Shown here in pieces: positions 1-64,000 of a DNA stretch of 64,000 nt (within the stretch, counting starts at the first letter, position 1; every line of letters begins with the position of its first letter). Origin of the DNA: Bacillota bacterium. GTDB lineage: Bacteria > Bacillota > Clostridia > Peptostreptococcales > Anaerovoracaceae. The stretch covers positions 17,333 to 81,332 of the forward strand of contig JAUMVV010000001.1 of NCBI GenBank assembly GCA_030529985.1, in the 5' to 3' direction. The notes under the pieces were generated by a model. That model made no database searches. It was not told where the DNA came from and saw nothing but the letters and a program-made list of their open reading frames with translations. The translations under genes and the position numbers were made by a program.

Positions 1-1698
1 ATCCGCATTCTTCTCCTCCGAAAGAGCACCCTGCACCATTCCTGTGATCTGAAGAACATCGTCCTTGCTCTTGACATACCCCAGAGCATTTCCGCTATAT
101 GAATATTCGTATGCGGTGAAGTAGTTAAAGACCGCCGCAGTTCCTACTGCGAAGACAAGAACCACTGATGCCCCTATCATAAGAGGCCGCCTTTTCTCAT
201 CACAGAAGCTGAGGAATTTATTTATCTTCACAGCAAGAGGCTTATTCTTTCGCCTCTCTTTTCTCGCCGCTGCCAGAGCCGCTGCAGTTCGAGCCGCTTC
301 GGCTTTGATTCTTTCACTTTCCGCCCGGAGCCGCCTCTTCTCTTCCTCCGATTTGCTCCTTCTTATCTCTCTTCTCTTCGCTGTTCCCAGCAAATCGCTG
401 ATTGAGAATGCCGGAACCGGATGTATCTCCGTCTGGATAGTCTGTCCGTGAACATTTACTATCCCGCCGCCCTTCTTTGCCAGTTCCCTTGCCAGCCTCT
501 GCTGTCTCTTTATCTCTTTTCTCTCGGCGCGCTTTTTCTTTATCGCTTCCTTACGGAGCTGCCTGTCTTCGTTTTTCTTATCTGCCTGTATCTTTTTAAG
601 TCTGCGCTGCTCGGCCTTTTCCTCTTCTCTCTTTCTTCTCTGTATCGCCCGCTGCTCTGCAATCAGCTCGGCTCTTGCTTCCTTCTTCTTCCGGTTTTCT
701 CTTGCCGCCTCCTGCTTGAGTCTTGCCGCTTCCTTCTTTCTCTCTATTGCCGCAAGCCGCTCTGCCTCTTTTATTTTTCTCTTTTCCTCTGCCTTCTTCC
801 CGGCGATTTTTTCTCTCTCTATCTTCTGCTGCACCGCGGCTCTTTCACGGGCAATTCTCTCCTGCTCCCTCTTCTGTGCCGCTGCGGCTCTTTCCAGTGC
901 TATCCTTTCCTGCTCTCTTTTTTTCTCCGCCGCCGCCATTTCACGAGCTGTCCTCTCCTGCTCCTTCTTCGCTGCCGCGGCTCTTTCACGGGCGATTCTC
1001 TCCTGTTCTCTCTTCTCTGCCACCGCTCTTTCACGGGCGAGCCTTTCATGTTCTCTTTTCTGCGCTGCTGCTATTCTCTCGGCCTCGGCGATCTCTCTTT
1101 CTATTTTTCTCTGTACCTCCTGAAGCCTTCTCTCTTCGCTTTCATGCTTCTCCGCGGCTCGCAACCGTTCCTGCCGGATAACTTCTTGACTTATCTCCGC
1201 CTGTTCTTCCGTTTCCCGTCGTCTGATTTTGGACTCTGCAACCCGCTTTTCGGCTTCCTTGAGAGCCTGCTGTTTTTCTATGGCTTCTTTCTGCTTTTGC
1301 AGCAGCCTCTCCTGCGCCTCCAGTTCGCGAAGTCTTGCTTCCTTTATCTTGATTTCTTTATCCGCCTCTCTCCTCTTATGCTCCGCCAGAACATCCACTC
1401 CGTCCCATCTGGCATGCTCCAGTACGGCCCGTTCCGCCGCACGCACAGCATCACTCTCGACCGGGGACTTTACCTTTTTCGGGGTATCGGAAAGAGACCC
1501 TGACCGCTGCTCCGCAGCAGGACTTTTCGCCATCTTTTCAGTTTGAGTCTTCAGCCTCTCGATTTTTTCCTTCAGGTCCTGTACATCATCGAAAACCTTC
1601 CGGACATTTTCTCCCTGCTTCGTCAGGGTTTCTTCCTCTTCCCGGCTTACGCCTTTGCTAACAGTCTGATCTTCTCTTCCGTTATCTCCGTGAAACAT
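1..1698 (-). CDS. Partial (runs off window start) membrane-anchored protein: ~500 aa E/R/K/A-rich helical N-terminus, one TM helix, then start of an extracellular region resembling Firmicute G5/LysM/M23 peptidoglycan endopeptidases
   Basis: Not in the ORF track (no stop in window). Manually translated: ATG at 1698 after GGAGAAAGGTG, MFHGDNGREDQTVSKGVSREEEE...; TM MIGASVVLVFAVGTAAVF at ~127-180, then NYFTAYEYSYSGNALGYVKSKDDVLQ. The catalytic domain is not visible, so the family call is inference. Confidence 0.7.
   Translation of the reverse strand, partial: MFHGDNGREDQTVSKGVSREEEETLTKQGENVRKVFDDVQDLKEKIERLKTQTEKMAKSPAAEQRSGSLSDTPKKVKSPVESDAVRAAERAVLEHARWDGVDVLAEHKRREADKEIKIKEARLRELEAQERLLQKQKEAIEKQQALKEAEKRVAESKIRRRETEEQAEISQEVIRQERLRAAEKHESEERRLQEVQRKIEREIAEAERIAAAQKREHERLARERAVAEKREQERIARERAAAAKKEQERTAREMAAAEKKREQERIALERAAAAQKREQERIARERAAVQQKIEREKIAGKKAEEKRKIKEAERLAAIERKKEAARLKQEAARENRKKKEARAELIAEQRAIQRRKREEEKAEQRRLKKIQADKKNEDRQLRKEAIKKKRAERKEIKRQQRLARELAKKGGGIVNVHGQTIQTEIHPVPAFSISDLLGTAKRREIRRSKSEEEKRRLRAESERIKAEAARTAAALAAARKERRKNKPLAVKINKFLSFCDEKRRPLMIGASVVLVFAVGTAAVFNYFTAYEYSYSGNALGYVKSKDDVLQITGMVQGALSEEKNAD
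826..1059 (-). repeat. Five intragenic tandem repeats of 45-48 bp (15-16 aa, KREQERIARERAAAA-like)
   Basis: Units read KREHERLARERAVAE / KREQERIARERAAAA / KKEQERTAREMAAAEK / KREQERIALERAAAAQ / KREQERIARERAAVQQ. Confidence 0.85.
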
Positions 1699-2903
1699 TG
1701 ACACCTTTCTCCTGTATCAAGCATTCCCGTATCTTTGCACAGCGGACAGCGGTACTCTGCTTCCATGTAGTCCAGTTCAAACCCGTTGTCCGTAAGCAGA
1801 AATGCTTTTTCAGTACGTATTTTATCTATCTTCTCTCTGATCTCTTCCCTTGCTTCTGTCTTATCGATCCTGTTTGAGACAGCTATTCTGGAAAGAGAGC
1901 TTGCCAGCTTCTGTTCCTCCTCATCGATCTCTCTGATCCTGGGCACTTTGCTGTAAACCTCCTGTCTCCTTTTCTCAGCTTCCCGGGCTTCAGCTTCCCT
2001 GAGAAGCTCATAGTATCTCATCTTATCGCTGTTGGTTATTCCTTCGACCTTTCCTGTCTTTCCGCCCTCTGCGAACCAGTTCTCAAGAATTCTGTTCACA
2101 TAATTTATGCTCGGGCTGGAAATCCCCGATGTCTTAGCGCAGGCTTCAAGTATCCTTTCCATTTTGAAACCCATCTTGTCAAACCATGTGTCCATGATAC
2201 GGGTCTCTTCTTCCGTGGGGTTTCTCTTGAATCCCAATGCCCTGAAGACACGCCTGTAATCTCCGCTTCTTCCCTCAATCTGCTCCAGATGTGCCCTTAT
2301 CTCTTCCATGGTTCTGAAGCCATCCATTATCCAGTTTTTTATCACGGCGCCTACATATCTTACGGCCTTCTTGTTCCTCCCGGCGCAATATTCGAACGCG
2401 AAGCCAACCACCTCTGTTTCTGTACCGAAATCGTTTATCCACGAAAGAATCTCTACCATTTCGGAGCCGCTGATCACCCTGCCCAGTGCTTTTTCAATGC
2501 GGGCGAACATTTCCCTGTATTCCCGGTCTGCCATCTGTGCGTCAATCCCATGCTCTGAGGATATCCGGGGAGCTTCCTCGTGAGTCCCGTACAGCATGTT
2601 CTTCAGAAGCACGAACTCCACATCGTAGTCGAGGCTGTTGCCGGATTCTTTCCTGATTTTTCTTATCACGCCCATCTTTTCCCAGTAGGTCCATGCCTTT
2701 AGGACATCCTCTTCCTCCATCATAAGCTGTTTGGCGATGTCCTCGTTGTCAAAATCGACGCCCAGGTTCGTATACATAAGTGCGAAGAGATACGCTTTCA
2801 CATATCCCTCCGGAGCCGATGCCATGTATTCATTTATAAACATATTTTCCACACTGGTGTCCAGCAGGAAATAGTCCTTGGTTTTTTCCCTTTTGAAACT
2901 CAT
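1647..2903 (-). CDS. dnaD: DnaD/DnaB_2-domain replication protein with C-terminal coiled coil and Cys4 zinc-binding region
   Basis: N-terminal wHTH-like part (TSVENMFINEYM...AWTYWEKMG), two DnaB_2 motifs (YVGAVIKNW, YVNRILENW), C-terminal CPLCKDTG...CQC; directly downstream of dnaB. Confidence 0.8.
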   Translation of the reverse strand: MSFKREKTKDYFLLDTSVENMFINEYMASAPEGYVKAYLFALMYTNLGVDFDNEDIAKQLMMEEEDVLKAWTYWEKMGVIRKIRKESGNSLDYDVEFVLLKNMLYGTHEEAPRISSEHGIDAQMADREYREMFARIEKALGRVISGSEMVEILSWINDFGTETEVVGFAFEYCAGRNKKAVRYVGAVIKNWIMDGFRTMEEIRAHLEQIEGRSGDYRRVFRALGFKRNPTEEETRIMDTWFDKMGFKMERILEACAKTSGISSPSINYVNRILENWFAEGGKTGKVEGITNSDKMRYYELLREAEAREAEKRRQEVYSKVPRIREIDEEEQKLASSLSRIAVSNRIDKTEAREEIREKIDKIRTEKAFLLTDNGFELDYMEAEYRCPLCKDTGMLDTGERCQCFTEITEEKIRLLAKA

Positions 2904-2906
2904 ATC

Positions 2907-4244
2907 TTAAAATCCGCTCATGCCGCTGCTTCCGGCACTGTCTACAAATTTCGTTATCTTGTCGAGCCATGCCACCTTGACGGTGCCTGTAGGGCCGCTT
3001 CGCTGCTTAGCGAGAATTACCTCGCATTCTCCCGGAGCTTCCGAATCTTCATTGTAATAATCATCCCTGTACAGGAAGACCACTATGTCCGCATCCTGTT
3101 CTATGGAGCCGGATTCTCTCAGGTCCGACAGCATCGGTCTGTGGTCCGTTCTCTGCTCCGGATTTCTCGAAAGCTGTGACAGGACAATAACCGGGCAGTC
3201 CAGCTCCCTTGCCAGCAGTTTAAGGTTTCTGGTGATCATGGAAACCTCCTGGGTTCTGGATTCCGCCCGTCCCTCGGCGCTCATAAGCTGCAGATAGTCG
3301 ATAATGACAAGATCCAGCCCCGACTCCGCCTTCAGTCTCCTGCATTTGCTCTTCATCTCAACGATGCTGACTCCCGGGGTGTCATCGATATATATATTCG
3401 CTCCCGAAAGAGCTTCCAGTGCCATATTCACATCATCCCAGTCACGCCTCTCAAGTTTGCCGGTCTTCAGCTTTTGCATTTCCACCTTGGACTCCATGGA
3501 CAGAAGTCTCTGACTGAGCTGTTCCTTCGCCATTTCCAGGCTGAATACCAGTACTGACGCCTCTCCCTTTGTTGCCGCGTTGAGTGCCAGAGATAATGCA
3601 AAAGCAGTCTTGCCCATTGCGGGTCTTGCTGCCAGAATAATAAGATCCGATTTCTGCAGTCCGGAGGTCATCCTGTCAAGGTCTCTGAATCCGGTGGTAA
3701 CTCCGATAAGTCCCCCCTCAAAACCGGAGGCCTTATCTATCGCCTCGATATTGCTGATGAGAACATCCTGAAGAGGCACATACTTGCCTCTGTTTCTCGA
3801 CTGGGATATTTCGAAGATGCCGTTTTCCGCGTAATCCAGAAGCTGCCCCGCTTCCATGCTCGTGTCGTAGCCTTTTGCCACTATGTCGTCCGCGGTTTTT
3901 ATCAACCCTCTTATGGAGGCTTTCTCCGCTACAATTCTGGCGTACTCCGCCGCATTTGCCGTAGTGGGCGTTTCGGATGAAAGTCCTGAAACATAGGCTC
4001 TGCCCCCCACCATGTTCAGAGTTCCCCTTTTGCTCAGTTCTTCTGAAACCGTAAGGGCATCCACTGGCGAATTGATTTTTGACAGCTCAAAGATAGCGCT
4101 GAAGATTTCTCTGTTATTCGGATCATAAAAATCATCAGCTCTGACTATCTCCATTACCTCGTAGAGCGCATCCGTGGAAAGAAGCGCTGCACCCAGAACG
4201 GATTTCTCCGCTTCCGAATTGTGGGGAGGGATTCTCTCGTCCAT
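2907..4244 (-). CDS. dnaB: Replicative DNA helicase
   Basis: PPHNSEAE, AARPAMGKT, IIDYLQLM, LSQLSR, DLRESGSIEQDAD, KQRSGPTG. Confidence 0.97.
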   Translation of the reverse strand: MDERIPPHNSEAEKSVLGAALLSTDALYEVMEIVRADDFYDPNNREIFSAIFELSKINSPVDALTVSEELSKRGTLNMVGGRAYVSGLSSETPTTANAAEYARIVAEKASIRGLIKTADDIVAKGYDTSMEAGQLLDYAENGIFEISQSRNRGKYVPLQDVLISNIEAIDKASGFEGGLIGVTTGFRDLDRMTSGLQKSDLIILAARPAMGKTAFALSLALNAATKGEASVLVFSLEMAKEQLSQRLLSMESKVEMQKLKTGKLERRDWDDVNMALEALSGANIYIDDTPGVSIVEMKSKCRRLKAESGLDLVIIDYLQLMSAEGRAESRTQEVSMITRNLKLLARELDCPVIVLSQLSRNPEQRTDHRPMLSDLRESGSIEQDADIVVFLYRDDYYNEDSEAPGECEVILAKQRSGPTGTVKVAWLDKITKFVDSAGSSGMSGF

Positions 4245-4687
4245 TAAACCGTTACCTTAACCTTGATCTCCGCTGCAACTTCCGGGAACAGCTTCACTGT
4301 AACATGTGTGTCTCCTGCCTGCTTGATAGGTCCCGGCAATTCAATCTTTTTCTTGTCTATGTCTATGCCTTCCTGCTCCTTGAGCACTCCGGCGATGTCC
4401 ATGGATGTTACCGAACCGAACAGCTTCCCGTTTTCGCCGCCCTTTGACTTGACTATAAGCGTTATTTTCTCCAGCTCTGCCGCCTTCTTCTCAGCGGCGG
4501 CCTTCTCTTCTTTTCTCTTTTCTTCGGCAATGGCTTTCTGCTTTTCCAGACTTCTCACATTGCCCTGAGTCGCTTCTTTGGCAAGGCCTTTAGGGATAAG
4601 CCTGTTACGCGCATATCCGTCGTTTACCTTGACTACATCTCCCGCTTTACCTGTTCCTTTTACATCCTTCGTAAGAATCACTATCAT
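4244..4687 (-). CDS. rplI: 50S ribosomal protein L9
   Basis: MIVILTKDVKGTGKAGDVVKVNDGYARN; GKLFGSVT. Confidence 0.97.
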   Translation of the reverse strand: MIVILTKDVKGTGKAGDVVKVNDGYARNRLIPKGLAKEATQGNVRSLEKQKAIAEEKRKEEKAAAEKKAAELEKITLIVKSKGGENGKLFGSVTSMDIAGVLKEQEGIDIDKKKIELPGPIKQAGDTHVTVKLFPEVAAEIKVKVTV

Positions 4688-4691
4688 TATT

Positions 4692-6482
4692 TTACCCTCC
4701 TATTGTGTTGCTTTTGTGCAGATAATCCTCAATATCGGCAAGAATTTCTTCAGGTGTCTTGTCTGTTCTGACTCCCGCTGTGTTCATATGTCCGCCGCCG
4801 CCGAATTGTTCCATGATGTACTGGACATTGATATTGCCCAGTGATCTGGCGCTTACAATGGTCTGCCCGTTCTCGTTCCTGCCTGCCACGAAGCTGGCTT
4901 CAATACCTTTAATGGTCAGAAGCTCATCCGCCACCTGTGAGTTGATTATCTGTGTATTTATCGTTTGTCCGTCACCTGTTGACATTGCGACGGTGCCGCC
5001 GACTATTCTGGCGTTTGCTATGCCTTCTGCTCTGGCTCTGAAGTTTTCGGCACTGTCCTGGAAGTATCTTCTCACATGCTGCAGATCGGCTCCCGCCCTC
5101 TTAAGCCAGGATGCCGCTTCGAAGGTTCTCACCCCCGCTTTGACTGCGAATCTGTTGGTATCCAGCATGATTCCCGCCAGCAGTCCGTTGGCCTCCATTG
5201 TTGACACATCCTTCTTGTCGATGATGTACTGCAGTATTTCAGTCACCAGCTCCGATGCGGAGGAGGCGTAGGACTCCATATATGAGAGGGTCTGGTTCGG
5301 AAGGCAGTCTTCGGCTTTCCTGTGGTGGTCTATGACCGCCAGTCTGTCAACCGTCTCTACCAGTCTGAGGGACTCCACCAGCATCGGTCTGTGAGCATCT
5401 ACCACTATGACCAGTGAGTTGCTGTCCACCAGAGACAGAGCCTTTTCCTCGGAAATGAACAGGTATTCCCCCGTTGCCTTCGCGTCGGCAATCATGTCGT
5501 CCATGCTTTCGTTGTTCTCGCCCAGGAGGATGTATGTATCCTTTCCCGAAAGGGTCGCCAGCCTATGTATTCCCAGAGCTGCGCCGAGACAGTCCATGTC
5601 CGGGTTCTTGTGCCCCATGATGAATATCTGCGATGACTGTCTCATCAGTGTATTGAGTGCGTGCCCTATTATTCTGGATTTGCCTTTGTTTCTCTTCTCG
5701 ACGCTGGTCACTCCGCCACCGTAATACTGGAAGTTCTTCACATTCTTCACCACGGCCTGATCGCCGCCTCGACCCAGTGCCAGATCCAGTGCCTCTTGCG
5801 CATAATCATCCGCCTCGGCGAGGCTTTTGGCGCCCATTCCTATTCCCATGCTCAATGTGACCGGGAAGTCGGCTTCCGTTTCGATTTCCTTGATCTTGTC
5901 CAACACCGAGAAGTCGTCCTCTACGAGCTGTTCGTAGTTTTTGTGCGTTATGGCCAGCTCATACAGGTTGTCCCTGTACTTGACTATCATGGCCTCCATG
6001 CTTGCAGCCCAGTCTCTGATCTGTCTGTCGATTTCGGCGGTTATCCTCACCTCGACAGCATCGCTGGTGCTCGCCGAGAGTTCATCGAAATTATCCACAT
6101 TCACCAGAAGCATATATACTCTTTCGCTGTTATACAGCTCCTTGAGCTTCTCGTAGGCCGTCACATCGGAAAAAACGAGGATTATGGACAGGTTCTCATT
6201 GTCCGCTTCTTCTTCCGGTTCTCCACCCAGAAAACTGCAGCCGATTCTGAATTTCTTCTCGTTCCGCTGTATGTAAAGAGGTGTATCGTCTTCTGCTGCG
6301 CTGATTAATTCAGATTTCTTTATTCCTGTCAGCGCGAATATGTCGTAGTCCACAATGCCATCGTATTTGAAAACCTCTGCGATTTTGCTGCTCGCTCTGG
6401 TCACCTTCCCCCGGGCGTTCACGATGCACATGGGCAGGGGTGAATAGTAGGCCAGCAGTTTTTCGATTCTTCCTACGTACAT
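4692..6482 (-). CDS. gdpP: c-di-AMP phosphodiesterase GdpP-like (PAS, degenerate GGDEF, DHH/DHHA1)
   Basis: LALGRGGDQAVV, MGHKNPDMD, IDHHR, GGGGH; start moved to ATG 6482 after RBS AGGAG; canonical position upstream of rplI. Confidence 0.9.
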   Translation of the reverse strand: MYVGRIEKLLAYYSPLPMCIVNARGKVTRASSKIAEVFKYDGIVDYDIFALTGIKKSELISAAEDDTPLYIQRNEKKFRIGCSFLGGEPEEEADNENLSIILVFSDVTAYEKLKELYNSERVYMLLVNVDNFDELSASTSDAVEVRITAEIDRQIRDWAASMEAMIVKYRDNLYELAITHKNYEQLVEDDFSVLDKIKEIETEADFPVTLSMGIGMGAKSLAEADDYAQEALDLALGRGGDQAVVKNVKNFQYYGGGVTSVEKRNKGKSRIIGHALNTLMRQSSQIFIMGHKNPDMDCLGAALGIHRLATLSGKDTYILLGENNESMDDMIADAKATGEYLFISEEKALSLVDSNSLVIVVDAHRPMLVESLRLVETVDRLAVIDHHRKAEDCLPNQTLSYMESYASSASELVTEILQYIIDKKDVSTMEANGLLAGIMLDTNRFAVKAGVRTFEAASWLKRAGADLQHVRRYFQDSAENFRARAEGIANARIVGGTVAMSTGDGQTINTQIINSQVADELLTIKGIEASFVAGRNENGQTIVSARSLGNINVQYIMEQFGGGGHMNTAGVRTDKTPEEILADIEDYLHKSNTIGG

Positions 6483-6533
6483 TTCTCGATCTCCTGTAAA
6501 AAACGTGCAATAAGGCATATTTTCGTAACCTAT

Positions 6534-6563
6534 ATTATAGCAAAAAAGACGACCGCATGACAG
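6534..6563 (-). promoter_or_regulatory. Putative sigma-A promoter for gdpP-rplI-dnaB operon
   Basis: Minus strand CTGTCA-18 nt-TATAAT with extended TGn -10 (TTTTGCTATAAT). Confidence 0.55.
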
Positions 6564-6574
6564 GTTTTTATTGT

Positions 6575-6612
6575 TTTTCAACCTTTTCAATGTTTTTTCA
6601 ACCTTTTCAACA
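6575..6612 (+). repeat. Four 9-mers TTTTCAACC/TTTTCAATG/TTTTCAACC/TTTTCAACA (two ~20 bp direct repeats), DnaA-box-like
   Basis: Directly visible; similar to the TTATCAACA boxes at oriC. Confidence 0.6.
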
Positions 6613-6700
6613 CTTTCTCCGGGAGTTTTCCTTCTTTGCTGCAAGCTTCAAGTTTTTAGCGTCTTTGAACCTGGAGGCGGCTGCATTTTCAAGATACAAC

Positions 6701-6750
6701 AAAAGAGCTGCCGCGCTTTACTCAAGTGCGACAGCTCCGGGATTTGCCGT
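6701..6750 (-). terminator. Intrinsic terminator after rpsR
   Basis: Minus strand GGAGCTGTCGCACTT-loop-AAGCGCGGCAGCTCT followed by TTTG. Confidence 0.7.
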
Positions 6751-6771
6751 TTTTACAACATCAAAATCCAA

Positions 6772-7014
6772 TCAGTCAGCTACATAAGGCAGCAGGGCAA
6801 CGATTCTCGCCTTCTTGATTGCCTTTGTGACTGCTCTCTGATGAATAGCACAAGTTCCCGTGATTCTTCTCGGAAGAATCTTACCTCTTTCAGTAACGTA
6901 CTTCTTCAGAGTCTCAACATCCTTGTAATCTATTTTCTTGGTCTTGTCCGTGCAGAACTGGCATACTTTCTTCCTTCTCATGCCGCCGCCGCGTCTTCTG
7001 TTATCATAAGCCAT
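6772..7014 (-). CDS. rpsR: 30S ribosomal protein S18
   Basis: RRKKVCQFC...IDYKD...[17 protein letters not shown]; start at ATG 7014. Confidence 0.97.
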
Positions 7015-7095
7015 TGAAAAGCTCTCCTTTCTGTTAGGATTATTTCCGGTCGATAGCAAAACCCCGAAATCGGTTTGGCATCGACGCCTGTTTCG

Positions 7096-7545
7096 TTAGA
7101 ATGGAATGTCGTCATCCTGCAGTGTCTGGAAGCCTCCCGGAACGTCAATGTCCTCACTCGCCGGTTTAGCCTGTGCTTCCCGGAATCCTCCGCTCTGCTG
7201 CTCACCAAAGCCCTGCTGACCGCTCTGACCGGTGCTCAGGAATTCGACTCCACCATAATTGTTTGCAATTACATCAGTCGTATATACGGTTCTCCCGTCT
7301 TTCTCGTAACTGCCTGTCTGAATTCTACCGTTAACGCAGACCTTGCTTCCCTTTTTCAAATATCTGTCACAGCTCTCGGCGGCTTTGCCGAACACCGTGA
7401 CAGGGATAAAGCTCGTTCGCTTGTTTTCACCGAAACCATCGTTTACGGCGATGCTGAACTTGCAGATAGCTGTCTGGTTTGCTCCGGTTGAATATCTCAG
7501 CTCCGGATCTCTAGTAAGGTTCCCAATAAGTATTACGCTGTTCAT
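7096..7545 (-). CDS. ssb: Single-stranded DNA-binding protein
   Basis: MNSVILIGNLTRDPELRY; C-terminal DDDIPF. Confidence 0.97.
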   Translation of the reverse strand: MNSVILIGNLTRDPELRYSTGANQTAICKFSIAVNDGFGENKRTSFIPVTVFGKAAESCDRYLKKGSKVCVNGRIQTGSYEKDGRTVYTTDVIANNYGGVEFLSTGQSGQQGFGEQQSGGFREAQAKPASEDIDVPGGFQTLQDDDIPF

Positions 7546-7560
7546 CCTTGTGCCCCCTTT

Positions 7561-7848
7561 TTATTTCTGATCTCTGTTATCGATCAGGTGCCTCATAACG
7601 TTGTCTGAAATCTTGAGTCTTCTGTCAAGTTCCTTCGGCAGAGTAGGCTGTGCCTTGAACTCGATAACAACGTAATATCCTTCAGTTTTCTTCTGAATTG
7701 GATATGCGAGCTTTCTCATTCCCCATACATCTACATTTCCGACTTCGCCCTCTGAAGCGATAATTTCCTTAACTGCTTCAACAGTGGCTTCTTTTTTCTC
7801 GTCTTCCAGTGTAGGATCGATGATGAACATTACCTCATAGTTTGTCAT
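7561..7848 (-). CDS. rpsF: 30S ribosomal protein S6
   Basis: YEVMFII...WGMRKLAYPIQKKTEGYY. Confidence 0.97.
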   Translation of the reverse strand: MTNYEVMFIIDPTLEDEKKEATVEAVKEIIASEGEVGNVDVWGMRKLAYPIQKKTEGYYVVIEFKAQPTLPKELDRRLKISDNVMRHLIDNRDQK

Positions 7849-7850
7849 TG

Positions 7851-7921
7851 TTTCACCTCCCTGTGGACTATATGGCGACGGTCTTTTGCCTGCGGTCTGC
7901 GCCTGCCCCGTCGCAAGGATA
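7851..7921 (-). promoter_or_regulatory. S6:S18 ribosomal protein leader (autogenous control RNA)
   Basis: Minus strand ATCCTTGCGACGG...CCGTCGCCATATAGTCCACAGGGAGGTG: CCTT pairs with the SD, inner GCGACGG/CCGTCGC stem; same layout as Firmicute rpsF leaders. Confidence 0.7.
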
Positions 7922-8135
7922 CCCGTCCGGCCCTATGCCGGAACGCCGCGTGTGAAAACACACGCCTATATATTATACACCAAGCCGCCGTTAAATCAAG
8001 CGGTTTTTGTTGTTCTTTCCTCTTGTTTCTCTTTGCATTTCAAACTTTCCTCTTTGGCTCCTCTCCCGCTATTTTCCGGTGTGCCCGTCGACTCCCAATG
8101 CAAGCTTGCCGCCGGCTCCCTGAGTCTTTTCGCCG

Positions 8136-9248
8136 CTATCTCAACTTCTCCAGCTGTTTGCTGCGGTTTTCGCTTATTACCTGATAAAAGTATGTCACCT
8201 TTTTTGCAACTTTACTGTCCCAGCTCGGGTCTGCCGCATAGGTCTTGTTGACAGAATCAATGGTATTGCCTTTGTAATACGACCCTGATGGGCTGAGATA
8301 ATTCTTTGCAAGAACTCGTCCGACAGTATCCAGGCAGTCGTTGATCGAGGCAAATCCGCTGTACCCGTATCCGCAGACATTGTTCGGGTGAAACTGCATG
8401 GTTCCGTAGGCGCTCTCGTGGGATGCGATGGCAAGCAAAAGCAGGCAGTTAAGTTCATAGTCCTGCTCCAGCTGATAAAGCTTCTCCTCCGTTCCTTCCA
8501 GCTTGTATTTTGTCACCAGCTTAAGGTCTTCTGCCGTCACCCCGCTGGGCTTGCTCATGTCCATCGCCTGAACTTCATCGTAGGAGTATGCCGGTATTTC
8601 TTCCTGCTTCAACACATAATCTACAGTGTCTTTTCTGAGGGTATCCGCCAGGTCGATCTTCTCTTTTCTTGCCTTTTCTTCTTTTTCTTCTTTGCTGCTT
8701 ATCTGACCCGGAAGCTCCAGCCCGCCCATAACGGCACTGCGGCATTCATCGTTTCGGATAATACGCCAGCTGTTATCACCGTCATCCTCCATTGCCAGAT
8801 ATATTTCCTTCGAGTTTTTCTCCGCACCTTCAGCCGCTTCATCAACCTGCTTTTTATATATGTCCAGACACCTGGCGGCGAGCTTTTCTTTATCTGTAAT
8901 TTCCTCCGAATAGAGCTTGTCCATTACAAAATCGTAGGACTCTTTTTCGTAGGCCTTTTTCACCCCTGAAAAGTCCTTGTTTGTAATCTTGACCTTTGCC
9001 ACCGCTACATCACCTTTTGCCAGGGCCTCTTCCACCTTGAAATCAAGGTTTTCAAGCACTGCCTTCCGGATTTCGTCCAGCTCCCTGCAGTCACGGTATT
9101 CCTGCACCATCTGCTGCTGCCCTGCAGCAAGCTCGGCAAAGAAATTTTCCACCGCTTCCTCCGGCTCGTCCTCAAGAACCGCAGCTATTCCCGTTGACAT
9201 CAGCGTGCTCAATATGAATGCTATTATCGTATTAAAAATCCCGTTCAT
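8136..9248 (-). CDS. Secreted/anchored peptidoglycan hydrolase, C-terminal glucosaminidase (GH73-like) domain
   Basis: Hydrophobic N-terminus; C-terminal LLAIASHESAYG...NNVCGY...YAADPSW. Confidence 0.7.
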   Translation of the reverse strand: MNGIFNTIIAFILSTLMSTGIAAVLEDEPEEAVENFFAELAAGQQQMVQEYRDCRELDEIRKAVLENLDFKVEEALAKGDVAVAKVKITNKDFSGVKKAYEKESYDFVMDKLYSEEITDKEKLAARCLDIYKKQVDEAAEGAEKNSKEIYLAMEDDGDNSWRIIRNDECRSAVMGGLELPGQISSKEEKEEKARKEKIDLADTLRKDTVDYVLKQEEIPAYSYDEVQAMDMSKPSGVTAEDLKLVTKYKLEGTEEKLYQLEQDYELNCLLLLAIASHESAYGTMQFHPNNVCGYGYSGFASINDCLDTVGRVLAKNYLSPSGSYYKGNTIDSVNKTYAADPSWDSKVAKKVTYFYQVISENRSKQLEKLR

Positions 9249-9373
9249 TTGATATGTGAGTGTTTTATGTGGATGTCTTGCGAAGTCCCATTATATAACC
9301 AAGTGTAAAAAAATCATTGGCAAATAACAAAAAAGAACATTATGTGAATTTCCGTATGCGGAATCCAGCCGGT

Positions 9374-10297
9374 TCACTTCCAAAGCTTTTCAGGATATTC
9401 ACCCTTGTCTTTTCTTGCCTGTAACTCGTCCATTACCCCTTGCTTATCTTCCTTGTATGTTACCCCGCACCACTTATCGTGACACGGCAGCACTCTTACC
9501 TTTGCTCTGCCTTCCTTGATCAGTTCATCAACTGTTCGCGGCAGCAGAAATTCCGCCTTCATAGGATTTGCAGGAACCTCATTCCTGAAAAAATTCTCTA
9601 TACGGTTTCGCGTTTCGTCGATAAATCCGCGGGTGAAGCCCCAGAAATTCATCGAAACCTGTGTTCCCTCCGGAAGCGGAACCCACTTGTCACCATCCTC
9701 GTCGTAGTAGCATATGTCTCCGCCTTTTCTCTGTATCTTGAATCTTTCCACGATGTCCTTCAGGAAACCTTCATCATCCACCTCGCATACGCCTCTGGTG
9801 ACATGACCGTTTTCTGTTATAGTGTTTTCCAGCTTATAGCCTGCCATGCAGAAATCGTAAACGGCTCCGTCCGCCTTTGCATTCTCGAGATACTCATATA
9901 CGCTGACAAATCCGCCGGGCCCGTAATAATCATCTGCATTGATGACAAGAAACGGTCCGTCAATCAGCTTGCGGCAGGCATAGATCGCGTGTGAGGTCCC
10001 CCATGGCTTTTCCCTCCCTGCCGGGATTTCACAGCCTTCCGGAATGTCTTCCAGATCCTGATACGCGTATTCTATCTTCATGAATCTGCCGGCTCTCTCA
10101 TCGACGATTTCTCTGAAAATATCTCTGTGCTCTTCTCTGATCACGAAAACGGCTCTGTCGAAACCTGCCATCATCGCATCATAAAGTGAGAAATCCAGAA
10201 TTATTTCTCCCGCTTCCGTTATTTTATCTACCTGTTTCAGACCGCCGTATCTTGAACCCATACCTGCAGCCATAATTACTAAAGCTGGTTTTGACAT
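9374..10297 (-). CDS. Sugar-phosphate nucleotidyltransferase family protein
   Basis: LVIMAAGMGSRYGGLKQ, KPWGT, INADD. Confidence 0.85.
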   Translation of the reverse strand: MSKPALVIMAAGMGSRYGGLKQVDKITEAGEIILDFSLYDAMMAGFDRAVFVIREEHRDIFREIVDERAGRFMKIEYAYQDLEDIPEGCEIPAGREKPWGTSHAIYACRKLIDGPFLVINADDYYGPGGFVSVYEYLENAKADGAVYDFCMAGYKLENTITENGHVTRGVCEVDDEGFLKDIVERFKIQRKGGDICYYDEDGDKWVPLPEGTQVSMNFWGFTRGFIDETRNRIENFFRNEVPANPMKAEFLLPRTVDELIKEGRAKVRVLPCHDKWCGVTYKEDKQGVMDELQARKDKGEYPEKLWK

Positions 10298-10324
10298 AAT
10301 ACTGCCTCCTTTTGTTTTGAGATA

Positions 10325-10816
10325 TTATAACACAGAATAGAGTTTCTTCTGACGCTCTATGAGTTCGTGAAATCTTTCCCGTTTTTCGGCATACGCTTCG
10401 CTTCCTTCTTCGGCCGTTACGCTCATGAAAGCATGATATGTGTCTTCTGATTCACAGGCTTTCTCCCAGAGCTGGTCCTCCGTATAATCTTCGCCGGCAA
10501 TCACCGTCTCGCCCTGCAGTATTATTTCACGGCAGTCTTCATCGTAGAGAATCCCGTCGCCGCAGGCAACAACGAAGCCGTTATTGTCAGCCGCATCTTG
10601 AGTTCCTGCTTCCTGCAGTGCCCTCAGTGCTTCCAGTTCCGCATTTCTGTAGCAGTGTTCTCCATGCATCATCACCATGCGTTTTACGGACCATTGCTCC
10701 CTCTGCTCTATCTCCTTGTCGAGATCATGCAAAGCCAGCCCTTCCGCTTCTGCAAGCTGTTTTGCCCTCTCCATTATCGGTGCTCCGAAATATCCCGTCA
10801 CATATATTTTTCTCAT
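10325..10816 (-). CDS. Shikimate kinase-fold protein with degenerate P-loop
   Basis: DLDKEIE, GEHCYRNAE, VVACGDG resemble AroK; Walker A reads GYFGAPIM. Confidence 0.6.
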   Translation of the reverse strand: MRKIYVTGYFGAPIMERAKQLAEAEGLALHDLDKEIEQREQWSVKRMVMMHGEHCYRNAELEALRALQEAGTQDAADNNGFVVACGDGILYDEDCREIILQGETVIAGEDYTEDQLWEKACESEDTYHAFMSVTAEEGSEAYAEKRERFHELIERQKKLYSVL

Positions 10817-11042
10817 ACCTGTTCTGAAACCTCCCTGCTTTCGCCGCAGATCCCGTCATAACCTGTCAAACCCGGTCACTAATCCGATTATGTGCCCAAC
10901 CATATCCTGCCGCATTTTCCATCATATATTCAGCCTTATCCGGTCATTTACCATTATCCTTTAACAGGCTATCGGTTTCAATATTTTTTTGCACTGTGTT
11001 ATAATGTTTCCGAACAAAATAAAAACTAATGGGAGGTAGCTG

Positions 11043-11591
11043 ATGATTCACAGAAAAGACGATATTGCTCGCGAGGCGACAATGGATGTTGCCCGGAAAA
11101 TGCTGGCGGCTGCACTGACAGCTCCGAAGGCTTGCGGTGTGGATGATGTTGATGCCCTGATACTGACAGGCGAGGAAAAAAACACTCTCGCAAAGCACAT
11201 GAGAGATATCGCCGATGAAACCGGCGAGGATTTTTATGCCAGAGATGCAGGCAATGTAGACAACAGTATCTGCGTTCTGCTTATCTGGGCCAAGGACGAA
11301 CCTCTGCAGCTGACAAACTGCGGTCTTTGCGGCTTTGCCGATTGTGCGGCCAACCGCGCAGCAGGTGCCGTCTGCGCATTTAACATCACCGACGCAGGTA
11401 TCGCTGTGGGCTCGGCGGTGAGCATCGCAGCAGATAACCGCATCGATAACCGAGTCCTTTTTTCGGCAGGTAAGGGTGCTGCCAAAATGGATCTTTTCGG
11501 CAATGAAGTCAGAGTTTGCTACGGCATTCCTCTCTCCGTCTCATCAAAGAGCGTTTTCTTTGACAGAGGCGATCAGGATGTGGCTTTTTAG
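11043..11591 (+). CDS. DUF2148-type ferredoxin-domain / nitroreductase-like protein
   Basis: AALTAPKACG, CGLCGFADC, DAGIAVGSA, IDNRVLFS, FFDR; RBS GGGAGG. Confidence 0.75.
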   Translation: MIHRKDDIAREATMDVARKMLAAALTAPKACGVDDVDALILTGEEKNTLAKHMRDIADETGEDFYARDAGNVDNSICVLLIWAKDEPLQLTNCGLCGFADCAANRAAGAVCAFNITDAGIAVGSAVSIAADNRIDNRVLFSAGKGAAKMDLFGNEVRVCYGIPLSVSSKSVFFDRGDQDVAF

Positions 11592-11750
11592 GGAAAAATT
11601 TCCGGTGGAGCAATTATTACCTTGACCGGAAAGGTTGCGAGAATCGTATTTGCAATGCCTGACAACCAGTAAGAATTCGGTTCTGCATTAATGATACGAG
11701 AAAAACAAAGTTGACAGCTTGAAACTGTTTGACTTTTTATAGGAGCAGAT

Positions 11751-12491
11751 ATGAAGATAATTCGGAATCTCCCCGCAGCAGTCAAGCTGCTTCGGGTCGT
11801 GAGATACTTTAATAAAAACATGAAAAAGATAGATGATGCAAAGGCAGCCGGTGATTTTGTGGAGGAACGCAAGTGGATCCTGGATTCCACATCCACCTTC
11901 GGTCCCATGATAATGGAGGAGTTCGGCTGTAATCTCCATATTCAGGGGGAAGAGAACATCCCTGACGAAGGTCCTGTTGTAATCATCTCAAACCATCAGA
12001 GCTATACGGATATTCCGGTTCTTATGGCCGTATTCCGTAAGTTCCAGTTTGGCTTCATTGCCAAGCAGTACCTCGCCAAGGCTCCGCTTCTGGGCTCGTG
12101 GATGCCTCGAATTCGGTCTGTCTTTATAGAGAATGACAACCCCCGTGCCGCACTGGATGCCATTTACCGGGGCGTCGAATATATCAACGAGGGCTTTTCG
12201 ATGGCAATCTTCCCTGAAGGGACGAGAAGCAAAGGCTCCGAAGTCGGAACATTTATGAGGGGTGCGCTTAAGCTGGCCACTAAACCGGGGGTTCCCATCA
12301 TCCCCGTTTCAATCAACGGGACCTACAAGACCTTCGAGGAAACCGGCGTGGCACGGGGTGCCCGTATAGATGTTATCGTGCATCCTAAGATGGAAACAGC
12401 CGGCATCACAAGAGCCGAGGAAAAGCTCCTGCCCGATAAGCTCGAAGGAATAATAAAAGAGGGTGTCAGAGAAATCGTTTCCGCAAACTAA
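11751..12491 (+). CDS. plsC: 1-acyl-sn-glycerol-3-phosphate acyltransferase
   Basis: NHQSYTD, FPEGTRS, PIIPVSI. Confidence 0.88.
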   Translation: MKIIRNLPAAVKLLRVVRYFNKNMKKIDDAKAAGDFVEERKWILDSTSTFGPMIMEEFGCNLHIQGEENIPDEGPVVIISNHQSYTDIPVLMAVFRKFQFGFIAKQYLAKAPLLGSWMPRIRSVFIENDNPRAALDAIYRGVEYINEGFSMAIFPEGTRSKGSEVGTFMRGALKLATKPGVPIIPVSINGTYKTFEETGVARGARIDVIVHPKMETAGITRAEEKLLPDKLEGIIKEGVREIVSAN

Positions 12492-12549
12492 AGCGAGATG
12501 AAGAATGCCAAAACACAAAACAGATTGTGGTATATTCCCTCTCACCTTT

Positions 12550-12594
12550 CAAAAAATGACAACATGCCCCGGCAGGTGATGTTGTCATTTTTTG
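12550..12594. terminator. Bidirectional terminator between plsC and trpS
   Basis: CAAAAAATGACAACAT...ATGTTGTCATTTTTTG inverted repeat between convergent genes. Confidence 0.8.
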
Positions 12595-12649
12595 GTGTCT
12601 CAATTGCCTGATTTTATTTTGCTGCTGCTTCCTGTCGCTGCTGCTTGTT

Positions 12650-13630
12650 TCAGATTCCCATTCCGAACCTGTCTCTGACTCTCTTCATCACAGGCTCTGC
12701 GATGGCGTTGGCTCTCTCTGCTCCGTCTTTGAGGACTCTGATCAGCTCGTCGGAATGCCGGATCTCTTCATAGTTCTTCCTGATAGGAGTCAGAGCTTCC
12801 TGCGTTACGGCAACCAGCTCCTTCTTCAGATCTCCATAGCCTCTCCATTGCCGGCCTGCAAGTATCTCTTCTATGCTTTTCCCGCTGAAGGAACTGTAGA
12901 TGTTCAGCAGATTGCTCACTCCCGGCTTGTTTTCCGGATCAAATCTTATTTCTCCGTCCGAATCGGTTGTGGCTCTCATTATGGATTTCTTTATCTTGTT
13001 GTCTTCATCGAGGAGAGAAATTCTTGAGTGCTCGTTCTCTGCGGATTTGCTCATCTTGGCCTCCGGATCGTCCAGAGCCATGATGCGGGCTCCCGCCTTC
13101 ATGAATCTCCCTTCGGGAACCACGAAGGTTTCACCGTACTTGTTGTTGACTCTTATGGCGATGTCACGGGTCAGCTCAATATGCTGTTTCTGGTCATTTC
13201 CCACGGGAACAACATCCGTATCGTAGAGCAGGATGTCTGCCGCCATGAGAACCGGATAGGTCAGAAGCCCCGTGCCCACCGATTCCTTGCCTCCGCTCTT
13301 CGCCTTGAACTGCGTCATTCTGAAAAGCTCGCCCGTGTATGAATTGCAGCACAAAATCCATCCCAGTTCTGCGTGTCCCGCTACCTGTGACTGAACGAAT
13401 ATTATGGATTTGGCGGGGTCAACTCCGATTGCCATGTATAGTGCCGCCACATCGAGGATATGTTCCCTGAGTTCCTTCGGATCCTGGGGAACGGTTATAG
13501 CGTGCTCATCCACGATGCAGTAAATGCATTCATGGTCATCCTGAAGCTCAACAAACTGCTTCAGGGCTCCCAGATAGTTTCCTATGTGTATGTTTCCTGT
13601 CGGCTGAACGCCCGAAAATACTCTCTTCAT
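12650..13630 (-). CDS. trpS: Tryptophan--tRNA ligase
   Basis: SGVQPTGNIHIGNYLGA, VPVGNDQKQH, KMSKS. Confidence 0.97.
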   Translation of the reverse strand: MKRVFSGVQPTGNIHIGNYLGALKQFVELQDDHECIYCIVDEHAITVPQDPKELREHILDVAALYMAIGVDPAKSIIFVQSQVAGHAELGWILCCNSYTGELFRMTQFKAKSGGKESVGTGLLTYPVLMAADILLYDTDVVPVGNDQKQHIELTRDIAIRVNNKYGETFVVPEGRFMKAGARIMALDDPEAKMSKSAENEHSRISLLDEDNKIKKSIMRATTDSDGEIRFDPENKPGVSNLLNIYSSFSGKSIEEILAGRQWRGYGDLKKELVAVTQEALTPIRKNYEEIRHSDELIRVLKDGAERANAIAEPVMKRVRDRFGMGI

Positions 13631-13642
13631 CCTTGTGCTCTC

Positions 13643-16255
13643 CTATATATCCAGCGTTGTCTGTTCTGAATCCTTATCAGTGTTTTCTTCTTCCTTTTCG
13701 GCGGTTTTTTTCTTCACCGGTTTCGCGACCTTTACCGTCTTCCTCCTGTCTCCGGTCTTTCTCTGCTCCTTCTGCTTATGAGCAAGCTCTGCATCTCTGG
13801 CTCGTTCCTCTTCATTGATAACCTTCGACATGGATATTATCTCTATATCCTCTCCGGTTCTCATTATCTTGACCCCCTGAGTCGCCCGTCCCAGCTTGCT
13901 GATGCTTCCGGCTTTTATCCTGATAACCGTTCCCTTGGAATTGATGAGCATCACCTCATCGTTATCGTCAACTACAATGGCTCCTATCAGATGTCCGGTT
14001 TTCTTGAATTTGCTCTTATCGTATGTCAGAAGACCCTTGCCGCCTCTCGCCTGCACCTTGTATTCCTCAACAGGCGTCCTCTTGCCGTATCCCTTGCCGG
14101 TTACAACCAGGAGTTCCTCTCCCGGCTGCACAAGCTGCATCGCCACAACCTCGTCATCATCCTCCAGCTTGATAGCCCGGACGCCTCCGGCAACTCTGCC
14201 CATAGGTCTTACATCCTGCTCGCTGAAGCTGATGCATTTGCCGTTCCTGGTGATTATAATCACATTGTCGGTTCCGCTGGTCTGCTTGATTTCAACAAGT
14301 TCATCTCCATCCTTCAGGGTAATGGCTATCAGTCCCGTCTTCCTGTTTGTGTCAAACTCCGAAATAGCCGTCTTCTTGATTGTCCCGTTTTTGGTGACCC
14401 CTATCAGATACTTGTCATCTCTGAAATCCCTGAACGGTATCACGGCGGATATCCTCTCTCTCTGCATAAGATTCAGGAAATTGGCCGCATTTGTTCCCTT
14501 GGCTGTTCTGTTCGCCTCCGGAATCTCGTAGGCCTTGATCTTGTGAACCTTACCCATACTGGTAAAGAACATGAGGTAATCGTGGGTCGATGTCATTATC
14601 AGATCCCGGATAAAATCATCGTCCCTTGTTGTAACACCGGTTATTCCCTTGCCGCCCCGTCGCTGGGTCTTATAGGTGTCTGCCGGAACTCTCTTCAGAT
14701 ATCCTCTATGGGTCAGGGTGATTGCGACCTGTTTTTCCTCGATAAGATCCTCTTCATCCATATCCTCCGCATCTCCGATTATCTGCGTCTTCCTCTTGTC
14801 TCCCCATTTTTTCTTTATTTCAAGGAGTTCTTCCTTTATCACCCTGAGCAGCAGCTTACCGTCTCCCAGAATACTCCTGTAGTAGGCGATCTTCTTCTGA
14901 AGTTCCTCGTATTCCGCCTCGATTTTTTCTCTCTCAAGTCCCTGCAGCCGGGCGAGTCTCATGTCGAGAATGGCCTGTGCCTGTATATCCGAAAGAGCGA
15001 AACGCTTCATCAGCTTTTGCTTGGCATCATTGTAACTGGATCTGATTATCCTGATTATTTCGTCGATGTTGTCCAGCGCTATCCGCAGACCCTCCAGTAT
15101 GTGGGCTCTGGCTTCCGCCTTATCCAGATCGTACTTTGTCCTTCTCGTGACGACATCCTTCTGATGTTCCAGATACTCATCGAGTATTTCCCTGATGTTC
15201 AAAATCTTCGGCCTGCCCTTTACTATAGCAAGCATAATCATGGAAACATTCTCCTGGAGAGCGGTGTGCTTATACAGCTTGTTGAGCATTACCCTTGGGT
15301 TAGCTGTTGCCTTCAGTTCAATTACTATCCTTATTCCCTTGCGGTTTGACTCGTCACGAATTCCGGAAATCCCCTCCAGCTTCTTGTCCCTTACCATTTC
15401 ACCTATTTTTTCCAGCATTCTCGCCTTGTTTACCTGGTAAGGTATCTCCGTCACTATTATCTGTGACCTTCCGCGGGTCGTCTCCTCGATTTCGCACACC
15501 GATCTGACAACGCACTTGCCTTGCCCCGTTCTGTATGCCTCCTGTATTCCCTTCCTGCCCATAATAACAGCACCTGTAGGGAAATCAGGACCCTTGATTA
15601 TCTTGATAAGATCATCGACAGTACACTCTTCATCCCCGATTTCCTTGTCTATCATCTTCACGCAGGCATCTATAGTTTCCGAAAGGTTGTGGGGAGGAAT
15701 CGATGTTGCCATACCTACCGCTATACCGTTGCTCCCATTGATCAGAAGGTTAGGAACCCTTGCGGGCAAAACAATCGGTTCCTTCTCCTCTTCATCGAAG
15801 TTGGGAACGAAATCAACCGTGTCCTTATCTATATCACGGAGCATCTGCAGAGCGAACGGAGTCATTCTGGCTTCCGTATATCTCATTGCTGCGGCTCCAT
15901 CACCGTCAATTGAGCCGAAATTCCCATGCCCGTCAACCAGCATGTATCTCGTCGCGAAAGGCTGAGCCAGCTTTACCATCGCTTCATAGATGGAGCTGTC
16001 GCCGTGAGGGTGATATTTACCCATTACTTCACCGACGATACGAGCCGACTTCTTGTGAGGTTTGTCAGGAGTTATTCCCAGTTCATGCATTCCATACAGG
16101 ATTCTCCTGTGCACAGGCTTGAGTCCGTCACGAACATCGGGAAGGGCACGCCCCACTATAACGCTCATGGCGTAGTCGATGTAGGAGTTCTTCATCTCGT
16201 CATGAATTTCATGCTGTATCATTCTTTGGTCTTCAAGCAGATTTACTTTTGTCAT
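13643..16255 (-). CDS. gyrA: DNA gyrase subunit A
   Basis: [29 protein letters not shown], GyrA box QRRGGKG. Confidence 0.97.
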
Positions 16256-16272
16256 TTCGAGGTCCTCCTTTC

Positions 16273-18250
<1,978 letters not shown>

Positions 18251-18270
18251 TACTAACGGGCTGTTTTAAT

Positions 18271-18316
18271 AAAAAACACGACTTTTCGGATTAAATCCCT
18301 TAAAATCGTGTTTTTT
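18271..18316 (-). terminator. Hairpin/terminator between recF and gyrB
   Basis: AAAAAACACGA...TCGTGTTTTTT inverted repeat. Confidence 0.6.
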
Positions 18317-18392
18317 ATCCTTTATATTTATGCTTCAGATTCGAGCTGCACTTTTGATTTTTTACATATATTTCTATATTTACTGCCCCACA

Positions 18393-19487
18393 TCATGTTG
18401 TGTTTTGATGAATATCATTTTTGCAGCTTATATTGTCTTCCCTTATTATATTTCCCTCTCTTATGAAAATTATCTTTCCTTCCGGCAGATTTTCCTTTAC
18501 CTCATCTGTCAGATCTGTAGTCGTTATGAACATCTGATTCTCACCCAGCATATTCATCAGCAGAATCTGTCTCTCATTATCCAGCTCCGACAGTACATCG
18601 TCAAGGAGAAGGACAGGTTTTTCACCTTTTTCTTCTTCTATTATCTTTATTTCAGACAGTTTCAGAGACAGCGCCGCTGTTCTCTGCTGCCCCTGGGAAC
18701 CGAATTTTCTAAGATCCACACCGTTTGCGGATATTCTGAAATCATCCCTGTGAGGTCCGTGCATCGTTGTTCTTTTTCTTATATCTTCACCTGTTCTTTC
18801 GGGATCAAATTCGCATGGTTCGTACTTCAGCTCCAGCTTTTCCTTTCCTCCGCTTATCCTGTCGTGAATATCCCTGCTTATTATATCTATCTTTTCGATG
18901 AAATTTTTTCTTTTTTCTATTATCCTTTTTCCCGTCGCGGCGAGCTGCATATCCCAGACGGCAAGCATATCCATATCTATATTTTCACCTTTAAGATATG
19001 AATTTCTCTGTCTGAGTACTCTCCTGTATTCATTCAGATCCGAAAGGTATCCTACTCTTATCTGACACAGTTCACTGTCAATAAATCTTCTTCTCTTTTC
19101 AGGATCCTCTTTTACTATCTTCAGATCTTCCGGCGAAAATACTATGATAAACAGTCTGTCAAGAAGTTCTGAAGCCTTAACTATCCTTATCCCGTCAGCT
19201 TTTATTCCTTTTTTTCCATCTCTTCTTATAACTATTTCCGTCATTCTTTCATCACCGGAGGAAATGAAGCTGCTCTTTATTCTGCAGTAATCCTCGCCGA
19301 ATTTTATAAGCTCTTTATCACGGGAAACTCTGAATGATCGACCGAGAGCATTTAAATAAATACCCTCCAATAAATTGGTCTTTCCCTGAGCATTGTCGCC
19401 CAGAAAAAGATTTATCTTATCATCGAAGGATACTTTTATGTCGCTGTAATTTCTGAATTTGTGAAGTTCTATATCTTTAATATACAT
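18393..19487 (-). CDS. recF: DNA replication/repair protein RecF
   Basis: GDNAQGKTNLLE, GPHRDD, GSQGQQR, LLLDDVLSELD. Confidence 0.97.
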   Translation of the reverse strand: MYIKDIELHKFRNYSDIKVSFDDKINLFLGDNAQGKTNLLEGIYLNALGRSFRVSRDKELIKFGEDYCRIKSSFISSGDERMTEIVIRRDGKKGIKADGIRIVKASELLDRLFIIVFSPEDLKIVKEDPEKRRRFIDSELCQIRVGYLSDLNEYRRVLRQRNSYLKGENIDMDMLAVWDMQLAATGKRIIEKRKNFIEKIDIISRDIHDRISGGKEKLELKYEPCEFDPERTGEDIRKRTTMHGPHRDDFRISANGVDLRKFGSQGQQRTAALSLKLSEIKIIEEEKGEKPVLLLDDVLSELDNERQILLMNMLGENQMFITTTDLTDEVKENLPEGKIIFIREGNIIREDNISCKNDIHQNTT

Positions 19488-19517
19488 ATTATTGCGGCGA
19501 AGCCGCCGACAGGAATT

Positions 19518-20633
19518 TTACATTACAGGAATTCTTACCGGAAGTATGAGATACTCATATGCATCTCCTTCAGCCGGCTTCACTACACATGGAGAAACAC
19601 CTGTCTTGAAATTCATGGAAATTTTCTCATCATCTCTAGCCTTGAGAACATCTATGACGAACTTTGAATTAAACCCTATTTCAATATCATTGCCCGTCTT
19701 TTCTATAATAATCTCTTCCTTTACATTTCCTTCTTCTGATCTGGATGTTATCTTCATAAGATCATTGACTATGGATATCTTTATTAAATTATTTTTCCCT
19801 TCTTTGGCCAGAAGAGACGCTCTCTCTATACTGTCCAGCAGTATTTCTTTACCTGCTGTAACTTTAGTGCTGTTTTCTGACGGTATTATATCTCTGTACT
19901 TGATGTATTCACCCTCCATTATGCGGAGGATAATTTCCGTTTTCCCAATGCTGAACAGAGCCTTCTTCGCCCCAAGTGAAACATTTATCTCCTTTTCATC
20001 ATCATCCTCGGAAATTATTTTGCTTATTTCATTCATAACCTTCGCGGAAATAATGAATTTCCTTTCCTTGCTGCTCTTCATATTTTCCTTTACAAGAGCA
20101 AGTCTGAAGCCGTCCAGGGAAACCATTTTAATATCTCTTTCACTTATTTCCGTCAATATTCCTGTGAGGACTCCCTTTGATTCATCGATGCTGGCAGCAA
20201 AAGCTGTCTTTCTCACCATATCTCTGAATATATTGCTGTCTATCAGGAAATTCTCGCTTTCTTCTTCTTTTTCACCCACATTCGGAAATTCATCCACCGG
20301 AAGACTTATAAGTTTAAATTCCGAAAAATCGGTTTTTATTATTACGGAACTTTCCTCATCCTTATATATTGTTATCTCTTCATTTGGAAGTTTTCTTATT
20401 ATGTCACCGAAAAGTCTGGATATAACGACTGCCGAACCTTCTTCTTCAACATTTGCTTCTATTTCCTTCTTAATGCTTATATCGAAATCAGAAGCAGTCA
20501 TTATCAGTTTATTGTCGGCAGTGGCCTGAATAAGTATCCCCTTTAATATTGGGAGTGTTGTCCTGTTGGAAACTGCCTTGGAAACAGTATTCATTGCTTT
20601 TGCAAGAACCTGCTGATTACATGTAAATCTCAT
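19518..20633 (-). CDS. dnaN: DNA polymerase III beta clamp
   Basis: TTLPILKGILI, LDGFRLA, IGFNSKF, LILPVR; between dnaA and recF. Confidence 0.97.
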   Translation of the reverse strand: MRFTCNQQVLAKAMNTVSKAVSNRTTLPILKGILIQATADNKLIMTASDFDISIKKEIEANVEEEGSAVVISRLFGDIIRKLPNEEITIYKDEESSVIIKTDFSEFKLISLPVDEFPNVGEKEEESENFLIDSNIFRDMVRKTAFAASIDESKGVLTGILTEISERDIKMVSLDGFRLALVKENMKSSKERKFIISAKVMNEISKIISEDDDEKEINVSLGAKKALFSIGKTEIILRIMEGEYIKYRDIIPSENSTKVTAGKEILLDSIERASLLAKEGKNNLIKISIVNDLMKITSRSEEGNVKEEIIIEKTGNDIEIGFNSKFVIDVLKARDDEKISMNFKTGVSPCVVKPAEGDAYEYLILPVRIPVM

Positions 20634-20659
20634 AACTGAACCTCCGAAAATAAAATAAA

Positions 20660-20813
20660 AAATCCTTTATTATTATATATTATATTCAGTAGTAATAGTA
20701 GTAGAGTCTGTTAATATGTTGATAAGTACTTCTATCGTTGAAAACAAGCCAAAAGTTATCAAATATCCGCTGTTAATAAGTTGTTCGATCATATCAACAG
20801 GGGATGTTGATAA
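20660..20813 (-). other. oriC unwinding sub-region: DnaA boxes, DnaA-trios, AT-rich DUE
   Basis: Minus strand TTATCAACA-TATTAACA-GACT-CTACTACTATTACTACT followed by an AT-rich tract; further boxes at 20771 (TGTTAATAA), 20791 (ATATCAACA), 20805 (TGTTGATAA); gene strand bias flips at this locus. Confidence 0.85.
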
Positions 20814-20822
20814 GTTAAAATA

Positions 20823-22214
20823 CTACTGAATATCTTCTTTCAAATCTCTTATCTCCGCTGCCAGGTCAGGATCCATTTTAACAGCTTCAGCTATCTTCTC
20901 ACATGCGTGAAGAACTGTTGTGTGATCCCTGCCGAATGAATTTCCTATCTTGGGAAGTGAGAGATCGGTAAGTTCCCGGCAGAGGTACATGGCGATCTGG
21001 CGGGGGTATGCGATTTCACGGTTTCTCTTTTTGGATTCAATATCCGTGATTTTAACATTATGTCTCCTGCATACAGCCTTTTTTACGGATTCACATGAAA
21101 TATTTATATCCTTTGCAGAAAAAATATCGGTGAGGTGGTCTCTGGCAAATTTAACAGTTATCCTCTGGTTTTTGAATTTTGCGAAGCTGACCACTCTTGT
21201 CAGAGCACTTTCGAGTTCTCTGATATTGAATTTGATTTTTTCGGCTATTATATCTATTACATCGAGAAGATCATCATCTATTTCAAGTCCTTCTTCCTGA
21301 GCCTTCTGCCTTAAGATAGCCACTCTTGTTTCGAAATCAGGAGACTGAATATCAACCATCATATTGGATTTTATTCTTGAAGTAAGCCTTTCATCCAGAT
21401 CTTTAAGCCTGTTGGGATCTCTGTCACTGGAAATTACGATCTGCTTGTTCAATCCATACAGAGTATTGAAAGTATGGAAAAATTCCATCTGTGTGGATTG
21501 TTTATTTTCAATAAACTGGATATCATCCATCAGAAGAACATCAACGCTTCGGTATTTTGACTTAAATGAATTTATTTTTTTATTTCTGTCTTTTGAAGTG
21601 TCCTGAAGTGCTTGAATAAGTTCTGAAGTAAAGGTTTCAGATGATACATATAGAACCTTCAGGGAAGGGTTATTGTCCATAATATGATGACCTATTGCGT
21701 TCATCAGATGGGTTTTCCCAAGGCCGGAACCTCCGTATATGAACAGGGGATTGTACTGTGAAGCAGGATTATCCGCTACTGCCAGAGCTATGGCATAGGC
21801 ATATTCATTGTTTGGACCGGTAATGAAATTGGAAAAATTGTATTTAGGATTCAGATAGTATTCTTCCTTGTAGGGATTATCCGGATCTATTGATGTTGCA
21901 GCTTTATGAGGTTTCTTTTTTCCCGAAAGTATAAGATTGATTTCGTCTTCACTTTTATAGGTGATGATGATCCTGTAATTCTTTTTGAATATTTTTTTGA
22001 TTGAGTTTTCGAGTATGTTCACATAACGGGGGTTTTTCGTAAACATTTCCGCTTTGAATGATTCTTTTGCAGCAAAAGACATGGTTCCTTTCTCATCGTC
22101 CATTTCAAGTGGAACGAGAGGCTTGAACCATGTTCTGAAGCTTACCTCGGTCAGTTCATGGCTGACTTCGGAAAGAACATCATTCCATTTGAGATTGTCT
22201 ATCTTTTTTTCCAT
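20823..22214 (-). CDS. dnaA: Chromosomal replication initiator DnaA
   Basis: NPLFIYGGSGLGKTHL, LLMDDIQF, RQIAMYL, RDHTTVLHA; start at ATG 22214. Confidence 0.98.
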   Translation of the reverse strand: MEKKIDNLKWNDVLSEVSHELTEVSFRTWFKPLVPLEMDDEKGTMSFAAKESFKAEMFTKNPRYVNILENSIKKIFKKNYRIIITYKSEDEINLILSGKKKPHKAATSIDPDNPYKEEYYLNPKYNFSNFITGPNNEYAYAIALAVADNPASQYNPLFIYGGSGLGKTHLMNAIGHHIMDNNPSLKVLYVSSETFTSELIQALQDTSKDRNKKINSFKSKYRSVDVLLMDDIQFIENKQSTQMEFFHTFNTLYGLNKQIVISSDRDPNRLKDLDERLTSRIKSNMMVDIQSPDFETRVAILRQKAQEEGLEIDDDLLDVIDIIAEKIKFNIRELESALTRVVSFAKFKNQRITVKFARDHLTDIFSAKDINISCESVKKAVCRRHNVKITDIESKKRNREIAYPRQIAMYLCRELTDLSLPKIGNSFGRDHTTVLHACEKIAEAVKMDPDLAAEIRDLKEDIQ

Positions 22215-22259
22215 AGATCGTAGCCTTTCAGAGTGATGAATATATAATAACAAAAATAG

Positions 22260-22334
22260 TTATCCACAGGCAACTGTTAAATATTATGATAGCTTTCTCA
22301 ATAGAATGCTGACTTATCCACAATCAGTGGATAA
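22260..22334. promoter_or_regulatory. DnaA boxes upstream of dnaA (second oriC sub-region)
   Basis: TTATCCACA at 22260-22268 and 22314-22322; AGTGGATAA at 22326-22334; also TGTGCATAA at 22485. Confidence 0.9.
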
Positions 22335-22444
22335 AATTGTGCAAAGTTTTAACAGGAACAACAAGATGTGGTGTTTTGATAGAAAAAAATATGAAAAATA
22401 TTTACAGATAAGTAAAATGGGATATATATAAGAGGTGAAATAAA

Positions 22445-22473
22445 TTGACATGGTTTTTTTGGAGTTGTATAAT
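22445..22473 (+). promoter_or_regulatory. Consensus sigma-A promoter of rpmH operon
   Basis: TTGACA-17 nt-TATAAT. Confidence 0.9.
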
Positions 22474-22545
22474 ACTTGAGCATATGTGCATAATTTGAAA
22501 TTAAGATTTATGCGGGTAAATAATCAGAAAAGGAGGAAAAGGCTC

Positions 22546-22680
22546 ATGAAAATGACATATCAGCCAAAGAAGAGACAGCGTAAAAAAGAACACGGTTTCA
22601 GAAAAAGAATGAAGACAAAGAATGGTAGAAATGTATTGAAGAGAAGAAGACAAAGAGGAAGAAAAGTTTTATCAGCATAG
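22546..22680 (+). CDS. rpmH: 50S ribosomal protein L34
   Basis: [22 protein letters not shown]; RBS AGGAGG. Confidence 0.97.
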
Positions 22681-22728
22681 AGGCCGCAGGAAGTGGTCTT
22701 TTTGTTATAGATATAACTTAAAGAAAAG

Positions 22729-23067
22729 ATGCTGAAAAAAGAAGTACTGAGAAAAAAGGAAGATTTTACCGAAATATATAAAAGAGGTAAATCTATTCCG
22801 GAAAGATATATCGTTTTCTTTTTCAGAAAAAATGGTCTTTCTTATAACAGGACTGCTTTTTTGGCAAGTAAGAAAGTAGGAAACAGCGTACAGAGAAACA
22901 GAGCCAAGCGTCTGATGAAGGAGAGTTTCAGATTATCCTGCCGGAATGCAGTTCCGGGTCATGATATGATATTTGTGGCCAGAAACAGCATTAAAGGAAG
23001 AAAATTTTCGGATGTTGACAGATCTCTTATCAGAGCGCTCAAAAAAGGAAAATTGTTAAGGGAATAA
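22729..23067 (+). CDS. rnpA: Ribonuclease P protein component
   Basis: SKKVGNSVQRNRAKR. Confidence 0.95.
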   Translation: MLKKEVLRKKEDFTEIYKRGKSIPERYIVFFFRKNGLSYNRTAFLASKKVGNSVQRNRAKRLMKESFRLSCRNAVPGHDMIFVARNSIKGRKFSDVDRSLIRALKKGKLLRE

Positions 23068-23077
23068 GTAAAAGAAA

Positions 23078-23287
23078 ATGAAGAATGTAATGATAGCAAT
23101 TATAAAATTCTATCAGAAATTCATATCGCCGCTTTTCCCTCCTAAATGCAGATTTTATCCTACTTGTTCGACCTATTTTATTCAAGCACTTGAAAAGTAC
23201 GGATTATTTAAAGGAACTTATCTCGGCATCAGACGTCTTCTAAAATGCCATCCCTTCCATGAAGGAGGATATGATCCTTTGAAATAG
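23078..23287 (+). CDS. yidD: Membrane protein insertion efficiency factor
   Basis: [10 protein letters not shown]...[15 protein letters not shown]. Confidence 0.95.
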
Positions 23288-23301
23288 GAGGAAATTAATT
23301 A

Positions 23302-24042
23302 ATGTACACTATACTGGGCGTAATAGCAAAACCCATGGGTTTATTGCTGGACCTGCTGTATGGGTTCATAGGCAATTATGGTATTTCTATTATCATATTT
23401 ACCATTTTCGTAAAGCTGTGCCTTTATCCGCTTTATATCAAGCAGACTAAATCGACAGCTATGGTGTCGGAAATGCAGCCGAAGATCAAGGCTATACAGA
23501 ACAAGTATGGCAATGATCAGGAAATGATGAACATCAAGATGCAGGAAATGTACAAGGAAGAAAAATTCAACCCTATGGGTGGATGCCTTCCTATGCTCAT
23601 TCAGATGCCTATAATCATGGGACTCTTCGCACTTCTCAGAAATCCTCTGAGATACATAACGAAGGATTCAATGATTTTCGCATTCCATGAGCCGTTTCTG
23701 TGGATCAAGGATCTGAGTCAGCCAGACCCCTGGATCCTGCCTATTATAGCAGGTGTAGCTACTTTCATAGCTTTTTCGATGAACAGAATGCTGCAGGATA
23801 CGGGAGGTACTGCTGCCAATCAGTCTGAATCGATGATGAAGATGATGCAGTACATATTCCCTATTATGATTCTGTGGATGGCAAAATCATTCCCGTCAGG
23901 ACTGGCACTCTACTGGGCTGTCAGCCAGATTATTCAGATAGGATTTAACATTCACATGCAGACGATAAGGAAGAATATAAAGAGAGAGCAGCAGGAAAGA
24001 AAAATACGGGAAAAGCTGGAAAAGAAAAACAGAAATTTGTAA
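23302..24042 (+). CDS. yidC: Membrane protein insertase YidC/Oxa1
   Basis: NYGISIIIFT, NPMGGCLPMLIQMP, FLWIKDLSQPD, GLALYW. Confidence 0.95.
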   Translation: MYTILGVIAKPMGLLLDLLYGFIGNYGISIIIFTIFVKLCLYPLYIKQTKSTAMVSEMQPKIKAIQNKYGNDQEMMNIKMQEMYKEEKFNPMGGCLPMLIQMPIIMGLFALLRNPLRYITKDSMIFAFHEPFLWIKDLSQPDPWILPIIAGVATFIAFSMNRMLQDTGGTAANQSESMMKMMQYIFPIMILWMAKSFPSGLALYWAVSQIIQIGFNIHMQTIRKNIKREQQERKIREKLEKKNRNL

Positions 24043-24066
24043 GTCTCAATAAGCGGAGGAAATATA

Positions 24067-24843
24067 ATGGATTTTACAGAAAAGTGGGGCGTTGACGTTG
24101 AAGAAGCCGTCGAGTATGCGCTCCTTGATCTGAAGTGCTCCAGAGACGAAGTGGAAGTTACGGTTCTCGAAGAACCTACCAGAGGATTTCTTGGACTCGG
24201 TTCAAAGCCGGCTAAGGTAAGAGTCGAGAAGAAAAAACCGGCAGAGCCTGCAAAACCGGAAAAGGTAAAAGAAAAGAAGGTTCAGGAGAAGAAGCCGCAG
24301 GCAAAGAAAACTCACGAAAAGAAGTCTCAGGAGAGCAAGGAAAAAAAAGTTAGAAACATCGCTCTTGATGATGTTGATAAAGACAGCCTGACAGTTGTGG
24401 AAGACCACGAAGCACTGACTTTTCTTAAGGAAATAACGGAAAAGATGGGGCTGCAGCTCAACTTCAGCGCACGCACGGGAGAGAACCTTGTTTACATCGA
24501 AATGGATGGCAAGGATTCGAGAACCGTAATAGGAAAGCGCGGACAGACGCTGGATGCTATTCAGTATCTGACAAGTCTTGTCGTAAATAAAGACAAGGAA
24601 AAATATATTAAAGTTGTGGTAGATGCGGAAAACTACAGGGCGAAGAGGCAGAAGACTCTGGAACAGCTGGCGAACAGACTGGCTGCCAAGGTTGAAAAAA
24701 CCGGAAAGTATGTCCGCCTTGAGCCTATGAATCCCTATGAGAGAAAGGTTATTCATGCAACTCTGCAGAAGAATAACAACATCACAACCAGAAGTGAAGG
24801 CGAGGAGCCTTATAGAAGAGTTATTATTGAGCTTAAGAAGTAA
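24067..24843 (+). CDS. jag: RNA-binding protein Jag/EloR/KhpB (KH + R3H)
   Basis: IGKRGQTLDAIQYL, MNPYERKVIH, SEGEEPYR. Confidence 0.95.
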   Translation: MDFTEKWGVDVEEAVEYALLDLKCSRDEVEVTVLEEPTRGFLGLGSKPAKVRVEKKKPAEPAKPEKVKEKKVQEKKPQAKKTHEKKSQESKEKKVRNIALDDVDKDSLTVVEDHEALTFLKEITEKMGLQLNFSARTGENLVYIEMDGKDSRTVIGKRGQTLDAIQYLTSLVVNKDKEKYIKVVVDAENYRAKRQKTLEQLANRLAAKVEKTGKYVRLEPMNPYERKVIHATLQKNNNITTRSEGEEPYRRVIIELKK

Positions 24844-24885
24844 GCAGGAAAGGCCCGCCATAAGCGGGTCTTTATTATATTAAAA

Positions 24886-26238
24886 ATGAATGACACAATT
24901 GCAGCCATAGCAACAGCCTTCGGTGAAGGCGGAATAGGAATAATCAGAATCAGCGGTCCGGAAGCAAAACCGATCCTGTCTGCCGTTTTTGATGGGAAAA
25001 TTAAAAACAGGAGACTCTCTTACGGTCACATTCGCGAGAATGGTCAGATAATAGATGAAGTTATGGCCGTATATATGAAAGCTCCGGCCAGCTATACGGC
25101 GGAGGATATTGCTGAAATCAACTGTCATGGCAGCATGGTTTCTCTCCGCAGGATACTGAAGCTGGTTCTGAAGGAGGGTGCCCGCATGGCGGAGCCGGGA
25201 GAGTTTACCAAGAGAGCCTTCCTTAACGGACGGATAGACCTTTCCCAGGCGGAGGCGGTTATTGACATGGTGAAGGCTAAATCTGACAAGAGTTTTGATG
25301 TTGCGGTTTCACAGCTTGAGGGTTATCTTTCATCGGAAATAGGCGATATCAGAAAAGATATCCTGAATTTGCTGGTGGATGTGACTGTTAATATCGATTA
25401 TCCCGAAGAGGATATAGAACAGATGACATATGAGAAAATGGAGGACTGCCTTTGTACGATAGGAGATAAGATAGATAGGCTGCTTGAAGGAAGCAGAACG
25501 GGAAGGATGATAAGAGAGGGAATACGGATCGCTATCGTGGGTAAGCCTAATGTGGGAAAATCCTCTCTCATGAACGGTCTGCTGAGGGAGTCACGGGCTA
25601 TAGTGACAGAAATTCCGGGAACAACCAGAGATACTATTGAAGAGGCTGTCAGCATACGGGATCTGCCCGTATATCTTATCGATACCGCGGGTATCAGGGA
25701 AACGGATGACAAAGTCGAGAAGATAGGAATAGAAAGAAGCAAGGAGGCATTCAACAGTGCCGACCTTATTATATATATTATTGACGGAAGCGAAGAACTC
25801 AGCGAAGAGGATGAGGAAATAATGGGCTATATGCAAGGCAGAGAATCTCTGGTTCTCATCAATAAGAGGGATCTGGGAAATCGGGTAACTGCAAGTCATA
25901 TAGCTGAAAGATTGCCTAAAAGCGATGTAATTGAAAGCTCTCTCATAAGGGGTGAAGGTGTGCACAAAATCGAGGACAGGATAGAAGAACTGGTTTACGA
26001 AGGTAAAGCTGTGCAGAGAGAAAGTGCCATGGTGAATAATGTCCGCCACATAGAACTTCTGAGGAAGGCGGGGCAGGCTATCGATGATGCAAAGGCAATG
26101 ACCGGAAGGCAGGAGGCGCTGGATATTATAGAAATAGATATAAGGAATGCCTTTGACAGCCTGGGCGAAATAACAGGTGAGACAGTTTCTGACGAAATAT
26201 TGACAGAGGTATTCTCCAGATTCTGTCTGGGAAAATAG
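24886..26238 (+). CDS. mnmE: tRNA modification GTPase MnmE
   Basis: DTIAAIAT, GKPNVGKSS, DTAG, FCLGK. Confidence 0.97.
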   Translation: MNDTIAAIATAFGEGGIGIIRISGPEAKPILSAVFDGKIKNRRLSYGHIRENGQIIDEVMAVYMKAPASYTAEDIAEINCHGSMVSLRRILKLVLKEGARMAEPGEFTKRAFLNGRIDLSQAEAVIDMVKAKSDKSFDVAVSQLEGYLSSEIGDIRKDILNLLVDVTVNIDYPEEDIEQMTYEKMEDCLCTIGDKIDRLLEGSRTGRMIREGIRIAIVGKPNVGKSSLMNGLLRESRAIVTEIPGTTRDTIEEAVSIRDLPVYLIDTAGIRETDDKVEKIGIERSKEAFNSADLIIYIIDGSEELSEEDEEIMGYMQGRESLVLINKRDLGNRVTASHIAERLPKSDVIESSLIRGEGVHKIEDRIEELVYEGKAVQRESAMVNNVRHIELLRKAGQAIDDAKAMTGRQEALDIIEIDIRNAFDSLGEITGETVSDEILTEVFSRFCLGK

Positions 26239-26289
26239 CAATTATATGAGACCGAAGGTAAAAGACAATATACAGAAGACAGAGGGCAA

Positions 26290-28164
26290 ATGAACAGATT
26301 TGAAATGGGCAGATACGATATAGTAGTGGTGGGAGCCGGTCACGCGGGATGTGAGGCGGGCCTTGCCGCGGCCAGAATGGGAAAGAGAACTCTCATGCTT
26401 TCGATAAATCTTGAAGCCGTTGCAATGATGGCATGCAATCCATCTATCGGGGGAACGGGCAAGGGACATCTGGTGAGGGAAATAGATGCTCTCGGTGGGG
26501 AGATGGGTCTGAATATCGATAAGACCTTCATACAGAGCCGGATGCTGAATACCGCCAAGGGACCTGCAGTTCATTCTCTGAGAGCTCAGGCGGACAAGAA
26601 CAGGTATCATATAGAGATGAAAAAGACCCTTGAGAAGGAACCTCTTCTCGATCTGAAGCAGGGCGAGGTGGTTGACATTCTCATAGAGGAAGGGAAAGCC
26701 TGCGGTGTTGTCCTGAAGACGGGGGCGCTGTACAGATGCAGCGCTGTAATTCTCGCTACAGGAACATTCCTGGGAGGAAAAATTTTTATAGGTGAGAGCG
26801 TATTTGAAAGCGGTCCCAATGGTATGGCTCCTTCGACGGAGCTGGCGGAGAAGCTGCGCGGATATGGGCTTCCTATGAGGAGATTTAAGACGGGAACTCC
26901 CGCGAGAGCTCTGGCAGACAGCCTCGATTACGGGAAAATGACAGTTCAGGAGGGAGATGAGGAAATAGTACCGTTCTCATTCATGAATGATGATATTGCA
27001 AGGGATCAGATAAAATGCTGGCTTACCTACACGAATGAAAAAACTCATGAGGTGATAAGAAGGAACTTTCATAGATCCGCCCTCTTCGGGGGACAGATCG
27101 AGGGGGTGGGTCCGCGGTACTGCCCATCAATTGAAGATAAGGTCAACAGGTTTGCGGACAGGCAGAGGCATCAGCTCTTTATAGAACCCGAAGGAACGGA
27201 TACGGATGAAATGTATATTCAGGGAATGTCCTCAAGTCTTCCTGAAGATGTGCAGGAGGAATTTTATAAGACTATTGAAGGGCTTGAGGAACTGAAGATA
27301 GTCAGACCTGCATACGCTATCGAATACGACTGCATAGACCCTCTGGATCTCAAGGTCAGCCTGGAGAACAGAAGCATAGAAAATCTCTTTTGCAGCGGTC
27401 AGTTTAACGGGAGCTCCGGATATGAGGAGGCTGCGGCACAGGGACTTATGGCCGGCATAAATGCGGTCCGCAAACTGGACGGCAAGGAGGCATTCGTTCT
27501 CGACAGGAGTGAAGCCTACATAGGTGTTCTGATAGATGATCTGGTTACCAAAGGGACTAATGAGCCATACAGGATCATGACTTCAAGAGCCGAATACAGG
27601 CTGGTTTTGCGGCAGGACAATGCCGATCTCAGACTTACGGGAAAAGGATATGAAGCGGGTCTTGTTAAAGAGGACAGATACAGAAGATTTCTGGAGAAAA
27701 AAGAAATCGTAGAGAAGGAGACGGAGAGACTTCGTCGAAAGGTTCTTCAGCCGGAAAAGGTGAATCCGCTGCTGGAAGCTCACGGCAGCGCCCCGCTGAA
27801 GAGTGCCCAGCCGCTGATAGAAATTCTGCGAAGACCGGAAATCTCCTATGATGATACCCGTGAGATCGATGACAACAGACCGGAAATGTCGCGGCACCAG
27901 AAGACCATGATGGAGGTTCAGATAAAATATGAGGGTTACATACAGAAGCAAAAGCAGCAGATAGAGAAATTCAAAAGGCTGGAAAACAAAAAGCTGGATC
28001 CTGAAATCGACTATTTGCAGATTGACGGATTGAGAATCGAAGCGAGACAGAAACTGAATCAGTTCAAACCTCTTTCTGTGGGACAGGCATCCCGTATATC
28101 GGGAGTATCACCTGCGGATATAAATGTTTTGCTGATTTATCTTGAAAGGGTGAGGAGAAGTTGA
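26290..28164 (+). CDS. mnmG: tRNA uridine 5-carboxymethylaminomethyl modification enzyme
   Basis: [34 protein letters not shown]. Confidence 0.97.
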
Positions 28165-28862
28165 AGAGCATATTGAACAAACTGAAAATAAAGGATGCCG
28201 AAAAAAAGGCCGCAGTCCTGCTGAAGTACATGGATGGCATTCTCGAAAAAAACGGACATGTAAACCTGACGGCAATAAGCGACAGAGAGGAATTTATTCA
28301 GAAGCATTTTGCCGATTCGCTGTCCTGTATCGGGGCGGAGGAATTCAAAGAAGCAGACAGTATCATAGATGTGGGGACGGGAGGGGGCTTTCCCGGAATC
28401 CCTCTGGCAGTCTGCTTTCCCGAAAAGGAGTTTTTCCTTGTGGATTCCCTCGCGAAAAGGATCCATATTATCAGAGAGCTCTGCGTGAAGCTGGGAATAG
28501 ATAATGTTACGGTCGTTCACGGCAGAGCGGAGGATCTGGGAAGACAGGAGAATCTCAGAGAAGATTTTGACCTGTGCGTTTCGAGAGCTGTGGCAAGGAT
28601 GAGCACCCTCTGTGAATACTGCCTGCCCTTCGTGAGGGAAGGGGGAAGCTTCATAGCCTACAAAGGACCTGATTGCAAATTGGAAATAGACGATTCGCTT
28701 TGCGCCATAGGTATTCTGGGAGGCAGGCTTGATCGTATCGAACGGGCGGACAGCGGTTCGCAGGGCGAATATGATCACCGGCTTGTCTTCGTAAAAAAGA
28801 TAAGACCCACACCGGAGGAGTATCCCAGAAGGGCGGGAACGCCGTCAAAGAAGCCGCTGTGA
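28161..28862 (+). CDS. rsmG: 16S rRNA G527 methyltransferase
   Basis: [20 protein letters not shown]. Confidence 0.95.
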
Positions 28863-29012
28863 AGCTCTTGTGAACAGAAAGCAGGATCAAAAGGCAAGAG
28901 GATAAACGGCCGATTGCCGGCGGGACTGCAGCCCCTGAGAGACACTTACACGGCGTACTGCGGATTTTATTAATGGAAATACATGGAAATGTTTTAAGGG
29001 CTTCCGTACAGA

Positions 29013-29028
29013 TGTTTCACGTGAAACA
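29013..29028. promoter_or_regulatory. parS centromere site
   Basis: Perfect palindrome TGTTTCACGTGAAACA upstream of parA. Confidence 0.92.
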
Positions 29029-29145
29029 TTGCAGATGAAAACCTTAAAACATTTTTATATTATTCTGCGGTTTTTTTATGGCGTTTATTATTGCACTGTT
29101 ATATAATCAAACAGAGATTTGCAAAATTATTAAGGAGGCAAAGAA

Positions 29146-29919
29146 GTGGGTAAAGCTATAGCTATATTTAACCAGAAGGGTGGCGTCGGGAAAACCACCA
29201 CGAACATCAACCTCGCAGCATGTCTTGCGATGAAGGGAAAGAAGGTTCTCATTCTTGACGGGGATCCCCAGGGAAACACTACAAGTGGAGTTGGAATTTC
29301 AAAGAGAGATCTGGATATAACTACTCACGAAATCCTCATAGAAGACGACCATCATCCGGGTGAGGCGGTTGTTCAGACCGATATTCCAAATCTGGATATC
29401 ATCCCGGCAAGCGTCCAGCTTGCCGGAGCGGAGGTTGAACTTATAAACATTGCGGGCAGAGAGAAGAGGCTGAAGATGGCCATCGATGTTCTTAAGCCTG
29501 AATATGATTATATTTTTATCGACTGTCCCCCTTCACTGGGAATACTGACGATCAATGCGCTTACCGCCGTTGATTCGGTTCTCATACCGATACAGTGTGA
29601 GTTCTATGCGCTGGAGGGAGTAAGCCAGCTGATGAGTACCATCGATATTGTCAAATCGAACATGAACCCCGATCTTGAAATAGAGGGAGTAATTCTCAGC
29701 ATGTTTGACGGGAGAACGAACCTTTCGGTTCAGGTTGTGGAAGAGGTAAAGAAATATTTCAAGGAAAAGGTCTACACCACTGTAATTCCGCGAAATGTCA
29801 GGCTGGCGGAAGCACCAAGCCATGGTATGCCGGTAATAACCTACGACCCGAAATCCTCGGGTGCGGTAGCGTATATGGATTTTGCCGACGAATTTCTGGA
29901 TAATGAAAGGACACAGTAA
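29146..29919 (+). CDS. parA: ParA/Soj ATPase
   Basis: NQKGGVGKTTT, DPQGN, DCPPSLG, IPRNVRLAEAPS. Confidence 0.97.
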   Translation: MGKAIAIFNQKGGVGKTTTNINLAACLAMKGKKVLILDGDPQGNTTSGVGISKRDLDITTHEILIEDDHHPGEAVVQTDIPNLDIIPASVQLAGAEVELINIAGREKRLKMAIDVLKPEYDYIFIDCPPSLGILTINALTAVDSVLIPIQCEFYALEGVSQLMSTIDIVKSNMNPDLEIEGVILSMFDGRTNLSVQVVEEVKKYFKEKVYTTVIPRNVRLAEAPSHGMPVITYDPKSSGAVAYMDFADEFLDNERTQ

Positions 29920-30848
29920 TGGCAGCACCAAAGAAGACAAAAGGATTGGGGAAGGGTCTCGATGCGCTTTTCGGAGATGCGGAAGTGGCACCGGCAGGAG
30001 ACAAGCAGCCGACAAAGACGAAGGCAAGGGGGAAGACTCGAGAGGAAGAAATCACCCCTGCAGAAGGGGGAGTGCTCTATGTTGATATCAACAACATAAA
30101 GCCTAATGCGGGTCAGCCCCGAAAAACCTTTGATGATGAAAAACTGGAAGAGCTGGCAACATCCATCGAAAGGCACGGACTTATTCAGCCTATAGTGCTG
30201 CGGGCTTCCGGCAAAGGATATGAAATCGTTGCAGGAGAGAGAAGATGGAGAGCCGCGCGGCTTGTGGGACTGAAGGAGGTTCCCTGCATAGTAAAGGAGC
30301 TGACAGACGAAGAGAACATGCTTCTCGCCATAATAGAGAATATGCAGAGGGAGGATCTGAATCCCATTGAAGAGGCTGAGGGGCTCAAGAAAATGATAGA
30401 CACCTACGGTCTTACGCAGGAGCAGGTATCCTACAGCGTAGGAAAGAGCAGACCGTACATTACCAACAGCCTCAGGCTCCTCAGGCTACCGGAAAAAATC
30501 CGGGAGATGACGGCAGACGGCAGGCTGTCCACAGGACACGCCAGAGCCATTGCGGCAATCAGGGAGAAGGAGAAACAGCTGCGGCTTGCGGCAAGAACTG
30601 TGGAAGAAGGCCTTTCGGTAAGACAGATAGAAGAACTGTCCAGGGAGAGTAAAAGCACGGCAAAGAAACCTGTAAAAAAAGTAGGAAAATCCGCCGACGA
30701 GAAGAGGGTGGAGGAGGATCTCAAGAACGCTCTGGGAACGCGGGTGAACCTGAACCGCAAGGGGAAGAAGGGCAAGATAGAGATAGAATTTTACAGCAGT
30801 GAGGAGCTGGAGAGGCTGATAGAAATGCTGAAGAGCCTCGCCAGATAA
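29919..30848 (+). CDS. parB: ParB/Spo0J
   Basis: GLGKGLDAL, QPRK, AGERRWRA, ENMQREDL. Confidence 0.97.
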   Translation: MAAPKKTKGLGKGLDALFGDAEVAPAGDKQPTKTKARGKTREEEITPAEGGVLYVDINNIKPNAGQPRKTFDDEKLEELATSIERHGLIQPIVLRASGKGYEIVAGERRWRAARLVGLKEVPCIVKELTDEENMLLAIIENMQREDLNPIEEAEGLKKMIDTYGLTQEQVSYSVGKSRPYITNSLRLLRLPEKIREMTADGRLSTGHARAIAAIREKEKQLRLAARTVEEGLSVRQIEELSRESKSTAKKPVKKVGKSADEKRVEEDLKNALGTRVNLNRKGKKGKIEIEFYSSEELERLIEMLKSLAR

Positions 30849-30855
30849 AGGAGAA

Positions 30856-30871
30856 TGTTTCACGTGAAACA
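30856..30871. promoter_or_regulatory. parS centromere site
   Basis: Perfect palindrome TGTTTCACGTGAAACA just after the parB stop. Confidence 0.92.
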
Positions 30872-30900
30872 TTGCAGAGTGAACAGAATAAAAATACATA

Positions 30901-30937
30901 AAAGCCTCGGGAAAACAATGACCCGGGGCTTTGTTTT
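30901..30937 (+). terminator. Intrinsic terminator after parB
   Basis: AAAGCCTCGGG...CCCGGGGCTTT followed by GTTTT. Confidence 0.8.
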
Positions 30938-31142
30938 GTTTGCCCAGCATGGGCGTTTTCTAACGGGTGAAAGTCCCGAGTGCGCGTAGGCAACAATGAA
31001 GCACATAGCCGAACAGCAAGGGTGTCCGCCGTGAGACGGAATCTGAAAGAAGCTGTAAGCAAACCTCTGACCTGACGGACAGAAACCGCATATAAGGCTC
31101 GGAAATACGGATAAGGTGGCAAAAGGCACTGAAGTCCAAAAA
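30938..31142 (+). mobile_element. Truncated group IIC intron (5' end / domain I only)
   Basis: GTTTGCCCAGCATGGGCG...GGGTGAAAGTCCCGA...GCAAGGGTGTCCG...CGGAATCTGAAAGAAGC...GCAAAC...CATATAAGGCT...GGATAAG...AAGTCC; sits directly after a terminator hairpin; no RT ORF or domain V follows. Confidence 0.85.
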
Positions 31143-31333
31143 AAGAGGAAAGCACCGGAGGCTGCTTTTGCGAGATAAAGTGTTATCTGTTTAGAGCGGT
31201 GCCAAATTTTGACAAAAGTATAGTATTCCCCTGAATACTTATGTATAATTATGGGAACACAAAAATATATATACATATTAATGAAATAAAAGACAGAGCT
31301 ATCATTATTATCATTCAGAAGGAGATCTATGTT

Positions 31334-32875
31334 ATGACAATCAGAATTGACGGACAAAGCCTGACTATCGAGGATGTTATCAGGGTCTGCAGAGATCACG
31401 AGAAAGTGGAGATCACTCCGGAGGCCAAGGAGGCGGTAAACAGATCCAGAGCGTATGTTGAAGAAAAGCTTAAAAATGATGCGGTGATTTACGGTCTGAC
31501 CACAGGCTTCGGGAGATTTGCCAATGTGAAAATTTCATTTGAAGATGCGGCACAGCTGCAGAAAAACCTGATTATCAGTCACACCTGCGCGATGGGGAAG
31601 CCTTACCCGAAGCGCTATGTCAGAGCGGCGATGCTGTTGAGATGCAATGCCCTTACAAGAGGCTTTTCGGGAATCAGACTTTCAACTGTACAGACGATGG
31701 TGGATATGCTTAATGCGGACATCATCCCTATTGTTCCCGAGAAAGGTTCAGTAGGATCATCGGGAGATCTGGCACCCCTGTCCTGTATCGCCCTTGGTCT
31801 TATCGGAATGGGCAAGGTGGAGTACAAGGGCAGAGTCGTTGAGGCGAAAGAGGCCTTTGACGCCGAAGGGCTCGTGCCTGTAGAGCTGGCCGCTAAAGAA
31901 GGTCTGGCTCTGAACAACGGAACACAGATGATGACAGCCGTAGGGCTCAATGTCCTCTACGATGCGATGCAGCTTCTGAAGACTGCAGATATTGCGGCAG
32001 CGATGACGGGAGAGGCGATGCATGCTATCAGGAAGGCATATGACCCTAAGGTTCATGCCATAAGAGGTCAGGAAGGACAGATGACAGAGGCGGAGAACAT
32101 GCGAGCTCTGCTGGAGGGATCCGAAAATGCCAAGTGGCTGCACGAGACGAAGGTGCAGGATCCGTATTCGCAGCGATGCATGCCGCAGATCCACGGCGCA
32201 TCGAGAGATGCTGTGGCATATGTATATGACAAGGTGTCACGGGAGATCAATGCCGTGACGGATAATCCTCTGGTGTTCGCAGATGAGGACGAGGTTATCT
32301 CAGGAGGAAATTTCCACGGGCAGCCTATGGCTCTTGCCTTTGATTTCCTGAAGATCGCGATTTCCGAACTGGCAAATGTTTCGGAGAGAAGGACAGAGAG
32401 ATTGGTCAATTCTCAGCTTTCGGAAGGGCTGCCTGCATTTCTCGTCAAGAAGGGCGGGCTGAATTCCGGATACATGATCGCACAGTATGCGGCAGCATCC
32501 ATGGTTTCGGAGAATAAGGTCTATGATCACCCTGCATGTGTTGACTCGATTCCTACCTCGGCAAATCAGGAGGATCATGTTTCAATGGGAACGACATCGG
32601 CGAGAACCGCAGCACTGGTTCTGGACGATGCACAGAAGGTTCTGGGAATTGAGCTTTCCGCAGCAGCTCAGGCCATCTGGCTCAGACAGGAGCAGGGAGA
32701 AGAGGGAATCGATAAGCTTTCGCCGGCAACTCGAGCGGCATACGATTATATAAGAACGAAGGCGGATCCAATCGAAGAGGACATCATAATGCTGGATGAA
32801 CTGGCGAAATTCGATGAAATGGTCAAGGATTTTTCGATCAACGACGCGGTGGAAGAAATTGTAAAACTCAAGTAG
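31334..32875 (+). CDS. hutH: Histidine ammonia-lyase
   Basis: YGLTTGFG, GSVGSSGDLAP (MIO site), KEGLALNNGT, QDPYSQRC, GGNFHG; start ATG 31334 after AAGGAG. Confidence 0.95.
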   Translation: MTIRIDGQSLTIEDVIRVCRDHEKVEITPEAKEAVNRSRAYVEEKLKNDAVIYGLTTGFGRFANVKISFEDAAQLQKNLIISHTCAMGKPYPKRYVRAAMLLRCNALTRGFSGIRLSTVQTMVDMLNADIIPIVPEKGSVGSSGDLAPLSCIALGLIGMGKVEYKGRVVEAKEAFDAEGLVPVELAAKEGLALNNGTQMMTAVGLNVLYDAMQLLKTADIAAAMTGEAMHAIRKAYDPKVHAIRGQEGQMTEAENMRALLEGSENAKWLHETKVQDPYSQRCMPQIHGASRDAVAYVYDKVSREINAVTDNPLVFADEDEVISGGNFHGQPMALAFDFLKIAISELANVSERRTERLVNSQLSEGLPAFLVKKGGLNSGYMIAQYAAASMVSENKVYDHPACVDSIPTSANQEDHVSMGTTSARTAALVLDDAQKVLGIELSAAAQAIWLRQEQGEEGIDKLSPATRAAYDYIRTKADPIEEDIIMLDELAKFDEMVKDFSINDAVEEIVKLK

Positions 32876-32887
32876 GGAGGGTTCACT

Positions 32888-34912
32888 ATGTTAGAAAACA
32901 GAGAAATATCAAAGGCTATGACCATCAAGCTTGACCCGGGATATCCGGAGATGCCCGGATTCAAGGAAGGAATCAGAAGGGCACCGGACAGGGGGTTCAG
33001 GCTGACAAAGGCTCAGGCTAAAATTGCACTGAAGAATGCATTGAGATATGTACCGGAGGAGCTTCACGAGAAGCTGGCGCCTGAATTCATGGAAGAGCTG
33101 ACCACTCTGGGCAGAGTGTATGCGTACAGGTACAGACCGGAAGGAAGAATCTACGGCAGACCGATCGATGAATACAAGGGGAAATGTCTGGCGGGAAAAG
33201 CCTTCCAGGTAATGATTGACAACAATCTGGATTTCGAAGTGGCGCTTTATCCGTACGAGCTGGTAACCTACGGTGAAACAGGATCTGTATGTCAGAACTG
33301 GCTTCAGTATAAGCTCATCAAAAAGTATCTGGAGGAGATGACAGAGGAACAGACGCTGGTGGTTGAATCGGGGCACCCTCTCGGACTGTTCCCTTCAAAG
33401 CCTGAAGCGCCGCGGGTAATAATTACAAATTCTATAATGATAGGAATGTACGACAACCTGGAGGACTGGGAAATCGCGGAGGAAATGGGCGTAGCAAACT
33501 ACGGACAGATGACCGCCGGGGGATGGATGTATATAGGACCGCAGGGAATCGTACACGGTACATTCAACACTATTCTCAACGCCGGGCGTAAGGAGCTGGG
33601 TATTCCCGAAGATGGGGATCTGGCGGGACACACCTTCGTTTCATCGGGACTTGGCGGCATGAGCGGGGCTCAGCCAAAGGCCGCCAACATCGCAGGAGCC
33701 GTGGGAATTTTCGCGGAAGTCGACAGATCAAGAATTGACACGAGACACAGTCAGGGATGGGTCGATGTGGTGTGCGAGGATCTGGACGAGGTGTTCAGAC
33801 TCGCGCAGGAAAAGCTGGATGCCAGGGAATCTGTTTCGATTGCGTACTGGGGCAATATCGTTGACCTTCTGGAGGCGGCGGTTGAGAGGAATTTCAACAT
33901 CGACCTGCTTTCGGATCAGACTTCATGCCATAATGCTTATGACGGCGGATACTGTCCGGTTGGTCTCACCTTCCAGAAGAGAACAGAGATGCTCCACCAT
34001 GACAGGGAGATGTTCTGTGAAATGGTCGATGCGTCACTGCACAGACATTATGCGGCGATAAAGACTCTGACTGAGAGGGGAACTTATTTCTTTGACTACG
34101 GTAATTCCTTTATGAAGGCTATGTACGATGCCGGTGTCAAGGAGCTGTCAAAGAACGGAGTTGACGATAAGGACGGATTTATCTGGCCTTCGTATGTTGA
34201 AGATATTATGGGGCCTGTTCTCTTTGACTACGGGTACGGTCCTTTCAGATGGGTCTGCCTGTCAGGCAAGCCGGAGGATCTGAGAGCAACCGATCAGGCG
34301 GCCATGGAGGTAATAGATCCTAACAGGAGGGGTCAGGACAGGGACAACTGGATATGGATAAGAGATGCCGAAAAGAATAAGCTGGTGGTAGGAACTCAGG
34401 CGCGAATCCTCTATCAGGATGCGGAGGGCAGGCGGGATATCGGACTGGCCTTCAACAAGCTGGTACGAGAAGGCAAGATAGGGCCTGTAATGATGGGAAG
34501 AGACCACCACGATGTTTCGGGAACGGATTCACCGTTCAGAGAGACTTCGAATATTAAGGATGGTTCAAATGTCATGGCGGACATGGCGGTTCAGTGCTAT
34601 GCGGGCAATGCGGCGAGAGGGATGAGTCTCTGTGCGCTTCACAACGGCGGCGGCGTCGGGATAGGCAAGGCTATCAATGGCGGGTTCGGCCTGCTTTTGG
34701 ACGGAAGCGAGAGAGTTGACAAGATACTTCATTCGGCGATGATGTGGGATGTTATGGGCGGAGTTGCCCGCCGAAACTGGGCGAGAAACGAACACGCCAT
34801 CGAAACATCGATTGAATATAACAGGAATTACGACGGCAAGGGTCATATCACCATACCGTACCTGGCAGAGGATTCACTGATTGAGGATGTTGTGGACAGG
34901 TTTGTGAAATAG
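32888..34912 (+). CDS. hutU: Urocanate hydratase (long type)
   Basis: YGQMTAGGWMYIGPQGIVHGT, GLGGMSGAQ, SDQTSCH, GRDHHD. Confidence 0.97.
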   Translation: MLENREISKAMTIKLDPGYPEMPGFKEGIRRAPDRGFRLTKAQAKIALKNALRYVPEELHEKLAPEFMEELTTLGRVYAYRYRPEGRIYGRPIDEYKGKCLAGKAFQVMIDNNLDFEVALYPYELVTYGETGSVCQNWLQYKLIKKYLEEMTEEQTLVVESGHPLGLFPSKPEAPRVIITNSIMIGMYDNLEDWEIAEEMGVANYGQMTAGGWMYIGPQGIVHGTFNTILNAGRKELGIPEDGDLAGHTFVSSGLGGMSGAQPKAANIAGAVGIFAEVDRSRIDTRHSQGWVDVVCEDLDEVFRLAQEKLDARESVSIAYWGNIVDLLEAAVERNFNIDLLSDQTSCHNAYDGGYCPVGLTFQKRTEMLHHDREMFCEMVDASLHRHYAAIKTLTERGTYFFDYGNSFMKAMYDAGVKELSKNGVDDKDGFIWPSYVEDIMGPVLFDYGYGPFRWVCLSGKPEDLRATDQAAMEVIDPNRRGQDRDNWIWIRDAEKNKLVVGTQARILYQDAEGRRDIGLAFNKLVREGKIGPVMMGRDHHDVSGTDSPFRETSNIKDGSNVMADMAVQCYAGNAARGMSLCALHNGGGVGIGKAINGGFGLLLDGSERVDKILHSAMMWDVMGGVARRNWARNEHAIETSIEYNRNYDGKGHITIPYLAEDSLIEDVVDRFVK

Positions 34913-35074
34913 CAGGGGCGCGGCACCGGCATACTCTACCGGCTGCGAGAGCGCTGCGGACGCCGGCACCGGACATCAGGAAGAAGGGCTTAGAGGATAA
35001 GTCACTGCGGGCGGCAGGCCTCATATCGGCGGCAAGTCTGAACGAACGCGAACATATTTTGATAGGATAAGGAA

Positions 35075-36322
35075 ATGAAAACTTTACTCAAGAACATCGG
35101 CTGTTTGCAGACTCCTGTGGGCAGCTGCAGCCATACCGGAGCGGCACAGGGCGAAAATGTTAAATACATGAATGCCGCAGTTGTCATGGAAGACGGCATA
35201 ATAAGTGATATACTCGATGGGGGCAGGCGCCCTTCGGGCAGTTTTGATGCCGAATACGATGCTGAGGGTTATCTGGTGACGCCGGGTCTGGTTGACGGAC
35301 ATACACATCTGGTATTTGGCGGCTACAGGCAGCATGAGGTGGCCATGAAGCTCAAGGGAGCGGACTACCTGGATATACTGAGGGCAGGAGGCGGGATACT
35401 GGACACGGTACGCAAGACCCGAGAAGCCTCTAAAGAAGAACTCTATATCAAGAGTACGGCATTTCTCGATGAGATGCTGGGAATGGGTGTTACGGCGGTT
35501 GAGGCCAAGAGCGGATACGGACTGGATACGAAAAACGAAATCAAGATGCTGGAAGTGATAAAGGAGCTCAACGAAAGGCATCCTCTTGATGTGGCTGCCA
35601 CCTTCATGGGACCCCATGCAGTTCCTCCGGAGTACGAGGGAAGAGACGATGAATACCTCGGCATGGTGATCGAGGAAATGCTGCCTGCCGTGAAAGAAAA
35701 GGGACTGGCAGAATTTTGCGACATTTTCTGCGAGGATTCCGTATTCAATGCGGAGCAGAGCCGAAAGTACCTGACGAGAGCGAAGGAGATGGGTTTTTCG
35801 TTAAAAATCCACGCCGATGAGATCGAAGCGATTGGAGGAGCTGAGCTTGCAGGAGAGCTGGGAGCCATTTCGGCAGAACACCTGATTGCCATAACAGAAT
35901 CGGGGCAGGAGGCTCTGGCAGCCGGAGGTGTGACAGCGATGTGCCTGCCGGCAACCTCCTTTTATCTGGGAAAGACCTTCGCTCCTGCCGGAGAAATGAT
36001 AGAGAAGGGGATCCCCGTAGCTATCGCCAGCGATTTCAATCCGGGATCATGCCCGTCGCTGAATTTGCAGTTTTGCATCAATCTGGGATGTCTCAAGTAC
36101 AGGATGACACCGGAAGAGGTTCTTACGGCGGTAACCATAAATCCGGCCTGCGGTATCGGCAGGGGAGATGTACTGGGGACAGTTGAACCGGGAAAGCAGG
36201 CGGATCTGGTGATATGGGATGCACCGGACTTTGAAATGGTATGCTACAGATTCGGTTCCAACATGTTGAAGAGAGTGATCAAGAGCGGCGAGATGGTCGC
36301 CGGATACGGAAAGCTGCGTTGA
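35075..36322 (+). CDS. hutI: Imidazolonepropionase
   Basis: PGLVDGHTH, EAKSGYGL, HADE, SAEHL, DFNPGS. Confidence 0.95.
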   Translation: MKTLLKNIGCLQTPVGSCSHTGAAQGENVKYMNAAVVMEDGIISDILDGGRRPSGSFDAEYDAEGYLVTPGLVDGHTHLVFGGYRQHEVAMKLKGADYLDILRAGGGILDTVRKTREASKEELYIKSTAFLDEMLGMGVTAVEAKSGYGLDTKNEIKMLEVIKELNERHPLDVAATFMGPHAVPPEYEGRDDEYLGMVIEEMLPAVKEKGLAEFCDIFCEDSVFNAEQSRKYLTRAKEMGFSLKIHADEIEAIGGAELAGELGAISAEHLIAITESGQEALAAGGVTAMCLPATSFYLGKTFAPAGEMIEKGIPVAIASDFNPGSCPSLNLQFCINLGCLKYRMTPEEVLTAVTINPACGIGRGDVLGTVEPGKQADLVIWDAPDFEMVCYRFGSNMLKRVIKSGEMVAGYGKLR

Positions 36323-36433
36323 AAAAGAAGAAAATAAGAATAAAAACGAGCCGCAGCAGCCTGAAACAGTACGGCACAGGAGCGGCGGACATATGTTAGC
36401 GCTATGAGTTGATAAATGCGAGGAGAAGAAGAA

Positions 36434-37060
36434 ATGAAATTGATCGACATGCAAGTAAAGGAGTATCTGGATATTCTGATAAGCGATGAACCGGCACCGG
36501 GCGGCGGAAGCGTAAGCGCGCTGGCAGGTGCGCAGGGAGCGGCACTCATGTCAATGGTGTGTGACCTGACGCTGATGAAGAAAAAGTATGCCGATGTGCA
36601 CGGACTGTGTGAGGAACTCAAGGCAGAGGCGGGGGAACTGTACCGCAAGCTGTCGGAGGCCATAGACAGGGATACAGATGCCTACAATCTGGTGGCGGCA
36701 GCATTCAAAATGCCTAAGGAAAGCGATGAGGATAAGGCAGCGAGAAAAAAGGCGATCGCAGACGGAACACTGGAGGCAACAAAGGTGCCATTCAGCGTTA
36801 TGCAGCTGGGTATGCAGGGACTGGAAATCGCAGACAAGCTTTACGGACATTTTAACACAAACTGTGCAAGCGACTACGGAGTTGGCGTTCTGAATTTCAT
36901 GGCGAGTATCAAGGGTGCATGGCTCAATGTCAAGATAAACCTGCCGGGTGTTAAGGATGAGGACTTTGCGGCTGCATGCGAAGCCGAAGGCAGGGAAATC
37001 ATGGCGAGGGGAGAAGAAATCGCGAAGAAGCTTTACGGTGAAATTGAAGCAGGTCTGTAA
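36434..37060 (+). CDS. Formiminotetrahydrofolate cyclodeaminase (cyclodeaminase/cyclohydrolase family)
   Basis: PAPGGGSVSAL, NVKINL; lies in the hut operon next to the formiminotransferase. Confidence 0.85.
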   Translation: MKLIDMQVKEYLDILISDEPAPGGGSVSALAGAQGAALMSMVCDLTLMKKKYADVHGLCEELKAEAGELYRKLSEAIDRDTDAYNLVAAAFKMPKESDEDKAARKKAIADGTLEATKVPFSVMQLGMQGLEIADKLYGHFNTNCASDYGVGVLNFMASIKGAWLNVKINLPGVKDEDFAAACEAEGREIMARGEEIAKKLYGEIEAGL

Positions 37061-37120
37061 AATCCGGAGACAGCATCCGGGAGAACTGTAGTTTAGCATT
37101 ATTATCAGGAGGAAAAGGAA

Positions 37121-38017
37121 ATGGCAAAAATAATTGAGAGTATTCCCAACATCAGTGAGGGAAGGAACAAGGAAGTAATCGAAGCATGTGTTGACCAGAT
37201 AAGAAACACACCCGGCTGCACGCTGCTGGACTACTCATCAGACGAGACCCATAACAGATCCGTGATCACATATATGGGTTCACCTGAAGCCTGTGAGGAG
37301 GCTTCGGTCAAGCTGGCAAAGAAGGCGGTCGAGCTCATCGACCTGACAAAGCACGAGGGGGGTCATCCGAGAATGGGCTGTGTTGATGTGATGCCTTTCG
37401 TTCCAATAAAGGAAGCTACAACGGAGGAGTGCATTGAGCTGTCGAAGAGAGTGGGAGAAAGAATAGCCGCCGAAGCTGACCTGCCGGTATTTCTCTATGA
37501 GGAATCAGCGAGTGCCAAGCACAGACAGAATCTGGCGAAAATCAGAAAGGGTCAGTTTGAAGGCATGGCCGAAAAGGTTAAGGAAGACAAGTGGATTCCT
37601 GATTTCGGAGGACAGCGAATCCACCCTACAGGCGGCGTTGTTGCAGTAGGTGCCCGTCCTCCTCTCATCGCATTCAATATCAATCTGGCGACGGACGATG
37701 AAGAAATTGCAAAGAAGATCGCCAATATTATCAGAGAGGTTAAGGGCGGCTTCAAGTGCGTGAAGGCTATGGGTCTTCTCATCGAAGAAAGAAACATCGC
37801 ACAGGTTTCAATCAACATGACAAATTTCAACATCACCCCGCTGCACAGGGTTCTGGAACTGGTTAGAAGAGAAGCCGCAAGATACGGAGTAAATGTAATA
37901 GGAACGGAGGTAATCGGTCTGGCTCCAATGAAGGCCTTCTTCGATGCAGCAGAATACTATCTGCAGATCGAGGACTTCCATCCTGAGGTACAGGTTATAG
38001 AGAATCATCTGCTGTAG
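37121..38017 (+). CDS. ftcD: Glutamate formimidoyltransferase
   Basis: IPNISEGR, HNRSV, HPRMGCVDVMPF, GARPPLIAFN. Confidence 0.93.
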   Translation: MAKIIESIPNISEGRNKEVIEACVDQIRNTPGCTLLDYSSDETHNRSVITYMGSPEACEEASVKLAKKAVELIDLTKHEGGHPRMGCVDVMPFVPIKEATTEECIELSKRVGERIAAEADLPVFLYEESASAKHRQNLAKIRKGQFEGMAEKVKEDKWIPDFGGQRIHPTGGVVAVGARPPLIAFNINLATDDEEIAKKIANIIREVKGGFKCVKAMGLLIEERNIAQVSINMTNFNITPLHRVLELVRREAARYGVNVIGTEVIGLAPMKAFFDAAEYYLQIEDFHPEVQVIENHLL

Positions 38018-38086
38018 AAGTACCGACAGGGGATTTGGGGTTTATTGCAGATTATTGAACCTTTATGCCAAAAAGGAGATCGAGAA

Positions 38087-38755
38087 ATGCAAAAACATAT
38101 CCTGACGGGCGAGTTGTCCCTGACAGAAGAAGTCGCTGAAATTCTGCGAATCAGAATTATCACCGGCGAATATGCCATGGGGGAAAAGCTGGTAGAAAAC
38201 AAGATAGCTGCGGAACTGAAGGTGAGCAGAACTCCCGTAAGGGATGCGTTCAGGCAGCTGGTAAAAGAAAAGCTCATGGAATATACTCCCAACAAGGGCT
38301 GCTTCGCGAGAGGCTTCACAGCGGAAGATATACGGGACATATATGCGGTCAGAGAGGCTGTGGAGCAGCTGGCTGTTGAGTGGGCGATAAACAAACGAAC
38401 GGAAGAGAGCCTTGCTCTGTTGAAGGAACAGATAGAGGTGATGGGTCTTTATACGGCAAAGAAGATGAACGAAAAGCTCTTTACGGCTAATGACGCTTTT
38501 AACAACACTATCTATCAGATGACTGAGAGCAGATTTATCGTGCAGGCACTGCAGACATATCAGGAGTACATACAGTCGGTTCGCAGAGGGATACTTGCCG
38601 GAGAGGAAACCCTTCAGGAAATATTCGAGGAGCACTTCCGCATATACGAGGCAATTACCGCAGGTGATGTGGAAAGAGCCAGAGAAGCGGTGCGAAAACA
38701 CCTGAGAAAATCCGCGAATAGAGTTGTAAGCAGATGGCGGGAAATGAAGAGATAG
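38087..38755 (+). CDS. GntR (FCD) family transcriptional regulator
   Basis: IAAELKVSRTPVRDA, EEHFRIYEAI; probable hut regulator. Confidence 0.88.
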   Translation: MQKHILTGELSLTEEVAEILRIRIITGEYAMGEKLVENKIAAELKVSRTPVRDAFRQLVKEKLMEYTPNKGCFARGFTAEDIRDIYAVREAVEQLAVEWAINKRTEESLALLKEQIEVMGLYTAKKMNEKLFTANDAFNNTIYQMTESRFIVQALQTYQEYIQSVRRGILAGEETLQEIFEEHFRIYEAITAGDVERAREAVRKHLRKSANRVVSRWREMKR

Positions 38756-38770
38756 CAACAGGAGACAGGA

Positions 38771-39004
38771 ATGTTTAATTTTCAGATGCTGGCAACAGCG
38801 AAACAGGCAAAAGCAAAATTCATGGCAAATCATCCCAAGGTGGAGCCTTTTATCCGGCAGATCGACAGCAAGGGCTTCTGTGAGGGGCAGGAAATCGCAA
38901 TAGCAGTAAGATATCCTGACGGAGAAGAAGTCAAGACGGGGATAAGGGTTTCCGCAGAGGATCTGGAGCTTCTGAACCTGCTGAAAAGTCTGGGAAGCAT
39001 GTAG
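38771..39004 (+). CDS. Small hypothetical protein
   Basis: RBS AGGAG, 77 aa, followed by a terminator. Confidence 0.7.
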   Translation: MFNFQMLATAKQAKAKFMANHPKVEPFIRQIDSKGFCEGQEIAIAVRYPDGEEVKTGIRVSAEDLELLNLLKSLGSM

Positions 39005-39029
39005 CAGATACATGACGGGAAAAAGCCCA

Positions 39030-39062
39030 CAAAACGGGACATCTGCGCGATGTCCCGTTTTG
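39030..39062 (+). terminator. Intrinsic terminator
   Basis: CAAAACGGGACATC-TGCGC-GATGTCCCGTTTTG. Confidence 0.8.
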
Positions 39063-39189
39063 GTGTTGCAGTTGTTGCGATGTGATTTTTTTCTGGGTGT
39101 TTCTGGTCGAAGACCGTTCTGTCTTCGAAACGTGATCGGATTCCACTTGTAGATTCCGTAAGATGAAGTCCACAAGGCGTGATGGTATA

Positions 39190-39217
39190 TTGACAAAATC
39201 CAATCATATACTATAAT
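39190..39217 (+). promoter_or_regulatory. Sigma-A promoter of the TA operon
   Basis: TTGACA-16 nt-TATAAT. Confidence 0.7.
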
Positions 39218-39268
39218 GGATGATAGAAAAAAACAAAAATTCTATCACCGGAAAAAGGGGACTGACAA

Positions 39269-39655
39269 TTGATTATAACAAGAGAAGAGATAAATGAGTA
39301 TTTAGCCAGTGTTAAAACAGCTATTCGGGCAGGACAATATCGAATTGAATTAAATGATAAAAGACAGGATAATCGACAGTTGTTTATTGACTATATCATA
39401 GATGAAGAATCAGTGAAACAGATTCTGTTGACACTAGAGGTGGATGATTTTTCTAAACGATCACCAAACGAGCATGAAGGGTTTGAGCATGAACAATTAT
39501 ACGTATTTGGCAAAGACGTTAATCTGCTTGAACGTTTTGGGGATGCAATCAAGACAGTTTCACTGTATATCAAGTTCAACTTTGTGGAAGAGCGTTATGT
39601 AATTGTGATATCTATCCATGAACAAAGGTATCCAATGAAATATTATTTCAGATAG
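39269..39655 (+). CDS. MqsR-like (RelE superfamily) toxin
   Basis: 128 aa; LYVFGK...LYIKF...VISIHE pattern; upstream of a Zn-ribbon/HTH antitoxin. Confidence 0.7.
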   Translation: MIITREEINEYLASVKTAIRAGQYRIELNDKRQDNRQLFIDYIIDEESVKQILLTLEVDDFSKRSPNEHEGFEHEQLYVFGKDVNLLERFGDAIKTVSLYIKFNFVEERYVIVISIHEQRYPMKYYFR

Positions 39656-39693
39656 TGTATGTGGGAGATTATGTATTGAAAGGAGCGAAAAAG

Positions 39694-40695
39694 ATGGATC
39701 AAAGGAGGAGCGAATTCTGTTTACATTGCAGAAAGCAAACAGAATACATACTGAAAAAGAAATCCATCGCAAAGACAGTTAGGGAGAAAGACTACATTTT
39801 TGAGATTACAACTGCTGTGTGTCCAATTTGTGGAGAAGAAATGAGTGTGCCTGGTCTGATTGATAAAAACATTCAGGAAATTGATTCTCAGTACAGAGCT
39901 GCTGAAAATCTAATAACTATTGATGAAATTGAAAACCTGATGAAGATTTATAAGATTGGGAAAGCTCCACTTTCTCTTGTGCTGGGTTTCGGAGAAGTGA
40001 CAATAGGGAGGTATATCAGCGGGCAGATTCCGTCAAAAGATTATTCCGATATTATGAAGAAAGCGTTGGCGTCACCTGCTTTCATGAAAGAATTGTTGAA
40101 TCGTAACAGAGAAAAAATTGCAGATACTGCCTATAGCAAAGCAATGGCGGCAGCAACTGGATTGGAGAACCTTTTCTCAGTTTCGGATAAAATGTTGCAG
40201 GTGATAGCATACATCTTCAACGTGTTGGAGGAGGTAACACCTCTGATGCTGCAGAAGTTATTGTATTTCGTTCAGGGCGTGCATTTTGCACTATATAAGG
40301 CTCCACTGTTTCGCGAGGATTGCCGCGCATGGGTGCATGGCCCAGTATATTCAGAAGTATATGATATGTTTAAGAGCTTCCACTATAATCCGATAGATGA
40401 TGCTAGATTTGCTGTTCTCGAAGGCGTAACAAATAACTTGACCGAAGAAGAAAAGAAGGTGATCGATCTTGTTATCAGCACTTTTGGATTATATGGTGGA
40501 AAGACATTAGAAAGAATCACACATAAAGAAGATCCTTGGATTACCGGGAGAAGGGGATTCGCAGATGGGATCCATTCTAATGAAGTTATGAGCAAAGACA
40601 GTATTAAAGACTACTTCATTAAATGTAATGACAGATTCGGATTTGATACTGAAGATGGACTAAAGAAGTACATTCAGCATATGCTGGACCAATAG
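39694..40695 (+). CDS. Antitoxin: MqsA-like Zn ribbon + HTH + Panacea (DUF4065/SocA) domain
   Basis: CLHC...CPICGE; LSLVLGFGEVTIGRYISGQIPS; LQKLLYF...AWVHGPV...THKEDPW; start ATG 39694 after AAGGAG. Confidence 0.82.
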   Translation: MDQRRSEFCLHCRKQTEYILKKKSIAKTVREKDYIFEITTAVCPICGEEMSVPGLIDKNIQEIDSQYRAAENLITIDEIENLMKIYKIGKAPLSLVLGFGEVTIGRYISGQIPSKDYSDIMKKALASPAFMKELLNRNREKIADTAYSKAMAAATGLENLFSVSDKMLQVIAYIFNVLEEVTPLMLQKLLYFVQGVHFALYKAPLFREDCRAWVHGPVYSEVYDMFKSFHYNPIDDARFAVLEGVTNNLTEEEKKVIDLVISTFGLYGGKTLERITHKEDPWITGRRGFADGIHSNEVMSKDSIKDYFIKCNDRFGFDTEDGLKKYIQHMLDQ

Positions 40696-40944
40696 CACTC
40701 ACATCAGGCTATAGCTGATTAAGAAATAAGAAAAGCTGGAGTCCAAACTCCAGCAATCCATTGTCACTGAATGATTATCGGTAACATAATGATAATGAGA
40801 GACATAAAAACAAAAGTAGTATCATCAGTTCTTGTAGATATATCTGCATTTCGTAACGCAGACTTTGATTTTATTGGGGTAAAATCCTCTCGGCTTTTAT
40901 CTTTCTTTTACAGGAGGCTTTGTTAAATTAAGGGAGGACTTAAA

Positions 40945-41589
40945 ATGCAGTATCTTATCCAGGGGCTGATCCTTGGTTTTGCTTATGTGGCACCGATTGG
41001 AACCCAGAATCTGTTCGTGATAAACACGGCACTTACACAGAGAAGAAGCAAGGTTTTGGTGACTGCAGGCATTGTGGCATTCTATGATATCACTTTAGGG
41101 GCGGCATGCTTCTTCGGGGTGGGTGCGCTGATAAGTGCGTTAAAATGGCTTCAGCTCATCATACTCGGCGTGGGATCGCTGGTAGTGATATGGATAGGGA
41201 TAGGTCTTCTCAGATCGGGAGGATCGCTTGAAAAAAGCGAGGCGGAAGAAAAGGGGAGAAATAAATCGATAGGGGCATACATCAGGTATGTGGCATGGAC
41301 AGCGATGGTCGTAACATGGTTCAACCCCCAGGCGCTGATTGACGGAACAATGCTGCTGGGAGCCTTCCGCGCATCGCTTCCCGGAAGCGCAGGGATCCTG
41401 TTTATCGTTGGAGTCTGCTGTGCCTCCCTGGGGTGGTGGTTCGGAATGTCATCCATCGTTAATCTCCTATCTGAGAAAATCAGCGACAAGTTGATTCGCG
41501 GGATCAACATAGTATGCGGAGCCATAATAATATTTTACGGCCTTAAGCTGGTGTATAACTTTATCCGGCTGGCATGCCCGGGGCTGTAG
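40945..41589 (+). CDS. LysE/ArgO family amino acid exporter
   Basis: APIGTQNLFVI, TWFNPQALID, multiple TM segments. Confidence 0.88.
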   Translation: MQYLIQGLILGFAYVAPIGTQNLFVINTALTQRRSKVLVTAGIVAFYDITLGAACFFGVGALISALKWLQLIILGVGSLVVIWIGIGLLRSGGSLEKSEAEEKGRNKSIGAYIRYVAWTAMVVTWFNPQALIDGTMLLGAFRASLPGSAGILFIVGVCCASLGWWFGMSSIVNLLSEKISDKLIRGINIVCGAIIIFYGLKLVYNFIRLACPGL

Positions 41590-41604
41590 CACAACGAGCC
41601 GGGG

Positions 41605-42483
41605 CTACAGCACCAGAGCCTTGACATAGTCGATAAATTTTTCCTCCGCTACGGGAAGAGGATGCCCCTTTCTCCATGTGAAGAGATAATCGACAGTGGA
41701 GTTTACCGTCTGAAGAGGACGAATCACAACATTATCATTGCGGACACCGAAAGTTTGTGGGAATATACTTATCCCCACATTTTTTTCTGCCAGAGCGACC
41801 GCATCCAGATAGCTGTCCATGCGGCAGACTATGGAGGGCTCCGTACCGTCCGCCTGAAACCACTTGTAAATCAACCGTTCCGTCGCCTTCCTGCTCTGAA
41901 TAATGAGAGGCTGATTTGCAAGACTGCGTATGCTTACAGGGGTCTTCGGGTCAGCCGAAAGGGGATGCTGTTTGCTGATTATCGCCGTCATTTTACCTTT
42001 GGCTACATTAAAGCTGTTGAGCAGGAGCTGGTCATATGGATCGGTGATCACAGCGAGGCTGATGATGCCGCTGCGCATCTTTTCCGTGAGTTCATCGCTG
42101 CTGCCATCGACTATGAGAAATTTTATGCGGGGATATTCGGTAAGAAATCCGGCGATCCATTCCGCCGCCATGGAAGGAGCGATACCCTCAACAAGACCGA
42201 GGGAGATCGTCCCGGTTATACCGCTGTTCATGGATCGGATTTCCGCCTGAGCCTGCTCAGACAGTCTTAACATCTCTTTGGCTCTCCTGTACAGAAGCTG
42301 TCCCGAATCCGTCAGCTTGAGAGACCTCTTGCCTCTGATAAAAAGCTGCGTGTCCAGCTCCTCCTCAAGTTTTTTGATCTGTGCGCTCAGAGGCGGCTGG
42401 CTTATGTTAAGAATGGCGGCTGCCTTTGTGATATTAAGCTCCTCTGCAACTGTAGCAAAGTATTTCAGCGTTCTCAGTTCCAT
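41605..42483 (-). CDS. LysR family transcriptional regulator
   Basis: NITKAAAILNISQPPLSAQIKKLEEEL. Confidence 0.93.
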   Translation of the reverse strand: MELRTLKYFATVAEELNITKAAAILNISQPPLSAQIKKLEEELDTQLFIRGKRSLKLTDSGQLLYRRAKEMLRLSEQAQAEIRSMNSGITGTISLGLVEGIAPSMAAEWIAGFLTEYPRIKFLIVDGSSDELTEKMRSGIISLAVITDPYDQLLLNSFNVAKGKMTAIISKQHPLSADPKTPVSIRSLANQPLIIQSRKATERLIYKWFQADGTEPSIVCRMDSYLDAVALAEKNVGISIFPQTFGVRNDNVVIRPLQTVNSTVDYLFTWRKGHPLPVAEEKFIDYVKALVL

Positions 42484-42504
42484 ATAAATCTCCCCTCACC
42501 TACT

Positions 42505-42543
42505 ATATGAAAAAGATATGGTAATACATATATTATATGTATT
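42505..42543. promoter_or_regulatory. Putative LysR operator and adjacent palindrome in the divergent promoter
   Basis: ATAT-N7-ATAT (T-N11-A) at 42505-42519; AATACATATA-T-TATATGTATT at 42523-42543. Confidence 0.55.
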
Positions 42544-42615
42544 TTGTTTAATTGCTTCAAGCCCATATAATGATATTGGAAGACAGAGCGTACTTTTTTT
42601 CAGGAGGATATAGAT

Positions 42616-43815
42616 ATGGCGCGTTTAGTGGGAACAGTTTCAAGAGGAATAAGACTTCCTATTATCAAAGAACAGGATGATCTCAGGAAAGCGGTGGTAG
42701 AGTCGGTAATGGCTGCCGCAGGAGATGAAGAATGGGGATTTAAAATCCGCAACAGGGACATAATCTGTGTAACGGAATCCGTTGTTGCCAGAGCACAGTC
42801 AAATTACGCCTCCACAGAGGATATCACAAAGGATGTGACGATCAAGCTGGGGAACGAAACGATAGGGCTGGTGTTCCCTATAATGTCAAGGAACCGTTTC
42901 GCGATCTGCCTCAGAGGAATCGCGGGAGCGGCGAAGAAAATCGTATTGCAGATGTCATATCCTTCAGACGAAAAAGGCAATCAGCTTGTGGATCCGGAAG
43001 AGGTTTACAGGCGGGGTCTCGACCCTTACCGGGATATTCTGGATGTTGAGAAATTCAGAGAGTATTTCGGTTGTCCGACGCATAAATTCACAGGCGTTAA
43101 CTATATAGAATATTACACGAAGCTGATTGAAGAGTCGGGAGCGGAGTGCCGTATCATATTCGGAAACGATCCGAAGGAGATCATGAAATATACGGACAGA
43201 ATACTGGTCTGCGACATCCATACTAAGGAGACCACGAAGAAGATGCTTAAGGATGCAGGTGCAAAGACAGTGCTGGGGCTTGACGACATAATGACCTTAC
43301 CGGTGAACGGCAGCGGTTACAATCCTGAGTACGGGCTTCTGGGAAGCAACAAGGCAACAGAAAATTCCGTTAAGCTCTTTCCTTGTGAAGCACAGGGCTT
43401 TGTGGACGGAATCAAGGAGGACATGAAGAAGCTGACCGGAAAGGATGTGGAGGTAATGATATACGGAGACGGCTGCTTCCATGATCCCGTTTGCGGAATA
43501 TGGGAGTTCGCTGATCCTGAAGTAGCACCGTACTATACAGAGGGGCTCAGAGGAACGCCAAACGAGCTGAAGATAAAATACCTTGCGGACAATGCATTCA
43601 GCGACATGAAGGGTGAGGAACTGGATGAGGCGATCAGGAAAGAGATAGGAAAAAAGGATGCTGACCTGGTGGGCAATATGGCAGCGGAGGGAACCACCCC
43701 GAGAAGGCTGACTGACCTTATAGGCTCTCTCTGCGACCTGACCTCGGGTTCAGGCGACAAGGGTACACCTGTAGTCTACATTCAAGGGTACTTCGACAAT
43801 TACACTGCGGAATAA
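42616..43815 (+). CDS. CofE-like (F420-0:gamma-glutamyl ligase family) protein of unknown substrate
   Basis: RGIRLPII, VTESVVAR, GSLCDLTSGSGDKGTPVVYIQG. Confidence 0.8.
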   Translation: MARLVGTVSRGIRLPIIKEQDDLRKAVVESVMAAAGDEEWGFKIRNRDIICVTESVVARAQSNYASTEDITKDVTIKLGNETIGLVFPIMSRNRFAICLRGIAGAAKKIVLQMSYPSDEKGNQLVDPEEVYRRGLDPYRDILDVEKFREYFGCPTHKFTGVNYIEYYTKLIEESGAECRIIFGNDPKEIMKYTDRILVCDIHTKETTKKMLKDAGAKTVLGLDDIMTLPVNGSGYNPEYGLLGSNKATENSVKLFPCEAQGFVDGIKEDMKKLTGKDVEVMIYGDGCFHDPVCGIWEFADPEVAPYYTEGLRGTPNELKIKYLADNAFSDMKGEELDEAIRKEIGKKDADLVGNMAAEGTTPRRLTDLIGSLCDLTSGSGDKGTPVVYIQGYFDNYTAE

Positions 43816-43968
43816 CGGGATAGAGACGGAGGACAGGGAATAGAGACATGAAGCGGCAGGCCGGGAGCAGTTATACCCTTGGCTTGCCATTTTGAACTTC
43901 AGGCGAAAGAAAAAAATACTGCAAGAGAGATAAGCAGAGAAGATAAGTGCAGAGCAAAGGAGACCAAG

Positions 43969-44979
43969 ATGTCAGAACTAATAATACCGAAAAAATATTC
44001 TCCGGTAATCGATATACCGGAAACTCAGAAAGCAATCAAGATGATAAAAGACTCCTTTCAGCAGGATCTTCAGGAGAGACTGGCGCTGACAAGAGTTTCG
44101 GCGCCGCTCTTCGTTGATCCGGAAACAGGTCTGAACGATGACCTGAACGGAACAGAACGGGCGGTGAGATTTACCGTGAAGGATATGGGGGAAAAGCCGG
44201 TTGAAATCGTACAGTCACTTGCGAAATGGAAGAGACTGGCTCTTGCAGAATATAAATTTGAGGCGGGCACAGGTCTGTATACGGATATGAACGCGATAAG
44301 GCGGGATGAAGAGCTTGATAACCTTCACTCGATATATGTTGACCAGTGGGACTGGGAAAAGGTGATAAGACAAGAGGACAGGGGTGAGGAATACCTCCGG
44401 GAGACGGTGGGCAGAATATACACTTCACTGAAGGTTCTGAGTGAGCATGTCGGCAGAGAGTATCCGGAGCTGAGGACGGAGCTTCCGGAAGAGATATATT
44501 TTATCTCCTCACAGGAGCTTGAGGACAGGTATCCGGCGCTTGGCAGCAGAGAAAGAGAAAGAGAAATCTGCAGAGAGAAAAGAGCCGTCTTTATCCTCGG
44601 AATAGGAGGCGCGTTAAAATCGGGCAGCCCCCATGACGGCAGAGCCCCGGATTATGACGACTGGGAGCTTAACGGAGATATTCTGCTGTGGAATGAAATT
44701 CTGGAATGTGCATTTGAAATTTCTTCAATGGGGATAAGAGTAGATGCAAAGGCAATGGAGAAGCAGCTTAAAATTGCAGGAGCAGAGGAAAGAAGAGAAA
44801 GAGATTTTCACAGGAAGGTGCTGAAGGGAGAGCTGCCGTATACCATCGGAGGAGGCATCGGACAGTCAAGGCTGTGTATGTACTTTTTAAGGAGAGCACA
44901 CATAGGAGAAGTGCAGGTGGCGATCTGGCCTGAAGAAATGAGAAAACGCTGCAGGGAAAAAGGAATACTGCTTCTGTGA
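43969..44979 (+). CDS. asnA: Aspartate--ammonia ligase
   Basis: GLNDDLNG, VQSLAKWKR, HSIYVDQWDWE, HDGRAPDYDDW, GGGIGQSR. Confidence 0.95.
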   Translation: MSELIIPKKYSPVIDIPETQKAIKMIKDSFQQDLQERLALTRVSAPLFVDPETGLNDDLNGTERAVRFTVKDMGEKPVEIVQSLAKWKRLALAEYKFEAGTGLYTDMNAIRRDEELDNLHSIYVDQWDWEKVIRQEDRGEEYLRETVGRIYTSLKVLSEHVGREYPELRTELPEEIYFISSQELEDRYPALGSREREREICREKRAVFILGIGGALKSGSPHDGRAPDYDDWELNGDILLWNEILECAFEISSMGIRVDAKAMEKQLKIAGAEERRERDFHRKVLKGELPYTIGGGIGQSRLCMYFLRRAHIGEVQVAIWPEEMRKRCREKGILLL

Positions 44980-45131
44980 ATGTTCCGTCCGCTGCATTTC
45001 GGGAGAAGGGATATTGGATGCTCATAAAAGCCGGACTGCGGAGGAGACTGCTGTGATTTTACAGAGGGAGCTTGAGCAGCTTACAGAATTTGAAGAAGCA
45101 TACAGGAAAAAGACAAGGAAAAGACGAACAA

Positions 45132-46439
45132 ATGAAAAACTATTATCAGAAGGAGATCGAAACCGCATCAAGAGAAGATATTATCAGGATACAGGAAGAG
45201 AAGTTGATAAAACAGGTGCGGCATGTTTACGACAGGGTGCCCTATTACAGAAATATGATGGAGGAGAAAGGCGTAGAGCCCGGAGATATCAGAGGGCTGG
45301 AGGACATTCACAGAATGCCCTTTCTCTGTAAGGATGATTTAAGAGAGGCTTATCCCTACGGACTTCTGGGAACGGATCTGAAGAACTGCGTGAGAATACA
45401 GTCAACATCGGGGACAACGGGTAAAAGGGTTATTGCCTTCTATACACAGAAGGATGTGGATCTCTGGGAGGAATGCTGTGCCAGAGCTATTGTTGCGGCA
45501 GGAGGAAGCGACGAGGATGTATGTCATGTAGCATACGGATACGGGCTGTTCACCGGCGGGGCGGGTCTGAACGGGGGCGCTCACAAGGTGGGGTGCCTGA
45601 CCCTGCCTATGTCTTCCGGGAATACTGACAGGCAGATCCGTTTCATGATGGATATGGGCTCTACCATTCTCTGCTGCACACCGTCTTACGCTGCGTACCT
45701 GGGAGAAACCATGGCAGAGCAGCAGATTCTGCCTGAAGACAACAAACTGAAGGCCGGAATATTCGGAGCAGAGCCGTGGACAGAGGAGATGAGACAGAGT
45801 ATAGAAAAAAGTCTGGGGATAAAAGCCTATGATATCTACGGCCTCACGGAAACCAGCGGGCCGGGCGTGGCGTTTGAATGTGAAGAACAAAATGGCATGC
45901 ATATAAACGAGGATCATTTTTACGCCGAAATAGTGGATCCTGATACGGGGGAAGTGCTGCCTGAAGGCTCCAGGGGAGAACTGGTGCTGACATCGCTGGA
46001 CAAGGAGGCCTTCCCGCTGCTCCGGTACAGGACAAGAGATATCTGCATTCTCTCCCGTGAAGAGTGCACCTGCGGCAGAACTCATGTGAAAATGACAAAG
46101 CCTATGGGAAGAAGCGATGATATGCTGATCATCAGAGGAGTGAATGTCTTCCCGAGCCAGATAGAGGCCGTTTTGCTGAAGGAGGGATACTCTCCCAATT
46201 ATCAGATGGAAATCGACAGAAAAAACAATACCGACACCTTCGACGTTTATGTTGAAATGTCGGAGCTTCAGATGTCTGACAGAATATCGGATATACAGAA
46301 GAGAGAGAAGGAAATTGAAGCATCCATGAGGGCGATGCTGGGTATCGGACCTAAAATTCATCTGGTTCCGCTTAAATCAATAGCGCGAAGCGAGGGCAAG
46401 GCGGTAAGAGTTGTGGATAAGAGAAAACTGCACGATTGA
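45132..46439 (+). CDS. paaK: Phenylacetate--CoA ligase family protein
   Basis: STSGTTG, YGYGLFTGG, DIYGLTE, RYRTRD, GRSDDMLIIRGVNVFPSQIE. Confidence 0.88.
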   Translation: MKNYYQKEIETASREDIIRIQEEKLIKQVRHVYDRVPYYRNMMEEKGVEPGDIRGLEDIHRMPFLCKDDLREAYPYGLLGTDLKNCVRIQSTSGTTGKRVIAFYTQKDVDLWEECCARAIVAAGGSDEDVCHVAYGYGLFTGGAGLNGGAHKVGCLTLPMSSGNTDRQIRFMMDMGSTILCCTPSYAAYLGETMAEQQILPEDNKLKAGIFGAEPWTEEMRQSIEKSLGIKAYDIYGLTETSGPGVAFECEEQNGMHINEDHFYAEIVDPDTGEVLPEGSRGELVLTSLDKEAFPLLRYRTRDICILSREECTCGRTHVKMTKPMGRSDDMLIIRGVNVFPSQIEAVLLKEGYSPNYQMEIDRKNNTDTFDVYVEMSELQMSDRISDIQKREKEIEASMRAMLGIGPKIHLVPLKSIARSEGKAVRVVDKRKLHD

Positions 46440-46452
46440 GGAGGTAAAGGAA

Positions 46453-46887
46453 ATGACAGTAACACAGCTTTCTGTATATATGGAGAACAAGCCGGGGAGG
46501 CTGGCCGCAGTGATTTCGAAGCTGTCGGAAGCGGATATCAACATCAGGGCCCTGAGCCTGGCAGACACCAGCGATTTCGGGCTGGTGCGGCTTATCGTAT
46601 CTGACCCGGAAAGGGGAAGAGACATACTGAAGGAGATGACGCTGGTGTTCTCCAACCGGGTTCTGGCCGTTGAAATGGACGACAGAAGCGGAGCGTTGAG
46701 CGCCATTCTGGATGCCCTGAAGGAAGGGGCTGTTAATGTGGAGTACATGTATGCCTTCACAGGGAAGCAGCCTTACAGCGCGTATGTTGTAATGCAGGTG
46801 GACGACATGAAAAGGGCGGAAGAGGTGCTGGACAGGGAAAAGATAAGAACCCTTTGCGACGAAGATCTGCCGGAATATCGGGGCTAA
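46453..46887 (+). CDS. ACT domain protein
   Basis: QLSVYMENKPGRL, NVEYMYAF; typical paaK neighbour. Confidence 0.85.
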   Translation: MTVTQLSVYMENKPGRLAAVISKLSEADINIRALSLADTSDFGLVRLIVSDPERGRDILKEMTLVFSNRVLAVEMDDRSGALSAILDALKEGAVNVEYMYAFTGKQPYSAYVVMQVDDMKRAEEVLDREKIRTLCDEDLPEYRG

Positions 46888-46967
46888 GGAGACAGCACGG
46901 GCGGCTCCTGGTGGCAGCGTGTCCTGAATAAAAAACAAGAATAAGACAAGAAAAACTCAAAGAGCAC

Positions 46968-46997
46968 TTTACACGGATAAGGCACAGGGGGTATTAT
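46968..46997 (+). promoter_or_regulatory. Putative promoter of the pur leader
   Basis: TTTACA-18 nt-TATTAT about 20 nt upstream of the purine aptamer. Confidence 0.55.
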
Positions 46998-47017
46998 AGA
47001 GGTGAACTAAATAGGAA

Positions 47018-47150
47018 GTTTACTAATATATATTCAGTATGATGGCCTGAAAGTTTCTACCACGCGCCGAAAAAAAGTGACTATTAGTAGGTTGTTTTGA
47101 TTTTGTATTTATATTAGTAAACAGGTTTATTTCCAATAGGCCTGTTTTTT
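47018..47150 (+). ncRNA. Purine (guanine-type) riboswitch with antiterminator and terminator
   Basis: P1 TACTAATA/TATTAGTA, P2 TTCAG/CTGAA with loop ATGATGG, J2/3 AGTTTCTAC, L3 CCGAAAA, J3/1 AC (specificity C at 47081); terminator at 47119-47150. Confidence 0.85.
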
Positions 47151-47175
47151 GTATTTCAGAATCAAAAGGCCGGAA

Positions 47176-47290
47176 CCTGTCGTAACTGACGAAGAGCGGA
47201 GCACCGCATGGAAGCGGCAGGGGATCATTTGTCGTTCGTCTGGGCAGAATCAGTTCATTTACTGGATTGGTCTGCCCTTGTTTAATTTTT
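47176..47290 (+). ncRNA. ZMP/ZTP (pfl) riboswitch with terminator
   Basis: CCTGTCG-TAACTGACGAA-GA-GCGG(AGCA)CCGC-ATGGAAG-CGGCAGG, 3' hairpin GTCGTTCGTCTGGGC, pseudoknot GACGAA/TTCGTC; terminator GGGCAGA...TCTGCCC-TTGTTT. Confidence 0.88.
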
Positions 47291-47306
47291 ATAATAGGAG
47301 AAGATA

Positions 47307-47789
47307 ATGAAAAAGGTCGGAATAGTAATGGGCTCAGACAGTGATATGCCTGTAGCAGAGAAAGCAATTGAACGCCTGAAGGGATTCGGGATCCCTTATG
47401 AGGTGCACATCTATTCGGCACACCGCACGCCGGAACAGGCGAAAGCCTTCGCGGAGGGAGCTGAAAGAGCCGGTTTCGGCACAATAATAGCTCTGGCGGG
47501 AAAAGCCGCACATCTGGCAGGAGCGTTGGCGGCGAACACCACACTGCCGGTGATCGGGGTTCCGGTAAAGTCCTCAACACTTGACGGTCTGGACGCATTG
47601 CTTTCGACGGTGCAGATGCCAGGCGGGATCCCGGTGGCGACTGTGGCGATCGATGGTGCGGCAAACGCGGCGATTCTGGCGGCACAGATAATAGCGACAG
47701 GTGACGGGGAGCTTGCGGCAGCAATCAGAGAAGATCGTGCAAAAGCAGCAGCAGAGGTTCTGAAGAAGGATGCTGCACTGAACATATAA
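47307..47789 (+). CDS. purE: N5-CAIR mutase / AIR carboxylase
   Basis: [30 protein letters not shown]. Confidence 0.96.
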
Positions 47790-47805
47790 CGACAGGAGGT
47801 TTACC

Positions 47806-48489
47806 ATGGAAAAATTAGTTTACACAGGAAAGACAAAGGATGTATTCGCACTGGACAACGGCAACTATATGCTTAAGTTCAAGGATGACTGTACCGGCAG
47901 GGACGGCGTGTTTGATCCGGGAGAAAACGCAGTCGGACTGACAATCGAAGGTGTCGGCGATGTAAACCTCAGGATGTCGGTTTACTTCTTCGAAAAGATA
48001 AATGCGGCAGGCATCAGGACCCATTTCGTAGGCGCCGACTTGGACAACACCACTATGGAGGTCAAGCCGGCCAAGGTCTTCGGCAAGGGACTCGAGGTGA
48101 TCTGCAGGCACAAGGCGGTAGGTTCGTTCTTCAGAAGGTACGGCGAATACATAGAAGAAGGTGCGGATCTTCCCGCATATGTGGAAACAACCTTCAAGAA
48201 CGACGAGCTGGGCGACCCGCTGGTGACAAAGGACGGGCTTATAGTTCTGGGTGTGATGACGGATGAACAGTACGAGGACCTGAAGGAAATGACACAGAAG
48301 ATCACCCGCATCGTAGCCGACGATCTCCTTGAAAAGGGGCTGGTGCTGTATGACATCAAGTTTGAGTTCGGCTACAACGAAGAGGGCAAGGTGATGCTTA
48401 TCGACGAGATAGCATCGGGCAACATGAGGGTTTACAAGGACGGAGAATACATCGGACCGCTGACACTGTCGGAACTGTTCTTCGCATAA
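47806..48489 (+). CDS. purC: SAICAR synthetase
   Basis: GKTKDVF, FKDD, DIKFEFG, LIDEI. Confidence 0.94.
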
Positions 48490-48512
48490 TTCCCGCGATA
48501 CGGAGGTAATTG

Positions 48513-49172
48513 ATGATATATTCAGAAAAAACATGCAGAGATTTCGTAAATGCGGTTGCAACGCCTGAACCCATTCCGGGCGGAGGCAGCGTTGCGGCGC
48601 TGGTAGGTGCTCTGGGAGCGGCTCTTTCGACCATGGTTGCTTCACTGACCCTCAGCAATAAGAAATATATCGCTGTTGAAGCGGAAATGGAGAAGAACAT
48701 TCAGGAAATCCATAAGCTGCAGGAGGATCTGATCAGCCTCGTTCAGAAGGACATAGATAACTTCGAGCCTCTGGCGAAGCTTTATAAAATGAAGTCAAAG
48801 GATCCTGAAGAGAAGAAGCGAATAAGAGAGGCCAAGCAGAAGGCGCTGTATGAGGCATGTCTGGTTCCTATGGAAATAATAAAGAAGTGCGGCAGGGCCA
48901 TTGAACTTTCGCAGGAATTTGCGGTGAAGGGCAACAAGGTGGTAATAGCGGATTCCGGCTCCAGCGCGGTGCTCTGCAAGGCAGCCATGCAGGCAGCCAG
49001 CTTCAATATCTACATCAATACGAATATGATGAAGGATAAGGAACTGGCACACAGGGTCAACGGAGAAACGGCACAGCGAATCGTATACTACGGAGCATTG
49101 GCGGATTCCGTATTCGGATATACGACAAATACACTTATGAATACTGTCATCGAGACAGGAGACACTATATAA
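48513..49172 (+). CDS. Cyclodeaminase/cyclohydrolase family protein (probable methenyl-THF cyclohydrolase, FchA-like)
   Basis: PIPGGGSVAAL, NIYIN; inside the pur operon. Confidence 0.8.
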   Translation: MIYSEKTCRDFVNAVATPEPIPGGGSVAALVGALGAALSTMVASLTLSNKKYIAVEAEMEKNIQEIHKLQEDLISLVQKDIDNFEPLAKLYKMKSKDPEEKKRIREAKQKALYEACLVPMEIIKKCGRAIELSQEFAVKGNKVVIADSGSSAVLCKAAMQAASFNIYINTNMMKDKELAHRVNGETAQRIVYYGALADSVFGYTTNTLMNTVIETGDTI

Positions 49173-49233
49173 CAATGCAGGAATGTGCGGCAAGCATAAG
49201 GTCACAGCACATTAGAAAGGATTTTATCGGAAA

Positions 49234-50658
49234 ATGGGCGGTTATTTTGGCGCAGTTTCATCACGAGATGTAACTCTGGATGTGTTTTACGGCACTGATT
49301 ACCATTCACACCTGGGAACCAAACGCGGCGGCATGGCGCTATACAGCGAAGAAAAAGGCTTCGACCGGGAAATACACAACATAGAGAACTCTCCCTTCAG
49401 AACCAAGTTTGAAGGCTCCATTGACAGCATGAACGGAACAGCGGGGATAGGATGCATAAGCGACTCCGATCCTCAACCGCTGCTCATACATTCAAATCTG
49501 GGAACCTATGCGATATGCTTCGTAGGCAAAATCAACAATGCGGATGCTCTCATGAAACAGTATCTGGCCTTCAGCGGAGGACATTTTGACGCTATGACCG
49601 GCGGCAGGATAAACAACACAGAGCTGCTTGCATCCATGGTGGATCAGAAGAGTGATTTCGTAAGCGGACTCAAATTCGCGCAGGAAGCTATAGAAGGCTC
49701 CGCATCTATACTGATACTCAAAGAAGACGGAAGCATAGTTGCTTCAAGAGACAAGCTGGGGAGAACACCCCTTCTTATAGGGAAGGATGAAAACGGTCAC
49801 GCCGTTGCATTCGAGTCCTTCGCATATGAGAAGCTGGGATATGAAACGGTTTACGAACCGGGACCGGGCGAGATAGTCGAGATAAGGGCGGACTCCTTCA
49901 CTACGAAGGCTCCGGCAGGAAAGAAGAAATGTATCTGTGCATTTCTGTGGTCCTACTACGGCTTTCCCACCTCCTGTTATGAAGGCATCAATGTGGAGCA
50001 CATGAGAAATATCAATGGTCACATAATGGCAAGAGAAGAGGCGAAGGACGGGAACAGCTTTGACTACGACTATATCTGCGGCGTTCCGGACTCGGGGATA
50101 GCTCATGCGATAGGTTATGCCAACGAATGCGGTGTGGACTATGCGAGACCATTCATCAAATACACGCCCACATGGCCAAGGAGCTTCATGCCGGGCTCAC
50201 AGAAGCAGAGCAGCAGAATCGCGGAGATGAAGCTGATACCCGTTACCCGGCTTATCAAGGATAAGAAGCTCCTCTTCGTGGATGACAGCATTGTCAGAGG
50301 AAACCAGCTTAAGAAGACAGGAGCCTTCCTATATTCCAGGGGAGCACGGGAGGTCCACATGAGATCCGCCTGTCCGCCTATAATGTACGGCTGCAGGTAT
50401 CTGAGTTTCGCAAGACAGACCGATGACAGAGAGCTCATTGCCAGGAAGGCGATTCTGGAGCTGGAAGGCGAAGAGGGCGAAAAGCACATAGGAGAATATT
50501 CAGATGGGAGAACCGACAGGGGCAGAGCACTGCGGGCACAGCTCTGCAAGATGATGAATTTTGATTCGTTGGAATTTCAGAACATAGAAGGAATACTCGA
50601 GGCGATAGGTCTCGATGAAGACAGCGTTTGCACATACTGCTGGAACGGAAGGGGATAG
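49234..50658 (+). CDS. purF: Amidophosphoribosyltransferase (variant lacking N-terminal Cys)
   Basis: SRDKLGRTPL, VPDSG, RSF, VDDSIVRG, ACPP, CTYCW; position in the pur operon. Confidence 0.88.
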   Translation: MGGYFGAVSSRDVTLDVFYGTDYHSHLGTKRGGMALYSEEKGFDREIHNIENSPFRTKFEGSIDSMNGTAGIGCISDSDPQPLLIHSNLGTYAICFVGKINNADALMKQYLAFSGGHFDAMTGGRINNTELLASMVDQKSDFVSGLKFAQEAIEGSASILILKEDGSIVASRDKLGRTPLLIGKDENGHAVAFESFAYEKLGYETVYEPGPGEIVEIRADSFTTKAPAGKKKCICAFLWSYYGFPTSCYEGINVEHMRNINGHIMAREEAKDGNSFDYDYICGVPDSGIAHAIGYANECGVDYARPFIKYTPTWPRSFMPGSQKQSSRIAEMKLIPVTRLIKDKKLLFVDDSIVRGNQLKKTGAFLYSRGAREVHMRSACPPIMYGCRYLSFARQTDDRELIARKAILELEGEEGEKHIGEYSDGRTDRGRALRAQLCKMMNFDSLEFQNIEGILEAIGLDEDSVCTYCWNGRG

Positions 50659-50661
50659 GTA

Positions 50662-51672
50662 ATGAAAAATTCTAGATCCGATGCTTATGCAGCATCAGGC
50701 GTAGACATCACTGCCGGCTACAGAGCTGTGCAGTTAATGAAGGAACATGTTGCCGGTACCAAAACCGCAGGAGTACTTTCCGATGTAGGAGGCTTCGGCG
50801 GACTCTTCGCTCCGGACATGAAAGGTATAGAGGAGCCGGTTCTGGTCAGCGGAACAGACGGAGTGGGGACAAAGCTCAAGCTGGCCTTCGAACTGGACAA
50901 ACACGATACTATAGGGATCGACTGTGTTGCCATGTGCGTTAACGATATTATCTGTGCAGGGGCGAAGCCCCTCTTTTTCCTGGACTACATCGCATGCGGG
51001 AAGAATGTCCCGGCGAGAATTGCTGAAATAGTGAAGGGAGTTGCAGAGGGCTGTATTCAGTCCGGTGCAGCGCTTATAGGCGGAGAAACCGCAGAGATGC
51101 CCGGCTTCTATCCGGAGGATGAGTATGATCTGGCAGGTTTTGCGGTAGGTATGGCGGATAGGGCAAAGATGCCGGACAAGGAAAATGTGGAGGAAGGAGA
51201 TGTGATCATAGCACTTCCTTCAAGCGGCGTTCACTCAAACGGATTCTCCCTCGTCAGGAAGGTTTTCGATATCAGCACAGCGGACAGAGAACTGGCGGAG
51301 ACGCTGCTCACACCGACGAAGATATATGTGAAACCGCTGCTGGCTCTCATGGATAAGATGCAGATCAAGTCCGCAGCTCACATTACAGGCGGCGGTTTTT
51401 ACGAAAATATACCGAGAGCTCTCCCGGAAGGGCTGACAGCCGGGATAAGAAAAGAGGATGTCAGAATTCTTCCGGTCTTCCGGCAGATCGCCGGGGAAGG
51501 AAACATCTCGGAAAGGGATATGTTCAACACCTTCAACATGGGAGTGGGCATGATATGCATCGTTGAAAGGAGCAGGGCGGAAGAAGCTGTGGAGATTTTG
51601 CGGGAAAAGGGTGAAGAAGCCTATGTTCTCGGTGAAGTGGTAAAGGGCGATGAAGGAGTGATCCTATGGTAA
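50662..51672 (+). CDS. purM: AIR synthetase
   Basis: TDGVGTK, GGETAEMPG, SSGVHSNG, HITGGG, FNMGVG. Confidence 0.96.
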   Translation: MKNSRSDAYAASGVDITAGYRAVQLMKEHVAGTKTAGVLSDVGGFGGLFAPDMKGIEEPVLVSGTDGVGTKLKLAFELDKHDTIGIDCVAMCVNDIICAGAKPLFFLDYIACGKNVPARIAEIVKGVAEGCIQSGAALIGGETAEMPGFYPEDEYDLAGFAVGMADRAKMPDKENVEEGDVIIALPSSGVHSNGFSLVRKVFDISTADRELAETLLTPTKIYVKPLLALMDKMQIKSAAHITGGGFYENIPRALPEGLTAGIRKEDVRILPVFRQIAGEGNISERDMFNTFNMGVGMICIVERSRAEEAVEILREKGEEAYVLGEVVKGDEGVILW

Positions 51673-53009
51673 AAACAAAGATCGCGGTTCTGATTTCCGG
51701 AAACGGCACCAACCTGCAGGCACTGATAGATGCGCAGAGAAACGGCAAGCTTAGGCACGGCATAATAGAGCTGGTCATTTCCTCCAACTCCATCGCCTAC
51801 GGATTGAAGCGTGCGGAAAATGCGGGAATCAAAACAGCCGTTATAACAAAGAAGATGGCGGGCAGCCAGAGAGCCTTCGAAGAGGGGATAAGAGAGGAGC
51901 TGCAAAAGAACGGAACAGAGCTTATCGTTCTCGCCGGCTTCATGCAGATCTTGAGCAAAGCCTTCACGGATGCATATCCGGGGAGGATAATAAATGTTCA
52001 TCCTTCCCTTATTCCGGCCTTCTGCGGTAAGGGCTGCTACGGACTGAAGGTTCACCGGAAGGCGCTGGAATATGGAGTCAAAGTTACGGGAGCTACAGTT
52101 CACTATGTGAATGAGATCCCGGACGGCGGCAGGATCATTCTCCAGAAGCCGGTCAGGGTCAAGAAAGGAGACACTCCGGCAGTTCTGCAGAAGAGAGTGA
52201 TGGAGGAGGCCGAGTGGCAGATTCTGCCACAGGCAGCGGACATGGTTTCGAAGAGGATCATGAAGGAGAAGACGGCGGACATGGAAGCATACGAGAAGGA
52301 GCGAATAGATAAGCTGGTGGAGGATAATTCATATCCCGGCAGAGGAATAGTGATAGGGAGAACAGCGGATGGAGCAAAGGCAGTCAGTGCCTATTTCATC
52401 ATGGGAAGATCCGAAAACAGCAGAAACCGGATTTTCGTCAGGGAGGGGGAAGAACTCTTTACCAGAGCCTTTGATGAATCCAAGCTGGAGGATCCCTCTC
52501 TCATTATCTATGCGGCAATTCGCAGGATCGCAGACAAGCTTATAGTAACAAACGGCGATCAGACAGATACCATATACGATACACTCAAGGAGGGAGGAAG
52601 CTTCGAAGATGCACTTAAAAAGCGAAGCTTCGAGCCGGATTTTCCGAACATGACACCGAGAATCAGCGGGATGGTGCAGCTGGGAGAGGATGATTTCGAA
52701 TACAAGCTGAGCATCATAAAGAGCGCAACAAAAGACGGAACAAAAATCGCGAGGTATGTCTTTGACTATGAATCGGAACCGGGGCTGGGACACTTCATCC
52801 ATACTTATGTGTGCGACGGGGATCCGCTGCCCACCTTTGCAGGGGAACCGGAAAGAGTCGATATCTCCGATGACATTGCTTCATTCACGGAGAGGCTTTG
52901 GACAAGTCTGGACGAGGACAACAGGATCGCCCTTTATGTGAGATACACGGATGCCGTAACAGGCGAATATGAAGACAGGCTGATAAACAGGATGGAGAAA
53001 CAGGTATGA
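51666..53009 (+). CDS. purN: Fusion of GAR transformylase PurN and PurO-type IMP cyclohydrolase
   Basis: N-half SGNGTNLQA, LAGFM, NVHPSL, GATVH; C-half YPGRGIVIG, FIMGRSENSRNR, VTNGDQTD, TPRISG. Confidence 0.88.
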   Translation: MVKTKIAVLISGNGTNLQALIDAQRNGKLRHGIIELVISSNSIAYGLKRAENAGIKTAVITKKMAGSQRAFEEGIREELQKNGTELIVLAGFMQILSKAFTDAYPGRIINVHPSLIPAFCGKGCYGLKVHRKALEYGVKVTGATVHYVNEIPDGGRIILQKPVRVKKGDTPAVLQKRVMEEAEWQILPQAADMVSKRIMKEKTADMEAYEKERIDKLVEDNSYPGRGIVIGRTADGAKAVSAYFIMGRSENSRNRIFVREGEELFTRAFDESKLEDPSLIIYAAIRRIADKLIVTNGDQTDTIYDTLKEGGSFEDALKKRSFEPDFPNMTPRISGMVQLGEDDFEYKLSIIKSATKDGTKIARYVFDYESEPGLGHFIHTYVCDGDPLPTFAGEPERVDISDDIASFTERLWTSLDEDNRIALYVRYTDAVTGEYEDRLINRMEKQV

Positions 53010-54190
53010 AGGAATTTACATTGAAATACGGATGCAATCCGAATCAGAAGACGGCGAGAATCTACATGGAGGAGGGAAAGGAGCTTCCCATAAAAATCTT
53101 AAACGGCAGGCCGGGATATATCAATTTCCTGGATGCCTTTAACTCGTGGCAGCTGGTCAAGGAGCTGAAGGAAGCGACGGGGATGCCTGCAGCAGCATCC
53201 TTCAAGCATGTAAGTCCTACTTCCGCCGCAGTGGGAGAAAAACTGACAGACAGGATGAAGAGAGCCTATTTCGTGGATGACATCGAGGGGCTGGACGATT
53301 CCCCCATAGCCTGTGCATATGCCAGAGCCAGAGGAACAGACAGGCTCTGCTCCTTCGGAGACTTCATAGCACTGTCGGATATATGCGATGAAACCTGTGC
53401 GAGAATAATAAAGAGAGAGGTGTCCGACGGGGTGATCGCTCCGGGCTTTACGGATAAGGCGCTGGACATGCTGAACGGCAAGAAGAATGGAAACTACAGC
53501 ATTATTGAAATCGATCCGGAATATGAACCGGCGCAGCAGGAGACCCGACAGGTTTACGGAGTGACTTTCGAACAGACGCATAACAGCATCAGGATAGATG
53601 CAGGACTGCTGCAGAACATCGTGACCGCAAACAGAGCATTGCCCGAGGATAAGAAGAGGGACATGCTTATAGCCATGATAGCTCTGAAATACACCCAGTC
53701 AAATTCCGTATGCTTTGCTGCAGACGGCCAGTGCATAGGAATAGGAGCCGGACAGCAGTCCAGGATCCACTGCACGAGACTGGCGGCGGATAAGGCGGAT
53801 ACATGGCAGCTTAGAATGCACGACAAGGTGCTGGAACTGCCTTTCAAGGACAAATTGCCCAGAGCGGTAAGAGACAATGCCATAGACGGATATATCAACG
53901 AATACGAGGAGGATGTATGCGAGAAAGGCAACTGGCAGAAATATTTCAAATACCGGCCTGAACCGCTGACGGCCCGAGAAAAGAGGGAATATCTGGATTC
54001 CCGCAAGGGAGCGGTGCTGGCATCGGATGCATTCTTCCCCTTTGGCGACAGCATTGAGAGAGCCGCTCTGAGCGGGGCATCATATGTAGTTGAACCGGGG
54101 GGTTCCTTAAGAGACGACGATGTGATACAGGCTGCCGACAGGCACGGCATGGTAATGGTATTCAACGGAGTGAGACTGTTTCATCACTAA
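53006..54190 (+). CDS. purH: Monofunctional AICAR transformylase (no IMPCH domain)
   Basis: Begins at LKYGCNPNQ; SFKHVSP, KYTQSNS, GAGQQSRIHC, SDAFFPF, RLFHH. Confidence 0.92.
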   Translation: MKEFTLKYGCNPNQKTARIYMEEGKELPIKILNGRPGYINFLDAFNSWQLVKELKEATGMPAAASFKHVSPTSAAVGEKLTDRMKRAYFVDDIEGLDDSPIACAYARARGTDRLCSFGDFIALSDICDETCARIIKREVSDGVIAPGFTDKALDMLNGKKNGNYSIIEIDPEYEPAQQETRQVYGVTFEQTHNSIRIDAGLLQNIVTANRALPEDKKRDMLIAMIALKYTQSNSVCFAADGQCIGIGAGQQSRIHCTRLAADKADTWQLRMHDKVLELPFKDKLPRAVRDNAIDGYINEYEEDVCEKGNWQKYFKYRPEPLTAREKREYLDSRKGAVLASDAFFPFGDSIERAALSGASYVVEPGGSLRDDDVIQAADRHGMVMVFNGVRLFHH

Positions 54191-54220
54191 AAGGATGAAG
54201 GTATCGTGAAGGAGGAAGAA

Positions 54221-55492
54221 ATGAAAATCATGGTAGTAGGCGGCGGCGGCCGTGAACATGCAATAATCAAAAACCTCAGGAAAAGCCCGAAGGCGGAGGT
54301 GATATACGCTCTTCCCGGAAACGGCGGAATAGCTTCAGATGCGGAGTGCGCAGATATCAGGGCGACGGACATAGAAGCTGTTGTGGACTTCGCGAGAGCA
54401 AAGGCGATAGACTATGCGGTGGTGGCACCGGACGATCCTCTGGCTATGGGCTGCGTGGATGCCCTCAATGAAGCGGGCATCAGAGCCTTCGGACCGGATA
54501 AAAAGGCTGCGGAAATAGAGGCCAGCAAAATCTTCTCCAAGAACCTCATGAAGAAGTATGGGATCCCAACTGCCGGATATGAAGTCTTCGGGGAGTCCGG
54601 AGCAGCTCTGGAATATCTGAAGACCTCACCTGTTCCGGTTGTCATCAAGGCGGACGGTCTTGCTCTGGGCAAGGGAGTTGTAATCGCGGAGACGAGAGAA
54701 GAGGCTGCAGAGGCGGTACGCTCAATGATGGAGGAAAAGAAATTCGGCGACAGCGGAAACCGTATAGTGATAGAGGAGTTTCTCACGGGACCGGAGGTTT
54801 CCGTGCTGTCATTCACCGACGGCAAAACCCTGGTTCCTATGGTTTCATCCATGGATCACAAGCGTGCGCTGGATGGTGACAGAGGTCTTAACACGGGAGG
54901 AATGGGAGCAGTGGCACCGAACCCTTACTATACGGAGGAGATTGCGGAGCGCTGCATGAAGGAAATATTCCTTCCGACGATAGAGGCGATGAAGGCGGAA
55001 GGAAGGGTCTTCAAAGGTTGTCTGTATTTCGGGCTTATGCTGACAGAAGAGGGTCCTAAGGTGATAGAATACAACTGCAGATTCGGAGATCCTGAGACGC
55101 AGGTCGTCCTGCCTTTGCTGGAAAGCGATCTATTGGAAGTAATGGAGGCTGTTACCGACGGCAGGCTTTCGGAGACGGAGGTCAAATTCGCAGACAAGTG
55201 CGCCTGCTGTGTGGTGCTCGCTTCAGGAGGCTATCCGGGAAGCTATGAAAAGGGCTGCGAGATCACCATGGGACAGATGGACAGCAATGTGGAAGTCTTT
55301 GTTGCGGGAGCCTCTTTGCAGGATGAGATGCTGAAGACCTCCGGGGGGAGAGTTATGGGAGTTACTGCTGTGGCGGACACGCTGGCGGAAGCGATCGACT
55401 CAGCATACAGGAATGTGAAAAAGATAGAGTTTGAAAAAGTGCATTACAGAACGGATATCGGAAAGCGTGCTCTCGAGGCGGAAAGGAAGTAG
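54221..55492 (+). CDS. purD: GAR synthetase
   Basis: VGGGGREHA, KADGLALGKGV, DHKR, NTGGMG, RFGDPE. Confidence 0.96.
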   Translation: MKIMVVGGGGREHAIIKNLRKSPKAEVIYALPGNGGIASDAECADIRATDIEAVVDFARAKAIDYAVVAPDDPLAMGCVDALNEAGIRAFGPDKKAAEIEASKIFSKNLMKKYGIPTAGYEVFGESGAALEYLKTSPVPVVIKADGLALGKGVVIAETREEAAEAVRSMMEEKKFGDSGNRIVIEEFLTGPEVSVLSFTDGKTLVPMVSSMDHKRALDGDRGLNTGGMGAVAPNPYYTEEIAERCMKEIFLPTIEAMKAEGRVFKGCLYFGLMLTEEGPKVIEYNCRFGDPETQVVLPLLESDLLEVMEAVTDGRLSETEVKFADKCACCVVLASGGYPGSYEKGCEITMGQMDSNVEVFVAGASLQDEMLKTSGGRVMGVTAVADTLAEAIDSAYRNVKKIEFEKVHYRTDIGKRALEAERK

Positions 55493-55493
55493 C

Positions 55494-58400
55494 ATGGTTT
55501 ACAGAGTTTTTGTAGAGAAAAAAGAGGCGGTTGCAAATGAGGCAAAGGGGCTTCTGGAAGAACTCAGAACCTTTCTGGGAATAGAAGAGCTTGAAGCCGT
55601 GAGAGTTCTGAACAGATACGATGTTGAAGGAATTGAGGAAGAGCTGTTTGAAGAATGTACGGGCAGCGTGTTTTCGGAGCCGCAGGTCGACATAGTGTAC
55701 AGAACCCGGGGGCTGGAGCCTTCGGAATTTGATGCGGGTCGGGAAGCTGCTGCGGATGCAGGGAAAGAACTGCACATGTTTGCTGTAGAAGCTTTGCCGG
55801 GACAGTACGATCAGCGGGCGGACTCGGCAGCCCAGTGCATACAGATAATTTCACAGGGAGAACGACCTCTCGTGAAATGCGCCAAACTGTATATACTCGA
55901 GGGAAGGCTGAACCCGCGGGATATAGAGGCGGTCAGAGATTATGTGATAAATCCTGTCGAAATGCGGGAGGCTGCCCTTGATATGCCTGAGACCCTTAAG
56001 ACCGTTTACGACATCCCGAAAATGGTTGAAGTGCTTGAAGGTTTCAACGAAATGGATGAAGAGGAACTGAGAAAATTCATTGAGGACAGAGGTCTTGCCA
56101 TGGATATTGACGATATCCGCATGTGCCGGGATTACTTCAGAGAAGAGGGCAGAGCCCCAACCATAACGGAAATACGGATGATCGACACCTACTGGTCCGA
56201 CCATTGCAGGCATACGACCTTCAACACAGTAATAGATGAGGTGAGCTTCGAGGATGAAACTCTCAGCAAGGCATACGGGGAATATCTGGATATAAGAAAT
56301 CGTTTAGGAAGGAAAAAGCCTGTAACCCTTATGGACATAGGCACGATTGCAGCTAAGGCACTTAAGGCAGAGGGTCTGATGGATGGTCTGGACGAGTCCG
56401 AAGAGATCAACGCCTGCACTGTTAAGATCAAAGCGGTAATCGACGGCAGACAGGAAGACTGGTTGCTGCTCTTCAAGAACGAGACCCATAATCACCCGAC
56501 AGAGATAGAGCCTTTTGGCGGAGCGGCGACCTGCATAGGAGGAGCCATAAGAGACCCTCTCTCCGGCAGAGCATATGTATATACGGCAATGAGAATAACA
56601 GGGGCGGCGGATCCGCTGAAGCCTCTTAAGGAAACGATGAAGGGAAAGCTGCCGCAGAGGAAGCTGGTCACTTCGGCTGCAGACGGATATTCCTCCTACG
56701 GCAATCAGATAGGCGTGGCAACGGGCCTGGTTCAGGAGATCTACCACGATAGATATGCGGCCAAGAGGATGGAGCTGGGTGCAGTTATAGGAGCGGCACC
56801 GGCGGCAAATGTTGTTCGCGAGAAACCGGAGCCGGGAGATATCATCATCCTTCTGGGGGGAAGGACGGGTCGTGACGGCTGCGGCGGAGCAACGGGATCA
56901 TCCAAATCCCACGATGTAAGCTCACTGGAAAGCTGCGGAGCGGAGGTTCAGAAGGGCAACGCCCCTGAAGAGAGAAAGCTCCAGAGACTGTTCAGAAACG
57001 GCAAAGCTTCCCGCATGATAAAGCGCTGCAACGACTTCGGAGCAGGAGGCGTTTCCGTGGCAATAGGGGAGCTGGCCGAGGGACTGGACATCGACCTCGA
57101 TGTAGTGCCGAAGAAATATGAGGGGCTGGACGGGACGGAGCTGGCCATCAGCGAATCCCAGGAAAGAATGGCGGTGGTAATTGCTGCATCGGACAGGGAA
57201 GCCTTTTGCAGTCTGGCCGCCGATGAAAATCTGGAGGCGACAGTTGTTGCGGCTGTAACGGCAGAGCCTCGGCTCGTTATGCACTGGCAGGGCAGGAAGA
57301 TAGTGGACATTTCCCGCAGCTTCCTGGATTCAAATGGAGCGCCTAAACACATCAGGGTCAAAGCCGCTGCCGCGAAGGCAGACGCACTGAAGAGGGCGCT
57401 GCCTTCGGGAGAAGGCTTCGCCGGAAAGTATATGGCGCTTGCGGAGGATCTCAATATCTGCTCCCGGAAGGGTCTTTCGGAAAAATTTGATTCAACGATA
57501 GGTGCAGGAACGGTTGTGATGCCTTTTGGCGGGAAATACCAGATGACTCCTTCACAGAGCATGGTCCAGAAGATTTCCGCAGCGGACAGCACATCGCGAA
57601 CCTGCTCAATCATGTCGTGGGGATACGATCCCTTCATTTCGGAGAGAAGTCCTTTCCACGGCGCGTACCTGGCAGTTGTGGATTCAATGTGCAAGCTGGT
57701 CGCATCGGGGGGCGGAAGAGAGGCGTCATATCTGAGCTTTCAGGAATACTTTGAAAAGTTGGGAAGGGATTCTTCAAGATGGGGCAAGCCTTTCGCAGCA
57801 CTTCTGGGAGCACTGAAGGCGCAGATGGGACTTAAAGTTGCAGCTATAGGCGGCAAGGACTCCATGAGCGGCACTTTCGAGGATATCAATGTTCCGCCTA
57901 CTCTGGTCTCCTTCGCGGTCAGCACTGCGGATGTTGACGATATAATCACAGATGAATTCAAGGCGGCGGGGCACAGGGTCATACTCCTGGAGGCCGCGGA
58001 GGATGAGAACGGACTGCCGGGCACAGCTTCGCTGAAGGCAAATTTCGAAAAGATAAAGGCTCTGGGAGATGCGGGGAAAATCTATGCCGCATATGTTCCG
58101 GGCATGGGAGGAATCGCGGAAGCGGTGATGAAGATGTGCTTCGGCAACATGATAGGTTTCACCTTTGAGGATATGGATGAAGAGAAGCTGTTCGGGTACA
58201 GCTGCGGATCCTTTGTTCTGGAGGTTGCAGATGATGTTGAAGAGGGTGAACTCCTGGGACGCACCGAAGCGGAACCTGTTATCGCGAAGGGAGAGGAAAG
58301 CATTGAGCTTGAAAGGCTTCTTAAAGTCTACGAGGCGAAGCTGGAATCCGTATATCCATGCAATATAGATGCGGCGGAGCAGAACATACCCGAGATAACA

Positions 58401-59255
58401 TACAGGAGAGAAGAGCATGAGGGAGATATCTGCACTAAGGCAGCAATTGCCGTGGCAAGACCTAAGGTGCTTATTCCCGCCTTCCCGGGAACGAACTGCG
58501 AATACGATTCGGCAAGAGCCATGGAAGCAGCGGGAGCTGATGCTGAGATAATGCTTATCAGGAATATGAACGGGGAGGCCATAGCGCAGTCCGTCGAGGA
58601 CTTTGCGGAGGCGCTCAGGCAATCGCAGATGGTATTCATACCGGGAGGGTTTTCCGGAGGAGATGAGCCGGATGGTTCAGGCAAGTTCATTACCGCCTTC
58701 TTCAGAAACCCGGCGGTAAAAGAGGCGGTGGCAGATCTCATGGACAGGAGAGGCGGCCTCATGTGCGGAATCTGCAACGGATTTCAGGCACTGATAAAGC
58801 TGGGGCTTGTCCCTTATGGCAGGATAATCGACACCGACGAGAGCTGCCCGACCCTGACACTGAACGAGATAGGAAGGCACCAGTCAAGACTGGTCCGCAT
58901 CAGAGTAAGCTCGAACAAATCTCCTTGGCTTGCCGGTACGGAGACCGGCGAGGTTTTTACTGTGCCTGTATCCCACGGAGAAGGGCGGCTGCTGGCGGAT
59001 GAGGAGCTTCTGAAGAAGCTGGCCGCCGAAGGACAGATCGCGACCCAGTATGTGGATTTCGAGGGCAAACCTTCGGGAGATATCAGATTCAACCCTAACG
59101 GCTCTGCCTTTGCGATAGAGGGAATGACTTCGCCTGATGGCAGGATTTTCGGCAAGATGGGGCATACGGAGAGAACCGGTTACGGGCTCTATAAGAATGT
59201 GCCCGGAAACTATGATATGAAGATGTTCGAATCCGCCGTGAAATTCTTTGACTGA
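55494..59255 (+). CDS. purL: FGAM synthase (large fused type with C-terminal glutaminase)
   Basis: WSDHCRH, KNETHNHP, SESQERM, GGKDSMS, PGTNCE, GICNGFQ, SHGEG, MGHTER. Confidence 0.96.
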   Translation: MVYRVFVEKKEAVANEAKGLLEELRTFLGIEELEAVRVLNRYDVEGIEEELFEECTGSVFSEPQVDIVYRTRGLEPSEFDAGREAAADAGKELHMFAVEALPGQYDQRADSAAQCIQIISQGERPLVKCAKLYILEGRLNPRDIEAVRDYVINPVEMREAALDMPETLKTVYDIPKMVEVLEGFNEMDEEELRKFIEDRGLAMDIDDIRMCRDYFREEGRAPTITEIRMIDTYWSDHCRHTTFNTVIDEVSFEDETLSKAYGEYLDIRNRLGRKKPVTLMDIGTIAAKALKAEGLMDGLDESEEINACTVKIKAVIDGRQEDWLLLFKNETHNHPTEIEPFGGAATCIGGAIRDPLSGRAYVYTAMRITGAADPLKPLKETMKGKLPQRKLVTSAADGYSSYGNQIGVATGLVQEIYHDRYAAKRMELGAVIGAAPAANVVREKPEPGDIIILLGGRTGRDGCGGATGSSKSHDVSSLESCGAEVQKGNAPEERKLQRLFRNGKASRMIKRCNDFGAGGVSVAIGELAEGLDIDLDVVPKKYEGLDGTELAISESQERMAVVIAASDREAFCSLAADENLEATVVAAVTAEPRLVMHWQGRKIVDISRSFLDSNGAPKHIRVKAAAAKADALKRALPSGEGFAGKYMALAEDLNICSRKGLSEKFDSTIGAGTVVMPFGGKYQMTPSQSMVQKISAADSTSRTCSIMSWGYDPFISERSPFHGAYLAVVDSMCKLVASGGGREASYLSFQEYFEKLGRDSSRWGKPFAALLGALKAQMGLKVAAIGGKDSMSGTFEDINVPPTLVSFAVSTADVDDIITDEFKAAGHRVILLEAAEDENGLPGTASLKANFEKIKALGDAGKIYAAYVPGMGGIAEAVMKMCFGNMIGFTFEDMDEEKLFGYSCGSFVLEVADDVEEGELLGRTEAEPVIAKGEESIELERLLKVYEAKLESVYPCNIDAAEQNIPEITYRREEHEGDICTKAAIAVARPKVLIPAFPGTNCEYDSARAMEAAGADAEIMLIRNMNGEAIAQSVEDFAEALRQSQMVFIPGGFSGGDEPDGSGKFITAFFRNPAVKEAVADLMDRRGGLMCGICNGFQALIKLGLVPYGRIIDTDESCPTLTLNEIGRHQSRLVRIRVSSNKSPWLAGTETGEVFTVPVSHGEGRLLADEELLKKLAAEGQIATQYVDFEGKPSGDIRFNPNGSAFAIEGMTSPDGRIFGKMGHTERTGYGLYKNVPGNYDMKMFESAVKFFD

Positions 59256-59298
59256 AGGGCAAGGTAATGCCGTAAAATTTCTTTGAATTACATATAAA

Positions 59299-59342
59299 AT
59301 ATTCCGCATCGTCTTGACGGGCGTTGCGGAATATGGTATTTT
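59299..59342 (+). promoter_or_regulatory. Hairpin overlapping a putative pyr operon promoter
   Basis: ATATTCCGCA...TGCGGAATAT enclosing TTGACG (59314); TG-G-TATTTT 17 nt downstream. Confidence 0.55.
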
Positions 59343-59365
59343 AGGAAAAATGCCTGGGAGGAGTT

Positions 59366-60559
59366 ATGTTGACAGACAGAATAGGTAAAATCAAAAAAGG
59401 AAAGATTGTCGTAAATGGCGGAGGTGTTTGCAATCCGCCGGTGGCAGATTTTCCATTTTATGAATTTGATAATTGTTATATTTTACCCGGTTTCACAGAT
59501 GTACATGTTCATCTGAGAGAGCCGGGATTTTTTTATAAGGAAACGGTCAGAACGGGAACCGAAGCGGCGGCGGCAGGCGGATTCACCGGCATCTGCTCCA
59601 TGCCGAATCTGAAACCCTGTCCCGACACTGAAGAGGGGCTGCAGGTTCAGCTGGATGCAATCAGAGAGAGCGCCTGCATCAAAGTCTTCCCCTGCGGAGC
59701 GATCACCCGGGGACAGGAGGGCAGGAAGCTCGCCGAATTGAAGGCACTGGCCGGGGATGTTGTGGGTTTTACGGATGATGGATACGGACTGATGTCAGAT
59801 GAGCTGATGGAGAGAGCCATGACAGAGGCCGGAGAGCTGAAGAAAATAATCGTGGCACACTGCGAAGACGAAGGCTGGCCGAAGGATTCAAATGAGGCGG
59901 AATGGAAACAGCTGGAAAGGGATCTGAAGCTTGTCAGGAAAACAGGCTGCAGCTATCACATGTGTCACCTTTCGACGCGGGAAGGGGTGGAGCTGATAAG
60001 AGAGGCTAAGGTTGAAGGGCTGGATGTGAGCTGCGAAACGGCGCCCCACTATCTGACGCTTACAAGGGAGGATGTGGAGCGTGCCAAGGCGGAGGAGCCT
60101 AACCCGGGAAGGTTTAAGATGAACCCACCCATAAAGGGAGAAGAGGACAGGCAGGCACTGCTGGACGGAGTGAGAGACGGTACAATAGACATGATCGCAA
60201 CAGACCATGCACCTCATAGCAGAGAGGAAAAAAGCGGGAACTTTGCTGACTGCGCTTACGGTATTGTCGGTCTTGAAACGGCATTCCCGGTGCTGTACAC
60301 GAGACTGGTCAGGACAGGGGAGATCAGCCTGGAGAGGCTGGTGGAAATGATGAGCACAGCGCCGGCAAACCGCTTCGGGATCCTGAATGATTCTGACCGG
60401 GCCGTATGGAATCTTGACGAGGAATATGAGATAGATGCAGACAAATTCAGAAGCAAAGGCAGGAGTACTCCTTTCGAGGGCTGGCGAGTGAGGGGTCGGT
60501 GTCTTGCGGTATATTCCGGAGGAAGGGAAGTTTACAGATATGATAAGGACAGAGCTTAA
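59366..60559 (+). CDS. pyrC: Dihydroorotase
   Basis: DVHVHLREPG, MPN, KMNPP, ATDHAPH. Confidence 0.94.
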   Translation: MLTDRIGKIKKGKIVVNGGGVCNPPVADFPFYEFDNCYILPGFTDVHVHLREPGFFYKETVRTGTEAAAAGGFTGICSMPNLKPCPDTEEGLQVQLDAIRESACIKVFPCGAITRGQEGRKLAELKALAGDVVGFTDDGYGLMSDELMERAMTEAGELKKIIVAHCEDEGWPKDSNEAEWKQLERDLKLVRKTGCSYHMCHLSTREGVELIREAKVEGLDVSCETAPHYLTLTREDVERAKAEEPNPGRFKMNPPIKGEEDRQALLDGVRDGTIDMIATDHAPHSREEKSGNFADCAYGIVGLETAFPVLYTRLVRTGEISLERLVEMMSTAPANRFGILNDSDRAVWNLDEEYEIDADKFRSKGRSTPFEGWRVRGRCLAVYSGGREVYRYDKDRA

Positions 60560-61289
60560 GATAAGGAGCAACACCCCGATAGCGGACAGCACATACGAGA
60601 TGATATTTGATGCACCCGCAGGACTTACGGGGAATTTCAGGCCGGGGCAGTTCATCAACATAAGGCTTGAAGGATTTTTTCTCAGAAGACCGATCTCGCT
60701 GTGCGACTGGACCGATGATACGATAAGCATAATATACAAGACAGTAGGAAAGGGAACCGAAGAGATGAGCCGTCTGGAGGCGGGGGCGGCACCGGAGGTA
60801 CTGCTGCCGCTGGGAAACGGCTACTGTTGTGACAGTGAAGAAATCGGCGAGAGACCGCTGCTTGCAGGGGGAGGAGCGGGAGTACCTCCCATGTATGCTC
60901 TCTGCAGGGAGCTTATCGCAGGGGGAGCCAGGCCGACAGTCCTGCTGGGATTCAGAACCGCCGGAGAGGTTTTTTATGTGAACCGCTTTGAAGAGATGGA
61001 GGCAGATCTGATAGTCACCACTGAGGACGGCAGCCGGGGAGAGAAAGGCTTCGTCACAGATGTGATGGGAGAGCTTGATTACAGCTCGGTCTTCGCCTGC
61101 GGACCCGAAGGGATGCTGAAGGCGGTGGATGAAGCGGCGGATAGAGACTGTCCGGGCTGGTTCAGCTTCGAGGAGAGAATGGGCTGCGGTTTCGGAGCCT
61201 GCATGGGTTGTTCCTGCCGGACGAAATACGGAGACAAGAGGATATGCAGAGAAGGACCGGTACTTTCAAGGAGGGAAATCATATGGTAG
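60540..61289 (+). CDS. pyrK: Dihydroorotate dehydrogenase electron transfer subunit
   Basis: LRRPIS, GGGAGVPP, CGP, MGCGFGACMGC...C. Confidence 0.92.
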   Translation: MIRTELKIRSNTPIADSTYEMIFDAPAGLTGNFRPGQFINIRLEGFFLRRPISLCDWTDDTISIIYKTVGKGTEEMSRLEAGAAPEVLLPLGNGYCCDSEEIGERPLLAGGGAGVPPMYALCRELIAGGARPTVLLGFRTAGEVFYVNRFEEMEADLIVTTEDGSRGEKGFVTDVMGELDYSSVFACGPEGMLKAVDEAADRDCPGWFSFEERMGCGFGACMGCSCRTKYGDKRICREGPVLSRREIIW

Positions 61290-62230
61290 ATAAGAGAGAA
61301 ATGCTGAAGGTAAAACTCTGCGGTGTAGAGATGGACAATCCGGTAATTCCCGCCAGCGGAACCTTCGGTTACGGCAGAGAATTTGCGGAGCTGTATGACA
61401 TAAACATACTGGGCAGCTTTTCCTTCAAGGGCACTACGGAACAGCCTCGCTTTGGCAACCCTACGCCGCGAATAGCCGAATGCAGAGAAGGGCTGATAAA
61501 CTCTGTAGGCCTTCAGAATCCGGGAGTGGAGAAGGTGATAGAGGAGGAGCTGCCCGCCATAGAGAAGATCTTCAAAAAACCTGTTATGGCTAATGTAAGC
61601 GGCTTCAGTTCAGAAGAATATGTGAGGGTTTCCGAAAGGCTGGCGGCTCAGGAGCAGGTGGGATGGATAGAGCTCAATATCTCCTGTCCCAATGTTCACG
61701 AAGGCGGAATGGCATTCGGAACGGATCCGAAGCAGGCTGCCGGGGTGGTGGGAGCGGTGCGAAAGGCACTGGACGCACAGAAGCCCTATGGAGGAAGCAA
61801 GCCCCTCATAGTGAAGCTTTCGCCAAATGTGAGGGATATAGGTGAGATTGCCTTCGCATGTGAAGCTGCGGGGGCAGAGGGACTGACTCTGATAAATACC
61901 CTGCAGGGGATGAGAATAGACCTGAAAAAGAAAAGACCTGTGATTGCCGAGAAAATCGGTGGCTTCTCCGGGCCGGCGATACTGCCGGTGGCACTGAGAA
62001 TGGTGTATCAAGCTTACGAGAGGGTGAAGATTCCTCTGGTAGGCTGCGGCGGAGTGAGGGAAGCAGAGGATGTGCTGGAGATGATGCTGGCGGGAGCGAC
62101 AGCAGTGCAGGTGGGTGCGGCAAATCTGGTGAATCCTTTTGCATGCAGGGAAATAATAGAAGCTCTGCCCGAAACGGCAGGAAAATATGGAATAAAGAAA
62201 CTGAGTGAGATAACAGGAGGCGCACACTGA
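61283..62230 (+). CDS. pyrD: Dihydroorotate dehydrogenase (family 1B)
   Basis: ASGTFG, GNPTPR, ELNISCPN, KLSPN, GGFSG. Confidence 0.95.
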   Translation: MVDKREMLKVKLCGVEMDNPVIPASGTFGYGREFAELYDINILGSFSFKGTTEQPRFGNPTPRIAECREGLINSVGLQNPGVEKVIEEELPAIEKIFKKPVMANVSGFSSEEYVRVSERLAAQEQVGWIELNISCPNVHEGGMAFGTDPKQAAGVVGAVRKALDAQKPYGGSKPLIVKLSPNVRDIGEIAFACEAAGAEGLTLINTLQGMRIDLKKKRPVIAEKIGGFSGPAILPVALRMVYQAYERVKIPLVGCGGVREAEDVLEMMLAGATAVQVGAANLVNPFACREIIEALPETAGKYGIKKLSEITGGAH

Positions 62231-62910
62231 TGGGAAAAGATGTAATAATAGCCTGCGATTTCCCGGGCATGGAGGAGACAATGACTTTTCTTGAGAAGCT
62301 GGGAGAGGAACGACCCTATCTGAAAATAGGCATGGAACTGTTCTATGCGGAGGGTCCGGGAATCGTGAAAAGGCTGAAGGGACGGGGGCACAGGATATTC
62401 CTGGATCTGAAGCTTCACGATATCCCCAATACAGTAGGCAGAGCCATGAAGGTGTTGGACGGACTGGGAGTGGACATGTGCAACGTACATGCCTCAGGAG
62501 GGGTGGCGATGATGGCGGCAGCGGCTGAGAATTTCAGCGGGACGCTGCTGGGAGTAACGCAGCTCACATCCACAACTGAAGAAGTAATGCAGAAGGAAAT
62601 ACTGATAGACAGACCGTTAAAGGATGTGGTAGCGGAATATGGCGGGAACTGCAGGAGAGCCGGGCTGGCGGGCGTTGTATGTTCACCGCTTGAAGCTCCG
62701 GTCATTCACGGGGAGTGCGGCGGGGATTTCCTGACGGTAACTCCGGGAATCAGGTTCGCGGGAGACGCGGCGGCGGACCAGAGGAGAGTAACAACTCCGT
62801 CTGTGGCACGGGAGCTGGGTTCGGATTATATAGTTGTGGGAAGAAGTATTACGGCAGCGGAGGATCCGCAGGCAGCATATATCAAGTGCAGAAAGGAGTT
62901 CATAGGATGA
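62230..62910 (+). CDS. pyrF: OMP decarboxylase
   Basis: DLKLHDIPNTV, TPGIR, DQRR, VVGRSI. Confidence 0.96.
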   Translation: MGKDVIIACDFPGMEETMTFLEKLGEERPYLKIGMELFYAEGPGIVKRLKGRGHRIFLDLKLHDIPNTVGRAMKVLDGLGVDMCNVHASGGVAMMAAAAENFSGTLLGVTQLTSTTEEVMQKEILIDRPLKDVVAEYGGNCRRAGLAGVVCSPLEAPVIHGECGGDFLTVTPGIRFAGDAAADQRRVTTPSVARELGSDYIVVGRSITAAEDPQAAYIKCRKEFIG

Positions 62911-63521
62911 AGAAAAAGGTAGCAGGACATCTGCTGGATATCGGGGCGGTATTTTTCAGACCGGAGGAGCCCTTCACATGGGCAAGCGGAATCAAAAGTC
63001 CCGTTTACTGTGACAACAGGCTGATACTTTCGGTGCCGAAGGTAAGAGATGAGGTGGAGGCCGCAATAGCGGAAACAGTTGCGAGAGAGTATCCGGAAGC
63101 GGAGGCTCTGTTCGGGACAAGTACGGCGGGGATCGCCCACGGGGCAATAGCAGGTCACCTCATGGGACTCCCTATGGGATATGTGAGAGGCTCAGATAAG
63201 GATCACGGCAGAAAAAACCGGATAGAAGGACGGCTTGAAAAGGGGCAGAAAGTGGTCGTTATCGAAGACCTGATCTCCACAGCAGGAAGCGTGGTGCAGA
63301 CGGTGGAGGCGCTGAGAGAGGCAGGTGCTGAGGTTTTGGGAATCGTAAGCATCTTCACCTACGGAATGGAGAAGGGTCTGAGACGGCTTGAAGAGGCAAA
63401 TGTCAGAAATGTGAGTCTGTCGGATTTCAATACGGCGGCGGAGATGGCTCTCGAAAGGGGGCTGGTGGATGAGGACGGTTACGGACAGCTAATGAAATTT
63501 ATTGAAGAAAAGGGGAGATAA
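62907..63521 (+). CDS. pyrE: Orotate phosphoribosyltransferase
   Basis: [26 protein letters not shown]; start ATG 62907. Confidence 0.94.
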
Positions 63522-63522
63522 C

Positions 63523-64000
63523 ATGAGACACTTGATAGACATAATGGATTTATCGGTTGAAGAAATCAGCGAGATGATAGCTGTGGCAAAGGATATTATC
63601 AGAAAGCCGCAGGATTACTGTGAGAAATGCAGAGGCAGGAAGCTGGCCACGCTTTTCTTCGAGCCATCCACCAGAACGCGGCTGAGCTTTGAAGCGGCAA
63701 TGTATGAACTGGGGGGAAATGTACTGGGATTCTCGGAGGCGCAGAGCTCTTCGGCGGCAAAAGGGGAAAGCGTGGCGGACACGATAAGAACGGTGGGAGC
63801 CTATGCGGACATCATAGCCATGAGGCACCCTAAGGAGGGCGCTCCCGTGGTTGCCTGCACCGGATCCACTGTACCTGTAATTAACGCGGGAGATGGCGGC
63901 CACAACCATCCTACCCAGACGCTCACAGATCTTCTGACTATAAGCAGAGAGAAGGGCAGGCTGGACAACATGACTGTGGGGCTTTGCGGTGACCTGAAAT
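63523..64000 (+). CDS. pyrB: Aspartate carbamoyltransferase (partial, runs off window end)
   Basis: Manually translated [11 protein letters not shown]...[13 protein letters not shown]...KGES...MRH...INAGDG...HPTQ. Confidence 0.94.

Follow-up and report, generated by a model that had tools for sequence, protein, structure and literature searches.

Does the leader of a single purine biosynthesis operon read two ligands, guanine through an OFF switch and ZMP/ZTP through an ON switch, before RNA polymerase reaches purE, and how would the two inputs be combined? The question is raised by a leader of ~300 nt found in a 64,000-nt stretch of Anaerovoracaceae DNA (the window), which belongs to an assembly that is 84% complete and is labelled G000. 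A preliminary description of the locus had predicted such a two-input gate and had proposed a search with the Rfam Purine and ZMP-ZTP models. Every coordinate given in that description was confirmed. Both models gave matches above their cut-offs, and three Rfam families, these two included, reach their cut-offs in the 64-kb window. The purine and ZMP/ZTP aptamers are both located ahead of purE on the (+) strand and are each of full length. The ZMP/ZTP match is the only one identified in G000, and the purine match is one of two in this 84% complete assembly. The elements of the leader and the genes that it would control are as follows.

46968-46997, (+) strand: sigma-70/sigma-A-type promoter-like site (TTTACA, 18 nt, TATTAT; 10/12 matches).
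47004-47103, (+) strand: purine-class aptamer, predicted guanine type (RF00167, 54.6 bits).
47018-47030, (+) strand: switching strand, i.e. the 5' side of P1, with an alternative pairing to 47110-47122.
47110-47122, (+) strand: 3' strand of the antiterminator (central helix), the last 4 nt of which are the base of terminator 1.
47119-47150, (+) strand: terminator 1, predicted to be intrinsic and under guanine control.
47172-47252, (+) strand: ZMP/ZTP (pfl) aptamer (RF01750, 55.4 bits).
47242-47290, (+) strand: predicted terminator 2, comprising a hairpin (47242-47277) and an interrupted U-rich tail (47278-47290).
47296-47309, (+) strand: ribosome-binding site AGGAG and purE start codon, clear of both hairpins.
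47307-59255, (+) strand: putative controlled operon, purE to purL, with co-transcription suggested by gene spacing.

The operon consists of, in this order, purE, purC, an FTCD_C/FchA-like cyclohydrolase gene, purF, purM, a PurN-IMP-cyclohydrolase fusion gene, an AICAR formyltransferase gene, purD, and purL, the purC, purF, and FchA matches being below their respective NCBIfam cut-offs. It thus also encodes formyl-folate-using and cyclohydrolase-like steps. In the fusion gene (51666-53009, + strand), a PurN formyltransferase domain is joined to an archaeal-type IMP cyclohydrolase domain (PF00551 + PF07826), and this gene adjoins that for the stand-alone AICAR formyltransferase. Neither fhs nor a Bacillus-type PurR was found in G000 (84% complete). 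A fragment of Group II intron D1-D4-3 (79.3 bits) is present elsewhere in the window (31025-31190, + strand). The two aptamer matches belong to two classes, lie on one strand, and are separated by 68 nt; on the (+) strand, no ORF of at least 80 aa is present between them. A 233-aa ORF on the opposite strand (47023-47724) spans the leader and purE, has no Pfam match, and is interrupted by 5-13 stop codons in 7 of 7 relatives; it was therefore regarded as a non-conserved shadow frame and not as a gene. Translational control was judged unlikely because the ribosome-binding site is located 18 nt past the second hairpin.

Transcription probably starts near 47003-47005, as judged from the promoter-like site, which is weak evidence alone because shuffled sequence gave a mean of 1.3 such sites compared with the two found here. 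An equivalent site is located upstream in all of the 11 tandem loci (G000 and relatives, described below), and no sigma-70-type consensus site was detected between the two switches in any of the 11, the window scan included. These data bear on the possibility that a second promoter between the modules yields ZTP-only transcripts, so that the two switches control different transcripts. Such an arrangement has a precedent in adenine/T-box tandems (PMC9481103), and consensus scans miss promoters of other sigma factors. It is nonetheless extremely unlikely here: besides the lack of sigma-70-type sites between the modules, the spacer following terminator 1 is at most 25 nt and is not conserved, and in two relatives without the guanine module (G023 and G085) the ZTP aptamer directly follows the same upstream promoter as that of G000. 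A single transcript carrying both modules is assumed below.

The first module scored 54.6 bits against a cut-off of 37 bits and covers model positions 1-102, with P1 formed by 47021-47028 and 47082-47089. The pocket residues, the roles of which in purine aptamers have been described (PMC5480868), are all present when mapped by count from the J2/3 motif, i.e. U47 at 47054, U51 at 47058, and C74 in J3/1 at 47081, the last being the specificity C recognized previously. They are invariant in 22 of 22 aligned loci. J2/3 is 8 nt long and contains U51, and there are no insertions in J2/3 or J3/1. The xanthine-II and guanine-II variants are marked by U51G and/or insertions in these junctions (PMC9295807), and the aptamer, with U51 kept and the junctions free of insertions, was not assigned to either. 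P3 is unusually short, with three Watson-Crick pairs (47061-47063 with 47077-47079) and three more positions mismatched relative to the Rfam model, and L2 is altered such that A33/U34 fit solely after a one-base shift. The score of ~55 bits compares with 81-98 bits for the best 150 matches across the order. Among 18 distinct sequences, G37, G38, C60, and C61 are invariant and form the pairs G37-C61 and G38-C60, and pair 25-45 is open in eight, including that of G000. In the same 18 rows, 96.3% of the cells are paired (23-37% in slid controls) and two-sided changes are found at four pairs, in P1, P2, and the 3-bp P3. The latter result was obtained in 1 of 500 shuffles, a type of count that is overstated for both aptamers of the leader because the rows are kin and kinship was ignored.

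The pocket and junction features support the assignment of the first module to the guanine type, with guanine binding predicted. The gate might instead be real with another purine, e.g. hypoxanthine or xanthine, as its first input, the short P3 and shifted L2 then representing a variant form. In favour of this reading, the unusual P3/L2 form is invariant across the 22 loci, its score is far below those of the canonical aptamers of the order, and weakened loop-loop contacts have been reported to alter purine choice (PMC5480868). However, U47, U51, and C74 are canonical, the junctions lack the insertions of xanthine-II and guanine-II (PMC9295807), G37, G38, C60, and C61 do not vary, and the gene context is that of de novo synthesis, all of which make a different purine distinctly unlikely, and guanine is retained as the predicted ligand. 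The second purine aptamer of G000 (contig C18; L002:1501-1599) is located ahead of a lipoprotein-like gene; its homologues have a similar platform, a copy of P1 followed by a terminator, and their L3 deviates from the usual motif.

The perfect complementarity claimed between the 5' strand of P1 and a downstream segment was borne out: the reverse complement of 47018-47030 is identical to 47110-47122 (13/13), and a helix of this length occurred in 1 of 500 shuffles. Each of the 11 tandem loci can form an antiterminator helix of 13-15 bp (0-1 of 500 shuffles). In G088, which has a guanine-only leader, a single base change in the switching strand is accompanied by compensatory changes in both of its partners, the 3' strand of P1 and the antiterminator strand. 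The terminator 1 hairpin (47119-47147) has a predicted energy of -12.1 kcal/mol (z -3.9; equalled in 1 of 200 shuffles) and is followed by a U run (47145-47150); it was detected by the terminator scan of the window, and both hairpin and U run are kept in 11 of 11 tandem loci. The antiterminator strand does overlap the 5' arm of this terminator, as had been noted, but by only 4 nt (AAAC, 47119-47122), and all 16 loci measured have an overlap of 4-6 nt.

The anatomy of the OFF switch, conserved with compensatory changes, therefore agrees with the preliminary description, but the switch is not 'complete' in the sense claimed there, since antiterminator and terminator are not thermodynamically exclusive. 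In a nearest-neighbour model, the 13-bp antiterminator combined with the upper 9 bp of terminator 1 has an energy of -29.2, and a 9-bp antiterminator combined with the full terminator one of -30.3, whereas the aptamer combined with the terminator (-26.3) is above both. Across the 11 tandem loci, the antiterminator state is favoured over the P1 state by ~7-13 kcal/mol, tertiary and ligand energies being outside the model. Because the overlap is only 4 nt and antiterminator and terminator can form together with almost no difference in energy, and because the antiterminator state beats the P1 state when ligand and tertiary terms are excluded, switching would have to be kinetic.

The same short overlap leads to the alternative that the first module does not switch at all, terminator 1 forming at any guanine level and the ZTP riboswitch lying behind a fixed dampener. 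The coexistence of the two structures at near-equal energy, the overlap of only 4-6 nt at every locus measured, and the weak P3 of the aptamer all fit this alternative. A fixed dampener does not, however, explain why the aptamer is 93% identical by column over 22 loci while its flanks diverge, why the antiterminator complement is kept, with three-way co-variation in G088, or why this platform occurs by itself in five guanine-only purE leaders. It is thus considered unlikely, and a guanine-responsive terminator 1 remains the preferred reading.

The second module scored 55.4 bits against a cut-off of 39 bits and covers model positions 1-86. Its P1 (47176-47183 with 47214-47221) starts 25 nt past 47150, in accordance with the distance reported earlier, and the pseudoknot is intact, GACGAA (47188-47193) being complementary to TTCGTC (47235-47240). 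P3 is formed by 47230-47233 and 47243-47246, and the ligand-contact U and stacking G of L3 correspond to 47241 and 47242, respectively; the equivalent U94 is joined to the Z base by two hydrogen bonds, and G95 stacks on that base (PMC10687018). In 14 sequences, 97.6% of all cells and 96.4% of the pseudoknot cells are paired, and five pairs, in P1 and the pseudoknot extension, show two-sided changes (3 of 500 shuffles). Slid controls for the purine and ZTP aptamers together gave 23-50% paired cells. Folded alone, the ZTP aptamer of G000 has a non-native minimum-energy structure (z -0.8). All conserved features are intact in G000 and in seven other tandem loci.

The overlap of the 3' part of the aptamer with a second terminator was also confirmed. 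The hairpin 47242-47277 (-20.5, z -5.1; none of 200 shuffles as good) is followed by TTGTTTAATTTTT, has its 5' arm in common with L3/P3 of the aptamer, and uses the 3' strand of P3. Its stem contains a bulge and its U-tract is interrupted, and it was not detected by the terminator scan of the window. Equivalent hairpins of -15.5 to -24.7 kcal/mol are present in 11 of 11 tandem loci, with variable upper stems in which pairing is kept.

The interrupted U-tract is one of several observations that would fit a vestigial ZTP module, or one whose leakiness would leave the operon effectively guanine-OFF: eleven relatives have guanine-only leaders, four of which keep a terminator-2-like hairpin with no ZTP aptamer, and among the tandem loci, G340 has a decayed ZTP aptamer and G447 and G419 have one with C in place of the contact U. 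Against this stand the intact conserved features in G000 and the seven other tandem loci, the two-sided changes at P1 and pseudoknot-extension pairs, and the four relatives of the genus that use a ZTP switch alone ahead of purE. A vestigial second module therefore appears very improbable, and a functional ZTP switch is favoured.

The ZMP-contact position is U in 80 of 83 matched ZTP loci and C in the remaining three, i.e. L100:1632-1713 (G447), L101:1305-1386 (G419), and L105 at ~620-700 (G340); the G447 and G419 aptamers still score 53.6 and 55 bits, respectively. This replacement may reflect either decay or a changed ligand. A joint reading, in which an uncatalogued gate controls the whole pur operon and its G447/G419/G340 form has switched the second input to another purine intermediate, is improbable as a whole; within it, the gate alone is likely, and the ligand switch is a long shot to which simple decay is the alternative. 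Most other ZTP riboswitches of the genus (L034-L062) are located ahead of a gene that is fhs-like, as called by eye from N-termini, or activating-enzyme-like, and not ahead of purE. In L166:528-609 (G548), a Clostridiales-2 RNA is present 49 nt downstream of the ZTP aptamer.

The order purine aptamer then ZTP aptamer ahead of purE, with both aptamers above their cut-offs, was found in 10 genomes of two genera in one family. In the first genus, 77 genomes include 38 with a ZTP match and 45 with a purine match, but only four (G000, G025, G076, and G002) carry both adjacent on one strand. In the second (g123), six of eight genomes contain the tandem (G471, G447, G419, G383, G288, and G491), and G340, in which the purine part is present and the decayed ZTP part is unscored by Rfam, provides the eleventh tandem locus. 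The leader of L069 is identical to that of G383. A pattern for the aptamer variant matched 9 of 401 family genomes, seven of them among the eight of g123. Between the genera, 65 of 72 nt of the purine aptamer and 55 of 73 nt of the ZTP aptamer are identical, compared with 27 of 63 nt just upstream. According to structure prediction, each aptamer has its own expression platform, OFF followed by ON, in 11 of 11 loci.

Relatives show every stage: both modules, either alone, neither, and a repeat inserted between the two. ZTP-only purE leaders are present in G023, G085, G078, and G077 within the genus and, with a different-looking aptamer, in G202. Guanine-only purE leaders were identified in 11 genomes, five with the terminator-1 platform, four with a terminator-2-like hairpin, and two with another hairpin. 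Ten genomes have neither aptamer in the purE leader, and nine more have purE after another gene. In G027, G019, G071, and G070 (L017, L020, L070, and L071, respectively), the guanine aptamer is followed by a strong terminator-2-like hairpin of -22 to -29 kcal/mol and the ZTP aptamer is absent; rewiring of the guanine aptamer onto terminator 2 in these four genomes was considered and set aside, as no consistent antiterminator was found. The purE leaders L015, L019, L021, and L022 (G018, G003, G008, and G035) have either no more than a small terminator-like hairpin or a purine aptamer lacking J3/1, the purine aptamer of G035 being broken; these are possibly relics of the guanine module.

The inserted repeat is a 127-nt, three-hairpin element located between terminator 1 and the ZTP aptamer in L104:1628-1754 (G491) and L105:485-611 (G340). 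It is dispersed in 28 of 401 family genomes, several inspected copies lie right after a U-rich terminator-like tail, and head-to-tail arrays are present in G288 and G302. As a dispersed repeat without an Rfam match at E values up to 5, it was rejected as a third riboswitch.

A PurE+PurC tree of 47 rows has a weak backbone. On a 28-row tree, from which 10 of 38 rows without PurC and nine distant rows were left out, the leader states need three changes, but the AU test does not reject one origin (p 0.455), and both gain and loss are compatible with the trees.

From the observed order, pairing potential, and conservation of the elements, we infer binding, termination, and logic as follows. The leader would act as two independent attenuators in series, a reading that is likely, though short of firm, with the logic NOT guanine AND ZTP and an output that is probably graded and not all-or-none. 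Transcription would begin near 47004. If guanine is bound before the polymerase reaches ~47120, P1 would stay closed, leaving AAAC at 47119-47122 free to complete terminator 1, and transcription would end near 47150. Without guanine, the 5' strand of P1 would swap onto 47110-47122 and sequester the four bases at the foot of terminator 1; the hairpin would then remain unfinished against the RNA-DNA hybrid and the polymerase would pass. The hairpin may stall because, once AAAC is base-paired with an identical GUUU, there is no gain in its invading the hybrid. Terminator 1 would thus be controlled by a kinetic strand-exchange switch, as in the Bacillus subtilis yxjA riboswitch.

Transcripts that survive terminator 1 would fold the ZTP aptamer, in which bound ZMP/ZTP would protect P3 and the pseudoknot; without ligand, terminator 2 would invade and transcription would stop near 47285. 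The pass probabilities of the two terminators would multiply, and read-through into purE would be high only at low guanine (or hypoxanthine) and high ZMP/ZTP, guanine serving as the master shut-off and ZMP as a boost for the operon. The earlier view that read-through 'needs' both conditions fits the anatomy in its sequence of guanine-OFF and ZTP-ON, but is probably too strict, as the output is expected to be graded. The enzymes encoded by the operon act upstream of ZMP in the purine pathway. Since these enzymes make ZMP, a tight ZMP requirement would be self-blocking; some leak through terminator 2 is therefore expected and a graded output is more likely.

The tandem was also sought beyond the family. 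A pattern scan of genome contigs (spacer 100-130 nt) gave seven matches, of which four were real tandems at known loci and three were chance matches without an Rfam match. The pattern covers one 30-nt spacing range and recovers only 4 of the 10 tandems known outside G000, and its silence on other lineages is accordingly weak evidence. Among metagenome contigs (spacer 104-134 nt), seven matches were obtained, none with either aptamer. The 151 genomes sampled from the order contain 47 other ZTP matches, four of which lie at loci cut by contig ends, and none of the 47 has a purine aptamer within ~400 nt, as judged for 40 by Rfam and for all 47 by a pattern that finds 21 of 23 known purine loci. 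Outside the family the tandem was thus not found in the sequence searched, which does not make it absent there.

If correct, this interpretation would extend the few known natural two-input RNA gates by one ligand pair. The gate would read both ends of the pathway, the end product and a stalled intermediate that signals formyl-folate shortage. The short leader, together with the single-module and variant forms of sister species as ready controls, makes the assembly or loss of a tandem testable, as well as the means by which an OFF switch could work with an overlap of 4 nt.

Such systems were surveyed by Sherlock et al. 2022, who searched RefSeq 80 and environmental sequence for pairs of two classes located on the same strand, less than 300 nt apart, and without an ORF between them (PMC9481103), an arrangement that this leader shares. 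The NIMPLY-type logic proposed for this leader corresponds to the class called NOT A AND B in that survey, which is represented in its Table 2 by TPP/HMP-PP, SAM-I/T box, and adenine/T box pairs; what differs here is the ligand pair. In the same table, ZTP is paired with THF-I or glycine and occupies the first position, and the sole guanine partner is PRPP. Comparison with tandem surveys had been suggested in the preliminary description, and the guanine/ZTP pair is absent from Table 2; nor does it appear in passages of PMC7266159, PMC2864571, PMC12121620, PMC9943018, or bioRxiv 10.64898/2026.06.17.733018. It was not found in the literature searched, which consisted mostly of open-access papers. 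Both aptamer classes and the gate type are already known, and what is new is probably, although not certainly, the pairing of guanine with ZTP.

With regard to the individual switches, the central helix of the B. subtilis yxjA riboswitch is a precedent for the antiterminator described here, although yxjA is a single guanine riboswitch on a nucleoside transporter gene (PMC9756952). In the C. beijerinckii pfl riboswitch, also a single switch, terminator formation requires disruption of P3 and the pseudoknot, and the contact U and G of L3 are present in our leader too (PMC10687018). Relative to the Rfam consensus, the pseudoknot of this leader has an A-U pair in place of G-C and may extend to 6 bp. 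Known tandems that combine a ZTP ON switch with an OFF switch have the same truth table with the inputs swapped, but they place ZTP first, use another OFF ligand, and precede formyl-folate/serine genes and not a whole pur operon.

A counterpart in gene context is the guanine/PRPP gate, in which a guanine aptamer likewise comes first, followed by an activating aptamer, ahead of de novo purine genes (PMC5912903). In that IMPLY gate the aptamers are 5-7 nt apart and have one common terminator, whereas terminator 1 lies between the aptamers here, for which reason the present leader was not classified as an interactive IMPLY gate (cf. PMC5912903). The two arrangements would thus give contrasting hierarchies on the same genes: PRPP overrides guanine where the aptamers share a single terminator (PMC5912903), whereas in the guanine/ZTP leader, with a terminator separating the aptamers, guanine would dominate and override ZTP.
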